In this document: in pieces, positions 1-64,000 of the stretch | Layout: each line of letters starts with the position of its first letter | How positions within the stretch are numbered: the stretch's first letter is position 1 | Notes under the pieces: model-generated | The model's database searches: none | What the model was told of the DNA's origin: nothing | The model's input: the letters and a program-made list of their open reading frames with translations, nothing else | Program-made: the position numbers and the translations under genes | Assembly (NCBI GenBank): GCA_016432625.1 | Contig: CP066697.1 | Coordinates: forward strand, 151,113-215,112 | Source: Candidatus Berkelbacteria bacterium | GTDB taxonomy: Bacteria > Patescibacteriota > UBA1384 > 2-12-FULL-50-11 | Reading direction: 5' to 3' | Length of the DNA stretch: 64,000 nt

Positions 1-118
1 GTTCTTGGTAAAAATTTTCGTCTTTTGCAGCGCGTAAAGTTACGAGCTCACTTGCGAGCTGTTCGCCAACGGCAATGCCAATAGCTTTGCGTCCGATATC
101 AAGCCCGAGATACTTCAT
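1..118 (-). CDS. ruvX: Putative Holliday-junction resolvase-like / pre-16S rRNA nuclease RuvX (YqgF) N-terminal fragment; the gene runs off the window start
   Basis: Reverse-strand translation from the ATG at 116-118 gives MKYLGLDIGRKAIGIAVGEQLASELVTL, the typical YqgF/RuvX N-terminal motif (LGLDxGxKxIGxAxxD). Only ~39 aa lie in the window. Confidence 0.55.
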   Translation of the reverse strand, partial: MKYLGLDIGRKAIGIAVGEQLASELVTLRAAKDENFYQE

Positions 119-119
119 C

Positions 120-1880
120 TCAAGGAACCGGCGTCGGCACTACTGCTGGGGCGGTAACACTTTCGTTAAAACCATACTCAACGCTGATCGCTTGCTTTAG
201 GATCGGTAAGCGCTGTATCCACCAGCTTGGTGACATTGATATTTTTACTTCGCTTGCCTCGTAGTTATCTTTAAGAGCTGCTTCGGCGGCGCTGCTGGTT
301 TTGTGGCGAATCGATGAGGAGATATCATTCTTACTGATGTCGGCCACGCCGTACCCTCCACCGGCAATCTCGAAGCTTAAGACCGTTTTGTCTTCGGAAT
401 AACTTTTGAAAGCAATGGCCGGCTCCGATCCCTCAGGGACTTCCAGCCTCTTGCCTTCCTCTACTTGAGCCTCAAGAGCTTCTTTGAGTTTGGCTTTGGC
501 TACCTCTTTGTCGAAAACAATCGCCGAGAGCTCAGCGACCAATTTAGCGGTGGCGGTGTCAGTCTGATCATCCACTTTCTTGTCGACGGAGCGTTCTTTG
601 ATGTTTTGGTTGATCGCTCCATCAAGCAAAGTTTGACCCGCGGCCTTTGTGGTTAGCTCAGCTTTAGCTTCGTCTAAGGCCTGCTTCTCTAGCTCGGCGT
701 AGGCTTTATCAACGTCCTCTTTGGTCAGAACGGTTACCTGTTTGGTCGTGCCGCCCGATGTTGAACCAGTGCCGCTGATGCGGCTCGATAGCCCGTTAAC
801 TGCGAAGCTGACGTTCGCTAGGTTATAACCCTCGCCTGCTTCGCTGGCGGTGATTGCGATATTGACTGAAGATGAATTACAAACACTGCCGCCGCCAGAA
901 AACGACCCGGCTGGAATTGTTGCGGCGCTATTTGTGGTGAAGGTTTTACCTGAGGCCGTGACTTTGCTGCCAGCGGCGACGGCATGGGCGTTACTATCCT
1001 CACAGTTTTTGAAAGGAACTGTCCCCGTTGCTTTCGTGCCAATATCTTTTTTGCCAGTGGCTGTCACAGCTTTTGTTAGTGATTTTTCCGCGACCAGTAG
1101 ATTGCCGACAACACTTGTCGCTTCACTGTCAGCTACCGTCTTAGCGTTAAGTGTTAGGGTTTGAGCTACGGCTTTAGCTGGTAACGTTACCGTTACTGTT
1201 GCTTTCGGTAATAAAACATAGGTGATGCCAAAGGCCAAAATGAGTAGAATTCCAGCAGCAATCAATGACTTCCACGGCATTTGAAAATTGAATTCACGTC
1301 GCGCGGTCGGAGTACGGCTAATTATCGCTGGCAGTTCTTCGGCAGGCGCTCTATCTTGGGGGATAATTTGAACCGGCTCGCTGGGGGTTATCTCTTGGAC
1401 GGTCTCTTCCTTCTCGACTGCAACTGGTTCAGGTGCTGGTTGCGGTGGTTCAGCCTCGATAGCTTCTTCTATAGGTGCTTCAACGGGCTGTTCTGGCGCC
1501 TCTGTTTTTTCACCGCCAATGACTGTCGGTGGAACGTAGCGATGAATCGGTGTGCCGTCAGGCAGCGCCTCGTCCTTAGTAGTGGCCGGCTGAACAGTTG
1601 GCGAGGAGGGTTTTGGTACTTCCCGAACAGTTCCCAAGCTAGCGTAAGCTTCTATCCCGACTTGGGCGGCTAGACGCTGGCCAACTTTATTACCGGTAAT
1701 AATAACCACTTCTTTATTAGATTCTTTTGCTTGTTTGGCGAGGAGTTTTAAGTTAACCAAGCTTTGGAAGAGGGTGCTGTTTTTTGGTACCACAATACCA
1801 ATCTTGCCTCCACCAGCTTTAGTGAGTTTATCAATGACGGAAGTAATCTCTTCGTCTGGTTCTAAGTAGACTGGTTCCAT
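120..1880 (-). CDS. Bitopic membrane protein of unknown function, immediately downstream of the ftsA-like gene: ~200-aa cytoplasmic N-domain, one TM helix, Ser/Thr/Gly/Ala-rich extracytoplasmic region
   Basis: 586-aa ORF. The hydrophobic segment WKSLIAAGILLILAFGITYVLL lies mid-protein with a Pro/Glu-rich linker before it. No FtsZ GGGTGTG motif. Positioned between ftsA-like and ruvX. Confidence 0.5.
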   Translation of the reverse strand: MEPVYLEPDEEITSVIDKLTKAGGGKIGIVVPKNSTLFQSLVNLKLLAKQAKESNKEVVIITGNKVGQRLAAQVGIEAYASLGTVREVPKPSSPTVQPATTKDEALPDGTPIHRYVPPTVIGGEKTEAPEQPVEAPIEEAIEAEPPQPAPEPVAVEKEETVQEITPSEPVQIIPQDRAPAEELPAIISRTPTARREFNFQMPWKSLIAAGILLILAFGITYVLLPKATVTVTLPAKAVAQTLTLNAKTVADSEATSVVGNLLVAEKSLTKAVTATGKKDIGTKATGTVPFKNCEDSNAHAVAAGSKVTASGKTFTTNSAATIPAGSFSGGGSVCNSSSVNIAITASEAGEGYNLANVSFAVNGLSSRISGTGSTSGGTTKQVTVLTKEDVDKAYAELEKQALDEAKAELTTKAAGQTLLDGAINQNIKERSVDKKVDDQTDTATAKLVAELSAIVFDKEVAKAKLKEALEAQVEEGKRLEVPEGSEPAIAFKSYSEDKTVLSFEIAGGGYGVADISKNDISSSIRHKTSSAAEAALKDNYEASEVKISMSPSWWIQRLPILKQAISVEYGFNESVTAPAVVPTPVP

Positions 1881-1925
1881 GTTATTTCGACTCCCCAGAA
1901 GGAGAAATGTGAGTGGTTATGACGA

Positions 1926-3173
1926 TCATTGTTTCAACCCCGTTATTGCTTTGCGCATCATTGACTCTAAAACCGTTCCTGATCCGACCAGATCGAGGCC
2001 AACGTTGCCCAAGGCGAGCGGGGTAACGTCAGCGGGGTCGGTTAAGGACTGGGTCTCATCCTTCATTGTAACAACGTCGCCAGGTTTTAAGAACTGAACA
2101 TCGGGCTGTCTGGCAAATGGCAGGCCCTTGACCCAACCTTTGTCGAGCAGTGCCGTACGCACTTCTGGCAGATTACTCCCGCCGCCGCAGAGTAAGATTT
2201 TCGATGGCAGCAGGTCGGCTTGATCGAATTCTTCTAAAGAAAGTTGTAAGGCGGATATCCAAACCTTGATGTCGTTGCCGAGGGCGTGCTTAACGAGCTC
2301 GGCCTTCTCTGGCTCTAGTTCGTTACGGGAGTACCTTAATTTTGACTCTTCGGCCGCAGGGAATGTCTCGCCCAAAACCGCCGCCACCCTCTTGGTAAAC
2401 GCCCGGCCACCGATGGCAAACATTTTCGTTCCTTCAACGCCGCCGTTTCGTACGACGGCGATATCTGTCGTGCCGCCGCCGATATCAATAAAAATCGCCG
2501 CGAAATCCGTCGACTCTTCATCAAGGCAGCGTGCCACAGCGTACGGCTCAGCCGCGACCGCCAGAAGCTCTAAACCTAGCTCGCGCACGATCGTCTCCAG
2601 CGCCCCAAGCTGTACGATCGGGGCGAATGAGTTATAGACCCCGACTGAAAGCTCCTTACCTTGATAAGAGAGGGGGTTAGAAACCTTATAACCGTCTATC
2701 ACGACTGAAACTATCGCCGCGTTCACTAATTGAACGTCTATTTCTTCCAGGCCAGTCTCTCGGGCAAGCTCGGCACGGGCTTGGCGGAAGGCCTCGGCTT
2801 GGACTTGGTTAACGATGTCTTGCAGCTCGGTCATGGCAATCTGTGAAGCGGGATTAGCCCGGGTTACTTTAACGGAAGTGGTCGTGCCTTTTACTAGTTC
2901 GCCGGCGATACCAACGATCGCCTTTGTTGGCAGGTATTTGGCTTGAGTTGCTGCTTGCTCGATGGCTTTCTCGCAGTTTTGGGCTACACCGTGGATGTCG
3001 GTGACGCCGCCGCCTTGCATGTCGCTTAGGCGCTGCCGTTCGCGGCCAACGCCACGCACTATGCCAACACCGTCGACAACCTCAAAGACGATGGCTTTAA
3101 CAAATTCCGTGCCGATGTCTAAAGAAATTGCCCAATTCGACTGCTGTTTTTTCTTCCCTCCAAAGAGTCCCAT
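1926..3173 (-). CDS. ftsA: Actin-like ATPase cell-division protein FtsA (FtsA/PilM superfamily)
   Basis: 415 aa. N-term ISLDIGTEFVKAIV; GGGVTDIHGVAQNCEKAIEQA; FIDIGGGTTDIAVV; LCGGGSNLP. These match the FtsA phosphate-1, phosphate-2 and adenosine motifs. Confidence 0.7.
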   Translation of the reverse strand: MGLFGGKKKQQSNWAISLDIGTEFVKAIVFEVVDGVGIVRGVGRERQRLSDMQGGGVTDIHGVAQNCEKAIEQAATQAKYLPTKAIVGIAGELVKGTTTSVKVTRANPASQIAMTELQDIVNQVQAEAFRQARAELARETGLEEIDVQLVNAAIVSVVIDGYKVSNPLSYQGKELSVGVYNSFAPIVQLGALETIVRELGLELLAVAAEPYAVARCLDEESTDFAAIFIDIGGGTTDIAVVRNGGVEGTKMFAIGGRAFTKRVAAVLGETFPAAEESKLRYSRNELEPEKAELVKHALGNDIKVWISALQLSLEEFDQADLLPSKILLCGGGSNLPEVRTALLDKGWVKGLPFARQPDVQFLKPGDVVTMKDETQSLTDPADVTPLALGNVGLDLVGSGTVLESMMRKAITGLKQ

Positions 3174-3234
3174 CTAGTCACAAGCTTACCGCCGTACACC
3201 AGATAACGCAACGAGTTGTATCGGTGATTGGAAG

Positions 3235-3744
3235 GTGTATCTTTTGGCTATGGACGAGACTGAGCCACAACCGGGTGACGAAACGTCACCGCCCGAGGAA
3301 TGGCGCGAACCGAGCAACCTTGAAATTGCAGAAGGCGGTCAAGAACAAAGCGCCGAACGTGTTACTCTCGAGGAGCTTTTCCCCCGCTTTGGTTTTGTTG
3401 AGACCGAGGCCATGGTCCAAGCCAGGCAAGCAATTGAGATATTAGCCAGCCAGGGTCCTGTCGAAAGGGAGGCGTTCATGGAGAGCTACCTGACGTACGA
3501 TGACCTTGGAACGGCCGAGGTACTAAGCTATCAAGGCTCAAGCGAGATTATGCTCGGTAAATGTCTAGCCGACGTCAGGTTGATGGTACTCGGCGGTTTT
3601 TTCGAACCGGCACTCGAGCAGATCGATGAAACTATCGAAAGACTTGCTGGAACAGATGCCTTAAACTTCCTTGAAGCTTTTCAGCAGGCTCGCGCTTCGA
3701 TTGAGGTGGAAATAATTGCGCGTGCTAATGAAACCGAGCTTTGA
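3235..3744 (+). CDS. Acidic hypothetical protein
   Basis: 169-aa ORF in intergenic space between ftsA-like and alaS. No recognisable motif. Confidence 0.35.
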   Translation: MYLLAMDETEPQPGDETSPPEEWREPSNLEIAEGGQEQSAERVTLEELFPRFGFVETEAMVQARQAIEILASQGPVEREAFMESYLTYDDLGTAEVLSYQGSSEIMLGKCLADVRLMVLGGFFEPALEQIDETIERLAGTDALNFLEAFQQARASIEVEIIARANETEL

Positions 3745-3756
3745 CTGCTGAGGGCT

Positions 3757-5454
3757 TCAACCCGAAGAATTAAGGCACTTCGCTTTTATCCGGCGGACGC
3801 CCTGCGAAGACGCCTCTTCTTTGACAATCTCGAATTTGCCTAACTCGCCTGTTCGTTTGACGTGTGGGCCGCCGCATAATTCCTTAGAAAAATCCCCAAT
3901 TTTGTATACCGTAACTTTATCACCGTATTTCTGACCAAATTCAGCCAGCGCGCCACTCTTTAGCGCCGCCTCTTTATCCATTTCTTCGCAAACTACGCTC
4001 ATGTCAGCTTTAATTTTTTCGTTGACGATCTGCTCAACTTTTTTCAGCTCCTCATCAGTTAATTTTCGGTCGAAAGCAAAGTCTATTCTTAGCCTGTCGC
4101 TGGTTACATTCGAGCCGCGTTGGACGACCGACTCGCCTAAAACTTGGCGCAGGGCAGCGAGCAATAGGTGATGGGCTGTGTGATGTTGGATGGTTTTCTC
4201 CTCATGATCCGCTAGACCCCCTTTGAATTGTTTGTCTAGGCCCGCGCGCGAAACCTCCTGGTGAGCCGAAAATAGCTTGGCGAAATGTTCCGCGTCAACT
4301 TTCCACCCCAAGCTAATCAAATGCTCCAAAACCATTTCTTTGGGGAAGCCGAATGATTCGTACATGTAAAAAGCAAGTTCGGTAATTTTCTTTTCGTCGC
4401 GATCGTCGCTCGAAGCGAGCCATTTATCGAGGTACCCTTTTGCACGGGTCATATTGCTTTCAAACTGGCTTTTCTCTCTGCCAAAAACTTCCATAATTTC
4501 GGTGGCGCTCTTTAACTCGTATGTCTTGCCGTAAAACGTCCGAATTTGATTAACCGCTTCCTGCCATTTTAATTCTGCTGCGATGTTCGAGCCTAAGAAA
4601 ATTGCCTTCCGTATTAAACGGCGCAAGACATACTCGCGACCTTTATTGGCCGGCGTAATATCGGAGGAGACCAAAAAGACGATCGCTCGCAAGTGGTCGA
4701 TAATCACCCGCGCTTCAACCCTTTTGGATGAACCAATACTTTCAACCCAACTTTTAAACGGCTCGATTTCCCAAACGGAATTCTTACCTTGCAGCGTGGC
4801 ACTCAGGCGTTCCAGGCCGCTGCCGGTATCGACGCCAGGCGTGTCGAGTTTGGCGAACTTGCCATCGCGATCGCAGTGATACTCATTGAAGACCAAGTTC
4901 CAGACTTCAACGCCGTCAATATAAATTTCTGTTGTCGGGCCGCAGGGACCCTCGTCGCCAGTTGGGCCCCAGAAATTGTCTTCGCGAGCGGCGCGTCGAA
5001 TATCTTTAACGCCTAGCACCTGCCAGATTCCCTCGGACTCAGTGTCGGCTGGTATCTCTTTGTCCCCACCAAACACGGTCACATAAACTCGGTCTTCGCT
5101 AACGCCGAGCTCGTCACGAACAAAGCGCCAGGCTTCATCTATCGCCACTTTCTTCATGGCCATGGAACTCTTTTCGCCAAAGCGGAAATTGCCCAGCATC
5201 TCGAAACTTGTTAGGTGAGTGTCGTCGCCGACTTCAGCGATATCGCTAGTGCGGATTACAGGCTGAACTGTGGCAACTTGTGGTGCTGGGGCATCGCTCG
5301 GGTGGGTGTAGAACGGCTTGAACTGTTGCATGCCGGCGGTTGTGAAGAGCACTGAAGGGTCGTTCTGCGGCACAAGCGGCGAAGGCGGCACGACGTCGTA
5401 GCCACTTTCCTGAAAATAATCCAAAAATTTTTGCCGTAAGGAAACGAGGTCCAT
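3757..5454 (-). CDS. alaS: Alanine--tRNA ligase, compact form (catalytic plus editing domains, no C-Ala domain)
   Basis: N-term LRQKFLDYFQESGYDVVPPSPLVPQNDPSVLFTTAGMQQFKPFY (class II AlaRS motif). Editing-domain HHTAHHLLLAALRQVLG (HxxxH) and CGGPHV zinc motif. Only 565 aa. Confidence 0.85.
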   Translation of the reverse strand: MDLVSLRQKFLDYFQESGYDVVPPSPLVPQNDPSVLFTTAGMQQFKPFYTHPSDAPAPQVATVQPVIRTSDIAEVGDDTHLTSFEMLGNFRFGEKSSMAMKKVAIDEAWRFVRDELGVSEDRVYVTVFGGDKEIPADTESEGIWQVLGVKDIRRAAREDNFWGPTGDEGPCGPTTEIYIDGVEVWNLVFNEYHCDRDGKFAKLDTPGVDTGSGLERLSATLQGKNSVWEIEPFKSWVESIGSSKRVEARVIIDHLRAIVFLVSSDITPANKGREYVLRRLIRKAIFLGSNIAAELKWQEAVNQIRTFYGKTYELKSATEIMEVFGREKSQFESNMTRAKGYLDKWLASSDDRDEKKITELAFYMYESFGFPKEMVLEHLISLGWKVDAEHFAKLFSAHQEVSRAGLDKQFKGGLADHEEKTIQHHTAHHLLLAALRQVLGESVVQRGSNVTSDRLRIDFAFDRKLTDEELKKVEQIVNEKIKADMSVVCEEMDKEAALKSGALAEFGQKYGDKVTVYKIGDFSKELCGGPHVKRTGELGKFEIVKEEASSQGVRRIKAKCLNSSG

Positions 5455-6170
5455 TAGCGCAAGAGATTTTGCCAGAGGTCTTCAATCGGGGCGACTTGTT
5501 CCTCGATCTGGTCTATCTGCTGAGTGAAGAGGAAGTTCTTCCAAAACTCGTTCAAGTCGAGCGTAAACAACGAGCTGTCGCGACGCGGCTCAACGTTGAA
5601 CTCCCCGGCGGCCTTGCGAGCGCAAAAGTCGCCGTAGATTTTAATATACGCGTCACGCATCGCGAGGATTCGTTTGGCGTACCCGACGGTGCTTTTGATC
5701 GGGCTGCCGGCTTCGTACAGGCGCACTGCGCCGCCGCCGCCGTTGTAAGCGATCAAGACCTTAGTAAGATTGCCGCCGTATTGGTCGATTAATTCTTTTA
5801 AGTGAAAAGTCCCCATTTGAATTGCCAAATCGGGGTTACCGATAAGCTGGTTGGCGTTGAATTTCGCTCCGGCTTCGGCGCCGTTAATTGTGGTATAGAC
5901 GCGCCTGGCGGTGGACGGAATAAACTGCGTCAAGCCAACAGCGCCAGCGCCTGAGCGAGCGTTTGGGTTCCAGGTGCTTTCAGCCATGATTTTGGCCGCC
6001 TCCAAGTGCACATCGACGCCGTATTCCTTGCTCCATTTGCAGAGCGAATCCTCGTACTTTAACGGGTAAGCAACGCTGGCGAAAAGTACCGGCCCGATGA
6101 CGTAAAGAATCACGCCCAAACCAAGTAGGGCTACAACCGACCAAAGCCACCATTTTATTGATCGCGCCAT
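5454..6170 (-). CDS. Lytic transglycosylase (SLT domain), membrane-anchored
   Basis: N-terminal TM helix. SLT catalytic region with AESTWNPNARSGAGAVGLTQFIPSTA (E...S-x-AGA-x-GLMQ-like). Confidence 0.8.
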   Translation of the reverse strand: MARSIKWWLWSVVALLGLGVILYVIGPVLFASVAYPLKYEDSLCKWSKEYGVDVHLEAAKIMAESTWNPNARSGAGAVGLTQFIPSTARRVYTTINGAEAGAKFNANQLIGNPDLAIQMGTFHLKELIDQYGGNLTKVLIAYNGGGGAVRLYEAGSPIKSTVGYAKRILAMRDAYIKIYGDFCARKAAGEFNVEPRRDSSLFTLDLNEFWKNFLFTQQIDQIEEQVAPIEDLWQNLLR

Positions 6171-6218
6171 TACTAGAAGTGTACCTGATGGGTAGTTTCG
6201 CCGCTACCGCGGGACGTT

Positions 6219-6540
6219 TTAGGCTTTTAATAGCGGATAAATATCAAAAGCGACTTCTTCATAGGGGTGAGCTACTTTTAATTTTGCAATTGCTTGAGGC
6301 AGGATTTCCTTATTAAGCTCAACCTCAATTCTCTCCTCCTCAACTTGCTCATAGTTTCCTGCCTTACCTATGGTTGGGCTAGAATCTTTGTTGCCTCTAA
6401 AACGTCCGGTACCCTTAGTGGAGAAAGAGCAAAAATCGTAATTACCAATTTTCCCCGCGCCAGCTTCGCCAAGTGCCTGTCGCACGACGTCAGCGTGACT
6501 TGTTGGCACAAAGACGACTAATTTGACGAACTCATCCATT
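6219..6540 (-). CDS. NIF3 C-terminal-domain-like small protein (DUF34-related)
   Basis: Motifs AGAGKIGNYDFCSFSTKGTGRFR and AHPYEEVAFDIYPL resemble the C-terminal half of Nif3/YqfO proteins. The ORF-track start at 6683 would overlap tRNA-Leu, so the ATG at 6538-6540 (MDEFVKL) abutting the tRNA was chosen. Confidence 0.5.
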
Positions 6541-6541
6541 G

Positions 6542-6625
6542 TGCGCGAGAGAGGACTTGAACCTCCACGGGATTGCTCCCACAGCCACCTCAAGGCTGCG
6601 TGTATACCAGTTTCACCACTCGCGC
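6542..6625 (-). tRNA. tRNA-Leu (anticodon GAG)
   Basis: Hand-folded: acceptor GCGCGAG/CTCGCGC, anticodon arm CAGCC-TTGAGGT-GGCTG, long variable arm, T-arm GGAGG-TTCAAGT-CCTCT, discriminator A. CCA not encoded. Confidence 0.85.
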
Positions 6626-6642
6626 TTGTAAAATACGAACCG

Positions 6643-6725
6643 TGCCGGAGAGAGGAGTTGAACCTCCATGCCCTTGCGGACACTACGATCTGAACGTAGC
6701 GCGTCTACCGTTTCGCCACTCCGGC
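6643..6725 (-). tRNA. tRNA-Leu (anticodon CAG)
   Basis: Acceptor GCCGGAG/CTCCGGC, anticodon arm CTACG-TTCAGAT-CGTAG, long variable arm, T-arm GGAGG-TTCAACT-CCTCT. Confidence 0.85.
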
Positions 6726-6776
6726 GTTCCGAGTAATTTTACCAGAGTTTCTCCTATTTGAGAGGCCTTAGAGGCG

Positions 6777-8090
6777 CTATTTGACGTACCAGTCGGCGAT
6801 TGACCGATAACGGTCTGAAGCGTTTTGGGCGAGCCAGGGCTTCTGAACGGCGATCGTGTCCTCGGCGATAAAACTTACCGACTCCTGCTTCAGAAATTTC
6901 GCAACGCCCTCTCGCTGCAACGCCTCGTGTAACGATTTTATCGCTGCTGTGCGCTCAGCGACATTAGTCAGCTGGCGCAGGGTATCGATTTGAACGTCGA
7001 TACCGTCATTATTGATGCCGGAAAAATTATTGCCCGGCGGTCGGATTTGAGAGGAGTGCCATAAGTAGGTTGGATCCATCTCGGCGCCGTAATCGATTCC
7101 CGTTAGCAAGGCCTGAAACTGCCGGCTCGGCCCGGCCTTGTCTTGGATTTCGTCCAGCGGTTTTAGCTCTAGGGTGACTTGGGCGCCGAGTGCCTGCCAG
7201 CGCTTAACGAGCTCCTCGGCCAGACCCTTATACGGTTCCTGGTCTGCGGCCGTGAGAGTAAATGGCGAATTTGCTACCGTCGATTCGTCAATCAACGCCC
7301 GACGCATCGCCCCGTCACGAAACGGCGACTTGTTAATGTTGAAAATGACGGCGTAATACTTTGACAACTCAAATGATTGCAGGTGATAGCCTTCCGGCAC
7401 TGTTAAGTTTTCGTTCTCGGCGCCGTCTACCTTACCCTTGTCCAGCGCTTGCTGGAGCAACGCTTTGTCGGCGTAGGTGTGGACGATAACTTTGTTCAAG
7501 TAAGGCCGAACCGCCCCCTCGCGCGGATTGCGACTGAAAATCGTTGTCTTGCCGGTCGCTTTATTAAGCTTGTATGGCCCGTAATCAAATAGTGGCTGCG
7601 TCAGCAGTAGGGGAATATTCGGATTGGCCTTAGTCGTTTTGATCGCAATTTCGTCGCCATCGGTCAGTTCTACAGAGGCAGGGCCAAGTAGCTCCAGACT
7701 ATTTTGCAATTCGGTAAGGATTTCGTTCTTACTTACTTCCTTCAAAAGCTTGAAGAAGTACTCGGTTTTTTCTGGATTGACGCGCCAATCTTGGACAAGC
7801 ACGTTTTCCAACTCGCCATCGTTATTAATAGTAAACAACCCAGTTTTTGTCAGACGCGTCGCAATTTGTTGGACGTCACGCTCAGTGCCGACGAGCCCTT
7901 CAACATAACTGCCACCGGCGGTGGCAGTGCCTTGATTCTGGGCAAACTGGCGGTACCAGAAAGTACCGCTAATAACGATCACTACGGCGAGTAGGGCCAG
8001 GATCACTTTTTCGTAATGGCTGATTATCTGCGTCACTCGCGCCGCGTATCGTTTTTGACGCGCAAAGAAATTGTCCATCGAAGATCGCAT
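6777..8090 (-). CDS. Extracellular solute-binding protein family-5-like (peptide/oligosaccharide ABC substrate-binding fold), N-terminal TM anchor
   Basis: 437 aa with an N-terminal hydrophobic anchor and central/C-terminal regions reminiscent of SBP_bac_5. Assignment by general resemblance only. Confidence 0.45.
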   Translation of the reverse strand: MRSSMDNFFARQKRYAARVTQIISHYEKVILALLAVVIVISGTFWYRQFAQNQGTATAGGSYVEGLVGTERDVQQIATRLTKTGLFTINNDGELENVLVQDWRVNPEKTEYFFKLLKEVSKNEILTELQNSLELLGPASVELTDGDEIAIKTTKANPNIPLLLTQPLFDYGPYKLNKATGKTTIFSRNPREGAVRPYLNKVIVHTYADKALLQQALDKGKVDGAENENLTVPEGYHLQSFELSKYYAVIFNINKSPFRDGAMRRALIDESTVANSPFTLTAADQEPYKGLAEELVKRWQALGAQVTLELKPLDEIQDKAGPSRQFQALLTGIDYGAEMDPTYLWHSSQIRPPGNNFSGINNDGIDVQIDTLRQLTNVAERTAAIKSLHEALQREGVAKFLKQESVSFIAEDTIAVQKPWLAQNASDRYRSIADWYVK

Positions 8091-8116
8091 TGATTCCTAC
8101 TAGACTAGGGAGAAAC

Positions 8117-8341
8117 TCATATCGACGGAATGAGCAACTGGGCAATCACTGCCAGGACAAAAACCGTGGCAAAAATTACAGAAGCTCGTAACAGCAATTT
8201 TTCAATACCTCGGCGACTCCGGTACGACATACCTTCTCCGCCAAAGGCCCCACCTAGACCGGTTCCCCGATGTTGCAGCAGTACGGCGATAACTAGCAGA
8301 AGTCCGGCAGCGATTTGGGCGACCTGTAAGAAACTGGTCAT
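8117..8341 (-). CDS. secG: Preprotein translocase subunit SecG
   Basis: 74 aa, two TM helices flanking the Gly-rich loop LLQHRGTGLGGAFGG typical of SecG. Confidence 0.75.
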   Translation of the reverse strand: MTSFLQVAQIAAGLLLVIAVLLQHRGTGLGGAFGGEGMSYRSRRGIEKLLLRASVIFATVFVLAVIAQLLIPSI

Positions 8342-8422
8342 GTACCGGATATCCTAAGGCTTTGCATGTTTGGCGTCAACCCCTTTTACTCTTTAAGCGC
8401 TTCGATTTTCTACGTTGCTCTT

Positions 8423-8494
8423 GAGGCCACGAGGGGATTTGCACCCCTGTAAAACGGTTTTGCAGACCGTTCCCTGACTACTCGGGCACGTGGC
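8423..8494 (-). tRNA. tRNA-Cys (anticodon GCA)
   Basis: Acceptor GGCCACG/CGTGGCC, anticodon arm ACGGT-CTGCAAA-ACCGT, T-arm AGGGG-TGCAAAT-CCCCT (unusual G55), discriminator T. Short D-stem. Confidence 0.65.
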
Positions 8495-8643
8495 CGATTC
8501 CCGGGTATTGTACCTTTTAGCTCGTTAAAAAACGAGGCTATAGTCTGGCATTTTCGCGAGAGGGGGTCTAAACTGTACGGGCGTATTTACGCGGTACCGG
8601 GGATGGATCCCCGCGAACCTCTTATCAATGCTACAGGTGCAAC

Positions 8644-9366
8644 ATGTCGATAGTCTCACAGCAAAAACGATCATCACTCGCCCCCACGGGGGCCACGACC
8701 AGTTCGGCGAATGGGCTAATCAGCCCGGCACTCGCCAATGCCAGTCTCCATACCTTGGAAACGCTCGGCCACAGACGGCTCCTGGAAACCAGGCGCGTCC
8801 AGTTCGATAACGTTATCGAAAGGCTTAAGGGGGACGGCCTGACTATGAGGGAGCTCAGAGAGCTGCTGCAGAACACATGCCGCGACATTCCTGACGGGTT
8901 GATCCTGTCTGGCGAAGAGTCGCTGCGCCATCGTCACGAAGAGTTGGGGGTGACGCTGACCTGCCGATCCGACGGCAGCGTCGATGTCTGCTGGAGCGTG
9001 TACAAGGGGCGATCCGACGTCCTTCGCTTACTGCTCACCAGCGACGATCAAGGCTTGGAGCTCGAGGAGCTCAGGTACAAGCCGGAAGAGTTTCAGATGC
9101 CAGGTCTGACAGCTCCAACTCGCCACTTGGAATGGCTGCTTCCAGTCTACGACTGGATAGCGGCCCACGACGTCAGGGGGAAGGACCACTTGGCCTGGAA
9201 ACAAGTCGAAGCGCTCTATGGGCAGACCATCCCGTTTGTCCGCCTTGACCGCAAACGCCACAAGACCCTCGAGGATCTCGGACGCATGCCGTCGATGTTC
9301 CAGCCATTACGGCAGGAATTCCAGCGGTTGAACGCGCTTGGATCCTTGATCCAGTTCCAAAGCTAG
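8644..9366 (+). CDS. Hypothetical protein (GC-rich ORF lying between tRNA-Cys and tRNA-Gly)
   Basis: 240-aa ORF with high apparent GC relative to neighbours. No recognisable domain. Confidence 0.45.
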   Translation: MSIVSQQKRSSLAPTGATTSSANGLISPALANASLHTLETLGHRRLLETRRVQFDNVIERLKGDGLTMRELRELLQNTCRDIPDGLILSGEESLRHRHEELGVTLTCRSDGSVDVCWSVYKGRSDVLRLLLTSDDQGLELEELRYKPEEFQMPGLTAPTRHLEWLLPVYDWIAAHDVRGKDHLAWKQVEALYGQTIPFVRLDRKRHKTLEDLGRMPSMFQPLRQEFQRLNALGSLIQFQS

Positions 9367-9427
9367 CCCTGTAGCACCCCGCCCAGAAAGCCCGAGACAC
9401 GACGTCCCGGGCTTTCCTCTTTTTCTG

Positions 9428-9500
9428 AGCGGTAGACCGGTCTCGAACCGGCGACCTTATCCTTGGCAAGGATACGCTCTACCAACTGAGCTACTACCGC
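9428..9500 (-). tRNA. tRNA-Gly (anticodon GCC)
   Basis: GCGGTAG-TA-GCTCAGTTGGTAGAGC-G-TATCC-TTGCCAA-GGATA-AGGTC-GCCGG-TTCGAGA-CCGGT-CTACCGC-T. Canonical cloverleaf. Confidence 0.85.
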
Positions 9501-9582
9501 AAAACTGTTGTAATTTTACCGATTCCGCCAGTAAAGAGCAATTGGCTTGCCCGCTTCCAACAGAAGCGGTAAAGTTTTGGCG

Positions 9583-9906
9583 ATGAGCAAGAAGTCGAAA
9601 CGTAACATTAAGGCTCTACTTGCCAAACGTGCGCAGCTCGAAGAGCTTAATCGCGGCAAGACGAATCTTGTTAGTATCCCTGGTGCGCCGAAATTAGCTC
9701 GACCCGAGGCACCGACTCCGGTGGCCCGGGAACTAAATCGACCGGAACTCCCCGAATACGCTCCGGGCAAGGGAATCTGGCGAACGCTAATTGGCACGGC
9801 AATTATTGCCGTAATTCTTGTTGCTGTTGTCGTTCTAGATAACTCGCGTCATTTCCTGGCGCCATTCGGCGACACACTTTACAACGCCTTGCGCTTGAAC
9901 GACTAA
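9583..9906 (+). CDS. Small hypothetical membrane protein (basic N-terminus, one TM helix)
   Basis: ORF-track 9547..9906; the internal ATG at 9583 (MSKKSKRN) was chosen. TM segment LIGTAIIAVILVAVVVL. Confidence 0.35.
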   Translation: MSKKSKRNIKALLAKRAQLEELNRGKTNLVSIPGAPKLARPEAPTPVARELNRPELPEYAPGKGIWRTLIGTAIIAVILVAVVVLDNSRHFLAPFGDTLYNALRLND

Positions 9907-10035
9907 TTTATGGCGTTGAGCGTTCTAACGGCGGTATAAACCACGGTCGCGATTGCTGCCATTACTAACAAAACCAAGAAAATCTCGACGATGATTTTGA
10001 TTGGGCCTCCTCCGCGTTCCATTGCTTAATTCTAG

Positions 10036-11556
10036 CTACGTGGCGCTAAAGAAGCGATACTGCAGCGCTTCGGCGACGTCCCCCGTCTTAATAGCCTCCC
10101 GGTCGTCAAGGTCGGCAATTGTTCGAGCAACTTTGAGCAATTTATGGTAGCTGCGTCCTGTAATTACGAACTTTACTGCCGCCTTTTCTAGCAAATCCTG
10201 CGCCGCTTGGTCGATCTGACAGATTTTAGCGACGTTCGCGCCAGGGATGTTAGCATTCAGACGACCGGCATTACGTTCCAGCTGACGCGTTCTTGCTCGT
10301 CCGACTTTGGTTCGCGATGTTTTTAGTTCCGCTGTATCACGCTTTGGTGATCGCAGATCGCCGAGCGGCACGGCTTCAACTGCCAAAAACAGGTCGATCC
10401 GGTCTAGGATCGGACCACTAATTTTCTTGCGGTATTGGGAGATTTGATAAGGCGAGCATTGACAATCCCTTTGGGCCGAGTTTAACCAGCCACAAGGGCA
10501 GGGGTTCATGGTTGCGACTAGCATGAACGAAGCCGGGTAACGGATAGTCTGGGCGATTCGCGAGACGTGAACTTCACCGTCCTCCAGCGGCTGCCGCAGC
10601 GCCTCAATGACGTTACGAGGGAATTCTGGCAATTCATCCAAAAATAGAACGCCGCGGTGCGATAAGGAAATTTCGCCTGGTCTTGGGTTACTACCGCCAC
10701 CAACGATGGAGATATGGCTGGCGGAGTGATGCGGCGAACGAAACGGTCGCGATAAACTGTCTAGGGCACGATTCGTCTTCAGCTCGCCGGAGACGCTATA
10801 TAGTTTAACAACCTCGATCATTTCGTCCCTGTCCATTGGCGGCAACAGGGCTCTTAAGCCTCGGGCAACTAGAGTTTTGCCGGCGCCAGGCGGCCCCTCG
10901 AGCAGTAAGTTATGGCCGCCGGCAGCAGCGATTAGTGCCGCTCGTTTGGCTTTCTCCTGACCTTGGATTTGCAACCAGTCGTCATCAAGAATCTCCGACT
11001 GCTCCGGCTCCTCATTTGCTGCCTCTTCTTGCGGACTAAATTCACCGTTAATCCAGCCAATAACTTGCGAGAAGTTTTCTAAGCCGACCAAACTTATTCC
11101 CTCGACCAAGCTGCCTTCGCCAAGATTTGCTCTTGGCATAACAACTGCTTCGTAGCCGTGCTTTTTGGCCCATTCTACAAAAATTAACGTGCCGTGAATT
11201 GCTTGTAGTTGACCGTCCAAAGACAGTCCGGCGACAAACAGCGTTTTTGTCAGTCTTGGATTGGTTTTCAGCTGGTTGTCGGCGAGCAGAACGCCGAGCG
11301 CGATCGGTAAGTCAAAATGAACGCCGGATTTTTTGCGCTCCGAAGGCGCTAGGTGCACCGTAATGCGCGATAACGGAAAAGTAAAACCGGAATGTTTCAG
11401 CGCCGAGCGGACTCGCTCGCGTGATTCCTCGACGGCTTTGTCTGCTAATCCGACGACGATAAAGCCTGGCAAGCCGCTCGATACGTCAACTTCAACTTTA
11501 ACTTCTGAGGCGGCAATACCTTCGGCGGCTACAGAGCCAAGCTTCGCCAGAGCCAT
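10036..11556 (-). CDS. comM: YifB/ComM family Mg-chelatase-like AAA+ ATPase
   Basis: N-term MALAKLGSVAAEGIAASEVKVEVDVSSGLPGFIVVGLADKAVEESRERVRSAL, then Walker A GPPGAGKT, then a ChlI-type AAA+ core. Start moved from ORF-track 11622 to the conserved MALAK at 11556. Confidence 0.85.
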   Translation of the reverse strand: MALAKLGSVAAEGIAASEVKVEVDVSSGLPGFIVVGLADKAVEESRERVRSALKHSGFTFPLSRITVHLAPSERKKSGVHFDLPIALGVLLADNQLKTNPRLTKTLFVAGLSLDGQLQAIHGTLIFVEWAKKHGYEAVVMPRANLGEGSLVEGISLVGLENFSQVIGWINGEFSPQEEAANEEPEQSEILDDDWLQIQGQEKAKRAALIAAAGGHNLLLEGPPGAGKTLVARGLRALLPPMDRDEMIEVVKLYSVSGELKTNRALDSLSRPFRSPHHSASHISIVGGGSNPRPGEISLSHRGVLFLDELPEFPRNVIEALRQPLEDGEVHVSRIAQTIRYPASFMLVATMNPCPCGWLNSAQRDCQCSPYQISQYRKKISGPILDRIDLFLAVEAVPLGDLRSPKRDTAELKTSRTKVGRARTRQLERNAGRLNANIPGANVAKICQIDQAAQDLLEKAAVKFVITGRSYHKLLKVARTIADLDDREAIKTGDVAEALQYRFFSAT

Positions 11557-11564
11557 CTTTGTTT

Positions 11565-12209
11565 CTAGGGTCCAAAAATAATCACAAAGAATCCGAAGAG
11601 GCAGATGGCGATAACGCTCCACCCCATAAAGATTATCGGTAGGCGACGGCCAAGAACGGCCAGAACTGTTCCAGCTACATAGGCCGCGGCGATCAAAACC
11701 AGCGTCAAAATATTTGGCCCGCCTGTGGGTAACGGCTCAGCGGCAGCGGCTTGGAAGCCTTCGCTTGATGCGGCAGCGACTGTCAGGATGCCGCCGGCCA
11801 CGGTTAGCATGGCAGCCAAAGCGGCCTGAGATCGTGAGTAAAGACCAAGAGCTGCGGAGCTGCCGTTTTCGGCAAGCCAATTGTTGAACAGCGCTAACTG
11901 GCCGCGGGGGTAGAACGTGCCGCGGCAATCTGGGCAAGTCCACATCTTAAATCCGGTTGGCCCAGCGTCATGTTCGGATTGTTCTAGCAAAGTTTGGTCG
12001 CTAGGACAGAGGAGATTTATGCTCTGCAGCGAGTAATTAGGTTGGGCTTGGTCAATTTCTGAAACCGACGTAGCCGAAAGCCCTTCGTCAGTGCCGGAAT
12101 CAAACCAAACGCCGCCGCACTGTCCGCAACGGCGAGCCCTCCGGATGTCGCCACTTAGACTGCGAATGGAGACGGGCTCGAACTCGCCTTCGCATAACGG
12201 ACACTTCAT
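11565..12209 (-). CDS. Zinc-ribbon (double CxxC) protein with C-terminal TM helices, function unknown
   Basis: CPLC...CGQC and CPDC...C motifs, followed by a hydrophobic C-terminal region. Confidence 0.45.
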   Translation of the reverse strand: MKCPLCEGEFEPVSIRSLSGDIRRARRCGQCGGVWFDSGTDEGLSATSVSEIDQAQPNYSLQSINLLCPSDQTLLEQSEHDAGPTGFKMWTCPDCRGTFYPRGQLALFNNWLAENGSSAALGLYSRSQAALAAMLTVAGGILTVAAASSEGFQAAAAEPLPTGGPNILTLVLIAAAYVAGTVLAVLGRRLPIIFMGWSVIAICLFGFFVIIFGP

Positions 12210-12302
12210 TTACCCCTCCCGCGCATATCCACACTGTAGCGTAACTGGGTTGAGTTTCAAGAAGTTTCCAGGTAAAATGCCCAAGTTCGAGGATCCGCAG
12301 CC

Positions 12303-13109
12303 TTATCTCAACAACCGTGGACTCGGGCCCGGCGACTTCGGTCGCCGGTTTTTATAACTCAGCCACTTTTTGACTAATATTTCTGCCTCAACCTCGTTTT
12401 TCACGAATTGGATATCGCCGTGATGACGCCACCAGGTTAACTGTCGTCTAATATAATGTCGGCTAGATTTCTGGAACTCCTCGATGGCAATCTGGCGGTT
12501 CATTTTTTGCCGCAGATAAAAACTCGCGAAACGATAATCAAGGCCAAGCTTTTCCAGCCATTCATGACTTACGCCCTGGCTTAATGTTGTCCGTGTTTCA
12601 TCGAGCAACCCGTCAAAAATTCTCTCAAATCGTTCGTCTGATTTTTGATATAACGTCTCGCGGTCAACATCCGGCTGCAGGATCAACGAGTCGAAGCTAT
12701 TACTTCTCCTTCGTTTCGAGAATCGGCCTGCGCCGGGCTCATAACCTTCAAGCAAGGCCGTAACGTAAAGGCCCGTCCCGCCAACAATTATGGGTAATTT
12801 TTCGTGGCTCCAAATAAGTTTTACCGCGTCCTCGGCCTGTTCCAGCCAATCGTTGAGGGTAAAAGGCGTTTCCGGCTCGACGATGTCAACCAGTAGCTGC
12901 GGCACACCCTCAATGATCCTTGCCGGTTGGTTCTGCCACCTGCCCGGCTCACCTTCTTTATTAGTCCCGACGTCTAATCCTTTATAGACCTGTCGCGAAT
13001 CGGCGCTCAAAATTACGCCGTCAAAAACCTTGGCGAGCCGAACGCCAAGGTTTGTTTTTCCCGACCCCGTCGGCCCAACAACGGCCAGAATTTTGTTTTC
13101 GCTTCTCAT
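12303..13109 (-). CDS. miaA: tRNA dimethylallyltransferase MiaA
   Basis: P-loop VVGPTGSGKT; SADSRQVYKGLDVGTNK; GGTGLY. Classic MiaA motifs. Confidence 0.85.
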   Translation of the reverse strand: MRSENKILAVVGPTGSGKTNLGVRLAKVFDGVILSADSRQVYKGLDVGTNKEGEPGRWQNQPARIIEGVPQLLVDIVEPETPFTLNDWLEQAEDAVKLIWSHEKLPIIVGGTGLYVTALLEGYEPGAGRFSKRRRSNSFDSLILQPDVDRETLYQKSDERFERIFDGLLDETRTTLSQGVSHEWLEKLGLDYRFASFYLRQKMNRQIAIEEFQKSSRHYIRRQLTWWRHHGDIQFVKNEVEAEILVKKWLSYKNRRPKSPGPSPRLLR

Positions 13110-13130
13110 TTTTGATACTTTCGAGTTCGG

Positions 13131-13859
13131 ATGCTACTGCTGAAAACACTCTCAAAAGAATTCTACCAGACGCGCAACACGACATTTCCCGTTATCAAGT
13201 CGTTGAGCCTGACGGTCAAGAAGGGCGAAGTCTACGGCTTCTTGGGGCCGAACGGTGCCGGCAAAACGACAACCGTCAAAATGATCGCCGGCCTACTTTT
13301 TCCCGACAAAGGAAGCGTGACGATTGGCAAATACCCGGCCGGATCAAATGAAGCGGCGCAAATTTTAGGCTTCATGCAGGAAAATCCGCAATTTTACCGC
13401 TACTTGAGAGCGAGCGAAGTGTTAGAGTTTGTCGGGGAACTGTTCGGCCTTGAAAAAGAAGTTATCGCCGCTCGGTCGAATAAACTTTTACAGCAAGTGG
13501 GTTTGGAGAAGTTCGCCGACATCGCGGTACGCAATTTCTCCAAAGGCATGCATCAGCGCCTAGCCTTTGCCGTTGCCTTAATGAACGACCCCGAGCTGTT
13601 GGTTCTTGACGAGCCGCTCGACGGACTTGATCCGCTGGGACGACTAGACTTCAAAAAACTGATGGCTACCTGGAAAAAAGAAGGCCGGACTATATTCTTT
13701 AGCTCTCATATTTTAAGCGACGCCGAGGAGCTTTGTGACAGGGTCGGGATTTTGCAGCACGGTCAGCTTCTGGCCGAAGGCAAGCCTCGCGATCTGATTA
13801 AAGGCCAAGCTAAAACTTTGGAAGAGTACTTTGTCAAAACCGTAAGGCAGAATGCTTAA
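13131..13859 (+). CDS. ABC transporter ATP-binding protein (ABC-2 type)
   Basis: Walker A GPNGAGKTT. Signature and Walker B LDEP region present. Confidence 0.85.
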   Translation: MLLLKTLSKEFYQTRNTTFPVIKSLSLTVKKGEVYGFLGPNGAGKTTTVKMIAGLLFPDKGSVTIGKYPAGSNEAAQILGFMQENPQFYRYLRASEVLEFVGELFGLEKEVIAARSNKLLQQVGLEKFADIAVRNFSKGMHQRLAFAVALMNDPELLVLDEPLDGLDPLGRLDFKKLMATWKKEGRTIFFSSHILSDAEELCDRVGILQHGQLLAEGKPRDLIKGQAKTLEEYFVKTVRQNA

Positions 13860-14616
13860 AACTATTTTTGCGATTGCTCGAAACACATTCAAGGAAACAA
13901 TCCGCGACCGCGTTTTATATTCGTTAATCGGTTTTGCGGTTATCGTCATCGCCGCGAGTTTACTAGCGGCGTCGGTCTCGTTAGGCCAGGAAACGCGAGT
14001 AATTCAAAGTTTCGGCCTGACAGCGATGCTCGTTTTCCTACTCATAATTACTATTTTTATCGGTACCCAACTCGTCTGGCGGGAGGTCGAACGCAGGACC
14101 ATTTATATGGTGCTGTCGAAACCAGTCAGCCGCGAGGCATTTTACCTGGGCAAGTTCCTTGGCCTCTGCCTGACTATTCTGGTTGTCATGCTAATTATGG
14201 GCGCGGTGTTTGTGGCGCTGGTTGGTTATAAAACTAAAGCTGTCAGCGGCGTTCAAATTGCGGCGATCGTGATGATGATGGTCGAAGCCTGGCTGCTAAC
14301 CGCCGTTGGAATGTTATTTGCGAGTTTCACTTCGCCGCTTGCTAGCGCCGTTTACGCCTTCGCACTGGCGTTAATTGGGCATTCGGCAACCTCAATTTAT
14401 ATCATCGCCGCTAAATCGACTGGCTTTGCCAAATACATGTTAGAAGCGGTCTACTACGCTTTTCCGAATCTTGAAAAATTCAATCTGCGTAACGAAGTGA
14501 TTTTCAACGCGCCGCTAGACTTCAGTTATTTCTGGACGGCAATGCTATATTTTGTCGGCTATACCGCGGCGATGTTGCTACTAGGCATAGCCATCGTGCG
14601 CAAACATGAGTACTAA
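13852..14616 (+). CDS. ABC-2 family transporter permease
   Basis: 254 aa, ~6 TM helices, 8-nt overlap with the upstream ATPase gene. Confidence 0.7.
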   Translation: MLKTIFAIARNTFKETIRDRVLYSLIGFAVIVIAASLLAASVSLGQETRVIQSFGLTAMLVFLLIITIFIGTQLVWREVERRTIYMVLSKPVSREAFYLGKFLGLCLTILVVMLIMGAVFVALVGYKTKAVSGVQIAAIVMMMVEAWLLTAVGMLFASFTSPLASAVYAFALALIGHSATSIYIIAAKSTGFAKYMLEAVYYAFPNLEKFNLRNEVIFNAPLDFSYFWTAMLYFVGYTAAMLLLGIAIVRKHEY

Positions 14617-15454
14617 TTTTCTATTTCGCCGCCCAGCGCTACTGGCGCTCGTCTTTCTTGTCGTTGCGTACGCAGCGCAGATTTTTACGGACACACGGCG
14701 GTTTTACTCTAACCAGGGCAAGGTGGCGGTAAGCGCCAACATCTATATCGAACCGCAACCGCTATTCCCAGAAACAGCTAAGCTTGTTAGCTTTGGCGCC
14801 CGGGAATTCTTAGCCGATTGGTACTGGCTGAAGCTCATCCAATACTACGGCGGCGGCGACCCGCAGGGCAAATATCGTAAGCTCGGCGAGATGTTCAATG
14901 TCGTCACGGAATTATCACCGAAGTATTCTGCCGCTTACCAAACTGGCTTATTGGTCTTGCCGGGCGAAGGCTTTATTGATGAAGCGATCAAACTGGGTGA
15001 GAAAGGTCAGAAGAATTTACCAGATAAGTGGGAGATGCCGTACTACACCGGTATCGTTTACCACGTCTATAAAAAAGATTACGTTGCCGCTGCGAAAAAG
15101 TTTGACCAAGCCGCAGCGATCCCGGGAGCGCCGGAAACCACCAAGTTATTCGCGGCGATTTATTACAACAAAGCTGACGAACGACAAACCGCTTATCAGA
15201 TTTTCAAAACTGTTTACGAGACAAGCGACAGTGAATTTGCCAGGGACCGAGCCGAAAAATATGTCGAGCACCTCGACGTGTACTTTTTCCTTGAAGATGC
15301 AACCAAGAATTTCAAACAACGTTTTGGTCGCTACCCGGCAACGCTTGATGAGCTAGTGACTCGCGGCGTGATTAAAGAAATTCCTTCTAGCCCGCTCAGC
15401 GTGCCGTTTACAATCAACCCGGAGAACGGACAGATTAGCGAGTCAAAACGTTGA
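14606..15454 (+). CDS. Membrane-anchored hypothetical protein (TPR-like helical), co-operonic with the ABC-2 transporter
   Basis: 282 aa, N-terminal TM helix, overlaps the permease gene end by 11 nt. Confidence 0.5.
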   Translation: MSTNFLFRRPALLALVFLVVAYAAQIFTDTRRFYSNQGKVAVSANIYIEPQPLFPETAKLVSFGAREFLADWYWLKLIQYYGGGDPQGKYRKLGEMFNVVTELSPKYSAAYQTGLLVLPGEGFIDEAIKLGEKGQKNLPDKWEMPYYTGIVYHVYKKDYVAAAKKFDQAAAIPGAPETTKLFAAIYYNKADERQTAYQIFKTVYETSDSEFARDRAEKYVEHLDVYFFLEDATKNFKQRFGRYPATLDELVTRGVIKEIPSSPLSVPFTINPENGQISESKR

Positions 15455-16415
15455 GCTTGGCGCGTAGCGGTGACTTTGCCGCTCGCAGTACAACATCAGC
15501 TAATTTCTCCGCGTCGTGGTAGAGCGGCCGCTGCTCGTCTATTACGTCAGCCAAAATAACTGGCATGCCCTCAATTTCGGTTTTGTCGGTTGTAATATTG
15601 CACACTTGTCCGAGCTTGCCCTCGTTGTTTGATTGGGCAACGACGGTATCATTAACGATCACGCCGTCGAAACGTGTGCCATTGACGTATTCGCGCAAGC
15701 GCCGGACGTGGTCTTCGACGCGATAGTTCTCGGTCTCGCCGCGCTCAGTGGAGGCGTTGCAGACGTAAAGTTTGCTGCCCTTGGCCTTCTCGAAAGCATC
15801 GCGAATCTCCTTAATTAAAAAGTTAGGCACAACGCTGGAGTAAAAACTACCTGGGCCGACAAGAATTAAGTCGGCTTCCTCAAGAGCGCGAACCGCCGCC
15901 GGATTAGCTGTCGCGTCCGGTGGCAGAAGCTGCACCCGTTTGATCGGCGAGCGGTGTCCCAGTACTGAAACGTCAACTTGCCCAAGGGCTGTCTGGCCAT
16001 TTTCAAGCTCGGCCGTTAGATTGACGTTGTCGAAAGTCGAAGGGATAACCTTCCCTTTGACGGCTAAGAATTGACTGGAGGCTTCAACGGCCGACTCAAA
16101 GTCGCCGGTAATATCGGCAAGCGCTAGTAGCAGTAAATTGCCCAAACTGTGCCCAGACAATCCTCGGCCCTGCTTGAAACGGTAAGCGAAAAGTTTGGTC
16201 GCTAGCTCCTCGTCTTTAGCCAGCGCTGTCAGGCAGTTACGGACGTCGCCCGGCGGCAGGATGCCTGTTTCTCGACGAAGACGGCCGCTGGAGCGGCCGT
16301 TGTCGGTCATCGTTACTATGGCGGTAAGTTTAACTGGATAGCTTTTTAAGCCTCGCAGCAAGGTTGCCAAGCCGCTTCCCCCGCCCAAGGCAACAATCTT
16401 CAGATGATCATTCAT
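15435..16415 (-). CDS. yvcK: Gluconeogenesis factor YvcK / UPF0052 (CofD-like)
   Basis: IVALGGGSGLATLLRGLK and the VTMTDNGRSSG region typical of YvcK. Confidence 0.85.
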   Translation of the reverse strand: MNDHLKIVALGGGSGLATLLRGLKSYPVKLTAIVTMTDNGRSSGRLRRETGILPPGDVRNCLTALAKDEELATKLFAYRFKQGRGLSGHSLGNLLLLALADITGDFESAVEASSQFLAVKGKVIPSTFDNVNLTAELENGQTALGQVDVSVLGHRSPIKRVQLLPPDATANPAAVRALEEADLILVGPGSFYSSVVPNFLIKEIRDAFEKAKGSKLYVCNASTERGETENYRVEDHVRRLREYVNGTRFDGVIVNDTVVAQSNNEGKLGQVCNITTDKTEIEGMPVILADVIDEQRPLYHDAEKLADVVLRAAKSPLRAKLNVLTR

Positions 16416-16942
16416 GGCAGTAAAGGATAGACGAAATCATTCTTCTCGTCATCTTTACCCCAGGCCTGCACTGTAAAAGACTCCTCCGCGCTAGCGGTTT
16501 GCCGATTAACTGAGCCGTGTACCGTAATCCTAAAAAGGCCGATATCGTGAAAGTCGCTGACTTTAAACCGGTAAGAATACCGGCCTGTCTCGTCGGCGTT
16601 AACTTGTCGGGTCTCCGGGCGCTCGTAATTACCGTTCGAACCAGCGGCGACGATGTTCAACTCGGCGAAAGGCAGCGCGGTAACTGTAACGACTTGGTAC
16701 TGCCCAAGCTTCATTACCTTGCGGGACAACTCAAGCTTCAACTTAAAGTCCTGTCTTGAGGAGTTTCCAGCTTCTGCGAGTACTGTTTGGGCGATGGATA
16801 TCGGTTCTCTCTGGGCAGCCGATTGCTTATTCCAAGCAACCCCGGCACCAGTCAAAACGACAACCGCTCCGGTAAAGACCGTGTTACGGATAGTTTTGAT
16901 TAAGGCTTGAGTCTGTTCCGGGGTTCTACGCGAGCGGGACAT
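16412..16942 (-). CDS. Hypothetical secreted/membrane-anchored protein
   Basis: 176 aa, N-terminal hydrophobic segment, 4-nt overlap with yvcK. Confidence 0.45.
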   Translation of the reverse strand: MSRSRRTPEQTQALIKTIRNTVFTGAVVVLTGAGVAWNKQSAAQREPISIAQTVLAEAGNSSRQDFKLKLELSRKVMKLGQYQVVTVTALPFAELNIVAAGSNGNYERPETRQVNADETGRYSYRFKVSDFHDIGLFRITVHGSVNRQTASAEESFTVQAWGKDDEKNDFVYPLLP

Positions 16943-17030
16943 TAAGGGTATTGTAGCAAACCATCGCTCGCGTACGCGGTACGGCTGCTTTTCTGGTTGG
17001 CTAAAATGTGGTTATGCTAAGAAAGCTATC

Positions 17031-18008
17031 ATGACAGATGTTTTAGTTATCGGTTCAGGTATGGCAGGGCTTTCAGCAGCGATTTACGCTGCTCGTTATA
17101 ATTTGGAAACGCTTGTTATTGGTCATGAGTTTGGCGGTGCCACCTCAACTGCTTGGACTATCGAGAACTATCCCGGCTACGTCTCAATCGATGGCTACGA
17201 CCTAATGATGAAGGTTAAAGAGCAGGCAGAAAAGACCGGCGCCAAGATTGTCACGGACCGAGTTATTAAACTCGAAAAGAAGAACGATCACTTCGTGGCT
17301 CAAACTTTTGAGGGCGAAATGTACGAAACTAAAACTATTATTCTTGCCTGTGGCGCGGCGCGAAAAAAAATGGGACTGGCACGTGAAGATGAGTTCGCAC
17401 TCGGAAAAGGCGTCCACTACTGCACTACCTGCGACGGCCCGCTCTACAAAGGCAAAACCGTCGCCGTAATCGGTAGCGGCGATTCGGCGGTCAAGGGTAT
17501 AAAGCTCGCCGTACAGTACGCTGAGAAAATTCACTGGCTAATCCGTGGTGAAGTTATTAAAGCCGAGCCGTTCAATTATGAAAAAGTTAAACACTACTTC
17601 GGCGACAAGATTATTGTTCACTACAACACGTCCATTACCGAGCTTTTGGGCGAGAAACGACTTAACGCCGTCAAGCTTAATACCGGTGAGACCCTAGAGC
17701 TTGATGGCTTGTTCGTTGAGATCGGCGCTCTTCCTGAAGTTGAGCTCGCTCACCACTTAGGCGCGGCGCTCGACGAGTTCGGTTTTATAAAAGTAGACAA
17801 CATGATGGAGACTAACGTTGATGGCATCTACGCTGCCGGCGACGTGACGAACTTTTTCGGCCACTTTAAGCAAGACATTACCGCCGCGGCAATGGGTTCA
17901 GTCGCCGCCACTAGCGCTTTTAAGCATATTCAACACGCCCCAACAGTCCAGGAGGCGAAAGCCACGCCCGCCGAGCAGCCATCAACGGTTAGTAATTTGA
18001 ATAAGTAG
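17031..18008 (+). CDS. trxB: Thioredoxin-disulfide reductase
   Basis: FAD motif VLVIGSGMAGLSAA; redox-active CTTCDG (CxxC); NADPH motif VAVIGSGDSAV. Confidence 0.85.
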   Translation: MTDVLVIGSGMAGLSAAIYAARYNLETLVIGHEFGGATSTAWTIENYPGYVSIDGYDLMMKVKEQAEKTGAKIVTDRVIKLEKKNDHFVAQTFEGEMYETKTIILACGAARKKMGLAREDEFALGKGVHYCTTCDGPLYKGKTVAVIGSGDSAVKGIKLAVQYAEKIHWLIRGEVIKAEPFNYEKVKHYFGDKIIVHYNTSITELLGEKRLNAVKLNTGETLELDGLFVEIGALPEVELAHHLGAALDEFGFIKVDNMMETNVDGIYAAGDVTNFFGHFKQDITAAAMGSVAATSAFKHIQHAPTVQEAKATPAEQPSTVSNLNK

Positions 18009-18117
18009 TGGGTCGGGTGGGGATTTCCTCCGCTGCGCTCCGGTATCCCCACCCTCTTGGCCAAGTGCAAAAACCGCCCATGAGGGCGGTCTCTGCATTG
18101 GTGGGTCGGGTGGGGAT
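18008..18117 (-). repeat. Two partial copies of the tRNA-Lys T-loop-to-3'-end segment (ATCCCCACCCGACCCAC) downstream of tRNA-Lys, each preceded by a related ~50-nt sequence; a rho-independent terminator lies between them at 18071..18096
   Basis: GTGGGTCGGGTGGGGAT occurs on the + strand at 18008-18024, 18101-18117 and 18235-18251 (the last inside the real tRNA). ACCGCCCTCATGGGCGGTTTTTTG reads as a terminator on the - strand. Confidence 0.7.
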
Positions 18118-18235
18118 CTCGCGCCTTCGGCGCTTGAAAGCTCCTTCGCTCACGCTCTGTCGCTATCGAACCCACTTCGTGCGTTCTCTCCCCACCACAA
18201 ACGAAAAAGCTGCCAAATGGCAGCGCTTCCGTTTG

Positions 18236-18307
18236 TGGGTCGGGTGGGGATCGAACCCACGACACACGGCTTAAAAGGCCGTTGTTCTACCACTGAACTA
18301 CCGACCC
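18236..18307 (-). tRNA. tRNA-Lys (anticodon TTT)
   Basis: GGGTCGG-TA-GTTCAGTGGTAGAAC-A-ACGGC-CTTTTAA-GCCGT-GTGTC-GTGGG-TTCGATC-CCCAC-CCGACCC-A. Confidence 0.85.
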
Positions 18308-18722
18308 TGAGCTCTGAGCGAGCGCAGGAGTGGAACCGGAAGGCGCGGAAAATGCTGTTATTTTTCGGCATTTGCAGCGCCGAGGGATTCCTTCAAGTTA
18401 TTTTACGGGAAACATGCCTTTTCCTCAATTAGGAAACGGATCAAGAAACGGTTGAGCTTTTGACAGTAGGTGCTATCATTGTTAGACCTTTGCGCTTCAA
18501 CGACGCAGTGCAAGGGAAATCGGAGGGTATCCAATCGTGTCATTTAATAGAAGCAATCTCGTCGCTCATGCGTCCAACAGGACGACCTTCTCCTTCAAGG
18601 GAGGGAACCGCCGACCGGCACCGAACTGCTCGCCTCTGAGCAATCAGCGTCGGCTGCAGAACATCAACGGCGGCAAACGCCAGCAGGCGAAGAAGTAGAG
18701 GCGAATCCGCTTCACACCAAAG

Positions 18723-18762
18723 AAAGGCCGGACACATCCGAGTGTCCGGCCTCTTCCTTATA
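18723..18762 (+). terminator. Rho-independent terminator-like hairpin (GGCCGGACAC...GTGTCCGGCC followed by a T-rich tract)
   Basis: Perfect 10-bp stem at 18726-18754, followed by TCTTCCTTATATTTT. Confidence 0.4.
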
Positions 18763-18771
18763 TTTTAATAT

Positions 18772-19302
18772 TTAGTAATCGGAAGAACTTCTTGATTTCC
18801 CAAGTCCACCTGTCGCAATGAGCGCGATAAGCGGCGCTATCATCCACCATGGGGTGTGGCTAATAAAAATCCGGGCGATTCGTGAGTTCTGGGCGAACTG
18901 ATCCCGCGCCGCCGGATCCATAAACGAGAAAATGGCGGTTAAAATTAAGGCTGAATTTAAAAAACTAAAAATCGCCAGCTCAAAAGCCGAGAGTGCGCCG
19001 CGACCGCTTGAGCCTTTGCCCATACCGGAGCGGATCGAGACCAGTACCGTCGTTAACAAGAATATTCCCGCTGAAATTGTAAAAGGCGAGGCGTTGGCTT
19101 TAATGAATAGCTGGTTGCCGATTGTTTTATCGCCTTGGAAGAACTGCTGCAGCGGCGCGCCCAACACCTGCGCCATCACGATACCGGCGTAAATCGCCAG
19201 TAACGTCACCACAACCTTATCGCGCTGCAACACGAAGCTGTAGCCGATCGAAACGATGAAAAATATTGCTAAAAACAGATCCCAGCTTGGTACGGTTTGC
19301 AC
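18772..19302 (-). CDS. Hypothetical integral membrane protein (4-5 TM helices)
   Basis: 176 aa, multiple hydrophobic helices. Confidence 0.5.
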   Translation of the reverse strand: MQTVPSWDLFLAIFFIVSIGYSFVLQRDKVVVTLLAIYAGIVMAQVLGAPLQQFFQGDKTIGNQLFIKANASPFTISAGIFLLTTVLVSIRSGMGKGSSGRGALSAFELAIFSFLNSALILTAIFSFMDPAARDQFAQNSRIARIFISHTPWWMIAPLIALIATGGLGKSRSSSDY

Positions 19303-19351
19303 TCTTCTTTCCCTCCGCTACTACTTTCTCTAGTTTCAGGAGGAGTGTCAA

Positions 19352-19957
19352 TTAGCGTTGCAGATTGCGGAGTTGCTCGTACAGATCACGTTCTTCGCGT
19401 GAGGGGCGCTTGGGGATTTCAATATGGATAACAACCGTCAAATCTCCCCGACCGCGGCGAGTTTGGGCGCCTTTGCCACGAAAACGAAAAGCCGCGCCTT
19501 CGGGTGTGCCGGGTGGAATCTTCAGCTCGATCTCATCGCCAAAATTGGTTTTGAAACGAACCGTGTCGCCAAGCACCGCTTGCGGGATCGAAACTGCCAA
19601 TTGAACCTGGACTTGAGAGAAGGCTGATTCGAACAAATCCTCAAAAATTGAGCCAAAACCTCCGCCGCCCTGACCACTAAAACTGCTGAAGTCGAAACCC
19701 CCAGCTTGACTCCCGAAACCGCTTTGGCTGCCAAAACCGGCTCCGGCCCGTGCCCCAGCGTGGCCGAACTGATCGTACTGGGCTCGTTTGTTTTTATCCC
19801 CCAGTACCTGGTAGGCCTCGTTTATTTCCTGGAACGCCGCCTTATCCCCACCTTTGTCGGGATGTAATTTGTGCGCTTTCGAACGGTAGGCCTTTTTAAT
19901 TTCGCCATCGCTGGCACCGCGGGGAACACCTAAAACTTCGTAAAAATCTCGAGCCAT
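19352..19957 (-). CDS. J-domain co-chaperone (DnaJ-like; J-domain plus Gly/Phe-rich region plus C-terminal domain, no zinc-finger)
   Basis: [35 protein letters not shown] with the HPD motif, then a GFGSQ-rich linker. Confidence 0.8.
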
Positions 19958-19982
19958 ATTTTCGATATTTTACCCTAAAAAT

Positions 19983-20000
19983 GTCAAGTTTGCTTTACAG
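19983..20000. promoter_or_regulatory. Copy of the 18-bp inverted repeat TGTCAAG-TTTG-CTTTACA (2 mismatches to TGTAAAG-N4-CTTTACA) in the divergent intergenic region between the J-domain gene and the ybjQ-like gene; overlaps a TTGACA -35-like hexamer (minus orientation) and sits just upstream of a TATAAT at 20001-20006
   Basis: Read directly: ...aaatgTCAAGtttgCTTTACAgagTATAATgaattcATG. Same half-sites as the dnaK promoter (26102-26119) and the XRE-Hsp20 gene promoter (51618-51635). Confidence 0.55.
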
Positions 20001-20014
20001 AGTATAATGAATTC

Positions 20015-20338
20015 ATGGATAAGGAAAATATTACAACCTCTTTTGAGCTACCGAATAAGAAAATTGTTAAAAATTTCGGCCTAGTCCGCGGCATAACCGT
20101 TCGCTCCCGATCGATTTTTGGGACAATCGGCGGCTCGCTGCAGACCATTCTTGGCGGCAATATCACCCTGTTTACCGAGCTGTGTGAGAAAACGCGCCAG
20201 GAAGCCTATGCCCTGATGGTCAAACACGCGGAAGAGATGGGCGCCAACGGCATTGTTATGGTTCGCTATGACGCCAACGAAGTTATGAGCGGTGTAACCG
20301 AAGTGCTCTGCTACGGCAGTGCAGTGGAGGTTGAATAA
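20015..20338 (+). CDS. YbjQ/UPF0145 family protein (heavy-metal-binding-like domain)
   Basis: 107 aa ending GANGIVMVRYDANEVMSGVTEVLCYGSAVEVE, the characteristic YbjQ C-terminal pattern. ATG only ~6 nt downstream of TATAAT, so possibly a leaderless transcript. Confidence 0.7.
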   Translation: MDKENITTSFELPNKKIVKNFGLVRGITVRSRSIFGTIGGSLQTILGGNITLFTELCEKTRQEAYALMVKHAEEMGANGIVMVRYDANEVMSGVTEVLCYGSAVEVE

Positions 20339-20565
20339 TGGACGAGGTAAAAAAAGTTAAAGTGAATATGCCTAGAGGCATTACGATCGTAAACCGTTAC
20401 AAAGGACCGGGCGGTGGCGCTTATTTCCTGGGTTTCCTAGGGGCTTTCATTTACTACATGCAAACGGCGGCTACTTTCGGCGATGGTGTTATCGGATTTC
20501 TAAAAGCCCTTGTCTGGCCGGCGTTTTTGGTTTATCACATCTATAAATTCTTGGGGCTCCAGTAG
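20338..20565 (+). CDS. Small membrane protein, translationally coupled to ybjQ-like (TAATGG overlap)
   Basis: 75 aa, two hydrophobic helices. Confidence 0.45.
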   Translation: MDEVKKVKVNMPRGITIVNRYKGPGGGAYFLGFLGAFIYYMQTAATFGDGVIGFLKALVWPAFLVYHIYKFLGLQ

Positions 20566-20574
20566 AATTTAGGC

Positions 20575-21240
20575 CTAAACCACCGATACCTCACCGTTTT
20601 CCACAACTAAATACGTTGCTACCGGGGGTTCGAATATCCCGGAATTTGCGAAATGGTTTTCCTTGTCAACGACTGCCAAATGGCTGTGAGCGCAAATTAG
20701 CCAGTGTTCTTTAGGCAAATTGGTGTTTTTCCAGGCAATCATCTTTTCGTTGTCCTTTCGGTAGATGTGTAAAAACGGCTTGCCGAAGTTTTGTATACAA
20801 AAGCGCTCAATTTTTACCGCGATCTCATAGAACCAGTAAAAATAGGCGATTCGAGGCAGGCGCATGTCTAAAGTCGGGGCAAGTTTGTCGCCATGGCGGA
20901 CATGGAACGTGACGCCGTTTTGAATAAAATCGTATTCGTTACTTGTCAAAACTGAAAACTCGTTCGTTCGCGAGTCATTTTTATATTCCCGGTCGTGGTT
21001 GCCGTAAAGGTAAACTGCCTCCTTGTTTTTGAATAAGCCAAAAAGCTTTCTCCAGTCGAAGGTTAGAAATTCTTCCAAAGTGTAAGCAAAACCTTCCCAA
21101 AGATCGCCGTTAATTATTAGCTTGTCAGCTGGACTCACGGCGCTATTAATTTGGGCGAATTTTATCTCGTTAAACTTTTTACCTAAATGTAAGTCGGAAA
21201 TTATTACCACCTTTTTCCCGCTGAGGTCTTCCGGTGTCAT
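20575..21240 (-). CDS. Calcineurin-like metallophosphoesterase
   Basis: SDLHLG, GDLWEG, GNHD and a later H motif. Classic metallophosphatase signature order. Confidence 0.7.
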   Translation of the reverse strand: MTPEDLSGKKVVIISDLHLGKKFNEIKFAQINSAVSPADKLIINGDLWEGFAYTLEEFLTFDWRKLFGLFKNKEAVYLYGNHDREYKNDSRTNEFSVLTSNEYDFIQNGVTFHVRHGDKLAPTLDMRLPRIAYFYWFYEIAVKIERFCIQNFGKPFLHIYRKDNEKMIAWKNTNLPKEHWLICAHSHLAVVDKENHFANSGIFEPPVATYLVVENGEVSVV

Positions 21241-21324
21241 TGCTTTGCAATTTTACTACAAAGCGGTCCAGCATAAGAGGAATGGGGAGGGTACAGGAAT
21301 CCGCCCGGCGAGTGCCGAGCGGAT

Positions 21325-21588
21325 CTAGTGCGGCCAAAGCACCCGATAGATAGTGATGCTGGCCATGACGACTGGGAAAACGATGCCAAAGAAAGCGATG
21401 AACTTTTTCAGGCCGTTGCTGTGGAAGTATGCCCTCCAGTAAACAACGAAGACGAAGACGTTGATCGCCAGCTGAATGACAGCGGCGATCTGGTTTGCTC
21501 CCTGGAAAACATGGGAGAAGTTGGCGATCAAGAAGAACGCGAACCCCATGCTTCCGGAGAGAATCATCCAGAACGTACTGTTTTTCAC
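21325..21588 (-). CDS. Small hypothetical membrane protein
   Basis: 87 aa, three hydrophobic segments, AT-rich region. Confidence 0.4.
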   Translation of the reverse strand: MKNSTFWMILSGSMGFAFFLIANFSHVFQGANQIAAVIQLAINVFVFVVYWRAYFHSNGLKKFIAFFGIVFPVVMASITIYRVLWPH

Positions 21589-22038
21589 TGCTATTCAACC
21601 TCCGAAGTCTGGTGGATTATATTCCTCAAACCTGTAAAAGTCAAGGATTGGGGCGGCTTTTTCTCGGGTATGCGAAAAGAAAAATAGAGAGCCTAATTAC
21701 CTTTTACTGCATAGAAAAGGAACTGAAGTATAACTTTTGGTTATTCTACAGCCAGTCTCTTTTTCGGCAAACTCACGAATCTCCGTTTCAAACGCTTTTC
21801 TTTTGGCCGTCTCTAACTGAGAGTTGGTCAGAGTACGTGTTACGGAGCTTGATATATTCATCAATCGTGTAGGCCCTCTGCCAATCACACTCCAACACAT
21901 CAACCAAATGGAAAAAATTATTTTCAAGTTTCGCTCTGCGCTCATCAATCTGCTCCCGCGAGCGAAGATCACGGATACCTAAGTATTTTTCATAGATTCC
22001 TTTCGCTCTCAGATGGAAAGAATCCAGTTTGGTTTCGA

Positions 22039-22530
22039 TTAACTCTCTATTTTTCCACCAAGAATTACGGGCGGTATCCAGAATTTCGTTGGCGTGAGTC
22101 CGTACACATTTGCCCTGGCATCTTCTTTCGGCCTGAGCGAAAAATCTTCTGTGACGCTTTCAAAAGTTCCTTTTGGGCATAATATTACTACCACCTTTGG
22201 CATAACGGCCGTGCCGAATTGAATCAACCTGTTCTGGTAGTGAGTCTTTGTCCAATAGAATAAAACTTCAAGGCCTTCACTCTTTTCTTGAAAGGCTTCC
22301 CAGAAGTGTTGAAAATCCATTTTATTGGTAATAAACCCAGAAATTTCTCGATCAATACCCTTGCACCTCAGCGAGATAGTGGCGTAGGGAACGTCTTTTA
22401 CCTTAGATATTACTTCGCCATTTTCAACCGTACTACCAAGCGGTCGGAGTTCGTTAGCTATACATAACTTGCTATCGATAACCGACCACTCATTATCTCT
22501 AAGTAGGACAACTTCTTCTGAGTTATTCAT
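22039..22530 (-). CDS. Hypothetical protein (AT-rich island)
   Basis: 163-aa ORF, no recognisable motif. Local GC noticeably lower than the window average. Confidence 0.4.
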   Translation of the reverse strand: MNNSEEVVLLRDNEWSVIDSKLCIANELRPLGSTVENGEVISKVKDVPYATISLRCKGIDREISGFITNKMDFQHFWEAFQEKSEGLEVLFYWTKTHYQNRLIQFGTAVMPKVVVILCPKGTFESVTEDFSLRPKEDARANVYGLTPTKFWIPPVILGGKIES

Positions 22531-22593
22531 AGCTGAATTTTACTACTTCCTGAATTGATTCAAAGAGAACTGCTCCCTATGCATGTGCCGTTC

Positions 22594-24000
22594 TTATTCT
22601 TTGAGACCCATCTCGGACCGTATATCGCTAATAAAAGTCTTCGCTTTCTCTTCAAGTATATTTTGATCGGGCCTGACACTTGCTAGGAACAACTCGAAAT
22701 ATTTTAGTGCCTTAACTAGGTCGCGCAACTTTTTATAGGCAATGTAGCCAAGCCAAAAATGCAGTTGATTCCTATCAGGATAAGTTTCAAGGAGATTCAA
22801 ACAAAACTGTTCAACCTCTTGGATGGTAAGCCATTCTTCGGAATACTCATGCTCAACAATTTTCCTCGAGGACTTATAAGCCTCGTCGTATTCCGATAAC
22901 CAATAATGCAAAAATGCATCGCTGTACCTCCACTCCTGGGCTCCATTAGCTAAGTTCTTCGCAAGCGCGATTTCTTGTTGCGCCGCCTTCGCATCACCTT
23001 CCTTGAATAGTTCCACGGCTCTTACTAGATGAAAACCGTACTGATTAGGGTAATAACTCTGTGCTCTTTTCGAAAACGTTGAGTACGACGCTAGGTCATC
23101 CTTCAGTAAAGACATTCGTGCTTTTAGCAAATAACTACCTGCCAATAATTGTTTGGCCTTGATCTTTACTTCCTCAATATTTGGAGGTAAATCATTTCTT
23201 TGAAAAAGCTTATCGTCAATTAGGCGCTCGTGGAGGGTTATTGCGAGGTTGACGTCACCAGATAAGAATGCAGCAATACCTACTATGTACTTTGCCGATA
23301 AATAAACAAAATCAGCGGTTAAGGCGAACCCTCTAAATCGGAATTCTTCTAACATCTCCACTTCTTTAGGTAGGGATCTTACAAAGTCGGCAGATAATTT
23401 AAACTGACTGTTTTTGTCTATCGGTGAGTGCACTACTAAACCACTTAAATCAATAAAAATCTTTTCCTTTTCTCCATCAGGACGTTTTTTAACGTCTCCG
23501 AAGACGAAATAGTGTCCATGGACTGTCTCATTTATTGTTCGCGCAATTTCATAGTTTTTTACTTTCTCGGCAATATGGTTGGGTACTTTTACTACTGTGA
23601 CTAACTCACTCAATCCATCTGCGACTAAGTTTTTTCTTACCTGGTCAAGAAAGTCCTTTTTAGCATCTATTTCCTCGAGGTTATCCTCGCTGTAAAGCGC
23701 GAAAACTAATCCAAGCTTCCCCTCGGGTATTTTTGGAAGCCACTTCCTTACTACTATCCAAGCAACTATCTCAATTAAGAGTAATACTACGAGGCCCCAT
23801 CTTAGATAACTGACTCCAAAAAGTTCTAAGAGGGGTTTATAGATAGCCGCAAATATAATGCCCGTTAACACTACCGTGACTAATAATCCGCGAAAACTTG
23901 CAAAGTTAATTCTGATGTATGACAAATAGGGTCGCAGTTTATCAATTGGCATCAGCCTATAAAGAAAGAGAGCTGATAGCTCTCTTTCTTGTTTCTCCAA
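22594..24000 (-). CDS. Hypothetical membrane protein: two N-terminal TM helices plus a large helical/TPR-like cytoplasmic domain
   Basis: 468 aa. TM segments at ~35-85. C-terminal helical repeats (…YWLSEYDEAYK…FWLGYIAYKKL…). AT-rich. Stop abuts the dnaK stop region. Confidence 0.5.
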   Translation of the reverse strand: MEKQERELSALFLYRLMPIDKLRPYLSYIRINFASFRGLLVTVVLTGIIFAAIYKPLLELFGVSYLRWGLVVLLLIEIVAWIVVRKWLPKIPEGKLGLVFALYSEDNLEEIDAKKDFLDQVRKNLVADGLSELVTVVKVPNHIAEKVKNYEIARTINETVHGHYFVFGDVKKRPDGEKEKIFIDLSGLVVHSPIDKNSQFKLSADFVRSLPKEVEMLEEFRFRGFALTADFVYLSAKYIVGIAAFLSGDVNLAITLHERLIDDKLFQRNDLPPNIEEVKIKAKQLLAGSYLLKARMSLLKDDLASYSTFSKRAQSYYPNQYGFHLVRAVELFKEGDAKAAQQEIALAKNLANGAQEWRYSDAFLHYWLSEYDEAYKSSRKIVEHEYSEEWLTIQEVEQFCLNLLETYPDRNQLHFWLGYIAYKKLRDLVKALKYFELFLASVRPDQNILEEKAKTFISDIRSEMGLKE

Positions 24001-26004
24001 TTAGTCTTTTTTGTCCCCGTCATCTTTTGGTTCTTCCGGCACATTTGTGTCCGGGGTGCCATCCGCCTTCGCCGAGGCTTCGTCGGATGAATCGTCTTTG
24101 GGGAGTTCTTCTTCCGGCTTCGGCTGTCCCTCCTGCGCTGAAGCTTCCTCCTTCGCAGATGCTTCGGAGGACGAGTCGGCGGGCGAGTCATACATCGCGG
24201 CGCCGACTTTTTGGAGGGCGGCACTCAATTTTTCCGCCTCCTCTTTGATTTTGTCTTTATCGTCGTTGTGGATGACGGCTTTGACGGCGGTAACGGCGTC
24301 TTCGACTTCGCGTTTGTCGTCCGGTTTGATCTTATCGCCCGCGTCTTTGAGGGTTTTTTCGCTCAAGTGAATAAGGTTTTCGGCGGCGTTTCGTTCTTCG
24401 ACCAGCTCTTTTTTCTTGGCGTCGTCGGCGGCGTGAGCCTCGGCCTCGGTTTTCATCTTTTCGATCTCTTCTTTGGATAGCCCACTCGAAGCCGTAATGG
24501 TGATGTGTTGTTCTTTGGAAGTGGCTTTGTCTTTGGCTTTGACGTTCAGAATTCCGTTTGCGTCGATGTCAAACGTCACCTCAACTTGCGGGACGCCGCG
24601 GGGAGCCGGTGGAATACCATCGAGATGGAACTTACCTAGCGTCCGGTTGTCGGAGGCCATTGGCCTTTCGCCTTGTAAGACGTGGATTTCCACAGATGGC
24701 TGGTTGTCGCTGGCCGTGGAAAACGTTTCCGTTTTTGAAGCGGGAATAGTGGTATTGCGCTCAATGAGCGGCGTCATTACTCCACCCAGAGTTTCGAGAC
24801 CCAAGGTTAGCGGGGTGACGTCGAGCAGAAGAATATCCTTAACTTCGCCTGATAAGACGCCGCCGTTAATGGCCGCGCCTAAAGCAACCGCTTCGTCGGG
24901 GTTAACGCCTTTCGATGGCTCTTTGCCAAAAACATCTTTAACAACTTGCTGAATCATCGGCATGCGGGTCATCCCACCGACCAAGATAACTTCGTCAATG
25001 TCAGATTTGGTGAGTTTGGCGTCTTTCAAAGCGGCTTCGCAGATGCCTCGGGTTTTCTTGATGAGGTCGCCAACTAAACTTTCCAATTTTGCGCGCGACA
25101 GATTCATCTGCAGGTTTTTTGGACCGTCAGCGTCAGCGGTAATAAACGGCAAGTTGATCTCGGCTTCCTGGGTTTGAGAGAGCTCGATCTTGGCTTTTTC
25201 AGCTGCTTCTTTGACCCGTTGCATAGCCATAGCGTCGCCAGTTAGATCGACACCCTCTTTGGCTTTGAATTCGTCGACGATCCAGTTCATCACTTGAATG
25301 TCGATGTCGTCTCCACCGAGGTGAGTATCACCGTTCGTCGAGAGCACTTCGAAGCTGGATTCGCCTTTGTCTTCGCCAATTTCGATGATGGTGATATCAA
25401 ATGTTCCACCACCAAAGTCGTAAACGGCGACTTTCTGGTCTTTTTTGTCTTCTTTGTTAATGCCGTAGGCGAGAGCCGCGGCGGTTGGTTCGTTGATAAT
25501 GCGCTTAACTTCGAGGCCAGCAATGGTGCCGGCGTCTTTGGTAGCCTGGCGCTGGGAGTCGTTAAAGTATGCCGGGACGGTAATAACAGCGCCGTCGACT
25601 TTTTCGCCGAGATAAGCCTCGGCATCAGCTTTGATTTTGGCCAGGATCATTGAGGAGATTTCTTGGGGGGTAGACTCGTTTTCGGCCATTTTGACCTTAA
25701 CGCCATCGCCGCTCTTTACAATTTTGTAAGGCATCAGTTTGATGTCGCGCTGAACTTCTTCGTCAGTGAAGCTACGACCCATTAAGCGTTTAACAGAGTA
25801 GATAGTATTTTCCGGATTGGTGACAGCTTGGCGCTTGGCGAGCGTGCCAACAAGGCGTTCGCCTTTTTTATTGACCGCGACGATGGACGGCACTAAGTTG
25901 CCGCCCTCAGCGGTTGGGATCATTTTGGCTTTACCGCTTTCGATGACGGCTGAAGCCGAGTTAGTTGTTCCCAGGTCAATTCCGATTATCTTAGACATTT
26001 GCAC
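24001..26004 (-). CDS. dnaK: Chaperone DnaK (Hsp70)
   Basis: [18 protein letters not shown], the substrate-binding domain, and an acidic/Lys-rich C-terminal tail. GTG start at 26004 (an ATG two codons in is possible). Confidence 0.95.
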
Positions 26005-26095
26005 CCCATTCTATGTCTGAGATATCCAAAACGGTGTTTTTGATAATCTTTCCCATTTTGAGTAAGCTCTCCTCCTTAATTAGTCTATGTCTAAA

Positions 26096-26127
26096 GAAAA
26101 TTGTAAAGTTTCCTTTACATTTGTCAA
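26096..26127 (-). promoter_or_regulatory. dnaK promoter: TTGACA(-35)-N16-TACAAT(-10), with the 18-bp inverted repeat TGTAAAG-GAAA-CTTTACA (26102..26119) occupying the spacer and -10
   Basis: Gene orientation: cATTGACAaaTGTAAAGgaaaCTTTACAATtttc. Perfect 7-bp arms. Not CIRCE (TTAGCACTC-N9-GAGTGCTAA) and not HAIR (CTTGAGT-N7-ACTCAAG). Confidence 0.6.
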
Positions 26128-26217
26128 TGGCGAAAGATGGCGTAGAGCGTTGAGTTTGAGAGGTGCTTATGAGAAAATGATGGCCGCTCGTAACCACGGG
26201 CAGCAATAGGAGCGGAA

Positions 26218-26967
26218 ATGACCCTTCGAGAAACTTTACAATCCAATCGCCAACCCGACGTCGCCCTGGCGGACGACGTCGCCTTCGCCGTGATCGACTC
26301 GATCCGCCCGTTGATGGGCGCTGAACCACCTCCGGCTCGCGTCGACGGCGACCAAAGCCAACGGATGCGCTCCGCCCGCCTGGCCTACTTCATGCTTCGA
26401 GAACGAAGCGCGCACCTCGACACCTGTTTGCGCGTCATCGGTTCGGAAGAATTTCCGGTCGATGTACTCATTGCCGACTTGAAGGATGCCGAAAAGCGAC
26501 TTCATGCTCGGGCTCACAACGAGAACCAGACACTTAGTTGGCTGGGTCTTGCCGCTGTCGATTTCGATACGGTACTGATAGATGGGAACCAGCACGTCGA
26601 CTTCGACAAAGTCGTTTGTTACGGTTCCGCGACGCAAGAACAAGCCTTCTTTGGCACGATCGCCGGCCTGATGCCGCGACTGGCGTCCGAGGACAACACA
26701 AGCTTCACTAGTCACCTAGCAAAGTCTCTGTGCGCGGCCACGCGCCAGAAGCTCTGCAACGACTGGAACGGTACTGAGCTTTGTCTTGATGCCACGGCGT
26801 TCGGCTTCGCGCTGGGAACACGCGACCTGTATAGGCAGGCACAGACCCTGGCGTTCGAAAACAAGGAGCCGCTGCAACTGGATCATTTCGGCCGAGCAAA
26901 AGGCTGGGAGTCTCTCGCGCTTTTCGCGAGCTATCCGACGATCCGCGCCGCTATCCTGCCCAAATAA
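26218..26967 (+). CDS. Hypothetical protein (GC-rich), inserted between grpE and dnaK on the opposite strand
   Basis: 249-aa ORF followed by a hairpin plus T-run at ~26985-27020. No recognisable domain. Confidence 0.5.
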   Translation: MTLRETLQSNRQPDVALADDVAFAVIDSIRPLMGAEPPPARVDGDQSQRMRSARLAYFMLRERSAHLDTCLRVIGSEEFPVDVLIADLKDAEKRLHARAHNENQTLSWLGLAAVDFDTVLIDGNQHVDFDKVVCYGSATQEQAFFGTIAGLMPRLASEDNTSFTSHLAKSLCAATRQKLCNDWNGTELCLDATAFGFALGTRDLYRQAQTLAFENKEPLQLDHFGRAKGWESLALFASYPTIRAAILPK

Positions 26968-27106
26968 GGCCATGCCCTGACTGAAAGCCCCTCCTCCCAC
27001 CATAGAGGCGGGGCTTTTCACTATCCAAAAAAGTGCTCTAGCAACTGGATTTTCCCACTTTTTAAGATATAATTCGCACACGAACCTATCAGTTCAGGAG
27101 GCAGCT

Positions 27107-27658
27107 ATGCAGAAATTCACCCCGCTTGGCGGACCAATGCTTCAAGGCATTGAGATGCTAGCACGACAACACGGCCTTCGCGGCCAGTTCAGTATTCTCC
27201 TTGCCGTGCGAACGCAGGAAATGATTGCGGACCACGACGAGAGATGCAGCGGCTGGTCAGTAATGGCTAGCGCCCGCAAAGACGGGAAGATACTCATTTA
27301 CCCATGGATGTGGGAAAGGTTTCTTGAAGAGGACGTCGCGACTGCGGTTGGCTGGATGGCCAATACGCTCGCCGAGGAAATCGGGCATCTCATCGATTAC
27401 GAGCGGTTTCCGGCCTGGACGGAAAGCTTGCTGGATTGGCGGTTTCTGCTGATTCGCAATCTCCGAGACCGGCTCGGGAAATCGATCCCGCGCCTACAGC
27501 CGTCGCTCGTCAAGCTCTACGAATGGGCTTACAGGCGCAGCTTCTTTGAGAAAAGAGCGAAGCGCTTCGCCGAGGATCATGAAGAGCAGTACTTCGCTGC
27601 TATCTGGCCTCACTTCCACTACTACAGGGAGGTCTATCTCAACTTGTCACGGGAATGA
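27107..27658 (+). CDS. Hypothetical protein (GC-rich), second gene of the grpE/dnaK-intervening pair
   Basis: 183-aa ORF with upstream TATAAT and GGAGG RBS 6 nt before the ATG. No recognisable domain. Confidence 0.5.
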   Translation: MQKFTPLGGPMLQGIEMLARQHGLRGQFSILLAVRTQEMIADHDERCSGWSVMASARKDGKILIYPWMWERFLEEDVATAVGWMANTLAEEIGHLIDYERFPAWTESLLDWRFLLIRNLRDRLGKSIPRLQPSLVKLYEWAYRRSFFEKRAKRFAEDHEEQYFAAIWPHFHYYREVYLNLSRE

Positions 27659-27681
27659 GCGTAAGCTTGTTCCCGTTTCCT

Positions 27682-28218
27682 TTACCCCTTTGAAACGCGG
27701 ACTTTGGCCGGTTTTATTACTTTGCCCTTAAGCATCCAGCCGGATTCAATTTCATCGATGACGGTTTCTGCTGGCAGGTCGCACGCTTCGTAGGAGATTG
27801 CTTCGTGCAAGTTATGATCGAAATGCGCCCCTTGGGTCGGAATGCGCGTCAGGCCGGCGTCGGCGACGATCGTTTCGAGCTGTTTTTCGATTTGGCGTAA
27901 ACCTTCAAAATAGGCGTGAATCTTTTGAAAAGCCTCTTCGCTTAAGGTTGTTTGGTCGTCGTCAAGTGAAATTGTCGGGGCGTGGGTTGAAGCGCGGTAG
28001 AAATTGTCCAGTACAGGGAAGAGTTTATGCAGCCAGTGGGCTAACGTCCGTTCCTCGAGCACGGCTCGGTCGTCGTGCATGCGCCGTTCTAGGTTAGAGT
28101 AATCCGCCGCCAAGCGTTTGCGACTGTTTTCGGCAGTTTCAAGTTTGGTCTTAATCTCGGCCAATTCTTTTTTGAGCTTATCGATTTCGTTGTCGTTTAA
28201 TTTCTTTTTAGGAGTCAT
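27682..28218 (-). CDS. grpE: Nucleotide exchange factor GrpE
   Basis: N-terminal coiled-coil (EIDKLKKELAEIKTKLE) and C-terminal FDHNLHEAISYE...GWMLKGKVIKPAKVRV, typical of GrpE. Confidence 0.85.
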   Translation of the reverse strand: MTPKKKLNDNEIDKLKKELAEIKTKLETAENSRKRLAADYSNLERRMHDDRAVLEERTLAHWLHKLFPVLDNFYRASTHAPTISLDDDQTTLSEEAFQKIHAYFEGLRQIEKQLETIVADAGLTRIPTQGAHFDHNLHEAISYEACDLPAETVIDEIESGWMLKGKVIKPAKVRVSKG

Positions 28219-28279
28219 GTCAGGAGTATTCTAAAAGACTTTTGTATTAACTTCCAGCCTAAGGTATTACGATTAAAGC

Positions 28280-29482
28280 ATGGGCGTTACTGTTACGCCA
28301 TCACAAAAATTCCTTATTTTTTGGCTGGCCTTGATTGCCGGCCTGGCTGTGGGCTCAAAAATCGATTTGCCGGTGATGACTTTGTTCTGGCTTTTGGCGC
28401 TCTGGCTCTGCTTACTGATAAGTGGCCAACAGGAACGGGTGGAGTTGATCAGTATTATTATGAGCGCCTTTATCGGCGGCTTGGCGGTCTGGCAGCTCAC
28501 TGGTGGCGAGATCTGGTTCAAAGCTGGATTTTTGCAGGGGATTGTGGCGAAGTTAGAACAATTTCGTGACACGATTACTGATCGAATTTTTCTCGCAATG
28601 CCCGAACCGCACGGCTCCTTACTCACTGGGATATTACTTGGCAATCGGGTTAAGCTGGATCGTGACTTGCTAGAAACCTTCAGGGTCGTTGGTCTGAGTC
28701 ACCTTATCGCCGTTTCTGGATATAACTTGAGCATTTTAACCGTTAACGCGCAGGCGTTATTGCGGCCGTGGTTAGGGCGCCGCGCTGTCTTTTTGTCCTT
28801 CGCGCTAATTGTAGCTTTCGTTATCCTATCCGGCGCGCCGAGCTCAATCTTGCGCGCCGCAGTCATGGCATCGGCGTTGTTGCTGGCAACGTATTTGGGT
28901 CGCCCGAGGCGATCGATTAACATTTTGATTTTTGCGGCTGGGTTTTTGGCATTATTCGAGCCGAAGATAATTTTCGAGATTGGTTTTCAACTCTCAATCG
29001 CCGCGACATACGCCCTGGTACGACTGGCGCCGGTTATCGCCTGGTCGTTGGAGCGGTATCCAAAAATACCCGAAACATTACGTTTGATTATTGCTGAGAC
29101 GCTTGCCGCGACTTTAATGACCGCACCAATTTTAATCGCCTATTTCGAGCGCATCTCATTAGTCTCGCCGTTGTCCAATCTTTTAGTGCTGCCGATTATG
29201 CCGATACTAATGGGGATCGGCATTGCTGGGACGGCGTTAGTGCTGCTGGTGCCGGCGCTTGGTAATTTAGCTCTAATGCTTGGCTGGCCGCTTCTGGAAT
29301 GGATCATCCAAGTTTCGCACCGCCTGGGCGGCCTTGAACACGCTGTCGAAGCCGCCTCGCTGCCACTTTGGGCGACCGTATTGATTGTGGTGGGGATGGT
29401 TGTGGCGGTAGAGTGGCTCTTCCTCACTTGGCGGCGGCGCGTTCCGGACATCGCCGTTAACTTCCGTCTCGCACGAATATGA
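28280..29482 (+). CDS. comEC: ComEC/Rec2 competence protein, membrane channel part (DUF4131 plus Competence domain), encoded separately from the beta-lactamase-fold part
   Basis: Multi-TM protein with LLTGILLGNR...VVGLSHLIAVSGYNLSIL, the hallmark of the ComEC competence domain. Confidence 0.8.
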   Translation: MGVTVTPSQKFLIFWLALIAGLAVGSKIDLPVMTLFWLLALWLCLLISGQQERVELISIIMSAFIGGLAVWQLTGGEIWFKAGFLQGIVAKLEQFRDTITDRIFLAMPEPHGSLLTGILLGNRVKLDRDLLETFRVVGLSHLIAVSGYNLSILTVNAQALLRPWLGRRAVFLSFALIVAFVILSGAPSSILRAAVMASALLLATYLGRPRRSINILIFAAGFLALFEPKIIFEIGFQLSIAATYALVRLAPVIAWSLERYPKIPETLRLIIAETLAATLMTAPILIAYFERISLVSPLSNLLVLPIMPILMGIGIAGTALVLLVPALGNLALMLGWPLLEWIIQVSHRLGGLEHAVEAASLPLWATVLIVVGMVVAVEWLFLTWRRRVPDIAVNFRLARI

Positions 29483-30339
29483 GAACTATCCCGCAACTAA
29501 TCGGCGTCCTGACGCTGCTAGCGTTAATTGTTTTTGGTGCCAGCAAATATGATGCTCAGGAATCACACAACGACCTTAGGGTCTGGTTTTTTGACGTCGG
29601 CCAGGGCGATGCCATATTGCTCGATACTCCCGAGAATCAGCAAATCCTAATTGATGGTGGTCCGGACGGCAGTATCTTGCGCGAACTCAATAAAGCCTTG
29701 CCGTTTACCGACAAAGATATCGATCTCGTGATTGTTACCCACAACCACGCCGACCACATCACTGGAATTGTGGAAGTTCTGAGACATTATCAGGTTAAAG
29801 AAATTTGGCTGACGGGTGCCATTCACACCACGAATATCTTCCGAACAATGCTCGAGGAAATTAATAAACGCGGCGTTAAAGCCGAAGTTGTTGCTGCCGG
29901 AAAAACTATTAATTTCGGCAATTTGGGCGGCATAGTCCTCTACCCACTCGAAGCAAAGACCGGTTCGACACCGGAAGACCAGAACGCCTTATCGCTAGTA
30001 ACCTTCTGGCAGTACGGTGGGACAACCCTATTGATGACGGGGGACGCAGGCGTTGAGCAGGAGTCCGAGCTCTTAGGCCGCCAGTTACTTCGCTCGACAA
30101 CAATTCTAAAAGTCGGCCACCAAGGAAGTCACACAAGTTCAAGTGAGGCGTTCTTAAAACTAATCCAGCCCAAAGTTGGTGTTATCTCAGTGGGGGCGAA
30201 AAATCAGTACGGCCATCCGCACCAGGACGTCCTGGACCGTTACCTAAGTTTAGGGATACCGTTGCTACGCACCGATCAAGACGGGACGATCCGCTTCGAT
30301 ATAACGCTAGAGGGGTACTCATATAAAACTGGTCTCTAG
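29479..30339 (+). CDS. comEC: ComEC C-terminal metallo-beta-lactamase-fold domain protein (separate ORF, ATGA overlap with the channel gene)
   Basis: VWFFDVGQGDAILL...VIVTHNHADHITG...MTGDAGVEQE...VGHQGSH. MBL HxHxDH motif pattern typical of the ComEC C-terminus. Confidence 0.8.
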   Translation: MRTIPQLIGVLTLLALIVFGASKYDAQESHNDLRVWFFDVGQGDAILLDTPENQQILIDGGPDGSILRELNKALPFTDKDIDLVIVTHNHADHITGIVEVLRHYQVKEIWLTGAIHTTNIFRTMLEEINKRGVKAEVVAAGKTINFGNLGGIVLYPLEAKTGSTPEDQNALSLVTFWQYGGTTLLMTGDAGVEQESELLGRQLLRSTTILKVGHQGSHTSSSEAFLKLIQPKVGVISVGAKNQYGHPHQDVLDRYLSLGIPLLRTDQDGTIRFDITLEGYSYKTGL

Positions 30340-30372
30340 TCCGTTCGGTTTTTGTCCGGTAAGATAAGATTA

Positions 30373-31101
30373 ATGTCGGGTCATTCTAAGTGGGCGCAAA
30401 TCAAAAGGCAGAAGGGCGTTGCTGACGCCCGTCGCTCGGCAACTTTCGGCAAACTAACATGCGCTATTACGATTGCTGCCCGCCAGGGCGCCGATCCGAC
30501 GATGAATTTTCAGCTGCGGATCGCTATAGACAAGGCCAAAGCTGCCAACATGCCCAAAGATAATATCGAACGAGCGATCGACCGCGGTAAAGGTGGTGCG
30601 GCCGGTGGCTTGGAAGAAATGTCGCTCGAGGCTTACGGCCCGGGCGGCACGGCGTACCTAATTGAGGCGGCAACTGATAACCGTAATCGGACAATCAGTG
30701 AAGTTCGTGCCCATCTAAATAAGTTCGACGGCAAGCTGGCGGAATCCGGCGCCGTCAAATACCTCTTCAAGCACGTCGGGCAGATTATTTATGAGACTGA
30801 TAAACCGGAGGAGCTAGAGCTCTCGGCGATCGACGCCGGGGCGACAGATGTTGAGCAAGACGGCGGGACGGTTGTGGTGACTACTGAACCGAAAGGGCTG
30901 GAAGCGGTGCGCCGTAACCTTGAGGAGCTTGGGTACGAGAGCAACGAGGTCGGCTTAGAATGGCACCCAACCGCAACTGTTCCAGTGACCGATCCGGCCA
31001 TCGCGAAGAAAGTTATTCATCTTAGCGAAGCTCTCGACGTACTTGACGACGTAACGCACGTCTCCAGTAACTTTGATGTACCCGCGGAGCTGATAGAGTA
31101 G
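30373..31101 (+). CDS. yebC: YebC/PmpR family DNA-binding transcriptional regulator
   Basis: MSGHSKWAQIKRQKG N-terminus diagnostic for the YebC family. Start moved to the second ATG at 30373. Confidence 0.85.
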   Translation: MSGHSKWAQIKRQKGVADARRSATFGKLTCAITIAARQGADPTMNFQLRIAIDKAKAANMPKDNIERAIDRGKGGAAGGLEEMSLEAYGPGGTAYLIEAATDNRNRTISEVRAHLNKFDGKLAESGAVKYLFKHVGQIIYETDKPEELELSAIDAGATDVEQDGGTVVVTTEPKGLEAVRRNLEELGYESNEVGLEWHPTATVPVTDPAIAKKVIHLSEALDVLDDVTHVSSNFDVPAELIE

Positions 31102-31107
31102 GACAGC

Positions 31108-31593
31108 ATGGAGGGCAAACGAATTCTTGGCATCGATCCGGGCACGACCAGGCTCGGTCATGGCTTGATAGAAATTATCGAAGGCAAACCGTCGCTAATT
31201 AATCACGGCTGTATTGAAACGACGCCGAACTCCCCCGAAACCCAAAAGCTGTCGCATATTTACGAAGAGATGGTTCGATTGGTGAAAGAAATCAAGCCGG
31301 ACTTAATTGCTGTCGAGATGATCTTTTTTGCTCGCAATTCAACGACTGCTTTTGCTGTTGGCCAGGCCCGCGGTATCGTTCTGTTAGTCGCGGCACAGGC
31401 TAATATCCCGATTGCTGAAGTTGCCCCCCTCCGCTTGAAAAAAATCTTGCTTGGCAATGGCACTGCCAAGAAAAAAGATATTCAACACTTTATTAAAGAC
31501 TACTTCGGCCTTGAGAAGATTCCGAAACCGGACGACGCCGCTGATGCTATTGCCGTGGCGCTGACGCAGTTTTTGGTACCAAAAGCGCTGTAG
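31108..31593 (+). CDS. ruvC: Crossover junction endodeoxyribonuclease RuvC
   Basis: ILGIDPGTTRLGHGLIE...DLIAVEMIFFARNSTTAFAVGQARG...DDAADAIAVAL. RuvC catalytic acidic residues. Conserved yebC-ruvC synteny. Confidence 0.85.
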   Translation: MEGKRILGIDPGTTRLGHGLIEIIEGKPSLINHGCIETTPNSPETQKLSHIYEEMVRLVKEIKPDLIAVEMIFFARNSTTAFAVGQARGIVLLVAAQANIPIAEVAPLRLKKILLGNGTAKKKDIQHFIKDYFGLEKIPKPDDAADAIAVALTQFLVPKAL

Positions 31594-31640
31594 CTTTGGG
31601 CACTTTGACTGGATTCTACATCTGGAAAAGAGTATAATTT

Positions 31641-32909
31641 TTGCTACCACAGCTCCAGAATAAAAAAGAAAAGGAGAGCATGTCTCCATTAAATACCCGC
31701 GGTAAATTAGCCGTCCGCCTTAAGGCGACGGAACCGCGCGTCCGGGTAATCTACGTCTCAACCTACATCCCACGCGAGTGCGGTATTGCGACGTACACCA
31801 AAGACCTTACTAATGCTATAAACCTGCTTAATCCTTATTGTCTGGCGGACATTGTTGCGATCGACGATCGCGATATGAACAAAACCAACTACCGCTACCC
31901 GTGGGAGGTGAAATATAAAATCCAGCAAAACAGCCCGAAGTCCTGGCGCGAGGCAGCCGCTTATATTAACCAGTCCAGCGCGGAGATTGTTCACTTTCAG
32001 CACGAATTTGGTATCTATAGTTCATCTGCTGGCTCTGCCGGTGAGCACGCCGTTTTGCTTGCTGAAGCGGTCAACAAACCGATCGTTGTAACTTTCCACA
32101 CGGTCTTGCCACGTCCAAGCAAGGCTCAACTAGCAAGTGTTCGTAAGCTCGCCAAGCTTGCCACGGCCATCACTGTTATGGTCGGTGCGGCGGTTAAACT
32201 TCTAGTAGATGTCTACGGCATCGACGAGAAGAAAATTGTTGTCATACCGCACGGCGTGCCAGACATTGGCTACACAACCACCAAAGGCGCCAAAGAGTAT
32301 CTAGGCCTCGGAGACGCGACGATAATTTCTGGTTTTGGCTTACTCAGCGAAGGCAAGGGTTATGAATACGCCATCGAAGCGATGCCCGCGATCGTCAAGC
32401 AAAACAGCAACGTCAAACTCCTCATCATTGGCGAAACTCATCCTGTTGTTCTTCGCCATCAAGGCGAGGCATATCGCCATAAACTCCACGCTCTAATTAA
32501 AAAACTCAAATTGTCACGTTCAGTAAAAATGGTAAATCGTTACCTGACGCTTGGGGAAATAATCGATTACCTAAAGGCGACAGATATATATATCACGCCG
32601 TTTTTGGGATTGGAACAGATTACTTCCGGCACGCTCTCTTATGCCATCGGTGCCGGTAAGGTCTGCGTTACTACGCCATATCGCTACGCGGAAGAGGTGG
32701 TGGACGACGATCGCGGCGTGTTAGTACCGCCAAGAGACTCGTGCGCAATGGCCGCGACTATCAACGATCTGCTCGCCCACCCAAGAAAGTGCTCGATTAT
32801 GTCCAAAAAAGCATATGCCTATGGGCGTAATATGATCTGGCCGAGCGTTGCCCTGAGGCATCTAGATCTCTTCGAGATCGTTAAAAAGGTTAGCTATGCT
32901 CGAGCTTAA
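31641..32909 (+). CDS. Glycosyltransferase family 4 (GT-B, retaining)
   Basis: N-terminal RVIYVSTYIPRECGIATYTKDL and C-terminal EX7E region (RYAEEVVDDDRGVLVPP) typical of GT4/GT1-fold enzymes. Confidence 0.7.
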   Translation: MLPQLQNKKEKESMSPLNTRGKLAVRLKATEPRVRVIYVSTYIPRECGIATYTKDLTNAINLLNPYCLADIVAIDDRDMNKTNYRYPWEVKYKIQQNSPKSWREAAAYINQSSAEIVHFQHEFGIYSSSAGSAGEHAVLLAEAVNKPIVVTFHTVLPRPSKAQLASVRKLAKLATAITVMVGAAVKLLVDVYGIDEKKIVVIPHGVPDIGYTTTKGAKEYLGLGDATIISGFGLLSEGKGYEYAIEAMPAIVKQNSNVKLLIIGETHPVVLRHQGEAYRHKLHALIKKLKLSRSVKMVNRYLTLGEIIDYLKATDIYITPFLGLEQITSGTLSYAIGAGKVCVTTPYRYAEEVVDDDRGVLVPPRDSCAMAATINDLLAHPRKCSIMSKKAYAYGRNMIWPSVALRHLDLFEIVKKVSYARA

Positions 32910-33930
32910 AGAGTTTCGTAACCGGCCGGTACTTACCCACTTGAAACGCCTGACAACAAAAGACGGGCTAGTTCAGCACGCCGATAAAGAAGTCCCCGAC
33001 CCGAGTTTTGGGTACTCGATTGACGATAACGCCCGCGCCTTAATGGTCTGCCTCTGGCACCACAAGATATTCGGCGATGAGGCAATTCTACGGCTGGCCG
33101 AAATCTACTTTAACTACGTTAAAAAAGTCGAAAAAGACGGCGGAAGCTTTCACAACTTTCTTAGTTTTACCGAACAAATTTTGGATAACGAGGGCTCGGA
33201 GGACTCTATCGGCCGCGCGATTTGGGCCCTGGGAGAAGCATGTGCAGATTCACCGATGAAGTTCATGAAAGAAGCTGCAGAGGGGTCCTTGAAGCGCTCA
33301 GCGCTAGAGCATCACTTGGAGCATCCACATGTGCGGACAAAAGCATATGTTTTACTTGGTTTAATTTCAGCGAATGACGAAACAATGGCTCGAATTTGGG
33401 CCAATAAATTAGTCGATATTTTTCACGCTAATTCAAGTCCCGACTGGCAGTGGTTTGAGGAAGCTCTGCGTTACGCTAACGGCATTTTGCCGTACGCCTT
33501 GGCGAAAGCTTACATTTCTACCAAAGACAAACGATACCTGGAAATTTCAGAGCAATCTTTCCGTTGGTTGAATGGAGTCTCAAGGCTCGATGACAAGCCT
33601 GCACCGATTGGCCAGAACGGCTGGTACTTCAAGGATGGTGACAAAGCTGAATACGACCAACAGCCACTAGAGGCGGCCGACATGGTTCTTGCTGCCACGG
33701 CGCTCTACGAGGCAACGAAAAACGAGGAGTTTCTACGAAACGCCCTTGAATGGATGAGTTGGTATCACGGCAATAACACCGCTAATAAACCGCTCATTAG
33801 CGAACAGACTGGCGGCATATACGACGCTGTGACGCCAGGCGGTGTCAACGAGAACCAAGGAGCCGAGTCGATCGTCACATATTTGCTGGCCTACCTTGCC
33901 TTGTCCGAGATCGCTCATGAGTCCGCATAA
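32896..33930 (+). CDS. Hypothetical protein, possibly an (alpha/alpha)6-barrel glycoside hydrolase/epimerase-like enzyme; first of the genes following the GT4
   Basis: 344-aa ORF overlapping its neighbours. Assignment only by loose resemblance of helical repeat organisation (low confidence). Confidence 0.35.
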   Translation: MLELKEFRNRPVLTHLKRLTTKDGLVQHADKEVPDPSFGYSIDDNARALMVCLWHHKIFGDEAILRLAEIYFNYVKKVEKDGGSFHNFLSFTEQILDNEGSEDSIGRAIWALGEACADSPMKFMKEAAEGSLKRSALEHHLEHPHVRTKAYVLLGLISANDETMARIWANKLVDIFHANSSPDWQWFEEALRYANGILPYALAKAYISTKDKRYLEISEQSFRWLNGVSRLDDKPAPIGQNGWYFKDGDKAEYDQQPLEAADMVLAATALYEATKNEEFLRNALEWMSWYHGNNTANKPLISEQTGGIYDAVTPGGVNENQGAESIVTYLLAYLALSEIAHESA

Positions 33931-34879
33931 ATTGGGCGTCATTGGCGCTGGGGCTTTTACGGACTTCGCACTCCAAGGTTACAAAGAGCATCTCGACACG
34001 CTTGAATTAACAGCGATCACCGACCCTAAATTGGAGCTCGCCAAGAGTCTGGCCGCAAAATATGGCATAAAAAAAGTATATGCTTCGAACGAGGAGTTGT
34101 TTCAGGATGAGAGTATCAGTATCGTTTTGATCCTGACGCCGCCTAACACTCATTTTGTACTAGCCAAGCAAGCGCTCGAACATGATAAACATGTGTTAGT
34201 CGAAAAGCCGATCGCCTTTAAGGAAGATGACGCCCTCGAGTTAATCAACTTGGCAGACGCAAAATCCAGACAACTTTCCGCCAACCTAGTTTTGCGCCAC
34301 CACCCATTCCACAGAAAAATTGCCGACTACGTTCAGAACGGCTCGCTGGGTAAACTAGAGAGAATCGAGTCGGTCGCTAAACTTGCCGCTTATCCGGTCG
34401 GCCACTGGTACTGGGACGCCAAGATCAGCGGCGGGTTTTTCCTGAACACTTTTTGTCACTTCTTAGACTTGTATGATTTCATCTTTGGCTTGTCGCCAGG
34501 CAGTCTTGAGTCCTCAGGAAGTACCGACAAGGTCGTGACAATTAAATCAACCTATCCTGACGGCCAGAGCGCGACGCTTCAGGCAGATATCCACGTCAAG
34601 AACGAAGACGAGTTTGTGGAGACCGTCTATTTTTTCGAAAAAGCCGTCATTAAAACCCGTGGCTGGCTGCCAGAAGAAATGGCTATAGAGCAAGACGGCG
34701 CACTCAAGACCTGGCGAAATGATGAAAAGTTGCCACTTTATCGCCAGCTACTCGCCGAAATTATGGAGGAACTACTACGACGCGTTGATAATCCCGCCGT
34801 GAAGACGCTCATAACTCACCAGGCCTTGCTTCAAGCGGTCAAGAGCCCTACAAGAGCAGAGCATAATTGGTTAAGCTAA
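33917..34879 (+). CDS. Gfo/Idh/MocA family NAD(P)-dependent oxidoreductase
   Basis: Rossmann N-terminus KLGVIGAGAFTDFALQGY...VLVEKP (EKP motif). Start set at ATG 33917 (MSPHKLGV). Confidence 0.75.
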   Translation: MSPHKLGVIGAGAFTDFALQGYKEHLDTLELTAITDPKLELAKSLAAKYGIKKVYASNEELFQDESISIVLILTPPNTHFVLAKQALEHDKHVLVEKPIAFKEDDALELINLADAKSRQLSANLVLRHHPFHRKIADYVQNGSLGKLERIESVAKLAAYPVGHWYWDAKISGGFFLNTFCHFLDLYDFIFGLSPGSLESSGSTDKVVTIKSTYPDGQSATLQADIHVKNEDEFVETVYFFEKAVIKTRGWLPEEMAIEQDGALKTWRNDEKLPLYRQLLAEIMEELLRRVDNPAVKTLITHQALLQAVKSPTRAEHNWLS

Positions 34880-34972
34880 GTCTCAGGGAGGGAACCAATC
34901 GAACAATACGGCGAGTTTTCCCATCAGGGAGACGAATACATTATCTATCGGCCTGATACGCCCAAACCTTGG

Positions 34973-37297
34973 GTGAACTTTATAACTAACGGCCAATACG
35001 TCGCGCAGGTTTCCCAGACAGGCGGCGGGCATTCGTTTATTGAAGACTCGGCCTATAACCGTATAACCAGGGAAATCCCGGGCGATAACCTCATCGAAGA
35101 CCGCCCCGGGCGTTACGTCTATATCCGCGACAACGATACCGGCGAGTATTGGGGCTTAACCTGGCAGCCGGTCATGAAGAAACTCGACCATTTTCAGACT
35201 CGTCACGGCATCGGCTACACCACCATTGAATCGTCGTACGACGGCATTGATGGCTCAATTACTTATTTCGTGCCACTTGAGGACCCGTGTGAGATCTGGC
35301 AGATCAAACTCAATAACTTTACAGAGCGCAAAAGGCGCCTAAGTATTTTTGTTTTCGTTGAATGGGATCTAGGCGTCAGACATGAAAATATCCTTGAGGC
35401 AGCCTTTAACGATTTGTTTAACGACATGATCTTTAAAGACAACACGATTTTCGCGACCAAACGGCGCTGGAACACTGCCGAGCGGGAGGGTCTGTATTGG
35501 GATAAAGTAGCGTTTCTGACTATGGATCATCAGGCGGATAGTTTTGACTGCATTAAAGAAAGATTCACCGGTATGTACGGTGACATTATTGCGCCGAAGG
35601 CTGTCATCGAAGGTAAATGCACCCGGAGTCAGGGATTAGGTCACCGCGCCGTTGGCGTTTTGCAGAAAAATATCACTCTCGGTCCGAAAGCGCCGGCGCA
35701 TTTCAACGTAATTCTCGGCGCTGGTTACACAAATCCCGAAGCAAAGAGCTTCGTTCAAGCCCAAACTTCGGGCATGCGTCACGCGGCCAAAATCATTGAA
35801 AAGTATCAGAAACCAAGCGCCATCGAACAAGCTTTTGAAGCTGTTCGCGCTCACTGGGAAGAGTATAACGGCCACGTTATGAGTAAATCGCCCGACCCGT
35901 TATTCGATTATTCATTTAATTATTGGAACAAGTATCAGTCTTGGATTACCAGCCACTGGTCTGAGATGGACACATATTATATCGGCGGCGGCGGCACGAT
36001 CGGTTTTCGAGACATGGCGCAGCACTTGATCGGCGTCATGCCAAACGATATCACCCTCGCTCGTAAACGTCTGCTCGAATTGCTCAGCTACCAATTCAAA
36101 GAGGGTCGTACAGTACATAACTGGGACAAGCTGACCAAGCGGGGTCATGTCACTGACCATTCCGACGACACTCAGTGGCTGATTACCTCAGTGTTGTTTT
36201 ACCTGAAAGAAACCGGCGACCTCAAATTCCTCAAAGAGGAAGTCGATTACTACGACACCGGACGGGCCACGATTTTACATCACGTCATTCGAGCGATGGA
36301 TTACAGCTTGAAGCACTTGTCCAGCCGCCATTTGCCGTATCGGATGAGCGCCGACTGGAACGACGCCCTAAATGGGGAACACGAGAGCAAAGGCGAGAGC
36401 CAGATGGTTGCTTGCCAGATTTGTTACAACATCCGCGAACTGGCGCCGTTCTTAAATGAGATCGGCGAGCACGAGTTGGTTGATAAATACCAGCGGATTT
36501 ATAAGAAAATAAAAGAATCTGTTAATCACTATCTTTGGGATGGCGGTTGGTACACTCGGGGTACCGCCAAAGACCATTCCGCTATTGGCTCAAAAAAGAG
36601 TAAAGCCAACAAGATCGATATTAACGCCCAAAGTTGGGCGGTGCTAAGCGGTGTTGCCGACAAGCCCCGCGGTATTAAGGCGATGGACGCGGTCTGGAAA
36701 CACCTCAACACCAAATACGGTCCGGCGATGTTTTTACCTTCATATCAACACCCAGAAGAACGCTACGGCGTGATCTCGCAATTTACGCCTGGCACTAAAG
36801 AGAACGGCGCTATCTTTAACCATCCGGTGGCCTGGGCGGTTATTGCTGAAACGGTTCTGGGGCGAGGGGATCACGCCTATAAGTTCTGGAAAGAGACGAG
36901 TTTCGCCTATCGAGGTCAGGAACCAGAGCTCTATCGCGTCGAGCCGTACGTCTACGCAGAGTTTGTTTACGGTCCGGAGCACCCGGAGTTTGGCCGAGGG
37001 TCTTTCACTTGGGCAACTGGTTCCGCCTCCTGGTTCTGGCGCGCCTGCTTAGATTACATCCTAGGTCTGCAGCCGGTTTTGGGTGGTTTGAAAATCGACC
37101 CATGCTTGCCCAAAGACTGGCGGCAGGTTGAGATCGGCCGCAAGTTCCGTGGTGCCGATTATCACATCCGGATTCAAAATCCGTTCCGCGTTAATCGTGG
37201 CGTTGACCGAATTCTCGTTGACGGCGTCAGAATTACCGGCAACGTTATCGCTCCGTTTAATTCCGGCGTCCACTTTGTCGAAGTAGTCTTAGGCTAA
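34973..37297 (+). CDS. GH94-family disaccharide phosphorylase (cellobiose/cellodextrin-phosphorylase-like). The true N-terminus probably lies upstream of the annotated GTG (see findings)
   Basis: Sequence just upstream in the same frame (EQYGEFSHQGDEYIIYRPDTPKPWVNFITNG) matches the conserved GH94 N-terminus (GxFDDxxREYVITxPxTPxPWINYLG). Followed by GYTTIESSYDGIDGSITYFVPL and the large (alpha/alpha)6 catalytic region. Confidence 0.75.
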   Translation: MNFITNGQYVAQVSQTGGGHSFIEDSAYNRITREIPGDNLIEDRPGRYVYIRDNDTGEYWGLTWQPVMKKLDHFQTRHGIGYTTIESSYDGIDGSITYFVPLEDPCEIWQIKLNNFTERKRRLSIFVFVEWDLGVRHENILEAAFNDLFNDMIFKDNTIFATKRRWNTAEREGLYWDKVAFLTMDHQADSFDCIKERFTGMYGDIIAPKAVIEGKCTRSQGLGHRAVGVLQKNITLGPKAPAHFNVILGAGYTNPEAKSFVQAQTSGMRHAAKIIEKYQKPSAIEQAFEAVRAHWEEYNGHVMSKSPDPLFDYSFNYWNKYQSWITSHWSEMDTYYIGGGGTIGFRDMAQHLIGVMPNDITLARKRLLELLSYQFKEGRTVHNWDKLTKRGHVTDHSDDTQWLITSVLFYLKETGDLKFLKEEVDYYDTGRATILHHVIRAMDYSLKHLSSRHLPYRMSADWNDALNGEHESKGESQMVACQICYNIRELAPFLNEIGEHELVDKYQRIYKKIKESVNHYLWDGGWYTRGTAKDHSAIGSKKSKANKIDINAQSWAVLSGVADKPRGIKAMDAVWKHLNTKYGPAMFLPSYQHPEERYGVISQFTPGTKENGAIFNHPVAWAVIAETVLGRGDHAYKFWKETSFAYRGQEPELYRVEPYVYAEFVYGPEHPEFGRGSFTWATGSASWFWRACLDYILGLQPVLGGLKIDPCLPKDWRQVEIGRKFRGADYHIRIQNPFRVNRGVDRILVDGVRITGNVIAPFNSGVHFVEVVLG

Positions 37298-37483
37298 AAT
37301 AGCGGCTGGCTCAAGTCGATAGTAATCGGTTCGAAGAATTCTGCGGCCCCAATGCCGCTATTTTGCAGTTGAATTAGCAACGCATAAGCGCCGATTGCCA
37401 GAGTTACGAAAAATACAAACGCGTAGAGTAGTAACCAGCGACGTTCCTTGTGGCGCGCACTCATTAGAATTAGACTACATCAA

Positions 37484-39493
37484 ATGCCAGAGCCTATCAC
37501 GCTTTCAAGCAGTATCACCAAATTGTATGGCGTGGGAGAGCAAGTGCAGACCAAGCTCTCTAAGCTCGGCGTCAAAACCGTCAGAGACCTGCTTGAATTA
37601 TTGCCTCATCGCGCCGAAGATCGGACGAACCTTTGTTTGATTAAAGATTTAAAGATCCAAGACGAAGCGGTGATTCACGGCACGATAACTCGTGTCAGCG
37701 CCCGGATGAGCAAGCGCGGTGTTTTGGTAATTGAAGCGAGAGTTAAAGATAACAGCGGCTCGATTAACGCAGTTTGGTTCAATCAACGTTACTTGCTGAA
37801 GAATTTAGAAGAGGGACAAAGCATCAGTCTTTACGGCGCTAAACGAATTGTACCGACAATGGGGAACCCGTTTTTCGTTAAGAAAATTATTTCTAACTTG
37901 GAAATTGCTCCTATATATCCCGGAACCTCGGGTCTGAATCAGGCAACAATCAGCCGATTGATTTCGCAAGTTCGGCCGCTCCTAACCAGCATTAAGGATA
38001 TTATCCCACCCAAAGTCGTGACAGAACTTGGCCTGCCGTCACGTCGGTTAGCGTTGGAAGCGGCGCATTTTTCGCCAAACGAAAAAACCTTAGAACAAGC
38101 ACGCAAGTTACTTGGCTTCGAAGAGCTATTTATACTGTGTTTGCAGGCTTTGGTTGCCAAAGAGTCTCGTCAAGAGGATCGGGCGATGAGCATTAAGCCT
38201 GAGGGTAAAGAAATCGCAAGAATAAAAAGTAGTGTTGGTTTTGATTTAACGGCTTCTCAGGAGGAAGTGCTGTCGGAAGTGATCTCGGATCTAAGCGAAT
38301 CTTACCCGATGAACCGCTTGCTCTACGGAGAAGTTGGTAGTGGCAAGACGGCAGTTGGTTTGATAGCGGCGGCAATGGTCGCCCGACGAGGCAAAAAAGT
38401 GGTTTGGCTTAGTCCAACAACGGCGCTTGCCAACCAGCAAGCGCGGCTAACGGGAGAATATTGTAATAAGTTACAGTTAACTTGTAGTCTACTGACCGGT
38501 CACCATAAGGATCCACATGAAAAGGCGTCAGTTATCGTTGGTACGCACGTTCTTTTGCAAGAGAAGGTTACCTTGGGAGATGTGGGGCTGGTGGTTATCG
38601 ATGAGCAGCATAGGTTCGGGGTCGACCAGCGCAACTTCTTACTGAAAAATCATCCGCACGCCCATTTATTAATGCTCAGCGCTACGCCAATTCCTCGCAC
38701 ACTCGCGCACACCCTCTTCGGCCACTTAGATGTTAGCTATTTGACCGAAAAACCATCACATCAAAAACCGATTGAGACATATGTCTTTGAAGACGATGAG
38801 CGCGAGAAAGTTGAAGCGCATATTAATAAGCGACTCGAAAGCAAACAGCAAGGGTATATCATTTGCCCACTTATTAATCCGACAGGAAATACGACAACGC
38901 TATTCCAAAGCGAACGAAAAGCCGTGACGACTGAGCTGAAGCGTGTTGAAGAGGCGCATCCTACGGCCAAAGTCGGTCTCTTGCACGGAAGATTAAAGCA
39001 GGAAGATAAGGAGGCGGTAATGCAAGGTTTCATGGAGGGGGAGATCGACATCCTGCTTTCCACAAGCGTAGTAGAAGTTGGCATCGATAATAAAAACGCC
39101 ACTTGGATATTAATTGAGGAGGCAGATTGTTTCGGGCTGAGCCAGCTTCATCAATTGCGTGGTCGAGTTGGCCGAGGTGAACGGCCGTCGGTTTGTTTTC
39201 TGCAAAATTCACAAACTACTGAGCACGCAACTGAGAGATTGAAAGCTTTGAGGAACGCTAAAGATGGTTTAGAAATAGCTGAGTTTGATTTAAAGTTTCG
39301 CGGGCCGGGCAATATCGCGGGTTACGAGCAAAGCGGCTTGCCCAATCTTCGTTACGCTGACTTAAATGACCTCGGGGAAATAAAAAAAGCATATACTGCA
39401 GCTAAGGAAATTATGGACGAAGGGTTGAGTAAGTATCCGCTGCTAACAAAACAGCTAAAGAATGGTCAGGAAAATGGACTTGCCGCGGCTTGA
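37484..39493 (+). CDS. recG: ATP-dependent DNA helicase RecG
   Basis: N-terminal wedge/HhH (KLYGVGEQVQTKLSKLGVKTVRDLL); helicase motif I GEVGSGKT; DEQHRFGV; QLRGRVGRG. The ORF-track TTG at 37448 is possible but the ATG at 37484 was preferred. Confidence 0.85.
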   Translation: MPEPITLSSSITKLYGVGEQVQTKLSKLGVKTVRDLLELLPHRAEDRTNLCLIKDLKIQDEAVIHGTITRVSARMSKRGVLVIEARVKDNSGSINAVWFNQRYLLKNLEEGQSISLYGAKRIVPTMGNPFFVKKIISNLEIAPIYPGTSGLNQATISRLISQVRPLLTSIKDIIPPKVVTELGLPSRRLALEAAHFSPNEKTLEQARKLLGFEELFILCLQALVAKESRQEDRAMSIKPEGKEIARIKSSVGFDLTASQEEVLSEVISDLSESYPMNRLLYGEVGSGKTAVGLIAAAMVARRGKKVVWLSPTTALANQQARLTGEYCNKLQLTCSLLTGHHKDPHEKASVIVGTHVLLQEKVTLGDVGLVVIDEQHRFGVDQRNFLLKNHPHAHLLMLSATPIPRTLAHTLFGHLDVSYLTEKPSHQKPIETYVFEDDEREKVEAHINKRLESKQQGYIICPLINPTGNTTTLFQSERKAVTTELKRVEEAHPTAKVGLLHGRLKQEDKEAVMQGFMEGEIDILLSTSVVEVGIDNKNATWILIEEADCFGLSQLHQLRGRVGRGERPSVCFLQNSQTTEHATERLKALRNAKDGLEIAEFDLKFRGPGNIAGYEQSGLPNLRYADLNDLGEIKKAYTAAKEIMDEGLSKYPLLTKQLKNGQENGLAAA

Positions 39494-39911
39494 AGAGCAG
39501 CTTAGTCACCGGTTCGGCTGGGTGGTGACGTTATTTCTTGTTGCTGGAACGGCCTTCATCCTCGGTCGGCAGTATCAACCAAGAATCGAGACGACCTCGG
39601 GGGACGAGGTCGTCAGCGCTAGCCAACCGGCGGGCATAATTCAGGATATTCAACAGTCGCTATCTAGCGGAACCGATACCGACGTTGTCACTTCTAGCGA
39701 CCCTATCGCTGAAAGCACGGGGATTGTTCACCTAAATAGCGCCACTCTTGCCGAGCTCGACAAGTTACCCGGGATCGGTCCAACGAAAGCTCGAGCCATT
39801 ATTGACTACCGGACGGCCAATGGCCCGTTTGTTCGCGTTGACGATCTCGTGAACGTAAAAGGTATTGGACCAGCGACGTTAGAGAAACTGCGTAGCCAAA
39901 TTACCTTATAA
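39462..39911 (+). CDS. comEA: Competence protein ComEA (helix-hairpin-helix DNA-binding, membrane-anchored)
   Basis: N-terminal TM helix and C-terminal HhH pair VHLNSATLAELDKLPGIGPTKARAIIDYR...LVNVKGIGPATLEKL. Confidence 0.8.
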   Translation: MVRKMDLPRLEEQLSHRFGWVVTLFLVAGTAFILGRQYQPRIETTSGDEVVSASQPAGIIQDIQQSLSSGTDTDVVTSSDPIAESTGIVHLNSATLAELDKLPGIGPTKARAIIDYRTANGPFVRVDDLVNVKGIGPATLEKLRSQITL

Positions 39912-39961
39912 CTGCTGAATTTGTTCGAGATTTTTGTTAAAATTAACCAGTTAATTAGGCA

Positions 39962-40044
39962 GCCGGGATGGCGAAATGGTAGACGCACTAGCTTTAGGAG
40001 CTAGCGGGAGCAATCCCATGGAGGTTCAAGTCCTCTTCCCGGCA
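39962..40044 (+). tRNA. tRNA-Leu (anticodon TAG)
   Basis: Acceptor GCCGGGA/TCCCGGC, anticodon arm CTAGC-TTTAGGA-GCTAG, long variable arm, T-arm GGAGG-TTCAAGT-CCTCT, discriminator A. Confidence 0.85.
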
Positions 40045-40141
40045 CTGAACCCAAGGTTCACTACGAACCGCCGAAGGCGGTGAAGTGCCAAGCACGTTAG
40101 TGCGAGCGGTCCTCTCCCAGGCACGGACGAGTTAGGTTAGA

Positions 40142-41173
40142 ATGTGCAAAATGCCTCTGACGGTTCTCGAGGAAAGAATATTAGATTCGATTATTGTTGC
40201 CTCAGACAACGACCCCGCAAAGCCGGAGTTTCCTGCCGATGATCCGAAGTTTCCAGCAACGCCGACATACAAAATCGAAATCCCAGGTTTTAGTAATGTT
40301 TGGCTTAAAGATGAGTCGCATAACCCAACTGGCACCCACAAAGACCGGATGGCCTGGGAGATCATCGTCACCTACCGTGACTTTTTAGTAGCAAAAGAGA
40401 GCGGCCAAGTCTCCGGCGGACTGCCGACGCTGTCCATTATCTCCTCGGGTGGAGCAGCAGTTTCTATCCAGACCCAGTTACGTAAATATAAACTACCGAA
40501 CCTCAAGGTCTTAGCCGACAAGACGACATCAAAAACCATACTGGCTTTTCTGCACCATTTAGGATGCGAACTTTATCTAACCGATTTATCCAGGCGGCCA
40601 TTTAGTACTAGGGAGATTCTGAAGCTAACGAACAATCCTAGCGGTTTCGATATTACTTCAAGCGAAGCGCTTGATCCGACAACAAGATTTTATGACTGGT
40701 TAAGTTATGAGGTTCTTAATAATTCACCGGAATATTGCTTTATCCCTTTCGGGACTGGGAATCTTTACGAGAACATACTCAATATAAATAAGCGGGAGGC
40801 GACGGCCGACACACACGATCCGCGTTTCAAAGGCGATGTTCGGATTTTGCGACAGTGCAACTTTTTTGGCGCTACATCAAACAACCGCAATACCAAAGCC
40901 GACAAGCTATATTCGCCGCACTTGCCGTTCGTACACTACGACGAGCAGTGGATCCGGTTTTATCGCCAAGCCGGTTACTGCGGTCCCGATTCTGATGTCT
41001 TTCCGGTGGAGGAGAAGTACTTCGATGAAGCAATGCAACTAGCTGATGCTAATAACGTGAGGTGTGAGTACTCAGGGATCGCTGGACTAGCGCTAATGTT
41101 GCAGATGAAAGACTCCCTGCCGCGTGACAAGAAAATGTTGATAGTAAATACCGGTAAATCCGTCTCCTCATAG
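40142..41173 (+). CDS. Divergent PLP-dependent enzyme of the tryptophan-synthase-beta/threonine-synthase-like (PALP, fold type II) family
   Basis: KDESHNPTGTHKDR matches the PALP PLP-lysine motif (K-x-E-x-x-NPTGS-x-KDR). A later Gly-rich loop FIPFGTGNLYE is present. Otherwise low similarity to characterised members. Confidence 0.55.
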   Translation: MCKMPLTVLEERILDSIIVASDNDPAKPEFPADDPKFPATPTYKIEIPGFSNVWLKDESHNPTGTHKDRMAWEIIVTYRDFLVAKESGQVSGGLPTLSIISSGGAAVSIQTQLRKYKLPNLKVLADKTTSKTILAFLHHLGCELYLTDLSRRPFSTREILKLTNNPSGFDITSSEALDPTTRFYDWLSYEVLNNSPEYCFIPFGTGNLYENILNINKREATADTHDPRFKGDVRILRQCNFFGATSNNRNTKADKLYSPHLPFVHYDEQWIRFYRQAGYCGPDSDVFPVEEKYFDEAMQLADANNVRCEYSGIAGLALMLQMKDSLPRDKKMLIVNTGKSVSS

Positions 41174-41382
41174 CTGGTGTTACAGCAACTCCCAAAGGTG
41201 CCTGAAAATCGATGAATATGGTCCAGAACGAGGTTTTCGTGCGTCTCCAAACCTAACAAAAGAAGGGCTTGGCGGCTTGATTTAGCGACCTAAAGTGTGT
41301 AAGATTTGGGGCGTCCAAAGCTCTTTTACGGGGCAATGGCGCAAATCTCATCACTGAATGGATCCGAAAGGAGTAGAAAAGA

Positions 41383-42366
41383 TTGAAGTTTCTCCGATCT
41401 CTAAAGGAATACCTCCTCTTTGCCTGGGAATACCTGACGCATGACCCGGGCAAGGGGCGCTACGCCCTCCACATGTTCGCCAACACGGCCGACATGTACT
41501 TTTTCGTTAACAGGGGTGGCGTCTTAAGGGGATCAGAGAACCCGGCCACTCAACTGACTCGTCAACGGCTCGGCGGCAGCTACAAACCGCTCCTGCCTAA
41601 TGAGGACCTCGGTATGGTTATCGAGTGCCTCGAGACTGGACAGCCCAAGGAAATCTTTGGGTTATTCGACGGCAAACGTGCCGTCTGGACCTGCACGCCT
41701 AGGCTCGGAACCGGCGAAGTGATGGTTTGCCTCTCGGTTGAACGAGGGGAGCTAATCCACCAAGCCACGATCCACCCCTTGAGCGGCCTACGTAACAGGT
41801 TGGCCTTCGAGACTGACTTAGACCGGATGCCTTCGGTCGAGAACGGCACCTACGAAGCCATAGTGTTCATTGATGTCGACAACTTTGGCGACTTCAATAG
41901 CAGCCTTGGCCACGAAATAGGTGATTTCGTCATCCGCGAGGTGGGTCATGCCACCAGGGAACAGTTCCGCCAGATCGACATGTCGTACACCTACGGTGGC
42001 GATGAGGAGGTCGTGCGAATGCGCGAGATACCTGGCGAATTTGCTGAAGCGAAGAAGGTCGTGGAACAGACGACCAAACTGCTTCAGCGCAGGATCGCTC
42101 GCATCAAGCACAAGGGCAAAGCACTTGGCATCACCGTCTCGATTGGCGTTACGCTTTTCGAGAGCGGTGAAACCGATCTGCAGCAGCGGATCAAGGAGGC
42201 CGACGACGCCCTCTACTTCGCCAAGGAAACAGGACGAGACAGGGTCTGCTTCTTCCAAGAAGTCGATCCGTCCTGGCTATCCGAACGCCGCAAAGTCGCT
42301 CCGACTATCGGAGCGACGGAGCAGAAACGGCCTGTTGTAGTGAAAACCGCAAAGAGCCCGGCCTAG
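41383..42366 (+). CDS. GGDEF-domain protein (diguanylate-cyclase-like; A-site reads GGDEE) with an uncharacterised N-terminal domain; TTG start
   Basis: VFIDVDNFGDFNSSLGHEIGDFVIREV...YGGDEEVV...ITVSIGVT...ADDALYFAKETGRDRV. GGDEF fold with F-to-E substitution in the signature. Confidence 0.6.
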   Translation: MKFLRSLKEYLLFAWEYLTHDPGKGRYALHMFANTADMYFFVNRGGVLRGSENPATQLTRQRLGGSYKPLLPNEDLGMVIECLETGQPKEIFGLFDGKRAVWTCTPRLGTGEVMVCLSVERGELIHQATIHPLSGLRNRLAFETDLDRMPSVENGTYEAIVFIDVDNFGDFNSSLGHEIGDFVIREVGHATREQFRQIDMSYTYGGDEEVVRMREIPGEFAEAKKVVEQTTKLLQRRIARIKHKGKALGITVSIGVTLFESGETDLQQRIKEADDALYFAKETGRDRVCFFQEVDPSWLSERRKVAPTIGATEQKRPVVVKTAKSPA

Positions 42367-42428
42367 TGCCGGGCTCGACTCTTACCCTCCAAGTTTTGTA
42401 TTAAAGAAACGTCCCTGTAACAATACGT

Positions 42429-43349
42429 TTGATGCTGAAGCGAAAAATAATCCTCGAACCTCGCGATCTTTGGTGGGAAGCTCAGGGCGTGTTTAATCCG
42501 GGGGTCGCTGAATATAATGGTCGCACCTATATGCTTTATCGCGCTTTTGGCCGCGATAATTTGTCGCGTCTTGGCCTAGCAATCTCAGAGGACGGCGAGC
42601 ATTTTGAACGATTTGATCAACCAATGCTCGAAGCGGATGAGCATAATCCGTACGAGCGTCTTGGTGTTGAAGACCCACGAATTACCAAAATCGACAAGGA
42701 TTATTACATCACCTACATCGCCGCCTCCGTCTACCCGGCGGACTATAAAGGGATGAGCGCGCACTCTTTGAATACCCCTGGGGTACCTTGGCGAGTGAGA
42801 GTTTGCGGATACCGAACCCGCGACTTCCGGACCTTCGAGAAGCTCGGCGTTCTCATTCCTAATTTAGACACCAAAAACCCAGCGCTCTTTAGCCGCAAAA
42901 TTCAAAATAACTATTGGTTAATTCATCGAATATCGCTGGCCATCTACGTCTCAGTTTCGACAAACTTGAAACAGTTTGGCGGTGGCTATCAACTGATGCA
43001 GCCGGAAACGGAGTGGGAAGCGGCCAAGGTTGGGGTTGCCTGCCCACCGCTCGAAACTGAGCACGGCTGGCTGATGTTTTATCACGGGGTTGACGAGAAA
43101 TCGGTCTACCATATCGGTGTCGCCCTCCTTGATCGTCAAAACCCCGCCTTTATCCTGAAGCGAACTAAAACGCCGCTCATGAGCCCAGAAGAGCCCTGGG
43201 AGAAGAAAGGCTATGTAAATAATGTTGTGTTCGTAACTGGTGTAACTGAGCGTCGGGGCATGCTGAATTTGTACTATGGGGGTGGCGATAAGGTAGTCGG
43301 TGTTGCTAAAATCTCAATTGATGCAGTACTTGAATCTCTCGATCGCTAA
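42429..43349 (+). CDS. GH130-family glycoside phosphorylase/hydrolase (beta-mannoside-phosphorylase-like, DUF377)
   Basis: FNPGVAEYNGRTYMLYRAFG...LGVEDPRITKIDKDYYITY, the 5-bladed beta-propeller GH130 pattern. Confidence 0.7.
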   Translation: MMLKRKIILEPRDLWWEAQGVFNPGVAEYNGRTYMLYRAFGRDNLSRLGLAISEDGEHFERFDQPMLEADEHNPYERLGVEDPRITKIDKDYYITYIAASVYPADYKGMSAHSLNTPGVPWRVRVCGYRTRDFRTFEKLGVLIPNLDTKNPALFSRKIQNNYWLIHRISLAIYVSVSTNLKQFGGGYQLMQPETEWEAAKVGVACPPLETEHGWLMFYHGVDEKSVYHIGVALLDRQNPAFILKRTKTPLMSPEEPWEKKGYVNNVVFVTGVTERRGMLNLYYGGGDKVVGVAKISIDAVLESLDR

Positions 43350-43641
43350 ATCAGGCTACGATCGGTGGCGATCGCTATCCGAAGAACATCGCCTAACTGT
43401 TAGATGGGCAATGGTGACGGCCATGACGGTGGCTGTCTACTTTTGGGCGCTATTCGTTATGCCAGAGAATCAGACGGTTATGCGTTATTTCTTGAGCCTT
43501 TATGTTGTTGATAGTATCGTTTTCTTCCTTATTTTTCGCGACTATCAAGCCCTTGGCAAGACAATGCTAGTCTTCCTTTTCGCCTTAGAATTGGTCGTCG
43601 CGCTTTACTACGGCTTCAATTATTTGAGCGCTGGGGTATGA
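43300..43641 (+). CDS. Small membrane protein preceding the GT2 gene
   Basis: 113 aa, three hydrophobic helices. Overlaps the GH130 end and the GT2 start. Confidence 0.4.
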   Translation: MLLKSQLMQYLNLSIAKSGYDRWRSLSEEHRLTVRWAMVTAMTVAVYFWALFVMPENQTVMRYFLSLYVVDSIVFFLIFRDYQALGKTMLVFLFALELVVALYYGFNYLSAGV

Positions 43642-45155
43642 AGCCTTTCCACGTTCGGTTGTGGGAGGTAATTCCTGGCTTCATGACCTGGTCAACGATC
43701 ATTCTGCTACTGCTCTTCTCTTTTAGCGAGCCGTATATAGTTGCGACGATCGTGATGATTTACTCGATCTACTGGTTGATTCGAATTTTTATCATGACAG
43801 GCTTTCTAATTGCCGGCTTTGTCCGCTACCGTCGCGAAATTGCCATTGATTGGCAGCAACGCCTCAAAACCGAATTTCCGCTTCGCGAGGAGGAGCTATA
43901 TCACTTGGCAATCGTACCCTCTTACAAAGAGGATATCTCGATCTTACGCCACACTTTAGACTCAATCCGGCGCAGTCATTACTCGCACCGAAAAATGATC
44001 GTGGTTTTGGCTTTTGAGGAACGTGACAAAGAGCTTGCGCCGCAGTACGCGCCGATTCTAACTCGTGAATACGAACACCAATTTGCGAAGTTTATGGTTA
44101 CGCACCATCCGACTGATATCCCGGGTGAAGTTCGCGGCAAAGGGCCGAATATTACCTGGGCGGCACGTCAGATAAAGGAATGGATTGACGACAAGAAAAT
44201 TCCTTATGAAAAAATTATTACCACCACCTTAGATGCGGATAACCGCGTCGACCCACAATATTTCGCGAATGTCGCTTGGGCATTTTTGAGTTCGGACGAC
44301 CCGCATCATAAAACGTTCCAACCGTTGCCGATGTTCTTCAATAATATTTGGCAAGTGCCATTGCCGGTCAAAATTACGGCTCTGAGCTCCACCTTCTGGC
44401 AAATGATTCAGGCGCTTAGGCCGCACCATGCCCGTAATTTTTCCGCTCACGCCCAGAGCTTTAAGGCTTTGGTCGAAACTGACTTCTGGTCAGTTACTAC
44501 TGTGGTCGAAGACGGCCATCAGTATTGGCGGTCATTCTTCCGCTTTAACGGTAATCACCGGATTGTGCCGATCTTTGTCCCGGTCTATCAAGACGCTGTG
44601 CAGGGGGAAAATATGTACGATACATTTCGCGAACAGTACCTGCAGCGCCGTAGGTGGTATTGGGGCGCTTCAGACATCCCTTACGTATTTCATATGTCGT
44701 TTCGTAACAGCAATATCCCCTTTTTCTACAAATGGCTGCAACTAGGACGACTGGTTGAGGCCCATTACTCTCTGGCGACTCAGTCCTTTATTCTGTTGAT
44801 CGGATGGTTGCCGTTGCTGGCGGTTTCCGAGTTTCGTACGACGGTTATTGGCTATAATTTCCCCGCCGTCTATCGCGCGGTTCTGGCCGCGGCTTGGATC
44901 GGCATGATTGCCAACATGACAATCGCCTCAAGCTTGGTACCGCCACGCCCAGGTAGTCGCGGCATGTACTGGCTTATGCTGGCTCGCGAGTGGGTTTTTG
45001 CACCGATTGCCATGCCGATCTCCGGAATTTTGTTTTCTGCCTTGCCGGCGATAGACTCACAGACCCGGATGTTAATAAATAAACCCTTTACCGTTTTCAA
45101 CGTCACGAAAAAAGCCGCAATACCGAGCGGAGTGTTACAAAAGAGCAGTCCTTAA
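43638..45155 (+). CDS. Processive family-2 glycosyltransferase (cellulose-synthase-like; membrane-embedded)
   Basis: N- and C-terminal TM helices. DxD (TLDADN). QYLQRRRWYWG matches the Q(Q/R)xRW motif of processive beta-glycan synthases. Confidence 0.7.
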   Translation: MKPFHVRLWEVIPGFMTWSTIILLLLFSFSEPYIVATIVMIYSIYWLIRIFIMTGFLIAGFVRYRREIAIDWQQRLKTEFPLREEELYHLAIVPSYKEDISILRHTLDSIRRSHYSHRKMIVVLAFEERDKELAPQYAPILTREYEHQFAKFMVTHHPTDIPGEVRGKGPNITWAARQIKEWIDDKKIPYEKIITTTLDADNRVDPQYFANVAWAFLSSDDPHHKTFQPLPMFFNNIWQVPLPVKITALSSTFWQMIQALRPHHARNFSAHAQSFKALVETDFWSVTTVVEDGHQYWRSFFRFNGNHRIVPIFVPVYQDAVQGENMYDTFREQYLQRRRWYWGASDIPYVFHMSFRNSNIPFFYKWLQLGRLVEAHYSLATQSFILLIGWLPLLAVSEFRTTVIGYNFPAVYRAVLAAAWIGMIANMTIASSLVPPRPGSRGMYWLMLAREWVFAPIAMPISGILFSALPAIDSQTRMLINKPFTVFNVTKKAAIPSGVLQKSSP

Positions 45156-45216
45156 CCTTCGCGAGGTATATGCGCAGTGCAATTATCCCCAGCGGCGTCG
45201 TCAGGATTAGCGAGAG

Positions 45217-45831
45217 CTAGTTGTTCTTGAGGTAGAAATTGTGGCTGCAGCTTTGCACGAAGTCGTCTTTGTCGCAGAGCTTGAACCCTAAGCTACCGCC
45301 GGTCTGGAATTCGGTGCTATATGGCTTCAGGTCGGTTGCGGGATCGGGCGCGCTATCGCTCATGTTGACCGATCGCTCAAGCCGACCCATAAGGTAGAAA
45401 CCTTTCGGCGTTTGTGACACGCCTTCGCTGACGGCAGTGTAGATGAATTGCCCGAAGTTGGCGTCATAACACTGTTCGCCGACGTGGAGCTGGTAGACGG
45501 GATCCTGAGGAATAGTGGTGACGTAGACTGGCGCGAGGAATTCTTTGTCGCCGTACGGCGGACAGCCAGAACCGCCAATTTTCTCAAGCTGCCAGCGGGC
45601 GATAAATAATCCACGGGGATTGGCGGTTATCGGCGGATAGTGTCTATTCTCGAGGTAGTACTGCTCTAGACCGTTCTTTATAAGTTGGAGGTCGGTGATT
45701 CGTTGATAATCGCGTGAGCGCACTAACGACGAGTTGTACATGTAGGTAGTAATGGTCACCAGGATCCCGATTATTGAAACAACCGTTAGCACCTCGACTA
45801 AAGTGAAGCCCCGTCGCAATGTTGAACGCAT
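45217..45831 (-). CDS. Type IV pilin / pseudopilin-like protein with a prepilin N-terminal cleavage/methylation motif
   Basis: MRSTLRRG|FTLVEVLTVVSIIGIL, the class III signal peptide (G-F-T-L-x-E). Start moved to the ATG at 45831. Confidence 0.7.
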   Translation of the reverse strand: MRSTLRRGFTLVEVLTVVSIIGILVTITTYMYNSSLVRSRDYQRITDLQLIKNGLEQYYLENRHYPPITANPRGLFIARWQLEKIGGSGCPPYGDKEFLAPVYVTTIPQDPVYQLHVGEQCYDANFGQFIYTAVSEGVSQTPKGFYLMGRLERSVNMSDSAPDPATDLKPYSTEFQTGGSLGFKLCDKDDFVQSCSHNFYLKNN

Positions 45832-45881
45832 AAAGCAAGTGTGCCGCAGAATTGCCCGGAGCGCAAACAAACGCTGGTACA

Positions 45882-46376
45882 ATGCTTCTAATGAGCGATC
45901 TATTGTGGATTTTCAGTTCGGTGGTGCTGATGTTGCCGGCTGTGGTAGGTATTTTCATTCCGGTTGTTCCTGGGATACCGCTGATGTTCTTAGTGGCGTT
46001 AGTTTTTGGTTTTATTAATAAGTTCGCAGCATTGACTGCTAGTGAGCTTGTAATCTTGCTGACAATTGCCCTGGTTTCAATCGCTGTTGATTATCTTGCC
46101 GGGGTCTTGGGCGCCAAATACTCCGGCGCCTCAGCCCGTGCCTTGGTAATTGGTTTCATCTGTATGATTCTCGGCGTGCTTATCTTGCCGCCGTTTGGTG
46201 GCTTGATAGGTTTGTTTATCGGCGTATTGGTGGCGGAGCTCGGAAATCGCACTCACCGCGAAGCAATCAGGGCGGCAACTGGCAGTCTAATCGGCGCCTT
46301 AACGGGAATCCTTATCAATTTCTTGCTAGCGCTACTCTTTATCACCCTTTTCATTATTTTTGCCTGGCCGCGCTAA
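45882..46376 (+). CDS. DUF456-family membrane protein
   Basis: Four TM helices with conserved PVVPG and GxLGA motifs typical of DUF456. Confidence 0.5.
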   Translation: MLLMSDLLWIFSSVVLMLPAVVGIFIPVVPGIPLMFLVALVFGFINKFAALTASELVILLTIALVSIAVDYLAGVLGAKYSGASARALVIGFICMILGVLILPPFGGLIGLFIGVLVAELGNRTHREAIRAATGSLIGALTGILINFLLALLFITLFIIFAWPR

Positions 46377-46409
46377 ATTTTCTTGACAGCCGAAGGTAGC
46401 TAACGGAGT

Positions 46410-47192
46410 ATGGAAGTAATGAAACTCAGGCGGTTACTGGCTTTAACTGTCGGGCGCAATCTGCTTATTGCCGCGGTTTTTGCGTCGGTTGGCGTCGTGC
46501 TACTCTTGACCGCTCCCAAGGAGAAACCTGTACAGGCCCAAGTTGGTGGGCAATACAGCGCCAATTGGGAAGCGACCCACCTACTTATCGCTCGCTTGGT
46601 TCAACCTGACCTGTTAACTAAACAGAAGTGTGAAACCGTGAACTCAGTGACTCGCCCTTACGGTGAGCCCGCTAACTCGGAAGTGGCCATCGGCCCGTCC
46701 CGCTGGGAGGTAAGAGGTCAGATGGATGACGGCTCTCGGTTTAAAGAAATCTGGACCACGGCCCAGATCCCTGCTCGGATCACTTACGGTGAGGGAACCT
46801 GGTACACGAACTGGTTTTTCAACGGTTACTGCAGTACACCTGGCTTAAAGTTAAAGATTATGGGTAACCAGAACCAGGAAGACTGGATCATCGGCTTCAT
46901 GCAGGACAGAAGCCTAGGAATGTCGGCGATGGAATTTCGGACAATCGGTGTCAACGACGCGATGACTAATACTAGTAACTATCCTGATGGTAACGTACGG
47001 AACATCAGTAAAACGACTTCTTGCCAACGAACAAACCGCTGTGTCTTTACAACCGGTCCGTATGCCTGGACGACTTTCCACGAAATCGACCAAGCTACCG
47101 AAAGTAAGTACGAGAATGTCGGAACCTTAATACCTGCTCACTGGGATGTGAGGGGTACGTTATGTCCTGTGGGGGATAACCGTTGTGATTAA
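46410..47192 (+). CDS. Secreted Cys-containing protein, paralog 1 of 3 (novel family)
   Basis: Signal peptide. Shares with the two downstream ORFs the motifs W(E/T)V(R/K)G, FKE(I/V)W(T/S)..Q(I/L)P, TTSCQ, HEID and the C-terminal GD(N/T)RCD. Six conserved Cys. Confidence 0.6.
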   Translation: MEVMKLRRLLALTVGRNLLIAAVFASVGVVLLLTAPKEKPVQAQVGGQYSANWEATHLLIARLVQPDLLTKQKCETVNSVTRPYGEPANSEVAIGPSRWEVRGQMDDGSRFKEIWTTAQIPARITYGEGTWYTNWFFNGYCSTPGLKLKIMGNQNQEDWIIGFMQDRSLGMSAMEFRTIGVNDAMTNTSNYPDGNVRNISKTTSCQRTNRCVFTTGPYAWTTFHEIDQATESKYENVGTLIPAHWDVRGTLCPVGDNRCD

Positions 47193-47469
47193 TATGACGC
47201 CGCAAAAGTTTTCGAACGCAGTTTTGGCCTTGAGCGTGCTAGTTTTGCTTTTGGGTATCTCAACATATTGGCAAAGTAACGCGGAGCCAAATCTTGACTC
47301 AAAGACCTCGGTTACAGAGCGGGACGCCGCACTTTCGAGAGCTAGAATCGGCGACGGCACGTATAGTTTCTCAACTAGCTTCATCCCAGGGCTTGGCTAC
47401 ATCGGCTCTGCCGAGCAGACCAGACAAAAATTTAAGCAAGATAATAAAGGAGCGATAACCAACCAATGA
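47185..47469 (+). CDS. Small secreted hypothetical protein between paralogs 1 and 2
   Basis: 94 aa with an N-terminal signal-like hydrophobic segment. Confidence 0.35.
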   Translation: MINMTPQKFSNAVLALSVLVLLLGISTYWQSNAEPNLDSKTSVTERDAALSRARIGDGTYSFSTSFIPGLGYIGSAEQTRQKFKQDNKGAITNQ

Positions 47470-48170
47470 AGCGTGCTGCTAGTCTGTCCGTCATATTGCT
47501 AGGGATACTAGGTTTAGTTCTGGTTAATTCGCAACAAGTGAGCGCTCAAAGTAGCGACTACACAACCAAGTGGGACGCAAATAGTCTAATCGTTGGGACG
47601 TTGCACCGCCCGATTACTGGTAACTCCGAGGGCGATTGCGTTAATGGCACGCTTCTTGGTAATTACGGCGACCCGGCCGGATCAGAAATCGCCTTCGGTA
47701 TTAATCAGTGGACCGTCAAGGGGCGTATCACTGGCTCGACAAAATTTAAAGAAGTCTGGTCGGCACCGCAGTTGCCTTATGCTTACACCTACGGCGGCAC
47801 TTGGAATGGCAGCTGCCAAAACCTTAAGCTAATTGTCTCCGGCAACAACAGCATGACTGATTGGCTGATGGGCTACATTTCTAATGAAACATATACGCGG
47901 AGCGTAATGGCTTTTCGCTCAGTTGGTATCTCGCAAGGTATCAATAATAAGGTTAACGTCGACGTTTCTCGGGCTGACAACATCGGCAAAACGACGTCAT
48001 GCCAACGCCAGAACAACTGTTTGTATGCCACTGGCGGCTATGGCTGGACGGCTGCGCACGAAATCGATGACGCCCATGCCTGGAAGCCGATCAATGTTGG
48101 TATATTAATGCCTCTCAAGTGGACGATCAGTGGTGATATCTGCGACGGTGGAGACACTAGATGCGATTAA
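47466..48170 (+). CDS. Secreted Cys-containing protein, paralog 2 of 3
   Basis: Signal peptide (LSVILLGILGLVLVNSQQVSAQS). Same conserved motifs and Cys spacing as paralogs 1 and 3. Confidence 0.6.
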   Translation: MKRAASLSVILLGILGLVLVNSQQVSAQSSDYTTKWDANSLIVGTLHRPITGNSEGDCVNGTLLGNYGDPAGSEIAFGINQWTVKGRITGSTKFKEVWSAPQLPYAYTYGGTWNGSCQNLKLIVSGNNSMTDWLMGYISNETYTRSVMAFRSVGISQGINNKVNVDVSRADNIGKTTSCQRQNNCLYATGGYGWTAAHEIDDAHAWKPINVGILMPLKWTISGDICDGGDTRCD

Positions 48171-48901
48171 AAATCATGGCTAATAGATTAGGCATTTTGA
48201 GGGTCTTGGTGGCGGTGCTAGTCCTTTTGGTGGGGTCAATCTTAGTCGGCGACGTGCCGGCCGTAGCACAAGCCAGTGACTACACAATCAACTGGCAAGC
48301 CACTGATCTAATCGTCGCCCGACTTAAGAAACCGAATTACGCACATAACCAGGCGGAGTGCACAACTTGGCGGCTTGACCCCCTTGGTACTCCCATCGAT
48401 TCTGAAGTGGCTATAGGTGTCCATAAGTGGACTGTCAGAGGCGAGCTTCCAGGCTCAGCAAGATTCAAAGAAATCTGGAGCACTCCCGCATTACCGAGAG
48501 CTTTCACATACACAGGTGATTTCATCAATGGCGAATGTCGAAACGGTCGCTTGATTATCGATGGCTTGGCAGGTCCTAACGACTGGCTGACCGGATATCT
48601 CAATGTAAGTAACCTTGGAGTCTCAGCCATGGAAATAAGAACGGTGGGTGTCACAACTGAGGTCGGACATCACAATCTAGACCCAGGCAGTGTTCGCAAC
48701 ATCGGCAATACTACATCATGTCAGGCGAGTGGGGGCGATACTGATCGCTGTACCTACACGACCGGTGCTTATAGTTGGCTCACTCTCCACAGGTTTCAGT
48801 CGGGAATGGATAAGAAGCACATGAATCTCGGTACGATGATCCCGCTCAAATGGTCTGTCAGCGGTACCTTCTGTGAACCTGGCGACAATCGCTGCGACTA
48901 A
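48161..48901 (+). CDS. Secreted Cys-containing protein, paralog 3 of 3
   Basis: Signal peptide. Conserved motifs. Ends GDNRCD like paralog 1. Confidence 0.6.
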   Translation: MRLKIMANRLGILRVLVAVLVLLVGSILVGDVPAVAQASDYTINWQATDLIVARLKKPNYAHNQAECTTWRLDPLGTPIDSEVAIGVHKWTVRGELPGSARFKEIWSTPALPRAFTYTGDFINGECRNGRLIIDGLAGPNDWLTGYLNVSNLGVSAMEIRTVGVTTEVGHHNLDPGSVRNIGNTTSCQASGGDTDRCTYTTGAYSWLTLHRFQSGMDKKHMNLGTMIPLKWSVSGTFCEPGDNRCD

Positions 48902-48915
48902 CGGGCGAAAAATCT

Positions 48916-49053
48916 GCGGTCCCAACGGGAAGTCTCGCAGCTGAGCTGCTCGGAAAGCTCCTACGCTAACGCTCCGTCGCTACCGAACCCGCGGGTTCGA
49001 CACCGCGAGCAGGTAGTAAACACGGCCCGGAAATTCCGCGCCGTGTTCCCTAG
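48916..49053 (-). repeat. Partial tRNA-Glu T-arm/3'-end copy (CGGGTTCG...ACTTCCCGTTGGGACCGC) with a ~50-nt insert in the T-loop, lying downstream of the real tRNA-Glu
   Basis: GCGGTCCCAACGGGA occurs on the + strand at 48916-48930 and 49053-49067. The intervening sequence is homologous to the one in the tRNA-Lys locus. Confidence 0.65.
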
Positions 49054-49127
49054 CGGTCCCAACGGGAGTCGAACCCGTGATTTCCGGGATGAAAACCCGG
49101 CGTCCTAGGCCACTAGACGATGGGACC
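49054..49127 (-). tRNA. tRNA-Glu (anticodon TTC)
   Basis: GGTCCCA-TC-GTCTAGTGGCCTAGGAC-G-CCGGG-TTTTCAT-CCCGG-AAATC-ACGGG-TTCGACT-CCCGT-TGGGACC-G. Confidence 0.85.
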
Positions 49128-49224
49128 AATTTACGAAAGCCTAACAGGTCAATTTTACTGAATACGCCACCAGTTATCAATGCTAAGATGATCGCCAATA
49201 ACCGACTTTCTTGGTAATAATTAG

Positions 49225-50082
49225 TTGATGAGGGGGTTGCTACTTTTTTCGATCGCCGTTTTAGCCGCTGCGGTAGGAGTGGTTTTATTTCTTGTGTCAT
49301 ACGGCGGAAAGATCGCCGGGACGGAGCAACCTAATAGTAAAGTTGTCGCGGCGGATATACCTATAAAAACGCCAGAAACACGCCGTCGCGCGGAAGTGCC
49401 CATCCTGATGTACCACTACATTCGGGATTATAAGAGCGAAACGGACCCGCTCGGCGTCCAACTATCTGTTTCACCGGCGGCGTTTAGGGCTCAGCTGCAA
49501 GCCCTAAAGCGCGACGGCTATTCGACGATTAGTCTATCGGAATTCGCCAAAGGTAATTTTGGCTCTAAGCCGATCGTCCTGACTTTTGATGACGGGTACG
49601 AGGACCACTTCACTACAGCGTTACCGATCCTGCAGGAACTCAACTACACTGCTACCTTTTTTATCGTCAAAAATTTCATTGGGCGTCCTGGTTACTTGAG
49701 TGCTGCGCAAATAAGCATGCTACAGGACGCCGGTATGGAAATAGGCGGCCATTCCACAAATCACGCTAACCTCTCGAAAATGACTTATGAGAAGGCCGTC
49801 GCCGACATCTCCTCTAGTCTAGCTGGTCGCGACAACGTCTTTTCTTACCCCTCAGGGCAGTATACTTACGAGACCCTGGACGTAGTTAGCGGCCTGGGAG
49901 TAACGGCTGCGGTGACAACCGAACAGGGCGTCGCCACAACCGAAACCAACCTGCTGGAGCTGCCGCGTATTAGGGTAAAAGAGAAGACTGATCTAATTAG
50001 CAAGATCGCCGAGCTTAGAGACATCCAAGTACCGTCGAAGGCTTCACAGCCACCGGCCGCTGAGGTAGAATTACAGGAGTAG
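49225..50082 (+). CDS. Polysaccharide deacetylase (CE4 / NodB homology domain), membrane-anchored
   Basis: N-terminal TM helix. LTFDDGY...H motifs of the NodB domain (PIVLTFDDGYEDHF ... GGHSTNHANL). Confidence 0.8.
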   Translation: MMRGLLLFSIAVLAAAVGVVLFLVSYGGKIAGTEQPNSKVVAADIPIKTPETRRRAEVPILMYHYIRDYKSETDPLGVQLSVSPAAFRAQLQALKRDGYSTISLSEFAKGNFGSKPIVLTFDDGYEDHFTTALPILQELNYTATFFIVKNFIGRPGYLSAAQISMLQDAGMEIGGHSTNHANLSKMTYEKAVADISSSLAGRDNVFSYPSGQYTYETLDVVSGLGVTAAVTTEQGVATTETNLLELPRIRVKEKTDLISKIAELRDIQVPSKASQPPAAEVELQE

Positions 50083-50154
50083 CGCGGTTAGCTCAGCTGG
50101 TAGAGCATTTCCTTGACGTGGAAAGGGTCAGTGGTTCGAGTCCACTACCGCGCA
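50082..50154 (+). tRNA. tRNA-Val (anticodon GAC)
   Basis: GCGCGGT-TA-GCTCAGCTGGTAGAGC-A-TTTCC-TTGACGT-GGAAA-GGGTC-AGTGG-TTCGAGT-CCACT-ACCGCGC-A. The 5' nt overlaps the stop codon of the deacetylase gene. Confidence 0.85.
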
Positions 50155-50155
50155 C

Positions 50156-50713
50156 ATGAAAGGTTTAACGCTACTTATTGTGATCGCGCTGGTTATCATC
50201 GGCGCGTTTATGTTGGTTCCAAAAAAACAAAATGAAGGAGGCGCTGTGACAACAACTACCAATAATACTGCCGTAAAAAAAGCAATAATTGAAACCGATA
50301 AGGGCAATATCGAGCTCGATCTTTACCCTGACGTGGCGCCAAAGACTGTGGATAACTTTATTCAAAAAGCTAACGCCGGTTTCTTTAATGGCTTGAAGTT
50401 TCACCGAGTGGAAGATTGGGTTATTCAGGGCGGTGATCCGCTGAGCCGTGATGAGTCTCAAAAAGACTTGTGGGGCACTGGTGGCGGCAATATTGATACC
50501 GAGCTTTCGGACAAACCGTTCGGCGTTGGCGCTTTGGGCGTAGCCAGAGGCAACGAGATAAAGATCTCGAACGACTCGCAATTCTTCATAACCAAAAAGG
50601 ACGCGCAGTTTTTAAACAGCCAGTACACGATCTTTGGTCAAGTCACCGCCGGCATGGACGTCGTTGAAAAAATCGCCATCGGCGACCTCATCAAATCCGT
50701 AACTATTAAATAA
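50156..50713 (+). CDS. ppiB: Cyclophilin-type peptidyl-prolyl cis-trans isomerase, N-terminal TM anchor
   Basis: IETDKGNIELDLYPDVAPKTVDNFIQ...FHRV...GGD cyclophilin signature. The ATG starts 2 nt after the tRNA-Val 3' end. Confidence 0.85.
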   Translation: MKGLTLLIVIALVIIGAFMLVPKKQNEGGAVTTTTNNTAVKKAIIETDKGNIELDLYPDVAPKTVDNFIQKANAGFFNGLKFHRVEDWVIQGGDPLSRDESQKDLWGTGGGNIDTELSDKPFGVGALGVARGNEIKISNDSQFFITKKDAQFLNSQYTIFGQVTAGMDVVEKIAIGDLIKSVTIK

Positions 50714-50723
50714 CAAGCGAAAA

Positions 50724-50763
50724 ACGGGCGAATCTAACTATGCAGGTTATTCACCCGTTTTTC
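50724..50763 (+). terminator. Rho-independent terminator after the PPIase gene
   Basis: ACGGGCGAAT...ATTCACCCGT stem (1 mismatch) followed by TTTTT. Confidence 0.6.
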
Positions 50764-50800
50764 ACCTTGTCCACGACAGTGAGCGTGCTTGGGTGGGGAG

Positions 50801-50850
50801 TGCAGAGGGGTAGGGCAGCGCTTCGCAAGTAGCACCCGTACCCCTCTGCA
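50801..50850. repeat. Perfect 12-bp inverted repeat (TGCAGAGGGGTA ... TACCCCTCTGCA) with a 26-nt loop, between convergent genes
   Basis: Read directly. Function unknown (structured RNA / REP-like element). Confidence 0.5.
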
Positions 50851-50852
50851 AA

Positions 50853-50881
50853 ACAAAAAAGCGCCGTAGCGGCGCCTTTTG
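50853..50881 (-). terminator. Strong rho-independent terminator for the XRE-Hsp20 gene (GGCGCCGCTACGGCGC followed by TTTTTTGTTTTG on the - strand); bidirectional potential
   Basis: Palindrome GCGCCG-TAG-CGGCGC flanked by an A-run (+ strand) and a T-run. Confidence 0.65.
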
Positions 50882-50900
50882 CTTCGCTTGAAAAGCGAGT

Positions 50901-51605
50901 CTACTTCTTCTTCACCTGAATCTTCGTGGTCTTCGGCTTAGCCGGTTCCACTTTCGGCGCCACTATCTTAAGCGTCCCGTTTTCGAGTTTGGCCTCAACC
51001 TTGTCTTCTTTGATCGGCGTGGCAAATCGAATTGAACGACTGAACTCACTGTGTTGCCACTCACGACGCACAACATTCTTGCCTTCTTTCTCATTTTCGT
51101 CGTGCTTTTTAGTGCCAGTGATAGTTAGTGTATCTTCCGTCATCTCGATCTGAACATCGTCTTCGGCGTAACCCGGAACCTGTAATTCGATTTCGTACTC
51201 TTTGTCGGTTTCATGAATATTCATGGCGCCGGCAACGGTGCCCAGTGCTCGCGACCAATCACCACGACCAAAATTACGGTTGACCATCTCGCTCATCTCT
51301 TCTTGCATTCGATCCATTGCCTGAAACGGACTCCATGGTGCTAATTGCATCTTCGACTGCTCACCTCCTTCCTGAATTTCGTTATCGGTTGCTTGCTGAA
51401 CAATGTTTATGCCTTCGATTAAATCCGGCAAATTACAGCGGAAAAATTCCATCAGTGAAATCAAAACTGGCGCGCTAGGCAGATACTCGCCACGTTCAAG
51501 CGAGATTATCGATTGGCGAGATACGTTTAATTCCCGAGCCAATTCTTCTTGGCTCAGATCTCGCTGGGTGCGTAACTGGCGTAGTAATAAACGGAATCGA
51601 GGCAT
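50901..51605 (-). CDS. Fusion protein: N-terminal XRE-family helix-turn-helix DNA-binding domain plus C-terminal Hsp20/alpha-crystallin (small heat-shock protein) domain; candidate novel heat-shock transcriptional repressor
   Basis: N-term LRQLRTQRDLSQEELARELNVSRQSIISLERGEYLPSAPVLISLMEFF (HTH_XRE). C-term ALGTVAGAMNIHETDKEYEIELQVPGYAEDDVQIEMTEDTLTITGTKKHDE...EWQHSEFSRSIRF...GTLKIVAPK (alpha-crystallin domain). Same operator in its own, dnaK and J-domain-gene promoters. Confidence 0.75.
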   Translation of the reverse strand: MPRFRLLLRQLRTQRDLSQEELARELNVSRQSIISLERGEYLPSAPVLISLMEFFRCNLPDLIEGINIVQQATDNEIQEGGEQSKMQLAPWSPFQAMDRMQEEMSEMVNRNFGRGDWSRALGTVAGAMNIHETDKEYEIELQVPGYAEDDVQIEMTEDTLTITGTKKHDENEKEGKNVVRREWQHSEFSRSIRFATPIKEDKVEAKLENGTLKIVAPKVEPAKPKTTKIQVKKK

Positions 51606-51611
51606 TTATAC

Positions 51612-51650
51612 GCCTAATGTAAAGTAAACTTTACATAGCGTCAAGGGAAA
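51612..51650 (-). promoter_or_regulatory. Promoter of the XRE-Hsp20 gene: TTGACG(-35)-N17-TACATT(-10), with the 18-bp inverted repeat TGTAAAG-TTTA-CTTTACA (51618..51635) over the spacer and -10
   Basis: Gene orientation: cCTTGACGctaTGTAAAGtttaCTTTACATTaggcgtataaATG. Same architecture as the dnaK promoter. Confidence 0.6.
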
Positions 51651-51655
51651 GGTTT

Positions 51656-52852
51656 TTACTCAAACCGCAAAGCGTCGACGGGATTTTTACGGGCGGCGCG
51701 AATTGCCGGGAAAAGGCCAAAGACAATACCAGCAAAAGCGCCCATTCCAACGGCTAACATGATTGTTTGCCAGCTCATAACGGGATTAAGCGGGGAGAAT
51801 CTAGCGATTAGTAGCGTCGAGATACGCGCTAAGCCAATGCCGATCAAAGAGCCAAAGAGGGTCAACAGTATTGCTTCGATCAGAAATTGCAACAAGATTG
51901 CACTTTCGGTAGCGCCAACGGCCTTTCGAATACCGATCTCTCGCGTCCGCTCTGTCACAGTGACGAGCATGATATTGGAGATGCCTATTCCGCCGACAAG
52001 CAGGGAGATAGAGGCAATTCCAACCACGAGATAAGCCATGACGTCGGTAATTTGATTGACCGTCGAAAGCAGATCGGTCGGCTTAAAGACTGAAAAGTCA
52101 CTCGTACCGTGTTTCGCGGTAAGCAGGCTTTTAACCTCCGCTATCGCCGGGTCAACGTCTTCAACCGTTTTGGCTTTGACGACAATGCGGTTAACGGCTT
52201 CTGATTTATTAATCTCGGTGGCGACGCTCGCCGGAACCAAAAACATATCGCCGGTCGTAGAAGTGAGATTCAATTCTTGGTCAATTTTGAATAAGCCCAC
52301 AACCTCAAAAGTTGACGCCCCAATTTTGACGCTATCGCCAACTTTAACGCTTATTTGTTCAGCTGACTTCTCGCTTAAGACGATTACCCTGTTCTTATTG
52401 GTAAGGTCGTTGTCGTTGATACTGCGGCCACCGACTATCTTGACGCTGAATAAATCTTCCGCGCCAGGCGTTATACCAACTGGCAGGCCGTTCAGCTTCT
52501 TGTCGTTGTGGTTAACGAGTCCGCCAAAGAAGACGGCGTACTCCATGTCTGGATCAAGTAATTTAGATTTGTCTTGCAAGTGCGTCACATCGTCAACGAA
52601 AATCGTTGACGGTGCCGTTATGCCAGAGATACTCGGCGCCCCTTCTTCAGCTTGTTCGCCCGGCATAATCAGGATCGTCCGTGGCCCAAAGTCCTCAACG
52701 AAGCCGGCAATTTGTTTCTGTACGCCACGGGCGGCCGAAAGCAACGTCACCACGGCGTAGATGCCGATAACGATGCCAAGCACCGTCAGGAAGCTACGCA
52801 GTTTATTGGCCCAGAGTGAGCCGATGGCGCTCCGTAAGCTGTCAAGCAGCAT
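51656..52852 (-). CDS. ABC transporter permease, FtsX/MacB family
   Basis: N-terminal TM, large extracytoplasmic MacB_PCD-like domain, C-terminal FtsX domain (three TM helices). Confidence 0.8.
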   Translation of the reverse strand: MLLDSLRSAIGSLWANKLRSFLTVLGIVIGIYAVVTLLSAARGVQKQIAGFVEDFGPRTILIMPGEQAEEGAPSISGITAPSTIFVDDVTHLQDKSKLLDPDMEYAVFFGGLVNHNDKKLNGLPVGITPGAEDLFSVKIVGGRSINDNDLTNKNRVIVLSEKSAEQISVKVGDSVKIGASTFEVVGLFKIDQELNLTSTTGDMFLVPASVATEINKSEAVNRIVVKAKTVEDVDPAIAEVKSLLTAKHGTSDFSVFKPTDLLSTVNQITDVMAYLVVGIASISLLVGGIGISNIMLVTVTERTREIGIRKAVGATESAILLQFLIEAILLTLFGSLIGIGLARISTLLIARFSPLNPVMSWQTIMLAVGMGAFAGIVFGLFPAIRAARKNPVDALRFE

Positions 52853-53528
52853 TGCTCCTCCGCTCGTCTTTAGTAATCTGGCCGTCCTTCATCTGAATGA
52901 CACGGTCGGCGTAATTTAACAGCTCGGTATTGTGCGTCACCATAACGATCGTGGTGCCAGTTTTATGAATTCGTTTAAAAAGTTCCATGATTTCCAGGCC
53001 GGTCTTGGTGTCTAGGTTCCCGGTTGGTTCATCGGCAAGGATAACTTTTGGCGCCGTGACGAGCGCTCGGGCGATGGCAACACGCTGCTGTTGGCCGCCA
53101 CTTAGCTGATTTGGCCGACTATGCTCACGATCGAGCAAGCCGACGTTTCCTAATACCTCGCGCGCTTTCTGGTCCCGGGAGTCGCCGTGGCGGTATTTCA
53201 ACGGCAACATGACGTTGTCGTAAGCCGTAGTTCGCGGCAAAAGATTAAAAGACTGAAAAACAAAACCGAAGGTCTCGTTTCGATACTTGGCGCGCTGTTT
53301 ACTATTTAAGTCGTCAACTCTTTTGCTGTCGATGATGTATTCGCCAGAATTAGGTACGTCGAGCAAGCCGATAATGTTTAATAGTGTCGATTTACCGCAG
53401 CCGCTCGGTCCGATAATGCCGATGAACTCGCCGTCCCGAATCGTTAGATTAAGGTCATCAAGGGCGTGGATCGTCTCGCCCAGTTTATAGTCGCGGTTAA
53501 TACTTTTGAGCTGAAGCATCAAAAGCAT
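52842..53528 (-). CDS. ABC transporter ATP-binding protein (MacB/LolD-like)
   Basis: Walker [11 protein letters not shown]-loop, signature [15 protein letters not shown], Walker B ILADEP. Confidence 0.85.
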
Positions 53529-53578
53529 CTTATACCCTGTGAAAGTAAAGAAAAAGCCGCCCTGCGGTGACTTTTTCT

Positions 53579-53965
53579 TGGTGGACCTGCCGGGAGTTGA
53601 ACCCGGGTCCGAGAACCTACGAACGAAGACGTCTACAAGCGTAGAAAGTTTAAAGTCTTAGCAGCTGGGCTTGAGAGCTTTCAAAAAACCCGACTGAGCA
53701 ACATCTTATTCTGAGGAGTTGTACCGATGTGCGCACAATCCCGGTTCTACTTTTTGACGCCTCGTTACCTTAGTAGAAGTCAGGTGACGAAACGGCATTG
53801 GCCGTTAGGCTAATGCTGTTGCAAAAGAAGGAGTCGCGAACAAGTTCGCAACACGAGCTTTTGCAGTTTCAAATGCGTTTGCACGTATTTGTTTTGCGCT
53901 CTAAGGCAGGCGCGTCCGCTTGCAGTCCTCGCTGTAAACGTTCCCGTCGAAGCCAGTACAGGCCC
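53579..53965 (-). ncRNA. ssrA: tmRNA (ssrA)
   Basis: The - strand 5' end is GGGCCTGTACTGGCTTCGACGGG (tRNA-Ala-like acceptor with G3·U70 wobble plus the conserved UUCGACGGG box). The 3' end is GGACCCGGGTTCAACTCCCGGCAGGTCCACCA (T-arm plus acceptor plus encoded CCA). Internal reading frame ...GCA ACA GCA TTA GCC TAA (tag ending ATALA*). Confidence 0.8.
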
Positions 53966-54098
53966 GTTAAGATCTTTCTTACCACTTTCAACCTGTTAAG
54001 TCAATGGTACTAGCCCTATTTTGCTTTGAAGCCCTTGCGTTATTTTGCAGCTTAGCTTTAATATTGAGGAGTAGTAATAATCCTGAAAAGGAGGATAG

Positions 54099-54362
54099 AT
54101 GTGGGTAGATATCATAGGTGGACTGATTGGTGGTTTGATCCTTACATGGATTGCCGCCATGGTCGTTAAGAACGCTATGGTCGCGATGATTATCGGTTTT
54201 GTCATAATGATGATCGTCTTCGGCTTTGGTTGGTTGGGCGAGGGTATTAACGTTTACAACGTTATTGCTTCTCTCGTCGGTGCCTTTATTGGGTACTTTG
54301 CAACCAAGGGTCGCTCGGGGAGCACCCCGCCAGCTGCGCCGCCAGCTGCTCCAACCGCCTAA
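54099..54362 (+). CDS. Small membrane protein (two TM helices, Pro/Ala-rich tail)
   Basis: 87 aa, good RBS-like AGGAGGA upstream. A bidirectional terminator follows (54387-54415). Confidence 0.45.
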   Translation: MWVDIIGGLIGGLILTWIAAMVVKNAMVAMIIGFVIMMIVFGFGWLGEGINVYNVIASLVGAFIGYFATKGRSGSTPPAAPPAAPTA

Positions 54363-54422
54363 CTTTAGGTATTTAGGAGACAGAAAAAGCCGCCGTGAGG
54401 CGGCTTTTTCTTTACTGGTAAT

Positions 54423-54992
54423 TTACAAGCTAATTTCTTCGGCGATTTCTTTCATGGCGTCTAACACAATGCCGGTGAACTCATCTAAGGCAATGCCTAG
54501 TTTCGCCTCGCAAAGCTCAATTTTCTCCCGGTCAACACCGGCGGCAAATGATTTTTGCGGCAGCTTATTGAGTACTGTTTCCGCGGTAACGGAAGCAAGT
54601 TTTTTGTCAGGCATAACGAGCGCACAGGCGACAATTAGTCCCGTTAGCTCGTCGCAGCAGTACAGCGCCCACTCCATGAGGCTTTGGGGCGGTTCGTGGC
54701 CGTTGTGAAAGTGGTTATGAGCGAGGATAGCGCCCTTAATCCCCTCATCGCCAAGATCCAAATCTTCGAGCCACTCGACGACTTTTTTGGCGTGGATTTC
54801 CGGAGTGTCGCGAGTAACTTCCCAATCGGCGTCATGAAGCAAGCCAGCAATGCCCCAAGACTCCTCGTCTTCGTTGAAATAGTTGGCAAGCCCCTTCATT
54901 GAAGCCTCAACAGCCAGGCAATGTCGAATCAGGTTATCGCTCTGTACTTTGCTGACAAGCAGCTTGTAGGCTTCGTCTCGACTAACAGGCAT
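54423..54992 (-). CDS. HD-domain metal-dependent phosphohydrolase
   Basis: HCLAVE...GLLHDADW (H...HD) motifs of the HD/HDIG superfamily. Confidence 0.7.
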   Translation of the reverse strand: MPVSRDEAYKLLVSKVQSDNLIRHCLAVEASMKGLANYFNEDEESWGIAGLLHDADWEVTRDTPEIHAKKVVEWLEDLDLGDEGIKGAILAHNHFHNGHEPPQSLMEWALYCCDELTGLIVACALVMPDKKLASVTAETVLNKLPQKSFAAGVDREKIELCEAKLGIALDEFTGIVLDAMKEIAEEISL

Positions 54993-55552
54993 TACTCAAC
55001 CTCTTTTTTGACACGCTCCTCGATTTGCTCAGCGTTTAGAGTCTCCGTCATTTCGGTCAGCTCACTATCAGGCTTCTGAATCCCCAAATGTTGTTGGATT
55101 TCCTGCAGCATCTCCAAGCACTTAGTGATTTCATGCTCGGCTTGAACATTCACCTGGAAGTCCACTTCTTCACGCAAGTCGGCGATATCGGCCTCACGCG
55201 ATTGACTCATTAAGACAAAGATCGCCAGGATAATCGCTTCCAGTGAGACGATGGTGGTCAGCATCACGAATGGGAATGGATCAAAGATTGGGAAGATCGG
55301 CAGCGCCCCACTGTTAACAAGTACCCAGCAGGTGAAGAACAGGACGTTTATCGTCAAGAAAGCGAACGTGCCTGAGCGTGTGGTAACGAAATCGGCGATC
55401 TTTTGCGTTGGCGTTCGATGGGAGTTAGCTTTTGCCTTAAAAGTGCGGTACGCCTCGCGACTTTGTTCCATCTGTTCTGCTTTGTGATTACTGATGGCCC
55501 CTAAAACGTGACCAAGCGTTTCGGTTAACTTGTTACGGTCGTAGCTGTTCAT
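54992..55552 (-). CDS. DUF1003-family membrane protein
   Basis: Start set at the ATG at 55552 (MNSYDRNKL); the upstream part of the ORF-track call looks non-coding. Two TM helices and a C-terminal coiled region typical of DUF1003. Confidence 0.55.
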   Translation of the reverse strand: MNSYDRNKLTETLGHVLGAISNHKAEQMEQSREAYRTFKAKANSHRTPTQKIADFVTTRSGTFAFLTINVLFFTCWVLVNSGALPIFPIFDPFPFVMLTTIVSLEAIILAIFVLMSQSREADIADLREEVDFQVNVQAEHEITKCLEMLQEIQQHLGIQKPDSELTEMTETLNAEQIEERVKKEVE

Positions 55553-55753
55553 AACACTAAAGTAACTTATTCTTCGTGGGGATACCACGGGTGGCAAAGT
55601 CCCTCGCGAGAGCTGTCGCCGCTTTACGGAGCAGAGTGGTGCGAAGCGAAGAAGAAGATGTCCTGAGCCGCTGGCCAGGGCATCTTCATTAGGAACCAAT
55701 CCTCAAACGGTCGACTATTTAACCTCCTAATGCTATACTTGCCCTGTTTTTAC

Positions 55754-55774
55754 GCCCCCGTAGCTCAGTGGATT
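55754..55774 (+). repeat. Partial duplicate of the tRNA-Arg 5' end (GCCCCCGTAGCTCAGTGGATT), 80 nt upstream of the gene
   Basis: Identical 21-mer at 55754-55774 and 55834-55854. The copy lacks anticodon and T-arms. Confidence 0.6.
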
Positions 55775-55833
55775 TTACGCGCTAGCGCTTCAATCCCCTT
55801 CGCTACTTCGGCAAAATGAAACAATAGTATTCT

Positions 55834-55907
55834 GCCCCCGTAGCTCAGTGGATTAGAGCGGGACGGTTCTAACGTCAAGGTCGCAGGTTCGAATCCTGCC
55901 GGGGGTA
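55834..55907 (+). tRNA. tRNA-Arg (anticodon TCT)
   Basis: GCCCCCG-TA-GCTCAGTGGATTAGAGC-G-GGACG-GTTCTAA-CGTCA-AGGTC-GCAGG-TTCGAAT-CCTGC-CGGGGGT-A. One G·A mismatch in the anticodon stem and a G1·U72 wobble. Confidence 0.7.
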
Positions 55908-55955
55908 CTACTTCTACTTGACAAGCTCGGCATTTCCCCCGATTGTAGTGTGTAG

Positions 55956-57005
55956 ATGGAGGGAAGTGTGAACGCCCGCAAACTGGTTATATACGGAGGG
56001 GTTATTTTCTTGTCGTTGACAACGATATTTGCCGTGATTGCCAACAGTAGCCTTTATCGCGCTCAGGTTGCCCTCGAAGAGCCTTGTATCGCCGAGACTG
56101 ACGTTAATGGCGACGGTTTAATCAATAACGACGATTGTACTGGCGGCGGGGGCGGTAACGTTGAGCCTTGTCCTGAGCCCATTCCTGTTGAAGAGGGTAC
56201 GGCAATTACACAAACGGTCCCGAAAGAGTGTGAGGAGGATCCGGTTTGTGAGCCTGACCCACCATTTGATACCGCATTCGAGGGCCACACAATTGGAGCG
56301 TTCGGCAGCGGCGGTAGCGGTGCAAATCAAATTACTCAGCCGCTCAGCACACTACTTGGCGTTGACGCAGCGCTTGCCCAGTCCGGTGGCAGCCAACTGA
56401 GCGAAAGCCGCAAGTTCGAAGAAAAGGCTAAGCAGTTGATACTGCAGTCCTGGGATGAAGTAAAATTCCGCTATGACCGCACGTTGTTGATTCTGCGAAA
56501 TCCGTCCGACTGGTTCAATAATCAATCTAACTTGAATCGTTTTGCCTCTACTTTCTCTAGCGAGATTACCGAAGTTATGACCGACCCGACGCTACCTTAT
56601 TACGAACGTTGGCGTGCCGCCCAGCAGGCTGCGCCGGACGCGTTCAAGCGAGCGATGGAGCAGTTTGCTTATGGTAAAAAGGACAAACATGCGGAAGGAC
56701 ACGTTAAGGTGCCTGACAACGATAACCCATGGAAACTTGACGTTGAGCCAAACTGGTCCGAGTTCGTGACCTCAGGACTACGTAACTTAGAGTTACATGC
56801 AGATGTTTACAACTGGGTTGGCAGTAATAGCGGCTCCTATACGAAATGTGACGCTGACTTTGGGTTCGCTTCTGGCAATAGCTCCAACAGGTTCAAAGGG
56901 CTTAAGCTTAATATTGAACATGGCAGTAATACAACACTCTTCCGTGCCTCAGTTGGCTGGAATCACGGTTTGACCTTCGGGGCGTTCTACCAGAAGTCGT
57001 TCTAA
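55956..57005 (+). CDS. Secreted hypothetical protein with a dockerin/EF-hand-like Ca-binding motif (DVNGDGLINNDDC) and a Gly-rich linker
   Basis: N-terminal hydrophobic signal/anchor. Single DxNGDGxIN motif. No further assignment. Confidence 0.5.
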   Translation: MEGSVNARKLVIYGGVIFLSLTTIFAVIANSSLYRAQVALEEPCIAETDVNGDGLINNDDCTGGGGGNVEPCPEPIPVEEGTAITQTVPKECEEDPVCEPDPPFDTAFEGHTIGAFGSGGSGANQITQPLSTLLGVDAALAQSGGSQLSESRKFEEKAKQLILQSWDEVKFRYDRTLLILRNPSDWFNNQSNLNRFASTFSSEITEVMTDPTLPYYERWRAAQQAAPDAFKRAMEQFAYGKKDKHAEGHVKVPDNDNPWKLDVEPNWSEFVTSGLRNLELHADVYNWVGSNSGSYTKCDADFGFASGNSSNRFKGLKLNIEHGSNTTLFRASVGWNHGLTFGAFYQKSF

Positions 57006-57076
57006 ACAAACTTAAAACGACAAAAGCCGCTGGCGTTATTCACGCTGGCGGCTTTTGGTATTTACTCAGCTGGTCG

Positions 57077-57751
57077 TCAGTTAACGACGTCAAGCCTCGT
57101 GATCCGGAGCTTGCCATCGACCTTGCCGAAGCGAAGGTCTAGACCGAACGACATGCCAGGGCGTGGCCCTTTGGCATCGCGCGAGGTCATCTTGACCTTG
57201 ACACCGTGTTTGGTGAGCTCGTAGGCCTCGAAGTTCTTAATGCCCTCCTCGTTGCCGTTCAAGCTGCCTCGCTCCTTGAGAAACTCAATTCGTTCGGCTA
57301 GATATTCCGGCCAAGCCGGATGATCTGGTCCCTTGACGATCGCAGTCGGGTCGCTACCCGATTGGGCTGTCTCGACGAAGTACTTCGCGAGCGCCAACCG
57401 GGAATCGAGCAGCTTTCCCGAGGCCTCAGCGACGAGCGGCAGCTTGCCGCCGGCCGAGACTTTCAGGCTGAGCTCGAAGCCCGCTTTGTCGAACTTTTGG
57501 GCGTCGTTAACGGCTCGGAAGTTGGTTAGACCATCGGCATCGGAGCGATAGAGGGTAACGTTGCCGTCGGTGCAAAAGGCTTTGAAGTCCTTGAGCGCCT
57601 GTTGCAACCCCACCTGGTTCCGGCCGTCGGTCGTTACCATGAGTAGGGCTTCGGCTGGGTCCTTCTGGGCCCGGGCGACGAAGTCGTCGAGTTGGTCGGC
57701 GCTTGTCAGACACGCAGTTGCAAGCAAAAGAAGTGCGAAAAGATGTTTCAT
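57077..57751 (-). CDS. Secreted hypothetical protein
   Basis: Signal peptide MKHLFALLLLATACLTSA. 224 aa. Confidence 0.5.
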   Translation of the reverse strand: MKHLFALLLLATACLTSADQLDDFVARAQKDPAEALLMVTTDGRNQVGLQQALKDFKAFCTDGNVTLYRSDADGLTNFRAVNDAQKFDKAGFELSLKVSAGGKLPLVAEASGKLLDSRLALAKYFVETAQSGSDPTAIVKGPDHPAWPEYLAERIEFLKERGSLNGNEEGIKNFEAYELTKHGVKVKMTSRDAKGPRPGMSFGLDLRFGKVDGKLRITRLDVVN

Positions 57752-57833
57752 CTGATCCTCCTGAGGGAAACGTGCGCTAATTTTAACCGAACGCTAACCG
57801 TAGATCAATGATAACGAGGCCAATTTTGGTGGA

Positions 57834-58319
57834 TCAAATTTTAATGAGTGTGCCGACAAAAACCGCCACCGCTATTACAACGGCACCGATCAGGGTGATT
57901 TTGATGGCGCCGCGCAGCGGGTGGTGATGCACGAAATAACCCTTAAAGAGGCCGACGCAAAACAGGGCGAAGAGACTAGCGCCGATCGACCAATAGAAAG
58001 CCATCATGGTGTTGTCGAAAATTATATAGGGTAATAGTGGGATTAAACCGATTAGGGCGTAAGAAAAGAGCATAACGATCGCATCGCTAAGTTGGTTCTC
58101 TTTTTCTGCCGGGTCAAGTTCTTTCTCGGAATCCTCGGAGATATAAACTCCAGCTCCCATAGAGATAGCCTCGACCATAATTAGAATTACGCCGCTTAAA
58201 ATAATTTCGCGCGACGGAAGACCTGCGAAGCTAACGCCGGAAAGCAGTCCGACCGTTGAAACCAAGCCGTCTTCGGCTCCGAAGACGAAGTTACGCAGGA
58301 AACCTTTGGAGCCCTTCAT
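57834..58319 (-). CDS. VIT1/CCC1-family (DUF125) putative iron/manganese transporter
   Basis: FGAEDGLVSTVGLLSGV motif plus ~4 TM helices. Start set at the ATG at 58319. Confidence 0.55.
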   Translation of the reverse strand: MKGSKGFLRNFVFGAEDGLVSTVGLLSGVSFAGLPSREIILSGVILIMVEAISMGAGVYISEDSEKELDPAEKENQLSDAIVMLFSYALIGLIPLLPYIIFDNTMMAFYWSIGASLFALFCVGLFKGYFVHHHPLRGAIKITLIGAVVIAVAVFVGTLIKI

Positions 58320-58323
58320 AAAC

Positions 58324-58893
58324 CTATTGTAACGCAATTGTCCCGGCCGTGCCGGCCGGGACAATGATCGGGGTCTTATCGACGCTCTCTAAGCGCCAGA
58401 TTTCATCTGTGGGCTTGCCGGGAAGCTTCTTCCAGCGCAACCGCCACTCAAAGCCTTTCAGCTCTAAGCCTACGGGAATGACACCCTCCGGATAGCGGAA
58501 TCGGACGATCACGAGATCCTGAGTGTCATTCTTCTTGTCACCCATAACGAGCTCGTAGCTGATCGTTTTGCCTTTGAGGGAGGGGTTGCGTTCGAGCTCA
58601 GTCCATCCCTGGGCGAAGTCCTTGATGAAGTAGACGCGCCGTTCCTCTCGGAGACGGTCAAACTCGGTCTCGATGAGCTGGGGATCGAAATACACCATAT
58701 TCTTGACGGCGTCGTAGCCGTCTTTTAGGGTGCCAATAGGCGTTTCCCGACCAACGGCGCGAGTTTTCTCGATCATGACCCGCGTGAGGTTAACCCGAAT
58801 GTCCTCGGAAGGATTCATCGGGAACAACGATGTCGAAGCGTCGGCACAACCTAGGGTTGCAACGACGATAAATGGAAGAACGAATAGTCGCAT
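58324..58893 (-). CDS. Secreted/lipoprotein-like hypothetical protein
   Basis: MRLFVLPFIVVATLGC signal with Cys (possible lipobox). Confidence 0.45.
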   Translation of the reverse strand: MRLFVLPFIVVATLGCADASTSLFPMNPSEDIRVNLTRVMIEKTRAVGRETPIGTLKDGYDAVKNMVYFDPQLIETEFDRLREERRVYFIKDFAQGWTELERNPSLKGKTISYELVMGDKKNDTQDLVIVRFRYPEGVIPVGLELKGFEWRLRWKKLPGKPTDEIWRLESVDKTPIIVPAGTAGTIALQ

Positions 58894-58964
58894 ATTTGCC
58901 TCCGTGCAACGAATGCCTGACAATTTTCGACTAATTTTAAGCGCAAATCAAGAGGCTGGGTTCT

Positions 58965-59930
58965 TTACTTACGGCCAACGTAGGCGACAACGTTACCGCG
59001 TGGGATGGCGCGCTTGGTAACAACGGCCCAACCGGCGAAGTTCATCTCTGAAACATAGACGTATTGGGCGTCGAATCCTTCAACGTAGGCGACGTGTCCA
59101 ACGGGCGATTCCCAAGTTACAGCCACGTCTCCGACAGCTGGTGAGGATTTGACAGGAATGCCGTTTAAGCGGGCATAAGCAGGGTACTGGCCGCCATTGC
59201 CCATCTTTGCCGGCAAGTCAGGACGCTTGTATTTGACCCAGTTGGTGCATTGGCCACGGAAAGCGCCGTTAGTTGGCAGATTGGTAAATTTGCCAACCAC
59301 AGTGTAATCGCCGTAGCTTGCCACTCTAGTACCCCCGCTTCGCGGGGTTGTAGTTCGCTGGTTGCGCTGTAGGCGACGCTGCTTTTCTAGCTCAGCCTGA
59401 CGCGCGGCTTCGCGTTCCTTTTCCTTAATGGCGTTCAATTCGTCTAGCCATGCGAGTGAGGTTGAATCTGGTTTCTCGCTGGACGGAATAAGAATCTCGG
59501 TGCCCGGCTTAATCTTCTCAATATCAGCCACGGCAATGTTGTTGGTCTCTATAAGCTGAGCAACGGTAGTGTTATAGCGACCAGCGATGCCCATCAAGCT
59601 ATCGCCCTTCTCTACGGTATAAGAAAAAGCGTAAAGCTGTTGAACTTCACCAGTAAGAATGGTTTGGCCGATAAAGAGTTGCGGCTTGCCGACAAAACCA
59701 GCGGCTTGCGCCTCGATCTGCTCGTCGATGATTGAAGAGGCGTAAAAGTTCGGGTCGTAGGCCTGGCCTTCCCCAACTGAAAAGGTTAGAAAGACCAAAA
59801 TAAACGAGCCGAAGCTAAGCTGTGTCGAGTAACGGCGGATAAATTTTCGGACGCGCTTGGTTTGTGGCCTGGCAAGATATGACCTCAGAAACAGCCGGCT
59901 GTTGTCGGCACCGTTAATAAGCCGGTTCAA
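58965..59930 (-). CDS. Peptidoglycan hydrolase with LysM and CHAP domains
   Basis: LysM: YTVEKGDSLMGIAGRYNTTVAQLIETNNI. CHAP: GQCTNWVKYKR...GHVAYVEG (Cys/His catalytic pair). Confidence 0.75.
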   Translation of the reverse strand: MNRLINGADNSRLFLRSYLARPQTKRVRKFIRRYSTQLSFGSFILVFLTFSVGEGQAYDPNFYASSIIDEQIEAQAAGFVGKPQLFIGQTILTGEVQQLYAFSYTVEKGDSLMGIAGRYNTTVAQLIETNNIAVADIEKIKPGTEILIPSSEKPDSTSLAWLDELNAIKEKEREAARQAELEKQRRLQRNQRTTTPRSGGTRVASYGDYTVVGKFTNLPTNGAFRGQCTNWVKYKRPDLPAKMGNGGQYPAYARLNGIPVKSSPAVGDVAVTWESPVGHVAYVEGFDAQYVYVSEMNFAGWAVVTKRAIPRGNVVAYVGRK

Positions 59931-60100
59931 TATTGGCTCTAAATGTCTGGAAAGTTTTTTTAGTCGAAGTTGTAGCGAATGAAATGTATCAGCAAGGATA
60001 CGAATCTGCCTCCTTTTGGTGAGACGAGACCCAGTTTACCGGTTATGACTTTTCTGTCAACCCCCAGCTAAGCTTCGCTATTAGAGGAATATACAAATGC

Positions 60101-60481
60101 CTAACGCCAGAAGTCCAGATAGAGGCCGAGCAACAAGGCGACAAACGATGAGGCGAAAATCACGACGGAATTCCACTTCTCTTTGGTGGAGCGCAGGGTG
60201 CCGAAGATATAACGCAAACTACCCTTATCCGTTTCTGTTAGGTCTAGGCTTTCGATCTTTTTCTCTAAGTCATTCTCGACAATCAAGCGCGCACGGGTTT
60301 GAGAAATCTGGTAGCGGTGCAAGAAGTAGATAATAAAGCCGATCGTACCGATGTACCAGGTTAGTTGGACTAACTCTCGGTCGCTGATGATAACAATCGA
60401 ACGATAGGCGAGTGTGGCGACGATCCCGCAAAGAAAAAATAAATAACGGACAAAATTAGAGTGAGGCTTGGGGGCTTCCAT
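60101..60481 (-). CDS. Hypothetical membrane protein (3 TM helices)
   Basis: 126-aa hydrophobic ORF. Confidence 0.4.
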   Translation of the reverse strand: MEAPKPHSNFVRYLFFLCGIVATLAYRSIVIISDRELVQLTWYIGTIGFIIYFLHRYQISQTRARLIVENDLEKKIESLDLTETDKGSLRYIFGTLRSTKEKWNSVVIFASSFVALLLGLYLDFWR

Positions 60482-60565
60482 ATATCTAATTTAGACATAA
60501 ATTATCGGTTGGCCTAGTCTTGTGTTGTTTAGCCGCCGTTGGCCGCCTGAGCAGTATGATAGCGA

Positions 60566-61087
60566 TCAGGCATTCTGACGACAGAGCTTGATAGCTTCGG
60601 TTATCTCTTCCTCGATCCCTTCAATGCACTGGTAATCCAGGATCTCCTTATCGTTAACCCAAGCATAATCGGAAAAAGCACCCTTCTCTGGCCGGACTTT
60701 GCCGGACTTATATTCAGCGATGAAAACCGCAAACATGACGGGAATTTCATCAGGTCGGACAAACATCAAACTCTTTAGATAAGTCATCTTGTCTTTAATC
60801 TGAATCCCGGCCTCTTCGAGAACCTCTCGCTGCAGGAGTTTTTCGATCGGTCGATGAAAATTTGCTACTTCATCATTCAAGGTTCGGTCTGGATGGGTAA
60901 TGTCGAAGTCCTGGTGCTCGAGTTTGCCGCCGATCATCCCCCAAAGGCCGGGAAAAACTTTCTCTGTTTCAGCTCGTTTCAAAATTAAAACCCGCGCATC
61001 TTTGGCGCGGTAGACGACGACGTTGGCGACAAAATAGAACAGCTTCTCAGGTTTAGCGTTGTCGGTGGATATTCTTGAGGGCAGCAT
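60566..61087 (-). CDS. NUDIX hydrolase
   Basis: Nudix box GGKLEx7REVLEEAG. Confidence 0.75.
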   Translation of the reverse strand: MLPSRISTDNAKPEKLFYFVANVVVYRAKDARVLILKRAETEKVFPGLWGMIGGKLEHQDFDITHPDRTLNDEVANFHRPIEKLLQREVLEEAGIQIKDKMTYLKSLMFVRPDEIPVMFAVFIAEYKSGKVRPEKGAFSDYAWVNDKEILDYQCIEGIEEEITEAIKLCRQNA

Positions 61088-61181
61088 GAGTCAATTAATA
61101 ACCTAATTTTTTCCAGGCTACTAGCGTTGAAAACGGTCGAGATTAGCTTTACTATATACCAACCACAACCTGTGGTTTGAG

Positions 61182-61502
61182 GTGAATCTCATGCGATTTG
61201 GTAAAAAGAAGGCGCAGAATCAAGCGCCGGCCGATCCGAACCTTCCAAGTTCAGCCGATGATCCGGGCGCAACACCAGTTGCATCCAAAAGGAGCATCAG
61301 GCTGCCAAGCGTCAGACTTCCCGGTATCTACCCGACAGTCGTCGCCCTCGGCGTTGTTATCATCACGCTGACCGTCGGCGTATGCGTAGCGATAGCCACG
61401 GGAAACTCTCAGCTGGTGACGCCGCTACTCGCTCTCGACGGCGGACTCGCTGTTCTGGCGATGATCTGCTGCGTGGTCGGTGCCGCTAACGGTGCGACGT
61501 AG
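61182..61502 (+). CDS. Hypothetical small membrane protein
   Basis: 106 aa with a hydrophobic C-terminal half. Confidence 0.35.
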   Translation: MNLMRFGKKKAQNQAPADPNLPSSADDPGATPVASKRSIRLPSVRLPGIYPTVVALGVVIITLTVGVCVAIATGNSQLVTPLLALDGGLAVLAMICCVVGAANGAT

Positions 61503-61601
61503 GCTGGGCTCTAGAGACCCGGCCAATCTCTTTAGGCTGCCGCTCCCACGGCAGCCTAAAAAATATTTGCAAATACCGCCAAACCAGTTACATTAGCCTT
61601 A

Positions 61602-62024
61602 ATGACTCCTCGCCAAGTGTTGTATGCTAAAGCGGCCTTCGTAATATCCTTAGTGGCGACAATAGGCAGCTTATATTTCAGTAATGTCGCGCTCTACGCG
61701 CCGTGTGACCTTTGTTGGTACCAACGAATCGCCATCTACCCATTGTTAGCGATCGTTGGAGTTGGCCTAATAAGACATGATAACAATTTACATTTTTACG
61801 CTCTGCCGCTGCTAATGTTTGGCTTAATCGTGTCTGTCTATCAGAATTTACTCTATTACGGCATCGTCGCTGAGAGTACGGCAGTTTGCGGCTTGGGCGT
61901 ATCGTGCGCCGCTAAATACATTGAATGGCTCGGTTTTATAACAATCCCCCTGCTATCACTTATCGGATTGATTACTCTAACGGTGTTAATGTTTGCTTTC
62001 AAAAAAGAAGGAGCGACTAAATGA
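61602..62024 (+). CDS. dsbB: Disulfide bond formation protein B (DsbB/BdbC family)
   Basis: APCDLCWYQRIAIYPL (CxxC plus YQR) and four TM helices. Confidence 0.7.
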   Translation: MTPRQVLYAKAAFVISLVATIGSLYFSNVALYAPCDLCWYQRIAIYPLLAIVGVGLIRHDNNLHFYALPLLMFGLIVSVYQNLLYYGIVAESTAVCGLGVSCAAKYIEWLGFITIPLLSLIGLITLTVLMFAFKKEGATK

Positions 62025-62677
62025 GTTCTGATATGAAGTTTGTCGGTGCGATTGTAGTAGTTGCAGTTCTAGCGATCGTCGGATTTGTTATTTTTGGCAA
62101 AAACGCTAAAACCAGCGATCCCGCGGCACAGGTTGAGGCGGCCGCCTTGACTGACGCTGGCCAGCAAGTCCGTCCTGATTCATACAAAAAAGGTATCGAA
62201 AACGGCAAGGTGATCGTAGTTGAGTGGGGAGATTATCAGTGCCCAGCCTGCCAAGCGGCAGATACCGAAGTAACGCAGATAGTTAGCGATTTTGCCGACC
62301 GCATTACATTTGTTTTCCGCCATTTCCCGTTGCCTAACCATAAATTCTCACAACTTACGGCGACTGCCGTTGAGGCAGCAGGGGCGCAAGGTAAATATTG
62401 GGAGATGCACGCCAAGCTTTATGGTAATCAAGAGGAATGGAGCACGGCTTCTACCTCAAAAGCGGTCGAACTTTTTGTCGGTTACGCTAAGGATCTTGGA
62501 ATCGACACCGAAAAGTTCCGCGCTGACTTGGTGGGACGTGTCTACAACGACAAGATCGCTCGGGATCTCGCGGACGCCGCGGCGATCGGTGTCAGTAAAA
62601 CCCCAACCTTCTTCGTTAATAGCGTCGAAGTTGGCCTGGATGGTTTGCGAACAGCAATTGAAGAGGGGTTAAAGTAA
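62021..62677 (+). CDS. dsbA: DsbA-like thiol:disulfide oxidoreductase (thioredoxin fold), membrane-anchored
   Basis: WGDYQCPACQ (CPAC active site). ATGA overlap with dsbB. Confidence 0.75.
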   Translation: MSSDMKFVGAIVVVAVLAIVGFVIFGKNAKTSDPAAQVEAAALTDAGQQVRPDSYKKGIENGKVIVVEWGDYQCPACQAADTEVTQIVSDFADRITFVFRHFPLPNHKFSQLTATAVEAAGAQGKYWEMHAKLYGNQEEWSTASTSKAVELFVGYAKDLGIDTEKFRADLVGRVYNDKIARDLADAAAIGVSKTPTFFVNSVEVGLDGLRTAIEEGLK

Positions 62678-63454
62678 CGATCCCAACCAGCCCGAGAACA
62701 CTTGCCTAAACTCGTTGAGGTGTTTCTTTTCGTGCGGTGTGTGGCGCATGCCGTTAATAACGTGAAGCTCTTTTTTGCCTGGCAGTTTTCCGACCAGAAT
62801 TTCTTGGTGTTCTAATGGGCAGGATTCGTCGTTACTACCGACAATAATAAGGAGTGGCATGGTGATTTTATTGGCGGAAGGCAAAACGTCGTATCTTAAG
62901 CGATCGGCCATGTGCGACCATTTGAGTTTCTTTGTAACTCCAGGCTTGGAGGTGCTTGGTTGAATCTGCCAACCGGTTCCTTGCCAAACTTTCATGCTTT
63001 CAGGATCCTTTTTGAGTAGGTAATCGTATGAAAGTTGGCCGGAAACTAATGGGGCCATCGGTGCTAAGGCCAACACATTTTCCGGATGGTCTTCGGCATA
63101 GAGTATGGAGCACATCCCGCCCAAACTATGGCCGGCTAGGATAAATGGCTGCTGATACCAGTCTTGGGTTGCAGCCCAGGTTATTACATCGTCATAATCC
63201 TCTTTGTAGTTGGTAACGGTAGCGTCTTCATAATTTCCGTCTGATTCGCCGAAACTATTTGTAGCGTCAAATCTCACCGTCGAATAGCCGTGCCGAAGCA
63301 ACTCTTCGGCAAGAACTTGGATATGCGGCTGTTCTTTAAATCCGCCCAGGCCATGCATGACGAACGCCAAGCCCTTTTGTGGCTGAGCTAGCTCAACCAG
63401 GACGGTAATCTTCTGTTCATGCCGATTGATGATGGATGCCTTCATCCCGCCCAT
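62669..63454 (-). CDS. Alpha/beta-hydrolase fold esterase/lipase
   Basis: Nucleophile elbow GHSLGG. Overall alpha/beta hydrolase organisation. Confidence 0.75.
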   Translation of the reverse strand: MGGMKASIINRHEQKITVLVELAQPQKGLAFVMHGLGGFKEQPHIQVLAEELLRHGYSTVRFDATNSFGESDGNYEDATVTNYKEDYDDVITWAATQDWYQQPFILAGHSLGGMCSILYAEDHPENVLALAPMAPLVSGQLSYDYLLKKDPESMKVWQGTGWQIQPSTSKPGVTKKLKWSHMADRLRYDVLPSANKITMPLLIIVGSNDESCPLEHQEILVGKLPGKKELHVINGMRHTPHEKKHLNEFRQVFSGWLGSLL

Positions 63455-63565
63455 CTTAGATCTGAGAGTTAGATCTGTCGACCCTTGTTACTGGGGGGAT
63501 TAGGAGTATGGTGAGACAGGTTATTGGTGTCAATTTTCGGATATCGGGAATTGAATCCTCACAAG

Positions 63566-63592
63566 AGGTCGCCCGAGAGGGCGACTTTTTGT
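63566..63592 (+). terminator. Rho-independent terminator hairpin (GTCGCCCGAGAGGGCGAC followed by TTTTTGT) with no annotated upstream + strand gene
   Basis: Perfect 7-bp stem with a GAGA loop, followed by a T-run. Confidence 0.5.
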
Positions 63593-63781
63593 AAGCAGCA
63601 TAATTCGGGTACTAAAGATGGACTTTTGGGAAGCTTCGTGCTACGATTGCATAACTTTATGTGATTCCTGGCCACAATTCAGGACTAAGTAAAGCAAATA
63701 TTGCTTTCGGATTGTTGCCCCACAAATAATAGGCGGCACTACTGTCTGGGAGCCCAAACAGTAGAAAGGCTGTAATTATAA

Positions 63782-64000
63782 ATGAATAGTCATATTAAAA
63801 ACCGCAGTCGCGGTTTCAATCGCTTGCGAAGTTTCGGTGGTCGTACGCGACCTGCGAAAACTTCTCGAGTCAACTCGTCAATGTACATCAACAAGGCTGT
63901 TGATGTACCGGACCAAGTAAATGAACCAATCGTCCATCGCTTTGAGGACTTCCAGTTAGCGGAACGGATCGTTGAACGCGTTAAAGCACGCGGTTTCACG
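63782..64000 (+). CDS. DEAD-box RNA helicase, N-terminal fragment (continues beyond the window)
   Basis: Arg-rich N-terminal extension followed by a Q-motif-like FEDFQLAERIVERVKARGFT (F-x-D-x-L-x-x-x-I-x-x-L-x-x-x-GF). Confidence 0.5.
   Translation, partial: MNSHIKNRSRGFNRLRSFGGRTRPAKTSRVNSSMYINKAVDVPDQVNEPIVHRFEDFQLAERIVERVKARGFT

Follow-up and report, generated by a model that had tools for sequence, protein, structure and literature searches.

Two questions are raised by a locus in a Candidatus Berkelbacteria MAG contig in which a pair of genes on one strand separates grpE and dnaK on the other: what these genes are and how they came to be there, and whether their arrival altered the regulation of the chaperone genes. 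Genomes of the Candidate Phyla Radiation are rich in unexplained hypothetical genes, and the grpE-dnaK gap is a tractable example of their turnover. In the 64-kb stretch of DNA that was analyzed (the window), ORF1 and ORF2 are on the plus strand, grpE and dnaK are on the minus strand, and the ORF coordinates given in a preliminary description are exact to the base. The features of the locus are as follows.

24001-25998, minus strand: dnaK (Pfam HSP70, E = 1.9e-250), one of the two conserved flanks
26127-26100, minus strand: dnaK promoter, TTGACA-16-TACAAT (11/12 matches)
26102-26119, minus strand: perfect palindrome TGTAAAG-GAAA-CTTTACA inside the dnaK promoter, a candidate operator
26208-26212, plus strand: ribosome-binding site AGGAG of ORF1, 5 nt ahead of the ATG
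26218-26967, plus strand: ORF1, 249 aa, ATG start
26230-26242, plus strand: GAAACTTTACAAT, inside ORF1 codons 5-9 (repeat I13)
26983-27018, plus strand: hairpin downstream of ORF1, -23.9 kcal/mol (z -3.5), followed by UUUUCAC (repeat I25)
27068-27085, plus strand: ORF2 -10 box TATAAT and leader TCGCACACGAAC, conserved in lineages L003 and L009
27096-27101, plus strand: ribosome-binding site AGGAGG of ORF2, 5 nt ahead of the ATG
27107-27658, plus strand: ORF2, 183 aa, ATG start
27374-27388, plus strand: codons of E90-E91-I-G-H94, the HExxH-equivalent motif, with the first His replaced by Glu
27548-27550, plus strand: codon of the invariant E148 of the motif E-x-x-A, a candidate third metal ligand
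27649-27676, both strands: hairpin where ORF2 and grpE converge, lying between the two stops and overlapping the ORF2 stop codon, -19.2 kcal/mol on the plus strand (z -4.5) and -14.3 on the minus strand
27682-28218, minus strand: grpE (Pfam GrpE, E = 6e-36), the other conserved flank

The presence of two opposite-strand ORFs between grpE and dnaK is thus confirmed by the ORF coordinates and by the Pfam identification of both flanks. The mechanical dnaK ORF spans 24001-26004 (minus strand) and opens at a GTG at 26004; translation probably begins at the ATG at 25998 instead. Both inserted ORFs had been described as GC-rich, which is so to a mild degree only, with 58.4% GC in ORF1 and 55.4% in ORF2 against 50.3% for the window, and three other genes in the window are also at 56 to 59%. 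Neither ORF has a paralogue elsewhere in the window. The accompanying statement that most bacteria have grpE next to dnaK was too broad, as grpE is unlinked to dnaKJ in Escherichia coli; a literature search for genes inserted between grpE and dnaK returned nothing relevant.

In a leave-one-out codon model, the sense-over-antisense margin of ORF2 is typical (0.186 nat per codon), whereas that of ORF1 (0.073) is the lowest among 58 long ORFs in the window, although the sense frame is still the best-scoring one. This weak signal, long mirror ORFs on the opposite strand, a word-index homology search of 5.8e9 proteins that returned only self-hits, and the very low confidence of single-sequence AlphaFold2 models (pLDDT 33 for ORF1 and 47 for ORF2) would all be expected if ORF1, or both ORFs, were nonfunctional, either as chance ORFs or as decaying remnants in a GC-rich spacer. 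That reading is highly improbable and is largely refuted by the homologues of both ORFs. An exhaustive search of 1.84e9 representative proteins identifies three, and only three, real relatives of ORF1 (P0125, P0126, and P0127, with E values of 5e-9, 1.4e-8, and 1e-4), which are 244 to 248 aa long and align with it end to end with 25 invariant columns, and P0126 occupies the same gap between grpE and dnaK in another lineage (L013). Both ORFs also have ribosome-binding sites at the same 5-nt spacing, and the homologues of ORF2 in four other lineages keep its motif residues. The word-index result therefore reflects a limit of sensitivity rather than true ORFan status and, judged by their end-to-end homologues, ORF1 and ORF2 are both protein-coding. 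ORF1 (acidic, pI 5.4, with no hydrophobic segment) belongs to a very rare, lineage-specific orphan family of ~245 aa. Three further matches, P0123 (E = 2e-36), P0124, and P0128, are tandem-repeat proteins and were dropped as spurious because their scores add up many ~2-bit stretches.

The two genes had also been credited with their own promoter and ribosome-binding signals and a terminator, of which the good ribosome-binding sites and the hairpins stand; the promoter signals are incomplete. ORF2 has a perfect TATAAT (27068-27073) without a good -35 box, ORF1 has a weak candidate promoter only, and a promoter scan of the region flagged none on the plus strand. The hairpin at 26983-27018 is likely a terminator parting ORF1 from ORF2, and that at 27649-27676 is a candidate bidirectional terminator. 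In the favored reading, the two genes are independent transcription units in this genome.

ORF2 has homologues in the same gap and the same orientation in L003 (blastp E = 4e-5), L006 (E = 1.7e-20), L007/L008 (E = 8e-7), and L016, where two paralogues lie in tandem (profile E = 2e-9 and 6e-9). These form a Berkelbacteria-specific family of small, soluble proteins of ~180 aa, with no membrane segments in the window protein. The residues A19, G23, L24, E91, H94, Y142, E148, A151, and Y162 are invariant and yield a zincin-like signature, [H/E]-E-x-x-H ... E-x-x-A. The positions corresponding to the catalytic Glu and the second His (E91 and H94) do not vary among the six family members, and E148 sits 54 residues past H94; the first His is kept in four members (L003, L007, and both L016 paralogues) and is Glu in the window protein and in L006. 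A low-confidence single-sequence model predicts one helix at residues 77-95, which ends with the EExxH motif, and another at 146-156 that includes E148.

ORF1 and ORF2 had been reported to have no recognizable domains, and this holds at the curated thresholds of Pfam, NCBIfam, PHROGs, and PADLOC, but it overlooks the degenerate HExxH-type motif of ORF2. No similarity of the ORF2 family to a curated metallopeptidase family was found at curated cut-offs; the weak hits that lie below them are nonetheless all to metallopeptidases and are all centered on the HExxH helix. They include the Pfam families SprT-like (E = 0.016), DUF2268 (0.018), DUF6782 (0.02), and Peptidase_M48 (0.13, covering both motifs), and the PHROGs metallo-protease phrog_87 (E = 0.032). 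A PDB profile search with the family gave nothing significant, its best hits being a snake-venom metalloproteinase (E = 0.087) and the M48 entry 3c37 (E = 0.39), and a Foldseek search of the PDB with the low-confidence ORF2 model gave only noise (E ≥ 1.7). Alignment of the family profile with an E. coli HtpX sequence spans 18 columns of the HExxH helix only, with the E148 motif outside (hhalign probability 8%). There is also a weak CopG-like hit (E = 0.19) to the N-terminal helix.

The ORF2 family resembles gluzincins (M48 HtpX/BepA, M56, and minigluzincins) in having an H-E-x-x-H-type motif on a predicted helix and, 54 residues on, an invariant Glu in an E-x-x-A motif; the BepA zinc ligands are His-136, His-140, and Glu-201, the last being at a comparable distance, 61 residues past His-140. 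The small size, the helix and strand-like segments ahead of the motif helix, and the M48 hit over both motifs are further likenesses. In the L016 paralogues, moreover, the two motifs are separated by a hydrophobic stretch, an arrangement that resembles HtpX topology. On the other side, no sequence or profile match reaches significance, Glu stands in place of the first His (EExxH) in the window protein and L006, and the window protein lacks membrane segments. The likeness to the small zincins of the SprT-like/Wss1-type, DUF2268, and DUF6782 groups lies in the HExxH helix (E = 0.016 to 0.02), but these sub-cut-off hits span only 23 to 37 residues, and ORF2 has no zinc-ribbon or other accessory domain. 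ORF2 is thus a putative minimal, gluzincin-like zincin metallopeptidase or a derived form of one, and the replacement of the first metal-binding His by Glu may abolish or alter catalysis. The family is a candidate new minimal zincin in which one of the metal-ligand positions naturally varies from His to Glu.

Comparison of the gap in about 12 lineages, mostly on short metagenomic contigs, shows how variable the content of this site is. In L001 and L011/L012, no gene separates grpE from dnaK, in agreement with the suggestion that the genes were inserted into an ancestrally adjacent pair, and in L009, L010, L015, and L005, the gap is filled by unrelated genes; the gap proteins of L005, L009, L010, L013_95, and L015 have no homology to either family. 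That ORF1 and ORF2 are lineage-specific is borne out, and their homologues in relatives are at this same locus rather than at unrelated ones, so the outcome that the preliminary description had named as refuting it did not arise. The proposal that they constitute a paired, chaperone-associated module fares less well. ORF2-like genes are present without ORF1 in L006, L007, and L016, and an ORF1-like gene is present without ORF2 in L013, so the two families occur independently and are not an obligate pair; they are also not distant homologues of each other (hhalign probability 0.4%). Moreover, relatives carry unrelated gap genes or none, and no evidence was found for a chaperone-linked function of the gap genes. 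A permissive, swap-prone site is a better fit than functional coupling to the chaperones, although some functional link with the chaperone locus might explain why both families turn up at this one site in lineages whose GrpE proteins are 51 to 63% identical.

The turnover at this tiny hotspot can be seen in the closest relative, L003, with which the window shares 89% identity in GrpE, 81% in ComEC, 80% in MBL, and 87% in YebC, but only 27% in ORF2. The L003 homologue has the H-type motif, whereas L006, a far more distant lineage, has the E-type motif of the window. DNA identity between the window and L003 collapses directly after the grpE stop codon and reappears only at the ORF2 ribosome-binding site, leader, and -10 box; in L009, the same TATAAT and leader precede an unrelated gene of 336 aa. 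The occupants of the gap are nearly all antisense to grpE and dnaK, and all are orphans without a Pfam family above its curated cut-off.

No marks of a mobile element, whether an insertion sequence, an integrative element, or a prophage remnant, were found. The insert contains no integrase- or transposase-type genes and no tRNA, no long repeat brackets it (the 13-nt operator copy discussed below is the only strong repeat), and tblastn searches of phage and plasmid collections with both ORFs gave no matches. Scans of JGI metagenome contigs and IMG/VR with GrpE and the ORF2 family likewise found nothing.

Replacement-type flexible islets, flanked by conserved core genes, have been described in streamlined free-living bacteria, and the grpE-dnaK gap is similar in its fixed site between core genes, its content that differs or diverges among the lineages compared, its mostly hypothetical proteins, its lack of an integrase, tRNA, or flanking repeats, and the sharp drop of identity at its edges. 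It differs in being very small (one to three genes) and within a chaperone gene pair, in that its occupants are almost always antisense, in the recurrence of two families over deep divergence, and in the retention of a -10 box and leader ahead of unrelated genes. We therefore favor, with moderate confidence, the interpretation of the spacer as a small variable islet of the replacement type, carrying the orphan ORF1 and the zincin-like ORF2, undergoing cassette swaps, and leaving chaperone regulation unchanged. A combination of gene loss and homologous recombination in the conserved flanks would swap and remove the gap genes, sometimes behind a retained -10 box and leader, although extreme divergence in place may be responsible instead of cassette exchange. 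Two hitherto undescribed protein families without Pfam, NCBIfam, or PDB relatives are real and positionally anchored.

Extreme divergence, two motif subtypes exchanged between lineages, and turnover of orphan genes at a fixed hotspot between core genes are also what a conflict or defense islet might display, with fast-evolving genes for phage defense, toxin-immunity, or host or partner interaction and the zincin as an effector. This is unlikely, however, given that none of 12 gap proteins (ORF1, ORF2, and ten from relatives) matches a PADLOC model, that phage, plasmid, and IMG/VR relatives are lacking, that no toxin, immunity, nuclease, or ATPase partner is recognized, and that the gap genes are single as often as paired.

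The preliminary description had concluded that, because of the insertion, dnaK has its own promoter carrying a palindromic operator. The promoter and its palindrome (TGTAAAG-N4-CTTTACA) are present, but they do not result from the insertion: both are kept before dnaK in all relatives examined (L001, L006-L012, L013, and L016), including those in which grpE is directly upstream, and separate transcription of dnaK thus predates the insertion. The promoter and palindrome are ancestral, and the split of grpE from dnaK did not create the separate regulation of dnaK. In the variable-islet model, dnaK would keep this operator-controlled promoter and grpE its own, so the insertion would have left chaperone regulation unrewired; no copy of the palindrome was found upstream of grpE. 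The locus is similar to hrcA-grpE-dnaK-dnaJ operons with CIRCE in that grpE lies upstream of dnaK in the same orientation and the promoter is overlapped by a palindromic operator, but it is unlike them in that a separate dnaK promoter is present even in genomes where the two genes are neighbors. CIRCE is TTAGCACTC-N9-GAGTGCTAA and HAIR is CTTGAGT-N7-ACTCAAG, and the palindrome is neither of these.

A link between the gap genes and this operator can nonetheless be envisaged, in which ORF2-type zincins are HtpX-like quality-control proteases or cleave the palindrome-binding repressor, with ORF1 as an accessory partner, to form a chaperone-linked stress module. In the ImmA/ImmR and IrrE/DdrO systems, a zincin cleaves an XRE-type repressor, and one gene of the window (50901-51605, minus strand), which specifies a fusion of an XRE-type HTH with an Hsp20 domain, has the palindrome in its own upstream region. 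The ORF2 family is at the chaperone locus in five lineages, in L007 just 88 nt lie between the start codon of the family member and the dnaK operator, the hydrophobic stretch of the L016 paralogues recalls HtpX, and 13 nt within ORF1 duplicate the operator half-site and -10 region. We regard such a module as improbable. Relatives with the same operator have no gap gene (L001 and L011) or unrelated ones (L009 and L010), and the gap genes are thus not required for the regulon. No ORF2-family member matches the ImmA/IrrE Peptidase_M78 profile at E values up to 10, the M48 and HtpX similarities are at the low levels given above, and no HTH gene adjoins ORF2 in the gap, the XRE-Hsp20 gene being ~24 kb away. 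In the window, over 1 kb separates ORF2 from the operator, and the gene has a -10 box to itself and is preceded by a likely terminator. Identity of 27% where neighbors share 80 to 89% would be unusual for a housekeeping stress protease.

The 13-nt sequence GAAACTTTACAAT repeats, perfectly and in inverted orientation, a segment of the dnaK promoter that takes in the spacer and right half-site of the operator and the -10 region. None of 2,000 random regions matches that promoter as well, and the copy is absent from the ORF1 homologue in L013; this non-random feature is left unaccounted for by the variable-islet model. It would find a place in a more elaborate and quite speculative scheme, to which we assign only a slim chance, in which the gap is a dedicated expression site: a resident antisense promoter and leader (TATAAT-TCGCACACGAAC) beside the heat-shock-controlled dnaK promoter would drive interchangeable cassettes, the commonest of them encoding the [H/E]ExxH protein, which on activation by stress would cleave the XRE-Hsp20 repressor on the palindrome, and the copy in ORF1 would be an auxiliary repressor site. 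If correct, this would be an IrrE/DdrO-like switch for a heat-shock regulon not yet described in Candidate Phyla Radiation bacteria. A literature search for a Berkelbacteria heat-shock regulon or HTH-Hsp20 regulators found nothing relevant. The window has the conserved palindrome at three places, 19982-19999, 26102-26119, and 51618-51635. The palindrome is common to dnaK, the dnaJ/ybjQ region, and the HTH-Hsp20 fusion gene, and the genes that share it are a candidate regulon that is perhaps the more interesting lead from this locus.

The interval between grpE and dnaK in the window is a small, variable islet whose orphan genes are lineage-specific, and it illustrates clearly how genes turn over in a Candidate Phyla Radiation genome; no evidence of a new mechanism was found. 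The preliminary description of two plus-strand genes here holds as an observation, with coordinates exactly as claimed, and in part as an interpretation. The locus is organized as follows.

24001-26004 (-), dnaK (Pfam HSP70, E 1.9e-250; NCBIfam DnaK)
26208-26212 (+), Shine-Dalgarno AGGAG, 5 nt before the ORF1 ATG
26218-26967 (+), ORF1, 249 aa
26983-27018, strong hairpin 3' of ORF1 (-23.9 kcal/mol, z -3.5)
27068-27073 (+), perfect TATAAT preceding ORF2
27096-27101 (+), Shine-Dalgarno AGGAGG, 5 nt before the ORF2 ATG
27107-27658 (+), ORF2, 183 aa
27649-27676, second hairpin, where the stop codons of ORF2 and grpE converge (-19.2 kcal/mol, z -4.5)
27682-28218 (-), grpE (Pfam GrpE, E 6e-36)

For ORF1, the one promoter candidate is weak. 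The high GC content of the two ORFs (58.4% for ORF1 and 55.4% for ORF2, versus 50.3% for the window) is real yet modest, with three further window genes at 56-59%. A sub-threshold match to Rfam BjrC68, a Bradyrhizobiaceae sRNA (27616-27684, +; score 26.7 bits, gathering cut-off 39, E 4e-4), spans the ORF2 3' end and the ORF2/grpE hairpin, and probably reflects that terminator-like hairpin.

Both proteins are annotated as hypothetical in the source, a Candidatus Berkelbacteria MAG, and neither matches Pfam, NCBIfam, PHROGs, or PADLOC. With the window's other long ORFs as training set, a leave-one-out codon model favors the stated frame for both; the margin of ORF2 is typical, at 0.186 nat per codon, and the ORF1 sense-over-antisense margin (0.073) is the lowest among the 58 long ORFs. 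A word-index homology search returned self-hits only, which reflects the sensitivity limit of that search. When 1.84 billion representative proteins were scanned exhaustively with HMMER, three end-to-end ORF1 homologues emerged, all of the same length, P0125 (244 aa, E 5e-9), P0126 (247 aa, E 1.4e-8), and P0127 (248 aa, E 1e-4), with 25 invariant columns common to the aligned members. Three better-scoring matches are tandem-repeat proteins whose scores are summed from ~2-bit stretches, and are spurious. ORF2 homologues were found by synteny, on the contigs described below. These homologues settle the coding status of both ORFs and rule out that they are non-genes.

Related contigs were retrieved through GrpE homologues, and homology of gap genes was assigned by blastp, tblastn, and HMM searches. 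The flanking order of RuvC, YebC, MBL hydrolase, ComEC, and divergent grpE is conserved in the relatives, but the content between grpE and dnaK is not.

Gap content at loci (L numbers) on contigs of related genomes, with GrpE identity to the window
L003, 89%: ORF2 homologue, 189 aa (-); contig stops short of dnaK
P0007 contig, 76%: 335-aa gene (-)
L005, 74%: unrelated partial gene (-), at contig end
L006, 63%: ORF2 homologue, 178 aa (-), and a 440-nt spacer
L007/L008, 62%: ORF2 homologue, 189 aa (-)
L011/L012, 60%: empty; grpE and dnaK adjacent, 73 nt apart
L009, 59%: unrelated genes of 135 aa and 336 aa (-)
L010, 59%: unrelated genes of 192 aa (+) and 180 aa (-)
L015, 58%: three small genes, of which two match PP-binding weakly; contig stops short of dnaK
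L016, 56%: two tandem ORF2 paralogues, 160 aa (5611-6093, -) and 213 aa (6177-6818, -)
L013/L014, 51%: ORF1 homologue P0126, 247 aa (-), and a membrane protein of 95 aa
L001, 50%: empty; grpE and dnaK adjacent, 112 nt apart

The gap genes are almost all antisense to the chaperone genes. Each of the two families is found without the other, and they are not related (hhalign, probability 0.4%), so ORF1 and ORF2 are not an obligate pair, and the suggestion that they form a module is not supported. The L015 tandem genes after grpE (5971-6240 and 6373-6627, both -; 84-89 aa, 39% mutual identity), with their weak acyl-carrier PP-binding domain matches, are another unrelated type of occupant. Several relatives also carry a small HTH_3/HTH_31 gene (114-118 aa) within the conserved block upstream of grpE (L005 214-567, L015 2299-2655, L016 2390-2743, and P0007 contig 3531-3875, all -), which in the P0007 contig lies right next to grpE in divergent orientation; the window has none between yebC and the MBL hydrolase gene.

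The window and L003 share 89% identity in GrpE, 81% in ComEC, 80% in the MBL hydrolase, and 87% in YebC, but only 27% between their ORF2 homologues, and pairwise identity within the ORF2 family is 25-33% for all pairs, irrespective of phylogenetic distance. There are two subtypes, E-type (EExxH; window and L006) and H-type (HExxH; L003 and L007), each with a mutual E of about 1e-22, and comparisons between them give E 1e-4 to 5e-8; the closest relative of the window therefore has the other subtype. DNA identity between the window and L003 is ~85% inside grpE, collapses straight after its stop codon, and is regained only at the RBS, leader, and -10 region, related forms of which occur at three loci.

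Window 27068-27085, TATAATTCGCACACGAAC, precedes ORF2
L003 9021-9038 (-), TACAATTCGCGCACGAAC, precedes the ORF2 homologue
L009 8137-8154 (-), TATAATGCGCCCACGAAC, precedes an unrelated 336-aa gene

The conserved sequence is TATAAT-TCGCACACGAAC. It seems that promoter and leader stay in position and only the gene they precede is swapped, and gap content would change as cassettes replace one another at a fixed site, with recombination through the conserved flanks as the probable route. A possible alternative to such replacement is that the genes diverged very rapidly in place. E-type ORF2 genes and both ORF1-family genes have a GC content 5-8 points above their host loci, and H-type genes do not. 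As for insertion of a mobile element, no integrase, tRNA, or bracketing repeat was found, nor any phage or plasmid similarity.

The dnaK promoter (TTGACA-16-TACAAT, 11/12 matches) encloses the palindrome TGTAAAG-GAAA-CTTTACA. It was proposed that dnaK has its own promoter as a consequence of the insertion, leaving grpE uncoupled; however, all relatives examined have this promoter and palindrome immediately ahead of dnaK, even where grpE is adjacent, so the insertion did not uncouple the two genes. No palindrome was found upstream of grpE. The window contains three copies of TGTAAAG-N4-CTTTACA, against 0.14 expected.

26102-26119, inside the dnaK promoter
19982-19999, in the intergenic region that separates a DnaJ-like gene (19352-19957, -) from a ybjQ-like gene (20015-20338, +)
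51618-51635, 12 nt upstream of an HTH-Hsp20 gene (50901-51605, -)

Copies in relatives are at L001 3192-3209, L006 9481-9498 and 15018-15035, L007 2321-2338, L009 8209-8226, L010 8045-8062, and L011 5084-5101. This candidate heat-shock operator of Berkelbacteria differs from both CIRCE and HAIR, and the set looks like an autoregulated heat-shock regulon. The HTH-Hsp20 gene codes for a 234-aa protein with an N-terminal XRE-type HTH (HTH_3, E 1e-14) and a C-terminal Hsp20/alpha-crystallin domain (E 8e-21), which is a candidate for a repressor of the dnaK/dnaJ regulon that senses temperature and regulates its own expression; we found no description of such a regulator in the published literature. 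ORF1 codons 5-9 contain a perfect 13-nt inverted copy (26230-26242, +; GAAACTTTACAAT) of 26100-26112, 117 nt away, comprising the spacer and right half-site of the operator together with the -10 region of the dnaK promoter. None of 2,000 random regions matches that promoter as well, and the copy is absent from the L013 homologue of ORF1; it could be an auxiliary repressor site or an insertion scar.

Although ORF2 lacks database domains, as the preliminary description said, its family has a recognizable motif. Nine residues are invariant in six members (A19, G23, L24, E91, H94, Y142, E148, A151, and Y162), with a central HExxH in which one subtype has Glu for the first His.

Window, LAEEIGHLID
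L006, LAEEIWHLID
L007, LAHEVCHLID
L003, IAHEVCHQMD
L016 paralogues, ITHEVKHQID and LAHEFDHAFY

The family also has an invariant Glu within E-x-x-A, 54 residues past this motif. In gluzincins, the zinc ligands are both His of HExxH and a downstream Glu. In BepA the ligands are His-136, His-140, and Glu-201. All weak matches are to metallopeptidase families, aligned on the HExxH helix, and none reaches a curated threshold.

Weak matches to the ORF2 family (E values)
SprT-like, 0.016
DUF2268, 0.018
DUF6782, 0.02
phrog_87 'metallo-protease', 0.032
PDB snake-venom metalloproteinase, 0.087
Peptidase_M48, 0.13, spanning both motifs
PDB M48 entry 3c37, 0.39

Alignment by hhalign to an HtpX sequence covered 18 columns only. 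The L016 paralogues (28% mutual identity) have intact HExxH motifs. Between HExxH and ExxA they carry a hydrophobic stretch, which may span the membrane and is absent from the soluble window ORF2. We lean slightly toward ORF2 being a minimal zincin-like protein, with putative membership in what would be a new zincin-like family; whether the E-type is catalytic is uncertain. Given the HTH-Hsp20 gene in the window, a role as a stress protease linked to the chaperones, or as a repressor protease of the IrrE/ImmA kind, is attractive but is weakened by relatives that have the operator without gap genes and by the lack of an M78 or M48 profile match (Peptidase_M48 being sub-threshold). A defense or conflict islet fits the divergence; there is no PADLOC match and no partner gene.

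ORF1 is acidic (pI 5.4) and lacks a hydrophobic segment; its family profile matches nothing in Pfam or PDB, and the invariant columns include no recognizable catalytic motif. Two other ORFs, at 8644-9366 (+) and 57077-57751 (-), also lack a Pfam match (GC about 0.585, GC3 >0.71) and are unrelated to ORF1 or ORF2; high-GC orphan genes seem to be scattered across this genome.

Before dnaK, a 21-codon upstream ORF (25991-26056, -) follows an AAGGAGG site, and its stop codon overlaps dnaK codons 2-3 (ATG at 25998). It starts MGKII, as DnaK does in relatives (these are the first five DnaK residues in L013), which suggests that some 60 nt were inserted or duplicated at the 5' end of dnaK, with possible translational coupling. 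Directly downstream of dnaK (22039-24000, -; stop and start abut at 24000/24001) are genes for a 468-aa protein with weak TPR matches only and a 163-aa protein without a Pfam match. These are unusually GC-poor (0.40-0.42 versus 0.50) and may form another variable segment, on the opposite flank of dnaK; in L009, dnaJ directly follows dnaK.

Follow-up and report, generated by a model that had tools for sequence, protein, structure and literature searches.

The locus and its genes

The DNA analyzed here is a 64,000-nt window, that is, the whole stretch examined, of contig CP066697.1 (GCA_016432625.1) from Candidatus Berkelbacteria, a tiny uncultivated bacterium. The features around the junction between an oxidoreductase gene and a GH94 glycoside phosphorylase gene are as follows:

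33917..34879, + strand: Gfo/Idh/MocA-family oxidoreductase gene, 320 aa (ATG at 33917; Pfam PF01408 and PF22725; gene call on L021)
34886..34892, + strand: Shine-Dalgarno (SD) sequence GGGAGGG, followed by the 5-nt spacer AACCA and then ATC
34898..34900, + strand: ATC, the proposed GH94 initiation codon (SD-proximal, conserved in orthologs, homology begins here)
34898..37297, + strand: full GH94 glycoside phosphorylase coding sequence as proposed, 799 codons plus TAA (Pfam, PDB alignments, orthologs and AlphaFold model)
34973..34975, + strand: GTG, the annotated start (QQG50314.1, 774 aa), read here as internal Val26
37343..37358, + strand: terminator-like GC hairpin with a T-rich tail, 3' of GH94

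The hairpin that follows GH94, together with the lack of any promoter-like site in positions 31000-38000, suggests that the GT4, GH-like, Gfo and GH94 genes form one predicted four-gene operon, in which the oxidoreductase would be the third gene and GH94 the last. The oxidoreductase ends in N W L S, followed by TAA at 34877-34879, and beyond this stop the unbroken frame reads VSGREPIEQYGEFSHQGDEYIIYRPDTPKPWVNF..., which is the conserved GH94 N-terminus, exactly as the original prediction had described it.

Alignment of the junction with relatives indicated how this arrangement arose. The last three codons of the oxidoreductase (TGG TTA AGC) are an extension: where L018 and L019 have TAG, the window has TGG. 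This TAG-to-TGG change, together with a 1-nt difference in the spacer, accounts for the in-frame TAA. In L018 and L019, the closest relatives, the oxidoreductase stops in another frame than that of GH94. The chance of GH94 sharing the frame of the oxidoreductase is 1 in 3, the shared frame is not kept in relatives, and the in-frame link between the two genes is best read from these alignments as a coincidence. Across the genomes, the genes upstream of GH94 differ in identity and end 18-72 nt before its start site (18 nt before the ATC in the window, 30-72 nt in the other orthologs).

Several other explanations of the junction were considered and rejected. An assembly or sequencing error is contradicted by the identical junction in the independent Logan assembly L021 and in two NCBI Berkelbacteria genomes (contigs of ~769 kb), and by the ATC in L018, a 91% identical ortholog from a different sample; likewise, no nearby ATG created by an error, which the original prediction had named as a possible weakness, was found. 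A frameshift from the upstream ORF was rejected, given the distance of the upstream stops and their varying frames. The predicted fold of positions 34850-34950 was unremarkable (z = -1.76), which gave no indication of a regulatory RNA around the start, and an Rfam search over the window matched only tRNAs and the tmRNA. Reassignment of TAA or ATH (ATC, ATA or ATT) codons was also rejected: TAA, TAG and TGA all terminate long ORFs, and internal ATH codons pair with I, V or L residues of the orthologs. In ortholog L004, an upstream mini-ORF was seen by eye; it is not conserved in L005 or in the window.

The GH94 phosphorylase

The GH94 protein matched two Pfam families, PF06165 (2.5e-69) and PF17167 (3.9e-111), and possesses the N-terminal supersandwich domain and the (alpha/alpha)6 catalytic domain of the family. 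It aligned over its full length with solved cellobiose and chitobiose phosphorylases (1v7v, 8ho9 and 3qde); with PDB 1v7v, 3qde, 8ho9 and 2cqs it shares homology along the whole length (E values from 1e-151 to 1e-110), both Pfam domains and the N-terminal start M-x-[YF]-G-x-F, at an identity that looks moderate when judged by eye in the alignments rather than as a percentage. The segment SADWNDALN aligned to RADWNDCLN of 1v7v, and D486, W487 and D489 were invariant across an alignment of 39 GH94 sequences. We take the ADWND segment of CBP and ChBP to hold the catalytic Asp. A search of the NCBIfam equivalogs with the GH94 protein gave no match. The protein is a predicted glycoside phosphorylase, with its activity assigned by family.

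The chitobiose phosphorylase 1v7v places the beginning of homology precisely: its K2 pairs with the Q encoded at 34904, so that homology begins right at the ATC. The same holds for the solved GH94 enzymes and all 120 best homologs, with which homology sets in one residue past the ATC. The AlphaFold model of the 799-residue protein had a pLDDT of 90.3, and its residues 1-25 were confidently folded, with beta-strands at residues 5-7 and 13-16.

The start site

Between TAA 34877 and GTG 34973 lie 31 codons, none of which is ATG, GTG or TTG, in agreement with the original prediction; the GTG, located 25 codons after the ATC, is the first canonical start in the frame, and no canonical start precedes the conserved N-terminus. 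An SD sequence does lie at a functional distance from the ATC at 34898, which is the sole near-cognate codon at a workable SD spacing. The ATC and its 5-nt spacer were correctly located in the original prediction; the SD itself starts at 34886 and not at 34885.

On this evidence and the ortholog comparison below, GH94 is very probably a separate gene that starts at AUC 34898, chosen by the GGGAGGG 5 nt upstream. We infer three elements of this reading: the use of AUC as the start codon, the insertion of Met and a low level of expression. In the proposed mechanism, the strong SD would select AUC 34898, and initiator fMet-tRNA would presumably decode this codon despite a mismatch at its third position, yielding (M)EQYGEFSHQ... 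and a 799-residue protein with the expected N-terminal tryptic peptide (M)EQYGEFSHQGDEYIIYR. In Escherichia coli, AUC, AUA and AUU initiate at ~1-2% of the AUG level, and an AUC-initiated protein has an N-terminal Met (bioRxiv 10.1101/063800); some third-base mismatches, but not all, are tolerated by IF3 (PMC10158994). If E. coli is a guide, the AUH start would give a small, IF3-sensitive fraction of AUG-level initiation. The strong SD would make up for part of this loss, as might translational coupling with the cistron upstream, and the likely outcome would be low or IF3-tunable expression of GH94. Counting against the AUC start, AUC is a very weak initiator in E. coli, and the distance between the SD and the start varies from 2 to 6 nt across the orthologs. 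Neither infC nor the initiator tRNA was located within the 64-kb window.

Start codons of the orthologs

We surveyed 19 distinct GH94 orthologs from Patescibacteria (MAGs labelled Berkelbacteria or Saccharibacteria). The codon at the start site was ATC in six, ATA in two, ATT in two, CTG in one, TTG in three and ATG in four, with one ambiguous case; ATH thus stood at the SD-proximal start position in 10 of the 19. A GGAGG core was found 2-6 nt before this position in 17 of the 19, including every ATH ortholog. All complete orthologs were intact ORFs of 799-844 codons, and the ATH genes were uninterrupted over 799-810 codons. In the ATH orthologs, the first canonical start lay 25 to 92 codons downstream, at a distance varying by ortholog. 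The closely related L018 has kept the ATC, its start region being AAGGGAGGG-cttt-ATC, and carries GTA in place of the window's GTG 34973, with the first canonical start 65 codons downstream. In L008 and L024, an ATG has appeared inside the former SD region, which counts against the AUC reading.

A neighbor-joining tree showed the ATH state scattered through the clade and adjoining TTG and ATG relatives. Judging from this survey, AUC, AUA or AUU is the commonest start state of the GH94 gene across the Patescibacteria clade and not a private defect of the window, and such predicted starts have been retained between lineages so far diverged that their synonymous sites are saturated. Between the window and L018, which both carry the ATC, pS is ~0.8, with pN of 0.05 over the gene outside the first 24 codons. 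Rare AUC initiation behind a strong SD, one of the options of the original prediction, was therefore strongly supported by the ortholog comparison.

Alternative explanations

The gene could have lost its start codon and become a young pseudogene, effectively silent, with the ATC just an Ile or spacer codon. This would agree with the existence of relatives with canonical starts (TTG in L019 and L001, ATG in L002) and with the poor performance of AUH as an initiator in E. coli, but we regard it as very unlikely. ATH occurs in at least 10 orthologs across the tree, all with intact reading frames and with pN/pS of ~0.05-0.1 at saturated pS, and a silent gene would not remain intact over such divergence. 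Moreover, there is a specific excess of ATH at the SD-proximal site: ATH represents 6.6% of internal codons, so that the probability of at least 10 ATH among 12 non-canonical sites is 1e-10, or 2e-5 for a conservative count of lineages (five of seven with ATH), both binomial values being overstated because the orthologs are phylogenetically non-independent.

The GTG at 34973 was called as the start by Prodigal and NCBI (QQG50314.1), and its being the first canonical start in frame would favor it; the conserved codons upstream would then be an untranslated relic. We consider this highly improbable. No SD precedes this GTG, the same codon is GTA in L018, and the position of the first canonical start shifts from one ATH ortholog to another. 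The 24 codons from the ATC to the GTG are under purifying selection, with 12 synonymous and 0 nonsynonymous differences between the window and L018. A GTG start would delete two beta-strands and the YGEF...RPDTPKPW segment common to all homologs; the original prediction that it would cut ~25 conserved residues held, and the orthologs keep these residues rather than beginning at a position equivalent to the GTG.

Initiation might also be independent of the codon, with terminating or SD-held ribosomes re-initiating near the site (70S re-initiation or the drop-off-reinitiation type). The short distance to the upstream stop would suit this, both in the window and in the other orthologs, and in vitro work has described a drop-off re-initiation that depends on IF3 (PMC10158994). 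L041 has neither an ATH nor a canonical codon at the start site, so another mode of initiation must exist there, which could in principle apply to the window. Against this, ATH (and one CTG), not arbitrary codons, are enriched at the SD-proximal position, which indicates that codon identity matters, and a second AUH gene described below has its own predicted promoter and no upstream cistron. We judge codon-independent initiation, too, to be most unlikely.

Programmed readthrough of TAA 34877 into an oxidoreductase-GH94 fusion protein, another option of the original prediction, would account for two ORFs lying in frame over a single TAA, but it is extremely improbable: L018 and L019 do not share the in-frame arrangement, the TAA at 34877 is a secondary stop that came into use only through the TAG-to-TGG change, TAA is also the stop codon that ordinary genes of the window use most often, the linker VSGREP is unconserved and houses the SD, and other orthologs follow different upstream genes, three of them (L004, L005 and L029) with an in-frame TAG or TAA directly 5' of the ATH. 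Fusion proteins were absent, with no Gfo domain (PF01408) in the 120 best GH94 homologs (675-835 aa) and no GH94 domain in the 150 best Gfo representatives, a result that likewise speaks against the remaining option of the original prediction, an ancestral fusion recently broken by a nonsense mutation.

A second predicted AUH start

The predicted AUC start of GH94 is not the sole candidate of its kind in the window. The following gene lies 25 kb away:

58967..60005, - strand: LysM-CHAP peptidoglycan hydrolase gene (ATT at 60005-60003; AAGGAGG at 60015-60009; promoter TTGACA-N16-TAAACT at 60060-60033)

The NCBI start of this protein is TTG 59930. L043 and L042 have kept the arrangement AAGGAGG-caR-ATT, and on this conservation the ATT is a predicted conserved non-canonical start. 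A scan of ~210 kb (the window and the loci of relatives) for SD sequences followed by ATH starts returned only GH94 and the LysM-CHAP gene of the window, which implies that AUH starts are gene-specific and not rampant, at least for strong SDs.

Consequences for annotation and expression

Standard gene callers accept only ATG, GTG and TTG as starts, and the GH94 family is N-terminally truncated in annotation because of this. Relative to the AUC reading, GenBank entries QQG50314.1 and QQG51919.1 (the same 774-aa product) start 25 residues late, and a comparable truncation, of 25 to ~125 residues, affects eight of the 20 closest homologs in the databases. For Patescibacteria, such truncation harms the prediction of structures, the models of protein families and the inference of metabolism.

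To our knowledge, AUC, AUA and AUU starts conserved in nature are a great rarity among the bacteria studied, and our literature searches on non-canonical starts in Patescibacteria/CPR found nothing relevant. A GH94 family that keeps AUH across deep divergence, together with the LysM-CHAP gene, provides a concrete test set for the question of whether CPR bacteria use weak starts for expression control or have an altered fidelity of initiation. The clade-wide AUH starts of GH94, the AUH start of an unrelated LysM-CHAP autolysin gene, and the count of two such starts in ~60 genes of the window versus two confirmed in all of E. coli are the basis for a tentative and rather doubtful suggestion: in this lineage of Patescibacteria, AUH starts may be a selected, long-lived device of expression control and not decay that is tolerated, the discrimination by IF3 and initiator tRNA may be relaxed or retuned in CPR, and genes at the percent level may be mis-annotated as truncated. 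If AUH starts merely reflect tolerated drift under weak selection, they are still a useful caution for the annotation of reduced genomes.

Comparison with known systems

The compensation of a weak start by a strong SD (Belinky, Rogozin and Koonin, 2017; PMC5622118) has a parallel in the perfect GGAGG of all ATH orthologs, but that study covered switches among AUG, GUG and UUG only, with AUH outside its scope, and since canonical-start orthologs of GH94 also have strong SDs, the comparison does not demonstrate compensation for this gene. The near-cognate reporters of E. coli (AUA, AUC, AUU and CUG) involve the same set of codons as the ATC, ATA, ATT and single CTG of the clade; the reporters are synthetic, whereas the GH94 codons are natural and evolutionarily persistent in an uncultivated lineage of Patescibacteria.

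The closest counterparts are the two E. coli genes with a confirmed AUU start, infC (encoding IF3) and pcnB (bioRxiv 10.1101/063800). Like them, GH94 appears to have an AUH codon behind an SD as its only start, conserved in relatives, and, by analogy, low expression sensitive to discrimination by IF3 would be expected. The starts of infC and pcnB are confirmed, whereas that of GH94 is predicted from sequence comparison. In contrast to these genes, GH94 encodes a carbohydrate phosphorylase that is not known to be connected with translation and shows no evident autoregulatory logic, and its codon is AUC, for which some orthologs have AUA or AUU. The mechanism of initiation is already known; what is new, as judged from the orthologs, is the persistence of such starts throughout a clade.

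Start Site of the GH94 Gene

According to our analysis, translation of the GH94 phosphorylase would begin at an AUC codon (34898), one of the options of the original prediction; an ATH codon (ATC, ATA or ATT) occupies the equivalent site, close to the Shine-Dalgarno (SD) sequence, in 10 of 19 orthologs. The junction had been described accurately: the gene shares its frame with the upstream oxidoreductase across a TAA, and its conserved N-terminus has no canonical start (ATG, GTG or TTG) before GTG 34973, which lies 25 codons 3' of the ATC. The junction reads AAT TGG TTA AGC TAA (34877–34879) GTC TCA GGG AGG GAA CCA ATC GAA CAA TAC GGC GAG TTT, and translation beyond the TAA in the unchanged frame gives VSGREPIEQYGEFSHQGDEYIIYRPDTPKPWVNF.

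34886–34892, + strand: SD sequence GGGAGGG, 5 nt upstream of ATC 34898

The protein downstream of the TAA is a GH94 phosphorylase (Pfam PF06165, 2.5e-69; PF17167, 3.9e-111) that aligns over its full length with chitobiose and cellobiose phosphorylases of known structure; in 1v7v (N-terminus M-K-Y-G-Y-F), residue 2 pairs with the Q located two codons 3' of the ATC. A sequencing error at the junction is contradicted by an independent Logan assembly (L021), which is identical there.

Between the window and L018, an ortholog from a different sample with 91% protein identity, the 24 codons from ATC to GTG contain 12 synonymous and no nonsynonymous differences. In the remainder of the gene pN is 0.05 and pS ~0.8, and synonymous sites are therefore saturated. 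L018 retains the ATC, has GTA in place of the window's GTG, and offers its earliest canonical start only 65 codons in. Residues G5, P24 and W25 are invariant in the alignment of 39 homologs, and the AlphaFold model (pLDDT 90.3) places beta-strands at residues 5–7 and 13–16, before residue 26. These comparisons indicate that the N-terminal 25 codons are translated. Pseudogenisation is contradicted by this pN at saturated pS and by the unbroken ORFs of all complete orthologs (799–844 codons overall, 799–810 in the close clade; L008, whose gene extends past the contig end, is excluded).

Both GenBank and Prodigal-type gene calls start the protein at the GTG (774 aa); QQG50314.1 and QQG51919.1, both "Candidatus Berkelbacteria bacterium," are exact sequence matches of the product, on contigs of 768,791 and 768,650 bp. 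Its homologs and their loci place the organism within the Patescibacteria (CPR). Of the 20 database homologs closest to the product, 8 are called in truncated form, which gives the non-canonical start practical weight for annotation.

Start Codons of the Orthologs

Start-region DNA was read for every fetchable locus (genome contigs, metagenome contigs and contigs of database proteins; n = 19).

Table. Codon at the SD-proximal start site of GH94 orthologs (L numbers denote loci)
ATC: window, L018, L003, L040, L005, L025
ATA: L004, L038
ATT: L029, L037
CTG: L039 (360–375)
GTC ACG (start state unclear): L041
TTG: L019, L001, L006
ATG: L002, L007, L008, L024

A GGAGG core lies 2–6 nt 5' of the site in 17 of the 19, and the next canonical start is found 25 to 92 codons 3', at no fixed position. 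ATH makes up 6.6% of internal codons in GH94 genes and 10 of the 12 non-canonical sites (P ~1e-10), or 5 of 7 in a conservative lineage count (P = 2e-5); relatedness of the orthologs inflates both figures, although their direction is clear. On a neighbor-joining tree the ATH state is dispersed among relatives with TTG and ATG, and the canonical starts of relatives lie one codon off the ATH position, which indicates turnover of the start codon at this site, possibly with repeated gains of ATH.

Locus L041 (2190–2210) reads TAA GGA GGG GTC ACG, with neither an ATH nor a canonical codon. In L008 (3980–3992) and L024 (179–190) the ATG has arisen within the former SD (ATG GGG GGx), and an SD of its own is absent.

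Relation to the Upstream Oxidoreductase

The ORF upstream of the TAA starts at ATG 33917, and its product belongs to the Gfo/Idh/MocA oxidoreductases, with Pfam matches to PF01408 and PF22725. The ORF ends with AAT TAG in L018 and L019, whereas the window has AAT TGG and then three more codons to the TAA; the SD-to-ATC spacer is also 1 nt longer than in L018. The two genes are therefore in frame only in the window's genome. At 34868–34879, TGG in place of the relatives' TAG adds WLS to the oxidoreductase ahead of the TAA.

Readthrough of the TAA had been proposed on the strength of the shared frame. It is contradicted, as the frames match only here, the genes upstream of other orthologs differ (ending 30–72 nt away), and an in-frame stop abuts the ATH in L004 (GAT TAG ATA), L005 (AAT TAA ATC) and L029 (GAT TAA ATT), which leaves no upstream sequence that could belong to the protein there. 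An ancestral fusion broken by a nonsense mutation fares no better: none of the best 120 GH94 homologs has a Gfo domain or exceeds 835 aa, and the 150 best oxidoreductase representatives include no GH94 fusion. Genetic recoding is contradicted by TAA, TAG and TGA each ending ordinary genes in the window. Judged from these comparisons, the in-frame placement is accidental.

Operon and Neighboring Genes

No promoter-like site was found in 31000–38000, and past the end of GH94 lies a terminator-like hairpin. This arrangement suggests an operon of four genes (GT4, GH-like, Gfo and GH94) in which GH94 is the final cistron.

32896–33930, + strand: gene flanked by those for the GT4 glycosyltransferase and the oxidoreductase
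37294–37464, − strand: antisense ORF of 56 aa, located between GH94 and recG; its core is hydrophobic and transmembrane-like

In Pfam the former matches GH88 only below threshold (a relative gives a "faint" GH76 match), and NCBIfam gives no match. The gene is syntenic with GH94 throughout the clade, and its uncharacterised product is perhaps glycoside-hydrolase-like. The 56-aa ORF and the GH94 stop region overlap by 4 nt. Since it is conserved (65% identity in L019, weakly at 23% in L041) and called at the equivalent position beside other GH94 orthologs, it probably encodes a genuine small membrane protein.

Extent of Proposed AUH Use

We scanned ~210 kb (the window and relatives' loci) for an SD followed by ATH without an upstream canonical start, and only GH94 and a LysM-CHAP hydrolase were returned.

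60005–58967, − strand (58967–60060 with promoter): LysM-CHAP peptidoglycan hydrolase gene, ATT 60005 behind AAGGAGG
53579–53965, − strand: tmRNA gene (Rfam, 118.6 bits), tag peptide ANAFETAKARVANLFATPSFATALA

For the hydrolase gene, ATT 60005 is the apparent start. Its TTGACA-N16-TAAACT promoter, the leader, the AAGGAGG with its caR spacer, and the ATT itself are all kept in locus L043 and in a 62% relative (L042), and residues N-terminal to TTG 59930, where GenBank QQG51945.1 starts 25 codons late, align with orthologs. L043 comes from the same sample as L018. Between the window and L043 the leader is nearly identical, although GH94 synonymous sites are saturated in what is apparently the same genome pair. 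At least two of the ~60 window genes would then have an AUH start, a use that the scan places in particular genes and not across all. The window's nine tRNA genes include no tRNA-Met.

Proposed Initiation and Known AUH Starts

We propose that the SD directs initiation at the AUC, with the initiator tRNA pairing despite a third-base mismatch; ribosomes finishing 18 nt upstream could aid initiation. The third codon position is policed by IF3 (PMC10158994), and in prokaryotes generally strong SDs tend to accompany weak start codons (PMC5622118). Reporter measurements in E. coli put initiation from AUA, AUC, AUU and CUG at ~1–2% of the AUG level, and an AUC-initiated protein carried Met at its N-terminus (bioRxiv 10.1101/063800). 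Our literature search found no description of non-canonical starts in CPR bacteria or GH94 genes. The confirmed natural cases are infC and pcnB only, both with AUU (bioRxiv 10.1101/063800); with the sequence-level hallmarks of that class, the GH94 gene would work alike.

Follow-up and report, generated by a model that had tools for sequence, protein, structure and literature searches.

Units of the same layout follow the tRNA-Glu and tRNA-Lys genes

The stretch of DNA analyzed here (the window) covers 64 kb of a Candidatus Berkelbacteria genome, and all features of the window described below lie on its minus strand. A tRNA-Glu(UUC) gene, in which the CCA end is not encoded, was found at 49053–49127 by ARAGORN and by the Rfam tRNA model (63.7 bits). 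It is preceded by a predicted sigma-70-like promoter (TTGATA-17-TAAAAT, 49152–49180), whose hexamers are kept upstream of the tRNA-Glu gene in the relative L120. Directly 3' of the tRNA, direct reading gives a hairpin (ACACGGC...GCCGTGT followed by TTT, 49020–49046), which makes a weak terminator-like element; the terminator scan made no call on it.

Further downstream lies a series of segments related to the tRNA itself. The left arm, GCGGTGTCGAACCCG (48992–49006), reads as the 3' part of tRNA-Glu (CGGGTTCGAC...ACCGC) in inverted orientation and with an internal deletion. In a single-sequence fold, this arm pairs with the right arm and with the last 5 nt of the terminal repeat. The right arm, CGGGTTCG (48984–48991), copies the 5' strand of the T-stem together with the first four bases of the T-loop (TTCG). 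It is followed by a 50-nt, GA/GCG-rich insert (GTAGCGAC...GCTGCGAG, 48934–48983), which contains the motif core TAGCGACGGAGCGTTAGCGTAGGAGC (48957–48982) and a hairpin, GCAGC-TCA-GCTGC (48937–48949). The series ends in a terminal direct repeat, ACTTCCCGTTGGGACCGC (48916–48933), which repeats the 3' end of tRNA-Glu, starting at A58 of the T-loop and running through the final base, with an additional T.

The tRNA-Lys(UUU) gene (18235–18307; ARAGORN and Rfam) is followed by the same layout. An intrinsic terminator (GCTGCC-ATTT-GGCAGC plus T5, 18209–18224) comes first, and the arms come next (18167–18196): a left part, GGTGGGGA-GA-GAACGCAC, a GAA loop, and the right arm GTGGGTTCG (18167–18175). These arms fold on each other as a hairpin, with the outer 8 nt paired to the first bases of the repeat. 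A 49-nt insert (18118–18166) with the hairpin GCGCC-GAA-GGCGC (18121–18133) leads to a second copy of the tRNA-Lys 3' end, ATCCCCACCCGACCCAC (18101–18117), which runs on into an encoded CCA (down to 18099). Beyond it lies a short unit (18008–18090), which comprises a terminator of its own (ACCGCCC-TCAT-GGGCGGT plus T5), an inverted arm, GGGTGGGGAT (18045–18054), a 20-nt loop, ACCGGAGCGCAGCGGAGGAA, and a third copy of the tRNA-Lys 3' end, ATCCCCACCCGACCCAC (18008–18024). This third repeat is preceded by GAGCGCAGCGGAGGA, a short version of the insert core. At both loci, the distance from the tRNA end to the repeat is 117–122 nt, and no ORF is present in it.

The insert is shared between the two loci

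An earlier note on this DNA had described the tRNA-Glu gene followed on the minus strand by CGGGTTCG, a 50-nt insert, and ACTTCCCGTTGGGACCGC, and both the sequence and the coordinates hold, with the series from CGGGTTCG to ACTTCCCGTTGGGACCGC at 48916–48991. The note had put the identity of the insert with that at the tRNA-Lys locus at about 75%. We measured 38 identical positions out of 50 (76%), a score reached by none of 500 shuffles. The similarity runs through the insert, beyond the tRNA-derived flanks. The stretch from the tRNA to GGGTTCG is 51% identical (p = 0.11, not significant), in line with the statement that the insert rather than the flanks is common to the two loci. In both cases, the 3' copy is specific to the adjoining tRNA and is split at the same position of the T-loop. 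A 30-nt core, TAGCGACRGAGCGTKAGCGWAGGAGCTTTC, matches at 27 of 30 positions between the two inserts and has only these two sites in the window, with a chance expectation of 0. The Glu and Lys inserts of this genome are closer to each other than orthologous Lys inserts are in four more distant species (76% compared with 54–64%).

The unit is conserved among Berkelbacteria relatives

We compared six Berkelbacteria tRNA-Lys loci, including those of L121 (the sister genome), L122, L124, and L126. The unit is present at tRNA-Lys in all six. Five of the six species carry the long unit in the same place adjoining the tRNA, and the sixth carries the short unit only; the long Lys unit was never seen empty in these loci. 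The terminal repeat (16–18 nt) tracks the tRNA of each species, being identical to its own tRNA 3' end, and four versions of it were found (CCCGACCCAC, CCTGACCCAC, CTCGGCCCAC, and CTCGGCTCAC).

Between the window and L121, the unit is identical at 109 of 117 positions (93%). Coding DNA of the same two genomes is 68–78% identical and four-fold sites are 35–49% identical, that is, synonymous sites are near saturation. Because the unit has kept such identity against this background, it looks to be under purifying selection. The upstream parts of the Lys unit are significantly similar across species and therefore point to vertical descent, so that, as judged from the comparison of sequences, the unit looks vertically inherited. 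The tRNA-Lys module is inverted in L122, and the tRNA-Glu module lies on the opposite side of a Cys-rich gene block in L120 and L002. We also considered whether differences in insert type among genomes with similar trxB reflect turnover or horizontal transfer; this was dropped, as other genes identify L121 as the true sister and place the rest at roughly equal distances.

The insert keeps a length of 48–50 nt across diverged sequence types, and the inserts are purine-rich (58–70%). The 8–11-nt piece made of the T-stem 5' strand and TTCG forms the 3' arm of a conserved hairpin, whose other arm is an inverted sequence resembling the T-arm. In L122 and L126, the inserts do not retain the AGCG motif, and each has two hairpins that are unlike one another. 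Paired changes between L122 and L126 (GCAAG/CTTGC to GCAAA/TTTGC; GCCGC/GCGGC to GTCGC/GCGAC) leave the hairpins intact, and in the window the Lys and Glu inserts have GCGCC/GGCGC and GCAGC/GCTGC, respectively. These paired changes were read by eye from few sequences, and correction of palindromes at the DNA level could also produce them. RNAalifold, run on a MAFFT alignment, returned a weak consensus fold and no significant covariation.

The units resemble the RtT repeats of E. coli

RtT (rttR/tpr) has been known since the late 1970s from one locus in E. coli. Work on these tyrT-tyrV repeats was reportedly published by Egan and Landy in 1978 and by Rossi et al. in 1981. The rttR/tpr literature cited in PMC11623569 includes Altman et al. 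1981 (Cell 26:299) and Bosl & Kersten 1991 (NAR 19:5863), and a 2024 preprint calls the mode of action of RtT unknown. A match to the layout of this repeat was a reading absent from the earlier note.

In Rfam scans run in E-value mode, the top match of the Lys unit is RtT (RF00391), which aligns at 18099–18211 over the full model (1–130) with 19.2 bits (E = 0.12–0.16), well short of the RtT gathering score of 45; E. coli RtT units score 133–137 bits with the same model. The Glu unit has no RtT match in Rfam at E ≤ 10. With a sequence-only nhmmer profile built from the four E. coli RtT copies, the units are recovered no better than at E values of roughly 1–30, which is not significant, and Rfam at gathering thresholds reports nothing on the motif in the window or in 15 loci of other phyla.

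The resemblance is seen in the order of parts. The E. coli repeat runs GGGGAAGGAT / GA / GAAGCTT-CGACC-AAGGTTC / GA / CTCGAGCGCCAGCGAGAGAGCG...CCCGAAGGGCG...GAGTA / ATCCTTCCCCCACCACCA, and the Lys unit runs GGTGGGGA / GA / GAACGCAC-GAA-GTGGGTTC / GA / ..GAGCGTGAGCGAAGGAGC..GCGCCGAAGGCGCGAG / ATCCCCACCCGACCCAC(CA). The E. coli repeats and the Glu and Lys units alike adjoin the 3' end of a tRNA gene of the same orientation, and they end in a direct copy of the 3'-terminal 17–19 nt of that tRNA, starting from the T-loop (ATCCTTCCCCCACCACCA in E. coli). On both sides, the T-stem 5' strand plus TTCGA is followed by a GA/GCG-rich spacer with GAGCG-NN-AGCG. A CCGAAGG in the spacer, a "GAGAAC" hairpin arm, and the tandem repetition of units are likewise common to both. 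L121 lacks the 93-nt short unit of the window, the two genomes differing by an indel that coincides exactly with the repeat boundaries, and this gain or loss of units parallels the tandem repeats of E. coli. In the Rfam consensus structure of RtT, the start of the repeat pairs with its inverted copy to give the outer helix. The corresponding Lys helix, GGTGGGGA/TCCCCACC (8 bp), occurs in the minimum free energy folds of the units of the window, L121, and L124, and is absent in L122. For the Glu unit, the outer pairing is limited to GCGGT/ACCGC at the far end of the repeat.

There are differences as well. The tRNA is Lys(UUU) or Glu(UUC) rather than Tyr, the host belongs to the Patescibacteria rather than being an enterobacterium, the spacer is 48–50 nt compared with 68 nt, the period is 134–142 nt compared with 178 nt, and an intrinsic terminator stands ahead of the Lys unit. 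The ORF for the protamine-like tpr is absent from the Berkelbacteria units, and direct reading finds stop codons in the insert. In E. coli, the start codon of tpr is the ATG within GGATGAGAAG, whereas the Berkelbacteria units have GAGAGAAC, with no ATG at this place.

Similar units occur in other phyla

In other phyla, a unit with the motif and a downstream copy of the tRNA 3' end stands behind tRNA-Asp (L059) and behind tRNA-Glu (L119). In L050, the tRNA-Asp gene is followed by the motif, with a downstream copy that is only degenerate. The hairpin TTGCCGCA(A)GGCA is common to the L059 unit and the E. coli RtT. The motif also recurs in other phyla, often within hairpins of unrelated sequence. 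A strict insert pattern gave 0 matches in the collection of genome contigs, and a T-loop-junction pattern gave 0 matches in the metagenome collection. A relaxed scan of genomes returned 106 loci, but most of them belong to a single Acidimicrobiia repeat family and a single Opitutales IS element, so this total does not serve as evidence. The Acidimicrobiia copies of the AGCG-motif repeat are in no case linked to a tRNA.

Alternative origins of the units

We consider it rather unlikely that the unit is the remnant of an attachment site or a miniature integrative element. In such a scenario, site-specific integration at the T-loop regenerated the tRNA and displaced the original 3' end; the insert and the hairpins would be recombinase-binding sequence, and the element, now about 120 nt, would perhaps be mobilized in trans. 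An intact tRNA with a displaced 3' fragment in direct orientation, as described in general terms by the Islander database (PMC4383910), is seen at both the Glu and the Lys locus. The ssrA islands of Dehalococcoides offer a precedent, with a 20-bp repeat, insertion at the T-loop, and a conserved motif just upstream of the repeat; their serine integrase gene (DsiB) overlaps the target (PMC3146451). The islands share with the Glu and Lys units the conserved non-tRNA motif directly upstream of the repeat and the tandem arrangement of repeats. In a relative (L004/L127), the 3' end of this same tRNA-Glu is overlapped by the gene for a large serine recombinase of 512 aa. The 93-nt unit indel between the window and L121 at repeat boundaries, the inversion of the tRNA-Lys module in L122, and the position of the tRNA-Glu module across the Cys-rich block in L120 and L002 also fit this explanation.

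Several observations count against it. No recombinase domain was found by Pfam in ten candidate ORFs of the window, and the units (93–142 nt) hold no cargo and no integrase between repeats. The L127 recombinase has no homologue on the 768,791-bp source contig among the best 120 matches listed. It has no far-end repeat within 10 kb, the sole match being the T-arm of tmRNA. Unlike in the Dehalococcoides islands, the Berkelbacteria element is fixed and sequence-conserved across species, and its interval is only 93–142 nt. It also departs from att elements in that the T-stem 5' plus TTCGA piece stands about 49 nt from the repeat, so that the T-arm-like site is interrupted at the very point at which a site for crossover would have to be unbroken. 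Three scans of viral sequences gave chance matches or none and therefore no evidence for a phage-borne attP. Since the unit is present in all six species and under apparent purifying selection, it does not behave as a decaying scar. The insert was separately considered as the half-sites of a serine-integrase attP and rejected as such, its halves not being dyad-symmetric.

The earlier note had gone further and suggested that the insert itself is the repeated or mobile entity. As an independent element, it would be a MITE-like insertion of about 50 nt that landed in pseudo-tRNA copies at the T-loop, for example, one derived from an IS200/IS605-type element, which inserts behind a set pentanucleotide (TTCGA, for instance); we regard this as very improbable. 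The shared insert, the common split point, and the tRNA-specific copies that the note described stand; the mobility of the insert is not supported. Several observations would suit a mobile insertion: the insertion point (after TTCG or TTCGA) is shared by the copies of two distinct tRNAs, with no duplicated target; the inserts have a hairpin close to their 3' end; the two inserts within this genome are more alike than orthologous inserts in more distant species; and the motif recurs in other phyla, often in hairpins of unrelated sequence. However, among the related loci fetched, no uninterrupted partial copy (empty site) was found, and the insert shows neither terminal inverted repeats nor target duplications. 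There are only three copies in the window, all at tRNA 3' repeats. The fixed insert length and the significant similarity of the Lys-unit upstream parts across species, which points to vertical descent, argue against mobility as well. The left- and right-end hairpins of IS200/IS605 elements are alike, whereas the two hairpins in the L122 and L126 inserts are dissimilar. Finally, the same "interrupted" layout is built into the repeats of E. coli RtT as a constant feature.

It is hardly likely at all that the unit is a neutral by-product, that is, a decayed tandem duplication of the tRNA 3' region, in which slippage or gene conversion keeps the repeats identical and the likeness of the inserts reflects low-complexity GA/GCG sequence. 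The repeats are just 90–140 nt apart, loss or gain of a unit by repeat recombination is seen, the inserts are purine-rich, and the consensus fold is weak. Against this reading stand the 93% identity of the unit compared with 35–49% at four-fold sites, the 30-nt core with its 27 matching positions between loci where 0 sites are expected by chance, the compensatory changes in hairpins, and the occurrence of the same layout in E. coli and other phyla.

Some identities were tried and dropped. Small introns at non-canonical positions of tRNA genes in Thermoproteales archaea, which are said to transpose between tRNA genes (reportedly the work of Fujishima and coworkers from 2010), resemble the Glu and Lys inserts as short, related inserts of tens of nucleotides at the same structural position of different tRNAs, the T-loop included. 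Those introns lie in functional tRNA genes, form bulge-helix-bulge motifs, and need the archaeal splicing endonuclease. Here, the host is bacterial, the copy has no tRNA 5' half (no call by ARAGORN or Rfam), and direct reading of the junctions finds no 3-nt bulges around a 4-bp helix. [quoted passage not shown] The present insert is 50 nt, lies in the T-loop of a partial 3' copy, and has no intron match in Rfam. A CRISPR- or guide-RNA-like scaffold with a 17-nt guide (neither an array nor an effector gene nearby), the primer-binding site of a retroelement (CCA after only some copies), and a protein-coding insert (stop codons, no conserved frame) were likewise rejected.

Discussion

At these loci, a conserved module of about 135 nt ends in an exact copy of the last 17–18 bases of its own tRNA. 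Our preferred reading, which we hold to be somewhat favored overall, is that the Glu element and its Lys twin are RtT-like repeat units in the 3' trailer of tRNAs, modules alike in kind to the 178-bp repeats (rttR RNA, tpr) behind E. coli tyrT/tyrV. We think it improbable that the element is a mobile insert in its own right or a defunct scar. Because the Berkelbacteria layout is that of the E. coli tRNA-Tyr repeats, such elements apparently occur well outside the enterobacteria and at tRNAs other than tRNA-Tyr. The layout common to E. coli and Berkelbacteria could nevertheless be convergent, as the outcome of a recombination process at tRNA T-loops.

In its anatomy, a unit begins with a terminator-like hairpin, followed by an inverted copy of the repeat start, a GA, and a hairpin whose 3' arm is the T-stem 5' strand plus TTCGA. 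A GA/GCG-rich spacer with GAGCG-NN-AGCG and a small hairpin then leads to the direct copy of the 3'-terminal part of the tRNA, which starts in the T-loop. If E. coli is a guide, transcripts that read through the tRNA gene may give rise, by processing, to a small structured RNA that would imitate the tRNA acceptor end at its own 3' end. The need for this imitation, combined with unequal recombination or slippage between repeats, would hold the repeat to the sequence of the tRNA, and recombination between repeats would change the number of units. However, a canonical intrinsic terminator stands between tRNA-Lys and the unit at the Lys loci and therefore argues against strong co-transcription.

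A bolder conjecture, which we put forward as doubtful, is that RtT-like units form an old, cross-phylum class of tRNA-operon RNAs. In such RNAs, a lineage-specific hairpin scaffold would present a 17–19-nt acceptor-end copy of the cognate tRNA and act as a mimic or decoy of the uncharged tRNA 3' end. E. coli RtT would belong to this class, as would the Berkelbacteria Lys and Glu units, the unit behind tRNA-Glu in L119, and the tRNA-Asp units of L059 and L050 (the latter with a degenerate tRNA 3' copy); the AGCG-motif repeats dispersed in Acidimicrobiia would be derivatives. If this is true, the readers of the mimic would be the processing, CCA-adding, or stringent-response/translation machinery, and selection would hold the copy identical to the tRNA.

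RtT has remained without an accepted function to date despite the decades for which it has been known. The finding cautions that downstream copies of tRNA 3' ends are not always integrase scars. The comparison indicates which parts matter: the copy of the tRNA end, both hairpins, the GAGCG-NN-AGCG motif, and a spacer of fixed length are conserved, and tpr and the identity of the tRNA as tRNA-Tyr are dispensable. These comparative data provide a basis for a broader covariance model and for experiments. In Berkelbacteria, the terminal repeat co-evolves with the tRNA, and if the same layout stands behind tRNA-Lys and tRNA-Glu in these minimal-genome bacteria and behind tRNA-Asp and tRNA-Glu elsewhere, RtT would be no enterobacterial curiosity.

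tRNA-Glu and tRNA-Lys are followed by units that share an insert

The genes for tRNA-Glu(UUC) (49053-49127) and tRNA-Lys(UUU) (18235-18307), both on the minus strand and both identified by ARAGORN and Rfam, are each followed by a unit of ~135 nt that ends in a copy of the tRNA 3' end. Downstream of tRNA-Glu, a hairpin (49020-49046) precedes GCGGTGTCGAACCCG (48992-49006), CGGGTTCG (48984-48991), a 50-nt insert (48934-48983), and the 3'-end repeat ACTTCCCGTTGGGACCGC (48916-48933), all on the minus strand and, in that reading, exactly as laid out in the earlier note. In the Lys unit, also on the minus strand, GTGGGTTCG stands directly before a 49-nt insert (18118-18166) and the 17-mer repeat ATCCCCACCCGACCCAC (18101-18117), with a third copy of the 17-mer at 18008-18024. 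The window has nine tRNA genes, and only these two have a downstream 3'-end copy; none was found downstream of the tmRNA gene.

The pairwise comparison proposed in the earlier note confirmed that the two inserts are about 75% alike (38/50, or 76% identity, a score reached by 0 of 500 shuffles) and that this likeness lies in the insert rather than in its flanks, since the stretches from the tRNA to GGGTTCG are 51% identical, which is not significant (p = 0.11). The 30-nt core of the insert occurs at these two sites only in 64 kb, where none would be expected by chance.

CCA is absent from the tRNA genes of the window (Lys: A-CAA; Glu: G-CTA) and encoded in the tmRNA gene. At the second Lys repeat, the flank completes CCA both in the window (18099-18101) and in the relative L122 (about 4237-4239), and in another relative, L125, CCA is encoded by the tRNA-Lys gene itself. 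Mechanical ORFs of 54-111 aa cross tRNA-Lys and the repeats on both strands (17930-18274; for example, 18008-18274 on the plus strand, with the C-terminal end ...WGSNPRHTA); they read through tRNA sequence, in sense or antisense, and are not to be annotated as genes.

The units probably belong with the E. coli RtT RNA

At curated thresholds, Rfam reported nothing at either site. When the Lys unit alone was searched in evalue mode, the best match was RtT RNA (RF00391), which spans the whole model (positions 1-130; window 18099-18211), beginning at the U-run of the terminator and ending with the CCA that follows the second Lys repeat, at 19.2 bits (E = 0.12-0.16; gathering score 45). The E. coli K-12 tyrT-tyrV region, which carries the annotated rttR ncRNA and the tpr gene, gives four RtT matches of 133-137 bits. 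The RtT repeats of E. coli are 178 bp long.

By direct reading, the E. coli unit starts with GGGGAAGGAT, which copies the repeat start in inverted orientation, and GA. Next comes a hairpin (GAAGCTT/CGACC/AAGGTTC) with the T-stem 5' strand of tRNA-Tyr and TTC at its end, followed by a second GA, a 68-nt spacer (CTCGAGCGCCAGCGAGAGAGCG…CCCGAAGGGCG…GAGTA), and ATCCTTCCCCCACCACCA, the tRNA-Tyr sequence that runs from T-loop to CCA. The Lys unit reads GGTGGGGA - GA - GAACGCAC/GAA/GTGGGTTC - GA - 49-nt spacer (…GAGCGTGAGCGAAGGAGC…GCGCCGAAGGCGCGAG) - ATCCCCACCCGACCCAC(CA). Both units have their parts in the same order, with a pair of GA dinucleotides, a GAGAAC arm, the motif GAGCG-NN-AGCG, the word CCGAAGG, and, as predicted for the Lys unit, an outer helix that is also drawn in the Rfam consensus structure. 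Given these common parts, the partial tRNA copy that the earlier note saw as interrupted in the T-loop is how RtT repeats are normally laid out.

The best label for the element is RtT-like tRNA 3'-trailer repeat; its architecture matches RtT point by point while its score misses the Rfam threshold, and we consider it somewhat more probable than otherwise that the units are the same kind of element as RtT. The Berkelbacteria units differ from it in their tRNA-Lys/Glu identity, their shorter spacer, and the lack of tpr; the RtT layout in this form is new, and it occurs in Candidatus Berkelbacteria (Patescibacteria). The primary RtT papers, as given in the reference list of PMC11623569, are Bosl & Kersten 1991 and Altman et al. 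1981.

The Lys left arm copies the T-arm in inverted form, which would put TC at its centre, but the centre reads GA (window 18187-18188, with equivalents in L121 and L122), the dinucleotide of the direct T-loop. GA stands on either side of the hairpin in E. coli RtT, whereas the left-arm centre of the Glu unit is TC.

The unit is conserved at tRNA-Lys loci of relatives

Syntenic loci of relatives were fetched by means of the proteins neighbouring the two loci, a deacetylase and a thioredoxin reductase (trxB). The unit is present at 6/6 tRNA-Lys loci adjoining trxB (the window, L121, L122, L124, L125, and L126). The long unit, with a 48-50-nt insert and an identical T-loop position, is found in all except L125, which has only a short unit similar to the third copy of the window, namely an inverted repeat-start copy and an 18-nt purine-rich loop, followed by the repeat. 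Directly 5' of the insert, 6/6 long units have a hairpin in which the T-stem 5' strand and TTC make up the 3' arm and the inner sequences differ.

At the six tRNA-Lys loci, the 16-18-nt repeat equals the 3' end of its own tRNA in every species, and its four versions (…CCCGACCCAC, …CCTGACCCAC, …CTCGGCCCAC, and …CTCGGCTCAC) are paralleled by compensatory changes in the tRNA 5' acceptor strand. The terminal repeat is shown to evolve in concert with the tRNA.

L121 is the sister genome (CofD 89% identical in amino acids vs 67% for the others). Between it and the window, four-fold degenerate sites are 35-49% identical and coding DNA 68-78%, yet the 117-nt stretch from tRNA-Lys to the repeat is 93% identical (109/117). 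In the more distant relatives, similarity stays significant over the upstream part of the unit (56-63%, p <= 0.004), and the inserts are of diverged types; L122 and L126 share one such type (80% identity), both hairpins of which are preserved through double substitutions. A 93-nt unit present in the window is missing from L121, the indel falling exactly at repeat boundaries. Given its presence and conservation across relatives, the unit appears to be ancient, to have been passed on mostly by vertical descent, and to be maintained by purifying selection; it is probably not a decaying scar.

In L122, the entire tRNA-Lys module (tRNA, terminator, unit, repeat, and second terminator; 4024-4260) is inverted relative to L121 between the same flanks, trxB and an F420-ligase-like gene. 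The window and L124 share the tRNA-Lys orientation relative to trxB and have different far-side genes.

The tRNA-Glu locus is more variable

The tRNA-Glu locus is patchier across relatives than the tRNA-Lys locus. L002/L003 have a 30-nt partial copy with seven T-loop bases replaced by AGCCGAG, the L001 tRNA-Glu locus has no partial copy, and in L004/L127 the place of the unit is taken by a large serine recombinase gene, which overlaps the tRNA-Glu 3' end. In L127, this gene (512 aa; 8223-9761, plus strand) covers the 3' 40 nt of tRNA-Glu (9722-9796, minus strand) on the opposite strand, as described for DsiB at the ssrA gene of Dehalococcoides; a second tRNA-Glu end copy was not found within 10 kb. 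In the window, a Cys-rich secreted protein without a Pfam match occurs as three tandem paralogues 3' of the tRNA-Glu module (46410-48901), whereas L120 (212-940) and L002 (2965-3633) have a single homologue on the 5' side of the module, between the deacetylase and tRNA-Glu. Therefore, either the tRNA module or the gene block changed sides.

An alternative is an att-type remnant or miniature integrative element, which would account for the repeat starting within the T-loop, has a precedent in the Dehalococcoides ssrA island (PMC3146451), and is supported by the recombinase at tRNA-Glu in L127 and by the module rearrangements (the L122 inversion and the changed position relative to the Cys-rich block). 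We nevertheless regard it as unlikely, since it fits poorly with fixation, purifying selection, and the tiny size of the unit, and no recombinase was found among ten window ORFs scanned. The shared insert had led the earlier note to regard the insert itself as the repeated or mobile entity; the observation holds and the interpretation is supported in part only. A MITE-like insert in a pseudo-tRNA is highly improbable, as empty sites were not found at the loci fetched, nor dispersed copies in the window, nor terminal repeats. Purely neutral duplication is contradicted by the conservation of the unit and is likewise highly improbable.

Similar arrangements in other phyla

A relaxed motif scan with one genome per species returned 106 loci, a count that means little because most come either from a single repeat family dispersed in Acidimicrobiia or from a single IS element of Opitutales. 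Three independent matches lie directly 3' of a tRNA gene. In a Planctomycetales MAG (L059), tRNA-Asp is followed by a terminator, the motif, a hairpin, and a 16-nt tRNA copy that starts at T54 and lies about 136 nt away from the original; the hairpin TTGCCGCA(A)GGCA is common to this locus and E. coli RtT. In Omnitrophota (L050/L115), tRNA-Asp is followed by a terminator, the motif, a hairpin, and then only a degenerate tRNA 3' copy, TTCAAACTCC. At a tRNA-Glu gene on a metagenome contig (L119), the motif is reversed, within a hairpin formed with the last bases of the tRNA, and a 16-nt repeat (14 nt exact) lies 84 nt downstream. These three loci suggest that the family may be wider than the RtT model of Rfam.

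None of the Acidimicrobiia motif copies adjoins a tRNA gene. In these genomes (L008-L113), a ~60-nt repeat, ATGCGAGCGACGGAGCGCCAGCGGAGGAGCGGCC..CGGCCTGCGTGGCCGGGGAACGC, stands between genes in tens of copies (for example, L104 6038-6100, L102 65-130, and four in tandem in L078), with a motif similar to the E. coli RtT spacer (GAGCGCCAGCGAGAGAGCG). Two copies were read by eye (L104 and L102), and their opposite strand forms a mini-ORF (M..AFPGHAGR.WPLLRWRSVARI..*) whose two ends show overlaps of the ATGA/GTGA type; in its frame, the two variable motif positions are synonymous. L114 carries tandem partial units around 1472-1700 (minus strand), GTCATTTCGAGC[C/G]ACTGAGCGTTAGCCCC.. with terminal GTCATTTCGAGCGACTGAGCGTTAGCGAAGGAGTCGAGAAATC; there the AGCG motif sits in a loop closed by an ATTTCGA/TCGAGAAAT stem. 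The motif likewise lies within hairpins, of unrelated sequence, in L025, L026, and L072.

A putative RNA

What the comparisons establish is the anatomy of the unit, its conservation, the concerted evolution of its repeat, the loss or gain of units at repeat boundaries, and the correspondence to RtT. By analogy with E. coli, tRNA transcription would read on into the unit, and the RNA would fold into the outer helix and internal hairpins and be trimmed to a 3' end identical with that of the tRNA. The repeat may be kept identical by a need for tRNA-end-like handling and/or by slippage and unequal recombination between repeats 90-140 nt apart. The canonical terminator between tRNA-Lys and its unit and the weak consensus fold obtained from automatic alignment speak against the RNA reading; an RNA role is putative, and any particular function is considerably less probable than kinship with RtT. 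The finding brings no new principle; it provides comparative leverage on RtT.
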